Virus record (IMG/VR): IMGVR_UViG_3300045988_089674
Span: 1 to 5,615 of that record
Length of the DNA stretch: 5,615 nt
Reading direction: 5' to 3' (one strand)
From: a virus
The notes beneath the pieces were generated by a model. The model saw only the letters and a list, made by a program, of their open reading frames with translations. It searched no databases and was not told the DNA's origin. The position numbers and the translations under genes were made by a program. Of this stretch, positions 1-5,615 are shown piece after piece. Positions within the stretch are counted from its first letter, which is position 1, and the number at the start of each line of letters is the position of its first letter.

Positions 1-119
1 ATTTTTTTTGATGCCTGTCAATTGTCCTTTTGGTTTGAATGGCGCTTTAGCGCCTTGCCGTGCGTAGCGTATGCGGAGCTCGGCTAAATTCATTCCTTTT
101 TAGCGCTGTGCGCGTCATG
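1..119. repeat. Terminal direct repeat, copy 1 (identical to 5497..5615). Assembly overlap of a circular genome; unit length 5,496 nt.
   Basis: Reading both ends base by base, ATTTTTTTTGATGCCTGTCAATTG...GCGCGTCATG at 1-119 matches 5497-5615 with offset 5496. It includes the VP4 stop codon (115-117 = 5611-5613). Confidence 0.95.
41..54. other. GC-rich palindrome GGCGCTTTAGCGCC (second copy at 5537..5550) in the non-coding stretch between the rep stop and the promoter
   Basis: GGCGC/GCGCC arms with a 4-nt centre. No flanking T-tract on either strand, so it is not a canonical terminator. Confidence 0.6.
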
Positions 120-1104
120 CTTTCGGTTCACGCCACTTTTGCTTTAGCTTGTTTTTTTCTTTCTGAATGTTGAGATAGGTTTCATAATCCACGCTGGTGC
201 TTTGTTCGAGATTGATTAAACTTTGTACTGCGCTGCGTCTGCGTTTGGCTCTAACCTCTCTCAGCTCGTCAGAATGTGCCTTAAAACAGCTTTCCGTGTC
301 TTGGCTGGTATCTTTATCTAGAATCTTATCAAAATAGCGTGGAGGCCTTTTTTCGCGTCCTCCTGCGCATATGATGTTATCTGTTTTCAAGATTTCATCT
401 TTGTGTTCGTTCAGATACTTTTCGCCGATGCCTTTCGACATGATTCGGAACTCTGGCTCTCGGCCTTCCATCCAGTATTTTGCCGCTTGCTCTGCACCTA
501 TGGCTTTTTTGTTGACGTATTGCGCAACGTATGCGTAGCTTCCCGGCTGTGCTGGAGAAAAGTCTATCATGCCTTTGCCCCAGATTTTTTGCAACCACTC
601 GCTTTTAAAGTAGCTGTTGCCCTTTTGGTTTTTATACCATTGTGCATCCGGTGGCTTCAGTCCAAATACTATCGCGTGATAGTGTGGTCTTTTTGTTCTG
701 TCTCCATATTCGGCTGCTAGGAAGTATTTTATTGGCTTTTTGTATGCTTTCCGTAGCCGTTTTAGAAATAGTTGCACGTCTCGCTTGCTCACTGTCTGAC
801 TTTGAATGCTTTTGTAGCCTTTGATAATTTCGCCGTATGGGATATGTTCATCGTCATACGTTAGTGTTAGAAAAATCACATCGTCCCACTCTTTGGCTTC
901 TAGCTCTATTCTTGTTGCCCATTGGTCTGCCATCTGTTTGCGGCAATACTCGCATTTACCGCATGGTAACAATGCGAATTTTCCTTTTTTGATTCCGTCC
1001 ATGATGTCCGTTTGCAGTCCTTGCTTTGATAGGTTTTCCAGACTTCCCCATAGCTGCGGTTTTTTCGTGTCCATCTGAAATACTAATGGTTTTGTACATG
1101 GCAT
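115..1104 (-). CDS. VP4: Replication initiation protein VP4 (rolling-circle HUH endonuclease, phiX174 gpA-like), 329 aa
   Basis: ATG at 1104. RCR motif 1 FLTLTY (aa 78-83). HUH motif PHYHAIVFG (aa 140-148, nt 676-684). Double-tyrosine motif YVAQYVNKK (Y192 nt 529-531, Y196 nt 517-519), nearly identical to the phiX174 gpA YVAKYVNKK active site. N-terminal PCGKCEYCR cysteine cluster typical of microvirus VP4. Confidence 0.93.
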   Translation of the reverse strand: MPCTKPLVFQMDTKKPQLWGSLENLSKQGLQTDIMDGIKKGKFALLPCGKCEYCRKQMADQWATRIELEAKEWDDVIFLTLTYDDEHIPYGEIIKGYKSIQSQTVSKRDVQLFLKRLRKAYKKPIKYFLAAEYGDRTKRPHYHAIVFGLKPPDAQWYKNQKGNSYFKSEWLQKIWGKGMIDFSPAQPGSYAYVAQYVNKKAIGAEQAAKYWMEGREPEFRIMSKGIGEKYLNEHKDEILKTDNIICAGGREKRPPRYFDKILDKDTSQDTESCFKAHSDELREVRAKRRRSAVQSLINLEQSTSVDYETYLNIQKEKNKLKQKWREPKA

Positions 1105-1113
1105 TTTGTTATC

Positions 1114-1142
1114 GGCACAAGCTTCCTTGTCTATCTTGTGCC
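1114..1142 (-). promoter_or_regulatory. 8-bp stem hairpin in the rep 5' leader, 9 nt upstream of the VP4 ATG
   Basis: GGCACAAG (1114-1121) pairs with CTTGTGCC (1135-1142) across a 13-nt loop. On the mRNA strand the loop reads ATAGACAAGGAAG and holds the only SD-like element upstream of VP4. An alternative shorter pairing is ACAAG (1117-1121) with CTTGT (1126-1130). Confidence 0.45.
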
Positions 1143-1198
1143 GTTTGACACCTCGCTTCCTTTATATATTAACTTGTTGTAGTCGTAGTAGTAGTAGC

Positions 1199-1377
1199 GT
1201 GGAAACTGTTGAAAACTCGTTTTTTTTACGTTACTACGTTTATTTATTGCCTTTTTGCCTGTTGAAAACTTTGTTGAAAACTTGTTGAATTGTTGAAAGT
1301 TCGTCATTATGACGAATTTCTTTGTGCAACTTGTTGTTGAAAACCTGTTGAAAGTGTTGAAAACTCAAGTTTTCCAC
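1199..1377. repeat. Iteron-like array: eight same-orientation copies of TGTTGAA(AAC) bounded by an imperfect inverted repeat GTGGAAACT / AGTTTTCCAC
   Basis: Full 10-mer TGTTGAAAAC starts at 1207, 1260, 1272, 1335 and 1355. TGTTGAAAG starts at 1291 and 1346; TGTTGAAT starts at 1283. The flanks GTGGAAACT (1199-1207) and AGTTTTCCAC (1368-1377) are reverse complements apart from one extra A. The last copy plus the inverted copy forms the palindrome GAAAACT-CA-AGTTTTC (1359-1374). The region is non-coding, between the VP2 terminator and the VP4 start. Confidence 0.85.
1297..1319. other. Perfect palindrome/hairpin at the centre of the iteron array
   Basis: TTCGTCA (1300-1306), TTA, TGACGAA (1310-1316): 7-bp stem with a 3-nt loop. 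It extends to about 10 bp with AAG/TTT flanks (one G-T pair). Five of the eight iteron copies lie at lower coordinates and three at higher coordinates. Confidence 0.7.
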
Positions 1378-1405
1378 ACTCTCTATTTTCTGGATTATTG
1401 TTACT

Positions 1406-1433
1406 AAAAAAGGGGGATGTTTTGCCATCCCCC
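1406..1433 (-). terminator. Rho-independent terminator downstream of VP2
   Basis: The minus strand reads GGGGGATG-GCAAAA-CATCCCCC followed by TTTTTT: an 8-bp G/C-rich stem (1426-1433 / 1412-1419), a 6-nt loop and a T6 tract (1406-1411). It begins 8 nt after the VP2 stop. Confidence 0.8.
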
Positions 1434-1441
1434 TTCCTTTC

Positions 1442-2314
1442 TTAGTCTCCTGTGTATGGTTTTCCAGATACGTATCCATCTATTAGTTTGCGTCTTCTTG
1501 CTGCCCTGTTGATAGTATCTTCTGCCACTTTGTCAGCGCGGTCTTTGGCTGCTTTACCAGCCTTTTTTGCTGCTTCTTTGGCTTTTTCTCCTGCTTTCGT
1601 AAGGCCTGAGCCTAACTTGTTAGCTGTATAGGTGTACTGTTGTGCTTGTTTTGCGCTTGAGGTTGCCAGCTCGCTCGCTGCCTGTTCCCAGCTTTTCGCG
1701 CTCTTAAACTGTTTTGCGCTGGTGCTCTGTTTTGCCAGTTTTAAGTATTTGTCTGCCAGTTCTGCCGTGTTGTTGCCGTATTCGTACATTGCGGATACGC
1801 TTGCGGCCTGTGCGCTCTGCTGGTTATAGCGTTGGCTTCCAATGCTTGCAGACGCTCCTGATGGTGCGCTTGTTGCCCCGTTGGTTGCTGCTAGAATAGG
1901 ATTGATGCCCGCTGCGATCATGTCCTTTACGGTATCCTGATAGGCCGTTCCACGCATTTCTTTCTGAAACGCTCTTTCTGCTGCTGCTTCTGCACTGTTG
2001 TACTTCTTGGCGCTTGCTTGGCTTCCAGCATTTGCGAGGTTGCTCAGCAGTCCGCTGATCATTTGCAGTGCGTTTGCGGTGTTTACGCTGCTCTGGTTGC
2101 CGAATGTGGCAATACCTGTTGGCGTGCTGATTTGCGTTGATCCTATCTGCTGCGGTGCTGTTACGCTGCCGGTTGTGGTCTCGCTGCCGGTTGTGGTCTC
2201 GCTGCCTGTCTCTTGGCTGTTTTTGGCGCTGCTCTGGTTACTGTTCGTTATGATGCCTGTTATTAAGCTCAGTCCTTTCATGAGTGTTGGCAAAAGCTTT
2301 AAAAATGTCTCCAT
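1442..2314 (-). CDS. VP2: Minor capsid / DNA pilot protein VP2 (phiX174 H analogue), about 290 aa from the ATG at 2314
   Basis: Contains the conserved microvirus VP2 block AERAFQKEMRGTAYQDTVKDMIAAGINPILAA (the AG[LI]NPIL signature), a hydrophobic N-terminus METFLKLLPTLMKGLSLITGII, low-complexity Ser/Thr/Gln and Ala/Lys-rich regions, and a basic C-terminus. The start at 2314 is preferred over the track start at 2404. The 2404 start overlaps VP1 by 52 nt, reads through the SD and terminator hairpin, and has its SD-like AGAGGA directly abutting the ATG. Confidence 0.85.
   Translation of the reverse strand: METFLKLLPTLMKGLSLITGIITNSNQSSAKNSQETGSETTTGSETTTGSVTAPQQIGSTQISTPTGIATFGNQSSVNTANALQMISGLLSNLANAGSQASAKKYNSAEAAAERAFQKEMRGTAYQDTVKDMIAAGINPILAATNGATSAPSGASASIGSQRYNQQSAQAASVSAMYEYGNNTAELADKYLKLAKQSTSAKQFKSAKSWEQAASELATSSAKQAQQYTYTANKLGSGLTKAGEKAKEAAKKAGKAAKDRADKVAEDTINRAARRRKLIDGYVSGKPYTGD
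2165..2212. repeat. 18-bp perfect tandem duplication inside VP2 (GCTGCCGGTTGTGGTCTC x2) with a degenerate third unit
   Basis: 2165-2182 is identical to 2183-2200, and 2201-2206 repeats the first 6 nt. It is in frame and encodes ETTTGS-ETTTGS within ...SQETGSETTTGSETTTGSVTAP... Confidence 0.9.
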
Positions 2315-2316
2315 CC

Positions 2317-2341
2317 AAAAATAGCCCCGCTTTTGCGGGGC
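2317..2341 (-). terminator. Intrinsic terminator-like hairpin between VP1 and VP2 (may also act as an SD-to-start bridging structure)
   Basis: The minus strand reads GCCCCGC-AAAA-GCGGGGC (2341-2324) followed by TATTTTTGG and then the ATG at 2314. The SD GGAGG (2348-2344) lies immediately 5' of the stem. Confidence 0.65.
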
Positions 2342-2352
2342 TTCCTCCTTTC

Positions 2353-3981
2353 TTAGATTCTCTCGATACCGGGAATGCTGTAAATAGGCATTTCGCGATA
2401 CCATTCCTCTGTGAAATAGAAGTCACACAAGAACTGGTGTGATACGTCGCTTGTTACTGCAATCGTTCGGTCAATGTTCTGCTGTCCTTCTTGAATCCAC
2501 TCTGCCGAGAGACGTGGAAGTTTGTCATAATCGTCTGCATAGTGCCATGCGTCCAAACTGGTCTGATAGTTTGACCGCATTTCTCCGGTTACGTAAGATG
2601 GCTTGTATCGGTAATCCGCCCAAGCCTCTTGGTATCCGAAGATTTCTTCGTCTTCCGAAGTGCCTTGTGCATAGATTTCGCGATTATATACTGGCTGTTC
2701 GCCCAGTGCTGCTAATCGCGGGTCGTAGTATGTGAACCGCCCGCCGCGTGTCCACTTTGTCGCAAGTCCTTGCTGATAGCTGTGCTCTACTCGTATCACT
2801 GCCAGACCAATGATATAACCGTATTCGGTTGCTGCATAGTCCACCATCTCCTTGCTGCATGTGGTCAGACTGTATGCAGCCGTATTGCCCAGTGCCTGTC
2901 CGGTCGTGGTGTCCGTCTGGCTCGTCTGAACAACCTGATTGACATTGATCGCAATGCGCTGGCCGCCGATGTACTCAGGAATTTGAAGCCGGCTGTCCGG
3001 TGACGTTACACCCCATGTGCCGGAAAGGAACTCTCTGTACCTTGTGCCGTTGCGTGCATCTGCTTCAAAGATGTGCTGCAGTGCGATAGCCATGCGTAAA
3101 TCTTGGATGCTGATCGCGCTTACTCCGGTGAGGTCTGCGCCCAGGAATTTCATTTCAATGGTTTGGTCATCTTTGCCGGTTACTGACATTACGTTAGCGA
3201 AGTTCTGCATAGTGCCGTTTTCAGTCAGGTTTAGCTGAGTAGATGCTGGTGTTTCTTTTGTCAGTTCTGCATTGTTATACAGTTTTACCGGTGCATTGGC
3301 CGTCAGGCCGATTTCTACAGGGTCATTTTTCATCGGTTTCGGCAAACAGCTGGTGAAGTAGTCGTGAAACTTCCCCGCCTTCGCTGGCTTTTTTCCGTAA
3401 ATATATGCTTCGTTCGTTATCGTGGTGGCTGACGGTAAGTTTGCGTTCATATCGTTTCCGGTTGCCGGGTCGTCATCGTTTCCCGCTTCATCCGTTTTTT
3501 TGTAACCTAGCATCATCGGCGCTTCTAGGTTTTCATCTCTAAACCACTCGTTATAAATCATGGCGTAGGCGCGTGCTGGCAGCGCGTTTACTTTGATTTC
3601 TCCTTTTACTTCGGTCGGAAGTCCGAAATAGTCTCCAATGCTTCCGTTTTTCAGTCCACTTTTTCCGCCGATTTTGCTGGTCGGTGTTGAGTATTCGATC
3701 TTTTCTGCCCAGTAGTCGGTGTCGTTCTCGCCGAACATGTTCTCCCAGTGCTCCCACAGCAGACGGCACGGAACAAAGAAGAAATAGGTATCCATGTACG
3801 CGTTATCCATGATTGGGTAGATAGGTGTGCTCATACGGATGAGACCGTTTAGGCGTACTTTTGCTGTATCGCCCGGTAGTACTTCATCATAGTAGATGGG
3901 TACCAGGTCGCCTTCGTTGATGGTCGTTAAGAGCTGGTGACTCCGGTCAAATTTGCTTCGTGGTCGTTCCATTCGCGGCAC
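2353..3981 (-). CDS. VP1: Major capsid protein VP1 (Microviridae F-like capsid), 539-542 aa
   Basis: Hallmark microvirus capsid blocks are present: SKFDRSHQLLTTINEGDLVPIYYDEVLPGDT, FFVPCRLLWEHWENMFGE, IYNEWFRDENL, DLRMAIALQHIFEADARNGTRYREFLSGTWGV..DSRLQIPEYIGG and RFTYYDPRLAALGEQ. The track start at 3981 is GTG, and the first ATG is at 3972 (MERPRSKF...). The start is therefore uncertain by 3 codons. Confidence 0.95.
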   Translation of the reverse strand: MPRMERPRSKFDRSHQLLTTINEGDLVPIYYDEVLPGDTAKVRLNGLIRMSTPIYPIMDNAYMDTYFFFVPCRLLWEHWENMFGENDTDYWAEKIEYSTPTSKIGGKSGLKNGSIGDYFGLPTEVKGEIKVNALPARAYAMIYNEWFRDENLEAPMMLGYKKTDEAGNDDDPATGNDMNANLPSATTITNEAYIYGKKPAKAGKFHDYFTSCLPKPMKNDPVEIGLTANAPVKLYNNAELTKETPASTQLNLTENGTMQNFANVMSVTGKDDQTIEMKFLGADLTGVSAISIQDLRMAIALQHIFEADARNGTRYREFLSGTWGVTSPDSRLQIPEYIGGQRIAINVNQVVQTSQTDTTTGQALGNTAAYSLTTCSKEMVDYAATEYGYIIGLAVIRVEHSYQQGLATKWTRGGRFTYYDPRLAALGEQPVYNREIYAQGTSEDEEIFGYQEAWADYRYKPSYVTGEMRSNYQTSLDAWHYADDYDKLPRLSAEWIQEGQQNIDRTIAVTSDVSHQFLCDFYFTEEWYREMPIYSIPGIERI

Positions 3982-3997
3982 TTGCGCGAAATGGTTC

Positions 3998-4453
3998 TCA
4001 CTGTTTCGGTTCGTTTTCCTTCACCTCTTTCTTTTTTTCTTCCGGCTTCTGCTGTTCGGTCTGCTTCTGCTGTTCGGTCTGCTTCTGCTGTTCGGTCTGC
4101 TGCATCTGTTTCAGCCGTTCCATTGTTTCGGCTGCTGTCTCGGCCGTTGCGTGCATCGTCATGATATCCTTCGGCAGATTTTCAAGGTCAGTTCCTTCGG
4201 TGTATATCATGCTTTTTGCCTTTATGCTGGTATCTCCAGCTTCCAGTCTTGCGATCGCGCTTGCAAGGTCGTAGCCCTCGCCGGCTCGCTGGATTTTTTC
4301 GTATATGTTTTCATCCGGCTGTTCGATGTAGTCTGTAGTGCCGTTGGGTCGTTTGACTGCTTTCCACGTTGGCGCGGTCTTGCTGCCCGGATTGTTTGCC
4401 ACTCTCTCGGTCGGCATTCCGTAGTACCTTACCAGTGTATTAGGATTTAACAT
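3998..4453 (-). CDS. VP3: Internal scaffolding protein VP3-like, 151 aa
   Basis: Its position immediately upstream of VP1, its size (about 150 aa) and its acidic/Gln-rich composition match gokushovirus VP3. Strong SD: AAGGAG, 7 nt, then the ATG at 4453. It overlaps the VP5 3' end by 14 nt. The call rests on synteny, size and composition; the sequence motifs are weak by eye. Confidence 0.7.
   Translation of the reverse strand: MLNPNTLVRYYGMPTERVANNPGSKTAPTWKAVKRPNGTTDYIEQPDENIYEKIQRAGEGYDLASAIARLEAGDTSIKAKSMIYTEGTDLENLPKDIMTMHATAETAAETMERLKQMQQTEQQKQTEQQKQTEQQKPEEKKKEVKENEPKQ
4045..4098. repeat. 18-bp perfect tandem repeat x3 inside VP3 (GCTTCTGCTGTTCGGTCT)
   Basis: 4045-4062, 4063-4080 and 4081-4098 are identical. 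The repeat is in frame and encodes QTEQQK x3 near the VP3 C-terminus. Confidence 0.95.
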
Positions 4454-4694
4454 TGGCTGTCTCCTTCAGGTCGATGAGCCATGCGATGTGTTCAGGCATT
4501 GCTTCGCTCATGTAGCCCGTTTCAGTGTCGAACTCGCCTAACTCTACGAGTGAAATATCTTCGATTTCACTCGGTTTGCTTTCGTTGGCTTTCCATCGTG
4601 CCGTCCGGACCGCCTGTGCTCTGTTGTTCTGCAAAAATGGCTGTGAGTAGCCTTTGGTCAGTGCATCGTGGAATGAGTAGAATTTCAGTTTCAT
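4440..4694 (-). CDS. VP5: VP5-like small non-structural protein (proposed phiX174 C analogue), 84 aa
   Basis: The pattern MKLKFYSFHDALTKGYSQPF..N...A.R.......(acidic)..L.ELGEFDTETG matches my recollection of the conserved gokushovirus VP5 pattern (Y..yD.ka..y..PF...n...A.R.f...v......ED..L..iG.fD..tG). Size and position upstream of VP3 fit. SD: AAGGAG 7 nt before the ATG at 4694. Confidence 0.75.
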   Translation of the reverse strand: MKLKFYSFHDALTKGYSQPFLQNNRAQAVRTARWKANESKPSEIEDISLVELGEFDTETGYMSEAMPEHIAWLIDLKETANVKS

Positions 4695-4706
4695 GTTTTT
4701 TCTCCT

Positions 4707-4823
4707 TTACTCTTTGTCTTTGTTTGCATCCTTTAGTGCGTGGTAAATTTCATCGAGCTTTTCAAGAATGCTCATCATCAGTTCGATTGCTTCCTTGACG
4801 TCCTTGACCTTAATTAGTGCCAT
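4707..4823 (-). CDS. Hypothetical 38-aa amphipathic helical protein (not in the ORF track): MALIKVKDVKEAIELMMSILEKLDEIYHALKDANKDKE
   Basis: Hand translation. The ATG at 4823 is preceded by AAAGGAGGTGAATTA (GGAGGTGA SD, about 5 nt spacing). The stop TAA (4709-4707) abuts the SD of VP5, and the ORF exactly fills the gap between neighbouring genes. No similarity recognised. Confidence 0.6.
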   Translation of the reverse strand: MALIKVKDVKEAIELMMSILEKLDEIYHALKDANKDKE

Positions 4824-4854
4824 TAATTCACCTCCTTTCTTTGGTTTGTGTCGT

Positions 4855-4971
4855 TTATAGCCGGATACCGCCCCGCGATACCTTCGGCCTTACGTTGATG
4901 TTTTTTACCCGCTTTGCAGTCTGGGTAAAGCGTTTCTGGTCGCCTTGACCCGCTCCGCTTCTGTGTGCCAT
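4855..4971 (-). CDS. Small highly basic protein, 38 aa, candidate J/VP8-like DNA-binding/packaging protein (not in the ORF track): MAHRSGAGQGDQKRFTQTAKRVKNINVRPKVSRGGIRL
   Basis: Hand translation. The ATG at 4971 is preceded by AAAGGAGTAAATA (AAGGAG SD, 6-nt spacing), with an in-frame TAA two codons upstream. The peptide has 6 Arg, 4 Lys and 1 Asp (net about +9). It is the same length as phiX174 J (38 aa). I recall the C-terminal RGGIRL as recurrent in gokushovirus small basic proteins, but this is unverified. Confidence 0.65.
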   Translation of the reverse strand: MAHRSGAGQGDQKRFTQTAKRVKNINVRPKVSRGGIRL

Positions 4972-5055
4972 TATTTACTCCTTTATGTGTTTTTGTTTTG
5001 TTTCATTCACAATTTGTTTTTTTGGTCTGGTCTCGTGCATTCCATGATTTCATTG

Positions 5056-5451
5056 TTACACCCCCTTTCTGTATTTTTTCCCGGTTCGTACATCAAAGTG
5101 CACCCAACTTTTGTACACGATAATGCCACATTCATCCGGGATGATTTCATTTAGTTTGTTGGCAATTTCTTTTGGGCTCATTCCATCTACTTTGATGTCT
5201 GCGGCCATGCCGCGCATGTGATATGAGTATTTTGCTCCACCGCATTTTGTGTTCCACTCTGGTGTTCTGTATCCGCTGGTGATGATTACCGGTTTTCCTA
5301 TCTTATGTCGTAAGATATCCAGAATGGTGTATAAGTAGTCGTCTATGAATACTACCGGACTGCCGTCTTTACATGCAAATTCTTTTACTTTGAAGTGTCT
5401 TCCTAGTTTTACGTTTCCGTCTGTGTTTACAAGGTAGCTTTTAATGCTCAT
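5056..5451 (-). CDS. Zinc D,D-/L,D-peptidase of the M15 (Peptidase_M15_3 / LAS) type, putative endolysin, 131 aa
   Basis: Motifs: FKVKEFACKDG, SGYRTPEWN..CGGAKYSYH(78)MRGMAAD(85) (H-x6-D zinc ligands, nt 5218-5220 and 5197-5199) and SWVH(118)FDV (third ligand, nt 5098-5100). SD-like AGAGGAAA lies about 5 nt before the ATG at 5451. No N-terminal signal or TM segment. Confidence 0.85.
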   Translation of the reverse strand: MSIKSYLVNTDGNVKLGRHFKVKEFACKDGSPVVFIDDYLYTILDILRHKIGKPVIITSGYRTPEWNTKCGGAKYSYHMRGMAADIKVDGMSPKEIANKLNEIIPDECGIIVYKSWVHFDVRTGKKYRKGV

Positions 5452-5475
5452 AGCCGTTTCCTCTCTTTTTGTTTT

Positions 5476-5495
5476 TTATGATATTATTATGATAT
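5476..5495. repeat. Direct repeat TTATGATAT x2 with 11-bp phasing (5476-5484, 5487-5495), overlapping the -10 region and predicted transcription start
   Basis: Read directly. On the minus strand it is ATATCATAA-TA-ATATCATAA. Confidence 0.8.
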
Positions 5496-5517
5496 CATTT
5501 TTTTTGATGCCTGTCAA
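5489..5517 (-). promoter_or_regulatory. Strong sigma70-type promoter for the main minus-strand transcription unit
   Basis: The minus strand reads TTGACA (5517-5512, perfect -35), a 17-nt spacer, then TGaTATCAT (extended -10; TATCAT at 5494-5489). It lies about 40 nt upstream of the peptidase ATG. It straddles the arbitrary linearisation point, so it is intact only in this copy (the -35 is duplicated at 16-21). Confidence 0.7.
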
Positions 5518-5615
5518 TTGTCCTTTTGGTTTGAATGGCGCTTTAGCGCCTTGCCGTGCGTAGCGTATGCGGAGCTCGGCTAAATTCATTCCTTTTTAGC
5601 GCTGTGCGCGTCATG
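5497..5615. repeat. Terminal direct repeat, copy 2 (identical to 1..119)
   Basis: See copy 1; offset exactly 5496 nt. Confidence 0.95.

Follow-up and report, generated by a model that had tools for sequence, protein, structure and literature searches.

The window, by which we mean the whole 5,615-nucleotide stretch that was analysed, carries the ~5.5-kb genome of a single-stranded DNA phage that encodes an HUH Rep. Between its VP2 and VP4 genes lies a sharply bounded element of ~218 nt (positions 1161-1378), here called E; more than 150 gut gokushoviruses each carry a single copy. Read along the + strand, E consists of an AT-rich stretch, TAG trinucleotide repeats, a short G/C spacer and overlapping tandem boxes, followed in its distal part by further boxes and then a single inverted TTTTCCACA (Table 1). 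The original prediction dealt with the repeat array and the palindrome inside it; the DNA at 1158-1197 (AT-rich sequence, AACTTGTTGTAG and four perfect TAG repeats), which belongs to E, falls outside that interval, as does a second hairpin at 1113-1143.

Table 1. Features in and around element E, with positions in the window.
Feature	Positions	Strand	Remarks
Hairpin CGGCACAAG / CTTGTGCCG, loop CTTCCTTGTCTAT	1113-1143	+	probable VP4 nick hairpin
AT-rich stretch TCCTTTATATATTAA	1158-1172		87% A+T (genome, 54%); candidate DNA-unwinding element
AACTTGTTGTAG	1171-1182	+	nearly invariant phage-specific motif at the AT-rich/trio junction
DnaA-trio-like array TAG TCG TAG TAG TAG TAG	1180-1197	+	5'-TAG-3' = consensus 3'-GAT-5'
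Trio-proximal tandem boxes CGTGGAAAC + TGTTGAAAA	1198-1215	+	TGTGGAAAAGTTGAAAA in most relatives
Box cluster	1260-1299	+	TGTTGAAAA 1260, TGTTGAAAA 1272, TGTTGAATT 1283, TGTTGAAAG 1291
Palindrome TTCGTCA-TTA-TGACGAA	1300-1316		variable centre of E; lineage-specific
Box cluster	1335-1363	+	TGTTGAAAA 1335, TGTTGAAAG 1346, TGTTGAAAA 1355
Inverted box TTTTCCACA	1370-1378	+	far end of E
Terminator-like G+C hairpin and T run	1410-1435	-	after the VP2 stop; intergenic boundary, outside E

The 10-mer TGTTGAAAAC occurs exactly at five + strand positions (starting at 1207, 1260, 1272, 1335 and 1355), together with two copies bearing two mismatches (TGTTGAAAGT, starting at 1291 and 1346), a shorter copy (TGTTGAATT, at 1283) and an inverted copy with one mismatch (1369-1378, GTTTTCCACA when read on the + strand). 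With up to two mismatches allowed, TGTTGAAAAC matches the window 16 times against a shuffle mean of 5.8, and none of 200 shuffles reached 16. These coordinates and shuffles confirm the five exact and further degenerate copies that had been called from the letters alone, as well as their grouping into three clusters (start-to-start spacings of 9; of 12, 11 and 8; and of 11 and 9) and the placement of five copies below and three above the palindrome; the inverted pair said to bound the array was recovered at 1196-1205 / 1371-1380 (90%).

Several lines of evidence connect these repeats with the bacterial initiator DnaA. Only once in the genome is TTWTNCACA matched perfectly, by the inverted box at the far end of E, and matches with at most one mismatch are 16-fold denser inside E than in the rest of the genome. 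The window's element contains 10 boxes in 181 nt. Across homologous elements, position 4 of the box is usually T (85% of boxes) and otherwise mostly G (13%), the inverted box is present in 41% of elements, and homologous sites in relatives carry TGTGGAAAA 102 times and TGTGGATAA 19 times. The dominant box, TTTTCAACA, deviates from TTWTNCACA at one position, which Schaper and Messer reportedly found in 1995 to be critical for E. coli DnaA; we nonetheless consider TTTTCAACA a putative DnaA site because the same box is present in the origins of the host clade described below. Judged by their sequence, the "iteron" repeats are variant DnaA boxes like those of the host.

The placement of boxes, trios and AT-rich DNA in E is that of the basal unwinding system (BUS) of bacterial oriCs, which comprises DnaA-boxes #6/#7, a GC cluster, DnaA-trios and an AT-rich region (Richardson 2016/2019, Pelliciari 2021). 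E resembles the BUS in parts, order and polarity, with overlapping tandem boxes, a spacer of ~4 nt, trios and AT-rich DNA, and also in its additional boxes in the same orientation and its occasional inverted distal box. The published search rule asks for a DnaA box with no more than two mismatches to TTATCCACA located 0-16 bp from the trios (PMC8287927); the window has TGTTGAAAA (two mismatches) at a distance of 9 nt from its final trio, and a box of this kind is present in 114 of 149 elements, mostly 4 or 9 nt from the trios. For the second box, which should be in tandem, in the same orientation, adjacent or overlapping, and with at most four mismatches, we found CGTGGAAAC (three mismatches, 1198-1206) abutting TGTTGAAAA, while the TGTGGAAAAGTTGAAAA of relatives has a one-base box overlap, as in TGTGGATTTGTGGATAA of B. 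subtilis; the pair at 1198-1215 corresponds to DnaA-boxes #7 and #6 of B. subtilis. The pattern further calls for three or more DnaA-trios, each with A in the middle and all on the strand that fits the boxes: elements contain 4-6 perfect TAG repeats, with four contiguous ones in the window (1186-1197) plus a TAG at 1180, in the same polarity as in oligonucleotide oHM558, and three or more TAGs followed by a box within 16 nt arose in only 1 of 2000 shuffles. AT-rich DNA lies beyond the trios, at 1158-1172, the trio-distal end of E; over 149 elements, the mean A+T content of the 20 nt preceding CTTGTTG is 75%. Not every element has a G/C-rich spacer between trios and boxes, the spacer being GGGC, GGGG or AGAC in many relatives (GGGC or AGAC in the hosts), only CG in the window and AGTA or GCAA in other elements.

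Direct comparison with known unwinding sequences leads to the same picture. The B. subtilis BUS reads 5'-TAGTAGAAGTAATAGTAG GGCC TGTGGATTTGTGGATAAGT, and its TAGTAG..GGCC TGTGGATTTGTGGATAA layout matches that of E; the H. pylori BUS oligonucleotide, TAGTAACAGTAGTAG GGG CGTGAATGG, has the same motif and polarity. With AT-rich DNA preceding it in each case, the corresponding sequence is TAGTAGTAGTAGTAG GGGC TGTGGAAAAGTTGAAAAC in one relative (L059) and TAGTCGTAGTAGTAGTAG CGTGGAAAC TGTTGAAAAC in the window. Phage phi-CA82 carries the layout of E with perfect TTATCCACA boxes, in the order AT-rich DNA, (TAG)6, boxes, TGTGGATAA cg TGTGGATAA and an inverted TTATCCACA. Of the features that define chromosomal oriCs, E has a cluster of at least three boxes and lacks a dnaA/dnaN neighbourhood; it also differs from a chromosomal BUS in residing on a phage, in having an invariant AACTTGTTG motif added and in adjoining a rolling-circle hairpin. 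E is therefore an oriC-like module rather than a chromosomal origin.

The pattern of conservation in E points to its boxes and trios. E shows 71-79% DNA identity between genomes whose VP4 proteins are only 33-40% identical, and within it the boxes and trios are conserved whereas the spacers and centre vary, indicating that selection acts on the boxes and trios. In the most distant BLAST relatives (H50-H53) only the AT-rich/trio/first-box portion is left. Trio conservation in our survey of viral contigs is partly a matter of ascertainment, since that survey was seeded with the trio motif; the BLAST-derived set of relatives is free of this bias. The expectation that the repeats would be kept in relatives, and at the level of nucleotides, was borne out: ORFs crossing E gave no Pfam match, and the frame stays open through the element in 15 of 149 homologues, which disposes of a small protein gene. 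A known RNA family was likewise rejected, as nothing in an Rfam search of E came close to any gathering score. E is a conserved non-coding cis element and, as originally proposed, one of origin type unlike the phiX174 origin.

The dnaA-dnaN regions of nine bacteria of the Subdoligranulum clade (L193, L196 and L198-L204) contain, in this order, AT-rich DNA (placed as in E), TAG trios, GGGC or AGAC, overlapping tandem boxes, and arrays mixing TGTTGAAAA and TGTGGAAAA. An nhmmer profile built from 149 E sequences matched dnaA-dnaN regions of this clade in the same polarity and over nearly its full length (E-values of 1.7e-13, 6e-13, 1e-9, 2e-9 and 8e-8), with no match to the canonical-box oriCs of Vescimonas and Monoglobus. 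The clade's oriCs and E share the boxes TGTTGAAAA, TGTTGAAAG and TGTGGAAAA, a GGGC/AGAC spacer and a similar total length (~230 nt), and align colinearly; unlike E, the host oriCs are without AACTTGTTG and have 2-4 trios, which are more regular in E, and the two are similar but never near-identical. None of the host oriCs compared contains AACTTGTTGTAG. The DnaA of the clade has an altered recognition helix, RDHSTVVY. A B. subtilis DnaA query agreed with annotated dnaA genes at up to 94%. For the M15 peptidases encoded by gut gokushoviruses, the nearest counterparts are genes of Faecalibacterium (PMC3394797). The hosts are likely to be Subdoligranulum/Faecalibacterium-like Oscillospiraceae, and E is probably a captured copy, unless it arose by convergence, of an oriC module such as occurs in the dnaA-dnaN half of Firmicute origins. 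A search of plasmids returned only a 31-nt match, which pointed to a Subdoligranulum assembly, and a scan of genome contigs with ACTTGTTGTAGNNGTAGTAGTAG returned only low-complexity chance matches in coding repeats plus one microvirus contig binned with 'Bacteroides sp. CAG:545', which is not usable as host evidence.

The site at which VP4 nicks appears to be separate from the array. The palindrome at the centre of E does exist (z = -4.0), but its role as part of an origin, as originally suggested, is not upheld: a central hairpin of at least 6 bp occurs in only 74 of 149 elements, with several unrelated sequences, and the 3-nt loop of the one at 1300-1316 has no conserved motif. The original prediction had named an origin mapping elsewhere as grounds for its refutation, and this applies in part, given the likely VP4 nick hairpin at 1113-1143. 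Between that hairpin and the AT-rich end of E are 17 nt, and on its other side the VP4 start codon follows after 8 nt; its loop reads TCCTTG, with the motif on the + (non-coding) strand. Of 156 unique flanks, 147 have a hairpin with a CTTG/CAAG loop no more than 330 nt away on the AT-rich side, and these hairpins have 44 distinct stems and similar loops (TACTTGAT, CTTCTTGAT, [AC]CTTGTCTAT). A CTTG-type motif is also present in hairpin loops of Chp2, phiMH2K and SpV4 (z = -5.5, -3.2 and -5.2, respectively), and the hairpin at 1113-1143 and its homologues resemble the origins of phiX174 and of these three gokushoviruses in a (T/A)ACTTG(A/T)T-type loop motif, from which the TCCTTG of the window's own loop departs somewhat; these classical phages differ from the E-bearing clade in having the hairpin/origin without a DnaA-box/trio module, and in that clade the loop motif is on the non-coding strand. 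By its loop and position, the hairpin at 1113-1143 is the probable rolling-circle nick site of VP4. AACTTGTTGTAG is itself similar to the ACTTG nick-loop motif (phiMH2K loop, TACTTGTTGTAAGTAG). An alternative in which VP4 would nick at the AACTTGTTG inside E, DnaA standing in for a hairpin, was downgraded because nearly all genomes have a separate conserved CTTG-loop hairpin; the motif of that hairpin is on the opposite strand from AACTTGTTG in the majority arrangement.

The position of E relative to VP4 varies, while its polarity is nearly fixed. Among unique elements, 62 are upstream of VP4 and antisense to it, 96 downstream and sense, and 4 downstream and antisense, and the AT-rich end faces VP4 in 158 of 162; the box end does so in four genomes and in phi-CA82. 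An array upstream of rep, as first described, is hence true of the window's clade, but in most relatives E is downstream, in either orientation. The VP4 proteins that accompany the same boxes are 33-100% identical, and one genome (L012) has a VP4 97% identical yet carries the other clade's E at another site.

Taken together, we think it probable that E is a phage-borne mimic of the unwinding module of the host chromosome's oriC, acting through DnaA to assist phage replication, and the data suggest that a clade of gut microviruses recruits the host initiator for this purpose. DnaA binding, unwinding and a replication role are what we infer from these resemblances. Host DnaA would bind the ~ten boxes (TGTTGAAAA / TGTGGAAAA / TTTTCCACA), the two trio-proximal boxes would guide its oligomerisation onto the TAG trios, and the AT-rich stretch would then be melted on the double-stranded replicative form. 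Since the end predicted to melt faces the CTTG-loop hairpin at 1113-1143, the probable VP4 nick site, E could act in cis by opening DNA beside the rolling-circle origin and so letting VP4 nick; alternatively or additionally, it may load host helicase and primase for replicative-form/lagging-strand synthesis. The dnaA-dnaN half does not by itself make a complete origin in B. subtilis or C. difficile (PMC6669920, PMC7561715), and for that reason E may not fire alone. A bolder version, possible but rather doubtful in our estimation, has host DnaA firing a functional oriC copy, so that the genome persists as a theta-style episome, with DnaA melting also opening the hairpin for VP4. If so, replication of the double-stranded phage genome would be coupled to the host cell cycle in a carrier state without integration, and the hairpin would be opened for VP4 at the switch to rolling-circle production. 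It could then also be that the nicked, hence packaged, strand in this clade is antisense to all genes.

Could the boxes instead serve as a decoy? In B. subtilis and E. coli, extra DnaA boxes cloned in clusters titrate the initiator, and an E that never fires could, on a multicopy replicative form, titrate host DnaA and block host initiation, freeing replication resources for the phage as datA or cloned incA/B/C box clusters would. The ~ten boxes per element, the high copy number expected of the genome and the orientation independence of E all suit this explanation. For titration, however, the trios, the AT-rich flank and the fixed polarity towards hairpin and VP4 would be superfluous, yet the trios are more regular than those of the hosts, the AT-rich end is directed towards VP4 in almost every element and the trio/AT-rich part is the best conserved in distant relatives. 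Moreover, datA and similar DnaA-box clusters, which are titration loci outside oriC, lack the trios and unwinding element that E possesses. We consider a decoy unlikely.

The inverted terminal box raises a different possibility, in that it folds with the box at 1355-1363 into a single-stranded hairpin containing TTTTCCACA (1355-1363 / 1370-1378, z = -2.1), whose stem DnaA box could recruit DnaA, helicase and primase to ssDNA as a complementary-strand origin. Masai and Arai are said to have found that a DnaA-box hairpin can prime ssDNA, and the 'A site' of the R6K ABC primosome is such a hairpin outside oriC, although without trios or an unwinding element. We regard this role as very unlikely: fewer than half of the elements have the inverted box, the rest of E has no significant single-strand structure (z of -0.05 to -0.65), and E can be oriented either way with respect to the genes and the CTTG hairpin, which a single-strand signal should not tolerate.

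Marginally less probable again is an operator, on which DnaA or another regulator would control VP4 or a downstream promoter. DnaA autoregulates dnaA through box clusters, S. variabile has a box cluster also upstream of an ArsR-like gene, and E lies between the terminator and VP4 in the window's clade; in the other clade, the strong M15/late-gene promoter is ~100 nt downstream of it. On the other hand, its position relative to promoters and genes varies, repression needs neither trios nor an AT-rich flank, and no promoter-like site was found in the window's E. Control of rep, as had been suggested, cannot be the general function of E because E is upstream of rep only in the window's clade.

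Least credible are iterons for VP4 (Rep) around a nick hairpin, of the type seen in RCR plasmids and CRESS-DNA viruses and favoured originally: direct repeats do adjoin rep with a hairpin nearby, but E is nearly alike across widely divergent VP4 proteins and is exchanged between VP4 lineages, its boxes do not co-vary with VP4 and are shared with bacterial chromosomal origins, and the conserved CTTG-loop hairpin, as opposed to the unconserved central one, is outside the array. Iteron plasmid origins (pSC101, F, P1, RK2, R6K) likewise combine a direct-repeat array, an AT-rich region and DnaA boxes; their 17-22 bp iterons bind the plasmid's own Rep and their DnaA boxes are few and accessory, whereas in E the DnaA boxes are the repeats themselves, with no evident site for an element-specific initiator. 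Other candidates were set aside: Spo0A 0A boxes (TGTCGAA), as position 4 is C in ~1% of more than 1200 boxes and the matches within the hairpin are due to chance; a MITE or mobile element with terminal inverted repeats, considered for the two positions and two orientations of E and rejected because E is always single-copy and beside VP4, with an inverted end in a minority of elements; and a phage/host assembly chimera, as the genomes with E, more than 150 in number, are independent of one another and come from several studies and countries.

We found no earlier description of such an element in the literature on Microviridae, Gokushovirinae and DnaA, DnaA-trio or oriC-like origins in phages; an origin-type cis element such as E is previously undescribed for microviruses. 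If our reading is correct, this would be the first virus that we could find with a chromosomal-type DnaA-box/DnaA-trio origin module, and a rolling-circle ssDNA phage at that. E would further offer a sequence-based host prediction for uncultured gut gokushoviruses, namely Oscillospiraceae with a TGTTGAAAA-box oriC, and a compact natural BUS of ~220 nt with which to study the DnaA of organisms difficult to grow. The hairpin at which gokushovirus VP4 probably nicks would have been located, raising the question of which strand this clade packages. Finally, E would suggest a way in which a minimal phage ties its replication to the host initiator, with implications for how Microviridae persist in the gut over the long term.

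The window comprises a single gokushovirus genome, circular and 5496 nt long, with a terminal redundancy of 119 nt and all genes on the minus strand. A 337-nt gap separates the VP2 stop from the VP4 start and contains E, a conserved element of ~218 nt. Using this gap as a BLAST query against GenBank phages, we matched 48 records of gokushoviruses or Microviridae, obtained from the faeces of humans, pigs, monkeys, minks, raccoons and dogs; these records align only to window ~1161-1378, at 70-80% identity, in a region nearly always annotated as non-coding. Because its DNA is 71-79% identical between genomes whose VP4 and VP1 proteins share 33-40% and 40-48% identity, respectively, no other stretch of these genomes is as well conserved as E. 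Similarity drops abruptly on either side of E in an alignment of 14 diverse genomes, E is present once per genome, and a pattern scan of IMG/VR yielded more than 119 further genomes with E among the matches listed.

Elsewhere in the window (5517->5489, minus, and 22-115), the M15 peptidase gene has upstream of it a strong promoter of the sigma-70 type, TTGACA-17-TATCAT, in which a TG extends the -10. The ~95 nt around it are 94% identical in the otherwise distant KX513868 and MG945514, where this stretch comes directly after E. In-frame tandem DNA repeats are found near the VP3 C-terminus (window 4040-4100; CTGCTTCTGCTGTTCGGT three times, QQKQTE repeats) and in VP2 (window 2160-2200; CGCTGCCGGTTGTGGTCT twice, TGSETT repeats). 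Two small unlisted ORFs, read by eye, occupy the M15 peptidase-VP5 interval (window 4716-4832 and 4850-4972, minus), one of which would encode a basic 40-aa peptide, MAHRSGAGQGDQKRFTQTAKRVKNINVRPKVSRGGIRL, with apparent resemblance to a J/ORF8-type DNA-binding packaging protein.

Features of the window genome and of E
Feature	Position	Strand	Remarks
VP4/Rep	1104->115	minus	PF23343
M15 peptidase	5451->5056	minus	
VP5	4694->4440	minus	
VP3	4453->3998	minus	
VP1	3981->2353	minus	Phage_F, 9e-149
VP2	2404->1442	minus	
Terminator-like hairpin	1410-1435		after VP2
Hairpin, probable nick site	1113-1143	+ (loop)	loop 1122-1134, CTTCCTTGTCTAT; stem CGGCACAAG/CTTGTGCCG
AT-rich stretch	1158-1172	+	first part of E
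AACTTGTTGTAG	1171-1182	+	between AT-rich stretch and trios
Trio array	1180-1197	+	TAG TCG TAG TAG TAG TAG
CGTGGAAAC TGTTGAAAA		+	after trios, ahead of two more box clusters
Inverted TTTTCCACA	1370-1378		far end of E, after box clusters

The original prediction described this region as an iteron array with a central hairpin upstream of rep, a candidate origin or control module. We recovered all five exact copies of TGTTGAAAAC (starting at 1207, 1260, 1272, 1335 and 1355), the three degenerate copies (1283, 1291 and 1346), the palindrome at 1300-1316 and the outer inverted pair bounding the array, as well as an inverted copy of the repeat at 1369-1378. The enrichment is not due to chance: 16 matches with at most two mismatches were observed against a mean of 5.8 in shuffles, and none of 200 shuffles reached 16. 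The repeats recur in relatives: across 149 unique copies of E, conservation is high for the repeats and the left-hand block but not for the spacers or the centre. Their consensus over ~1200 copies, TGT(T/G)GAAA(A/G) with T in 85% and G in 13% at the fourth position, is recognizably that of a DnaA-box variant. At homologous sites we counted 102 boxes of the form TGTGGAAAA (equal to TTTTCCACA) and 19 of the perfect form TGTGGATAA, with G-variant boxes concentrated at the trio-proximal box and the inverted terminal box. The sole perfect TTWTNCACA of the whole window (1370-1378) falls within E, where matches with at most one mismatch are 16-fold denser. Spo0A boxes were ruled out, as position 4 is essentially never C among the ~1200 boxes.

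A shorter version of the layout with canonical boxes is present just downstream of rep in the turkey-gut microvirus phi-CA82: AT-rich / (TAG)6 / TGTTGAAAC TGTGAAAAA / TGTTGATAA / TGTGGATAA cg TGTGGATAA / inverted TTATCCACA. The overlapping annotated ORF (NC_015785, 3674-3889, 'p4: putative non-structural protein'), with the boxes on its opposite strand, is probably not a gene. Nothing like E was found in the genomes of Chp2, phiMH2K and SpV4.

The anatomy of E matches the bacterial basal unwinding system, which consists of oriC boxes #6/#7, a GC cluster, DnaA-trios and an AT-rich region. The oligonucleotides representing this system are 5'-TAGTAGAAGTAATAGTAG GGCC TGTGGATTTGTGGATAAGT in B. subtilis and TAGTAACAGTAGTAG GGG CGTGAATGG... 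in H. pylori (PMC8287927 supplement), and in C. difficile the trio CACCTACTACTATTACTACTATGA precedes the unwinding element (PMC7561715); E of a relative (L059) reads TAGTAGTAGTAGTAG GGGC TGTGGAAAAGTTGAAAAC. The TAG repeats of E are the DnaA-trio motif (3'-GAT-5'), and E of L059 agrees with the published sequences in parts, order, strand, 4-nt spacer and the one-base overlap of two boxes; across elements, the spacer is G/C-rich in some cases only. The published search rule for basal unwinding systems (PMC8287927) recognizes the window, and a run of three or more TAGs, with a box of no more than two mismatches in the next 16 nt, arose in 1 of 2000 shuffles. Phage-specific and nearly invariant across E elements is AACTTGTTG, at the trio/AT-rich junction, which is similar to the phiX-type nick motif and to loop TACTTGTTGTAAGTAG of phiMH2K. 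We also observed AACTTGTTGT twice on the + strand (window 1171-1182 and 1328-1337); the first of these (AACTTGTTGTAG) hardly varies among all E elements, is not present in the host oriCs compared, and is identical at 15/16 positions to the phiMH2K hairpin over loop plus stem.

A weak plasmid-database match led to an assembly of Subdoligranulum variabile, in which dnaA was located by tblastn. Its dnaA-dnaN spacer reads AT-rich / TAG TAA TAG / GGGC / TGTGGATTTGTTGAATG ... CGTGGAAAAC gat TGTTGAAAGTTGAAAAC ta TGTTGAAAAC, and the same plan is seen in eight more dnaA loci, from bacteria with DnaA 70-88% identical (including Subdoligranulum sp., Ruthenibacterium sp. and Pygmaiobacter massiliensis). 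The dnaA-dnaN origins TAATAGTAGTAGTAG GGGC AGTGGAAAAGTGGAAAG (L199) and TAGTAGTAGTAG AGAC TGTGGAAATGTTGAAAA (L204) can be compared with E in two phages, ...TAGTAGTAG GGGG AGTGGAAAAGTTGAAAAC (L063) and ...TAGTAGTAG AGAC AGTGGAAAAGTTGAAAAG (L060). When a profile HMM built from 149 E sequences was searched against 70.8 kb of dnaA loci, its top match in every Subdoligranulum-clade locus was exactly the dnaA-dnaN spacer, in the same polarity and colinear over ~195/220 positions at best (E-values 1.7e-13, 6e-13, 1e-9, 2e-9 and 8e-8); no match in this search fell on the origins of Vescimonas and Monoglobus, which have canonical boxes. Comparison of six DnaA proteins (P0011, P0046, P0062, P0084, P0109, P0119) and ~100 other homologues showed that Subdoligranulum-clade DnaA carries RDHSTVVY in the domain IV recognition helix, as against the usual RDHTTV(L/I)H. 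This change correlates with TGTTGAAAA boxes in the same bacteria's origins, and Vescimonas, with canonical boxes, retains RDHTTVLH. In the E. coli DnaA-DNA structure these positions include base-contacting residues, which makes the change a lead. E either was captured from the unwinding half of a putative host origin or closely mimics it. Since E-like origins occur in this clade and gut gokushovirus M15 peptidases are closest to Faecalibacterium genes (Roux et al. 2012, PMC3394797), the hosts are likely Subdoligranulum/Faecalibacterium-like Oscillospiraceae. In S. variabile (L192, OY725878, 670-790), a second group of TGTTGAAAAC-type boxes, which face both ways, occupies the intergenic region ahead of an ArsR-like regulator; in this putative host clade it is probably a cluster of DnaA boxes or a promoter regulated by DnaA.

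Among 162 unique elements, 62 occupy the VP2-VP4 interval antisense to the genes, beside a VP4 at least 80% identical to that of the window; 96 are sense-oriented and downstream of VP4 (VP4 32-97% identical), and four lie downstream antisense, as in phi-CA82. The location upstream of rep given in the original prediction holds only for the window's clade, and the remaining elements are downstream of VP4. Adjacency to VP4 is constant, and the AT-rich/trio end faces VP4 in 158/162. One genome (L012, IMGVR_UViG_3300045988_015275), with a VP4 97% identical to the window's, lacks E in its VP2-VP4 gap; instead it carries a sense-oriented E downstream of VP4 (1580-1830), of the type seen in the other clade. 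This genome is a recombinant, and E is thus a portable cassette exchanged by recombination. The M15 peptidase is also swapped between clades (80-90% identity next to a VP4 of 38%).

A search for the phiX-type motif CAACTTG^A showed a strong hairpin between genes in each of Chp2, phiMH2K and SpV4 (z -5.5, -3.2 and -5.2, respectively), whose loop contains TACTTG on the coding strand. In 147/156 unique flanks of E an equivalent CTTG-loop hairpin lies within 330 nt of the AT-rich side. These hairpins have 44 different stems but a single family of loops (TACTTGAT, AACTTGAT, CTTCTTGAT and (A/C)CTTGTCTAT), which agree with the phiX174 nick site and with the hairpin loops in Chp2, phiMH2K and SpV4. 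Loops that are conserved although their stems are unrelated mark a rolling-circle double-strand origin. In the window, the probable site of nicking by VP4 is the hairpin at 1113-1143, which is separated from E by 17 nt and from the VP4 ATG directly downstream by 8 nt; the central palindrome of the original prediction proved lineage-specific. In every E-bearing genome checked the CTTG motif is opposite to the gene strand, unlike in Chp2, phiMH2K and SpV4. Comparing the whole window genome with L059-L064 and L188-L191, we found four-fold degenerate sites on the coding strand of E-bearing genomes to be rich in A (0.27-0.51) and poor in T (0.07-0.15). Chp2 and SpV4 are T-rich, but phiMH2K is A-rich like the E-bearing genomes, an exception that leaves composition only suggestive as strand evidence. 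If the hairpin is the nick site, the strand packaged by the E-bearing clade may be the one antisense to the genes.

The anatomy, conservation, basal-unwinding-system match, host-origin similarity and neighbourhood of E are shown here, and the remainder of our model is inferred, with the action of DnaA modelled on established oriC biology. We consider it likely that E is an oriC-type element bound by DnaA, and somewhat less likely, though still probable, that the full model with a replicative role holds. DnaA would occupy the stronger boxes (trio-proximal and inverted distal), fill the weaker TGTTGAAAA sites cooperatively and spread onto the TAG trios, so that on the supercoiled replicative form the AT-rich stretch melts, at the end of E that abuts the nick hairpin. 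E would then either help expose the hairpin loop to the HUH nuclease VP4, or load host helicase and primase (in Firmicutes, DnaD/DnaB/DnaI-DnaC) for replicative-form and lagging-strand synthesis. This model accounts for the free orientation relative to the genes, and even to the nicked strand, and for the polarity kept towards the hairpin and VP4.

Locally, E may serve as an operator, with DnaA modulating VP4 in the window's clade for example, but this cannot be its general function. That E is a pure decoy that only soaks up host DnaA is unlikely, as the conserved trios, AT-rich flank and polarity would be unaccounted for. We regard a complementary-strand origin acting on single-stranded DNA as distinctly improbable, given that it is incompatible with inversion of E and that only 41% of elements have a box hairpin. 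Very doubtful is the original reading of the boxes as VP4 iterons: E is exchanged between VP4 lineages and bacterial origins contain identical boxes, both of which contradict it. In the portion of the literature covered, neither Microviridae nor other phages were described as carrying DnaA boxes, DnaA-trios or oriC-like modules. Elements of this kind are known from bacteria; what seems to be new is to find one beside a nick hairpin in a single-stranded-DNA phage with rolling-circle replication.

Follow-up and report, generated by a model that had tools for sequence, protein, structure and literature searches.

The locus considered here raises the question of how an enzyme that is predicted to act on murein, and that is encoded by a microvirus with neither an export signal on the protein nor a recognisable holin beside the gene, comes into contact with its substrate, and what sets the time at which it does so. 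Gokushoviruses count among the commonest phages in the gut and in the oceans. No lysis gene has been established for them (PMC7062461), a point that the initial annotation of this DNA had made correctly. Holin-less release of an endolysin is a genuine and testable question, which is neither specific to the window (the whole stretch of DNA that was analysed, 5,615 nt) nor newly raised; the microviral peptidase gene and the role proposed for it have been known since 2012, and the window is one more member of that group.

Genome organisation and the region around the peptidase gene

The first 119 bases of the window (1..119) are identical to the last (5497..5615), and this terminal direct repeat is the assembly overlap of a circular genome of 5496 nt. 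All long open reading frames (ORFs) lie on the minus strand and, in coding orientation, follow the order VP4, peptidase, two 38-aa genes, VP5, VP3, VP1 and VP2. The closest public records are both human-gut Gokushovirinae, KX513876.1 (85% nucleotide identity, 97% of the genome covered) and MT121961.1 (86% identity, 95% covered). On the strength of its VP1/VP2/VP4 core, the accompanying VP3 and VP5, and these nearest records, the genome is classed as that of a Gokushovirinae-type microvirus; neither a phiX-type spike gene nor an E gene was found in it. The features to which the text refers are as follows, with coordinates as positions in the window.

5497..5615 (identical to 1..119), no strand: terminal direct repeat, overlap of the circular 5496-nt genome
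5537..5550, no strand: palindrome GGCGCTTTAGCGCC in the VP4-peptidase intergenic region, found again at 41..54 in the terminal repeat
5489..5517, minus strand: sigma70-like TTGACA-17-TATCAT element that includes the TG of an extended -10 and lies 37 nt before the ATG of the peptidase gene
5457..5465, minus strand: Shine-Dalgarno-like GAGAGGAAA ahead of the peptidase ATG, as read from the sequence
5056..5451, minus strand: predicted M15_3 / LAS-fold zinc peptidoglycan peptidase, 131 aa (PF08291, PHROG 894, 1LBU alignment)
4855..4971, minus strand: VP8/J-like small basic protein, 38 aa, ending ...RGGIRL (phrog_10695)
4707..4823, minus strand: acidic amphipathic 38-aa protein MALIKVKDVKEAIELMMSILEKLDEIYHALKDANKDKE, conserved and without assigned function
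4440..4694, minus strand: VP5 (Phage_ORF5; PF20577, 49.3 bits)
3998..4453, minus strand: VP3-like internal scaffolding protein (PF09675 at 21.9 bits, which misses the cut-off of 25)
2353..3981, minus strand: VP1 major capsid protein (PF02305, 496.9 bits)
2323..2342, minus strand: terminator-like GC-rich hairpin directly after the VP1 stop (8 pairs, 7 of them G-C; consensus match only)
1442..2314, minus strand: VP2 DNA pilot protein (phrog_18604 and further pilot-protein PHROGs)
2249..2305, minus strand: N-terminal segment of VP2, FLKLLPTLMKGLSLITGII, with the highest hydrophobicity on the coding strand (Kyte-Doolittle mean, KD, 1.51)
115..1104, minus strand: VP4 replication initiator (PF23343, phrog_942)

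The position of the VP3-like gene agrees with that of the VP3 annotated in relatives, and translation of VP2 probably starts at M31 of a longer ORF. The set of relatives used for comparison consists of 80 IMG/VR loci and 6 GenBank genomes, all of which carry the peptidase.

The peptidase had been described initially as the first gene of the virus, sitting directly behind its only strong promoter. The second part of this description holds, in that the sigma70-like site 37 nt before the peptidase ATG is the sole 11/12 match in the window, as a match to the consensus only. The first part holds in the sense that no other gene stands between the peptidase and this site; the genome is circular, however, and the peptidase begins 159 nt after the VP4 stop. 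Coding-strand sites that match at 10/12 or better are scarce, averaging about 1.5 per genome, yet in the set formed by the window and 85 relatives, 73 of 86 genomes have one in the 400 nt upstream of the peptidase, and the promoter-like position is therefore conserved. The Shine-Dalgarno-like element of the peptidase is matched by AAGGAG/GGAGG-type sites ahead of both 38-aa genes, VP5 and VP3. The palindrome of the intergenic region, which was seen upstream of the peptidase in the loci that were checked, has exact counterparts in 58 of the 86 loci from related microviruses (L001-L086); the 95 other loci that were fetched contain none.

Between the peptidase and VP5 lie two conserved 38-aa genes that had been missed in the initial annotation. 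The VP8-like gene is present in 87/87 genomes, is preceded by an AAGGAG Shine-Dalgarno sequence and has a dN/dS of 0.29. The acidic 38-aa gene, with the Shine-Dalgarno sequence AAAGGAGGTG and a dN/dS of 0.12, likewise occurs in 87/87 peptidase-carrying genomes and, in addition, in four relatives that have no peptidase; its product carries a net charge of -2, reaches a hydrophobic moment of up to 0.57 and a KD maximum of 0.93, and contains no transmembrane (TM) segment. A PHROG search with both 38-aa proteins returned a single match, phrog_10695 for the VP8-like protein, and the acidic protein matched no family in profile and PHROG searches. The acidic gene was considered as a dedicated partner of the peptidase and rejected as such because of its presence in the four relatives without the enzyme.

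Family, conservation and likely source of the peptidase

Profile similarity confirms the protein as a member of the Peptidase_M15_3 family (MEROPS M15, clan MD). The match to Pfam PF08291 (E=1.4e-22, 80.3 bits against a gathering cut-off of 23.2) spans residues 19-120 and profile positions 2-108 of 108; a weaker match is made to Peptidase_M15_2/DUF882, and PHROG 894, 'endolysin', is matched with E=7.5e-42. When the protein is aligned with microviral and tailed-phage homologues, no variation is seen at H78, D85 and H118 (H-x6-D...H) or at D120 and R62. Among 86 related microvirus copies the first three are kept in 86/86, 86/86 and 85/86, respectively, and D120 and R62 likewise in 85-86 of 86. 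H78, D85 and H118 are proposed to be the zinc ligands, and H78 and D85 align to the zinc-ligand motif SRHMYGHAAD of the Streptomyces albus Zn DD-peptidase 1LBU, the sole match in a sequence search of the PDB, which offered no close solved structure. An AF2 model built from a 27-sequence alignment is of moderate quality (mean pLDDT 72.6, pTM 0.72). Its top 18 Foldseek matches in the PDB, with probabilities of 0.94-1.00 and modest scores (E from 2.6e-3, TM 0.44-0.50), begin with 1LBU and continue with 17 hedgehog N-terminal domains, and further matches are to VanY, LysECD7 and LdcB, all of them LAS-fold proteins. The LAS fold of the peptidase is thus supported with moderate confidence by modelling, and the enzyme would be expected to hydrolyse murein. 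Two of the checks that the initial annotation had proposed, a profile search and a structure prediction, are consistent with its identification of an M15/LAS peptidase with an intact triad.

As the best match in the PDB by both sequence and fold, with the H-x6-D element aligned, 1LBU is the natural structural reference. This zinc D-Ala-D-Ala carboxypeptidase of Streptomyces albus G (MEROPS M15A) differs from the viral protein, however, in being a secreted 213-aa bacterial enzyme with an additional N-terminal domain, and since the two share only about 26% of residues across 88 aligned columns, its specificity is not transferable to the viral peptidase. Orthology to the L,D-endopeptidase MepK (NCBIfam equivalog NF053624) was rejected at 40.2 bits against a cut-off of 185, the two proteins being related but not orthologous.

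A protein search with the peptidase retrieved 1307 clusters (90% identity) at E<=1e-10, and the best 120 of the 1307 show, without exception, 80% identity or more and come from contigs of at most about 8 kb, many of 5.3-6.2 kb. With a median dN/dS of 0.14 over 86 pairs, the gene is under purifying selection. Four sister genomes, three complete and circular and one partial, with VP1 proteins 47-49% identical, lack it, and for this reason the peptidase is regarded as accessory. These sisters retain the slot along with the acidic 38-aa gene and the VP8-like gene, and no recognisable lysis gene was found in them.

The nearest tailed-phage homologue is the endolysin gp82 of the Faecalibacterium siphophage FP_oengus, 43-47% identical, which is followed by a hypothetical gene and then by an annotated holin. 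Contigs of 5.4-5.5 kb with FP_oengus-like endolysins at 80-85% identity were considered as microviruses that share an endolysin with Faecalibacterium phages. The idea was rejected on the one contig fetched (L095), a related fragment of a tailed prophage that carries Holin_SPP1 and an integrase. In a scan of GTDB species genomes, with search patterns biased toward the Faecalibacterium-type sequences that dominate the query alignment, the best matches, at 40-52% identity, were in Acutalibacteraceae, other Clostridia/Eubacteriales, Faecalibacterium and Oscillibacter, and these patterns recovered no integrated copy above 52% identity that would name the host. A small same-strand TM ORF lies within 1.5 kb at 58 of the 65 Clostridia loci with adequate flanks, a raw count that carries no chance expectation. 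FP_oengus gp82 and the Clostridia prophage endolysins are, like the microviral enzyme, single-domain M15_3 proteins, of about 135 aa, 43-52% identical to it and with the same invariant residues; they are encoded in holin-bearing lysis cassettes, whereas the microvirus has kept the enzyme alone. The microviral protein has no segment beyond these holin-associated homologues, and its basic C-terminus is conserved in both groups. A Clostridia affiliation of the peptidase is most likely, as judged from matches at no more than 52% identity and from biased search patterns. For the gut gokushoviral peptidases known earlier, horizontal transfer was inferred, holins were noted to adjoin the bacterial homologues, and four copies were linked to Faecalibacterium and Anaerofustis, with a stated affiliation to Clostridiales (Roux et al., 2012; PMC3394797).

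Membrane passage and the proposed role in release

Hydropathy was assessed solely as Kyte-Doolittle means over 19-residue windows, a measure that a weakly hydrophobic or amphipathic pore-former would escape. By this measure the peptidase has no signal peptide or SAR segment, its highest mean being 0.84, and its N-terminus, MSIKSYLVNTDGNVKLGRHFKVKEF, is hydrophilic with no hydrophobic core and no Sec, Tat or SAR feature. The scan of the coding strand took in every stop-free window of the three minus-strand frames, with start codons ignored and a threshold of 1.6. None of the 3215 windows reaches this value, the maximum of 1.51 falls at the VP2 N-terminus, and no overprinted TM ORF resembling phiX174 E is present in the three frames. 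Two absences claimed in the initial annotation, of a secretion or SAR-like signal and of any coding-strand ORF with a TM segment, are borne out here, and a search for a conventional holin or signal sequence found neither by the Kyte-Doolittle criterion. The same picture extends across the clade: no holin-like protein was found in the window or in 85 of the 86 peptidase-carrying relatives, no TM-type ORF recurs on the coding strands of the 86, and only the VP2 N-terminus is repeatedly found at KD >=1.5 (1.5-1.57). Exceptions among the relatives are a 25-aa ORF near a contig end, a 49-aa ORF in one locus (L047) and a contig of 10.9 kb, about twice the genome size, with many hydrophobic ORFs. The 49-aa ORF was rejected as a family feature, since it is overprinted inside VP1, has a TTG start and occurs in one genome only. 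Of the two parts of a canonical holin-endolysin system, the genome thus encodes the first, a signal-less, putatively muralytic enzyme of the cytoplasmic type, and a holin with TM domains was not found.

The explanation that we favour, and to which we would give somewhat better than an even chance, is that the peptidase is a horizontally acquired, accessory cytoplasmic endolysin that awaits a membrane lesion made by a viral function other than a holin. A gut gokushovirus lineage would have acquired the gene horizontally from the holin-endolysin cassettes of tailed phages or prophages, most likely those of gut Clostridia. Transcription of the gene would start at the conserved promoter that follows VP4 and would take in the small-protein, scaffold and capsid genes as well, and the enzyme would build up in the cytoplasm, away from its substrate, until a breach of the cytoplasmic membrane allowed it to cut the peptide stems or cross-links of the murein. 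Canonical endolysins accumulate in the cytoplasm in an active and harmless state, and it is the membrane lesion, not the making of the enzyme, that sets the timing of lysis. Because such enzymes wait harmlessly, the expected early expression of the peptidase, which had at first been read as a puzzle, is no paradox, and because the lesion sets the timing, the question reduces to what breaches the membrane.

A canonical holin would not be responsible for the breach, because none is encoded. The sister genomes lack both the peptidase and a recognisable lysis gene, and the lesion would therefore probably be made by a core gokushovirus function that is also active in these peptidase-less sisters. 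The gokushovirus SpV4 lyses Spiroplasma, a host without a wall, which implies a membrane-directed activity that is independent of murein. The N-terminus of VP2 is the sole membrane-competent candidate visible in the sequence, and its part in the lesion is pure conjecture. That the peptidase serves in release rather than in entry, what the source of the lesion is, and which bacteria are the hosts are all matters that we infer. A more specific and rather doubtful proposal is that this clade frees its signal-less endolysin through a non-holin lesion made either by surplus VP2, acting through its hydrophobic N-terminus, or by the amphipathic 38-aa protein, and that, linked to this, the hosts are monoderm gut Clostridia. 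If the hosts were of this kind, these would be the first microviruses of Gram-positive-type bacteria, and the recruitment of a murein hydrolase would be explained.

Virion-associated peptidoglycan hydrolases occur in many phages, and the peptidase could conceivably be an entry enzyme, of which the T=1 virion carries a few copies, inside it or on its surface, that open the murein locally during DNA delivery. Entry needs neither holin nor signal peptide and so fits the absence of both, and local digestion could help if the host is a thick-walled member of the Clostridia. A verified hydrolase, Gp7 of the microvirus Ebor, has been detected by LC-MS/MS in trace amounts in purified virions (PMC11980548), but this trace signal may be lysate contamination. 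Other considerations make an entry role unlikely for the present protein: the peptidase is a stand-alone 131-aa ORF with no fusion to the structural proteins VP1 or VP2, its closest homologues are lysis-cassette endolysins and not structural modules, and sister genomes infect without it.

It is also conceivable that the system is an ordinary holin-endolysin pair whose holin has been overlooked, either because its gene lies on the complementary strand, because it is very weakly hydrophobic, or because it is amphipathic in the manner of the acidic 38-aa protein, and we think this distinctly unlikely. The complementary strand holds 398 windows at KD >=1.6 and many strongly hydrophobic ORFs, among them 3953..4450 and 4945..5154, and one complementary-strand ORF beside a microviral peptidase was reported by Roux et al. 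(2012; PMC3394797). The plus-strand ORFs of the window, however, follow from the T-rich composition of that strand (AT skew -0.2 to -0.57), are open in just 0-63% of alignable relatives and have no strong promoter-like site in the window that points in their direction; as hidden holins they were judged spurious. The 38-aa gene is conserved, under purifying selection and consistently located within one interval, and its product is amphipathic, but this product is acidic, lacks a TM segment (KD 0.93) and also occurs in genomes without a peptidase. Further afield, six peptidase-carrying microviruses of other clades have small TM ORFs that adjoin the peptidase or sit in other gene gaps, and Ebor apparently has a comparable protein, Gp1, of 45 aa and predicted to lie in the membrane (PMC11980548). 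Several of the small TM ORFs of the other clades are annotated as hypothetical proteins. Those beside the peptidases have no PHROG match, and some of them probably stand there by chance, since the coding strands of these genomes are T-rich and hold 20-30 hydrophobic ORFs per genome in alternative frames. Taken together with Ebor Gp1, these ORFs suggest that the peptidases of some microviruses may have conventional partners; in that case it would be the present clade, and not microviruses generally, that is characterised by the lack of a holin.

For some Gram-positive phages, signal-less endolysins are documented to be exported without a holin, and such precedents, along with the basic C-terminus of the peptidase, RTGKKYRKGV, lend a little colour to the idea that the enzyme crosses the membrane with no phage membrane protein, whether by a signal-free host pathway or by means of a membrane-crossing basic C-terminus, and is activated late. 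This idea seems to us very improbable: K126 and R128 are equally conserved in holin-associated tailed-phage homologues, so that they belong to the fold and are nothing that the microvirus has added, and the protein has no Sec, Tat or SAR feature. A non-lytic role, in which the peptidase remodels host murein during infection or its gene is a selfish passenger that does nothing for the phage cycle, would suit the accessory status of the gene and a remote resemblance to DUF882 and to MepK, a housekeeping endopeptidase, but is scarcely credible given that a benefit to the phage is indicated by the strong purifying selection and by the presence of more than 1300 clusters in genomes of about 5.5 kb, where size is constrained, that the MepK score is far under its cut-off (40 against 185), and that a cytoplasmic enzyme cannot remodel murein.

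A cytoplasmic endolysin that is freed by a non-holin lesion therefore remains our preferred reading of the locus. The observation made in the initial annotation is confirmed, and its interpretation is partly supported. An endolysin-bearing, holin-less lineage and its endolysin-less sisters form a natural comparison set for the membrane-breaching function, and the likeness of the enzyme to Clostridia prophage endolysins is one of a small number of pointers to the bacteria that gut gokushoviruses infect.

Comparison with known systems

The initial annotation suspected that the presence of the peptidase might not be new, and rightly so, as KX513876.1 already annotates 'peptidase M15' and Roux et al. 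(2012) had reported genes for M15_3 peptidases from six alpaviruses and five gut gokushoviruses and proposed that the gut microviral peptidases act as endolysins (PMC3394797). Peptidases were later treated as lysis-associated accessory genes, with this role assumed (Kirchberger et al., 2022; PMC9239249), and most of the marine Occultatumvirinae carry an M15 peptidase for which a lysis role is again assumed (PMC11499846). A literature search found no published account of how a microviral peptidase crosses the membrane. The peptidases of gut Gokushovirinae and Alpavirinae belong to the same Pfam family and virus group and occupy the same slot downstream of VP4 (PMC3394797, KX513876.1), and nothing essential sets the present protein apart from the published gut gokushoviral ones, the window being a further member. 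The present analysis contributes a clade-wide test for TM ORFs, the accessory status of the gene, the conservation of the promoter and an estimate of selection.

Gp7 of Ebor, a microvirus of Rhodobacter assigned to the Tainavirinae, is likewise a small stand-alone accessory murein hydrolase and the first to be verified by zymogram, in which it degraded peptidoglycan (Bardy et al., 2025; PMC11980548). Ebor differs from the window in its subfamily and apparently in its enzyme family (HHpred hit 6SSC), and the 45-aa predicted membrane protein Gp1 has no counterpart in the window. The most familiar microviral lysis protein, E of phiX174, is a single-gene system that acts through inhibition of MraY. 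It resembles the mechanism proposed here in that a microvirus achieves lysis with no holin; it differs in that E, a small TM protein encoded by an overprinted gene, is not an enzyme, whereas the protein encoded in the window would be a soluble hydrolase.

Hydrophobic and TM-like segments in VP2 and in other microviruses

The hydropathy maximum of the coding strand lies at the N-terminus of the pilot protein VP2 (2249..2305, minus strand), with a Kyte-Doolittle (KD) mean over 19 residues of 1.51. VP2 N-termini of relatives carry either the same hydrophobic helix or a Gly/Ala-rich sequence, such as MGALSGILTALNVAAALNVAGNVA, and the latter resemble glycine-zipper membrane helices. Perfect 18-nt tandem repeats are found within two coding regions of the window:

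2164..2206, within VP2, encoding ETGSETTTGS repeats close to the N-terminus
4045..4101, within the scaffold-like VP3, encoding C-terminal QQTEQQK repeats

In other clades of M15-carrying microviruses, represented by the six genomes L176-L181, small ORFs with transmembrane (TM) segments adjoin the peptidase gene or sit elsewhere between genes:

L176, 3467..3679
L177, 5122..5286
L178, 3707..3928
L179, 30..119
L180, 5566..5859 and 6340..6459
L181, 2607..2783, after the pilot gene and about 1.4 kb away from the peptidase

Three short members of this set have a pattern in common, in which an Ala/Ser/Gly-rich helix comes after a lysine-rich start, and comparison of the set with PHROGs returned no matches. 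Their adjacency to the peptidase may be due to chance, because the coding strands are T-rich.

The interval between the replication initiator gene VP4 and the acidic 38-aa gene is an accessory slot with variable content among relatives (L001, L005, L006 and L088-L091). Alongside the peptidase or in its place, it contains unrelated hydrophilic ORFs of 54-95 aa, including a Cys-rich type of 58-61 aa and another of 68-75 aa with a C-terminal QWQSSV. The same slot in L089 (KT264799.1), a relative that has no peptidase, is occupied by a further ORF:

3972..4046 of L089, 24-aa ORF MVDVIQSIAIMLLSIAVIINAKRR, with a clear TM-like segment (KD 2.42) and a basic tail

The coding strand of L089 is A-rich, and TM-like ORFs are seldom found on such strands; the product is possibly a small lysis peptide.

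Genome ends and non-coding elements

Several elements mark the ends of the window and its non-coding regions:

1..119 and 5497..5615, exact terminal direct repeat of 119 nt
5537..5550, and again at 41..54, palindrome GGCGCTTTAGCGCC, in the stretch from the VP4 stop to the promoter-like site
1260..1289, 12-nt unit TGTTGAAAACTT repeated in 2.6 copies, in the 336-nt VP2-VP4 gap
1410..1435, hairpin with a 10-bp stem, directly after the VP2 stop

Since the window ends in an exact direct repeat, the genome is circular, with a length of 5496 nt. Overlaps of 55, 99 or 119 nt occur on many related IMG/VR contigs, lengths that look like assembler k-mer sizes. The palindrome, present as an exact copy in 58 of 86 related microvirus loci and in none of the 95 other loci fetched, could be an origin, nick site or terminator element. 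The VP2-VP4 gap is the second large non-coding region of the window, and its repeat and the hairpin are possible replication or regulatory elements.

Two conserved 38-aa genes

Two small genes of equal length, one acidic and one basic, accompany the peptidase:

4707..4823, minus strand, acidic amphipathic 38-aa ORF, product MALIKVKDVKEAIELMMSILEKLDEIYHALKDANKDKE, conserved in relatives
4855..4971, minus strand, basic 38-aa ORF with C-terminus RGGIRL, matching phrog_10695

The acidic ORF has a strong Shine-Dalgarno sequence (AAAGGAGGTG), is present in all 87 genomes with the peptidase as well as in four relatives without it, and shows a dN/dS of 0.12. It is contained in 34 GenBank records, nearly always without annotation, and its product had no family match in NCBIfam or PHROGs, which are independent of Pfam. 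The basic ORF likewise occurs in 87/87 genomes, and the order of the two genes and the peptidase varies by subclade among three arrangements. The RGGIRL end of the basic product is its point of likeness to the gokushovirus VP8/J DNA-binding protein.
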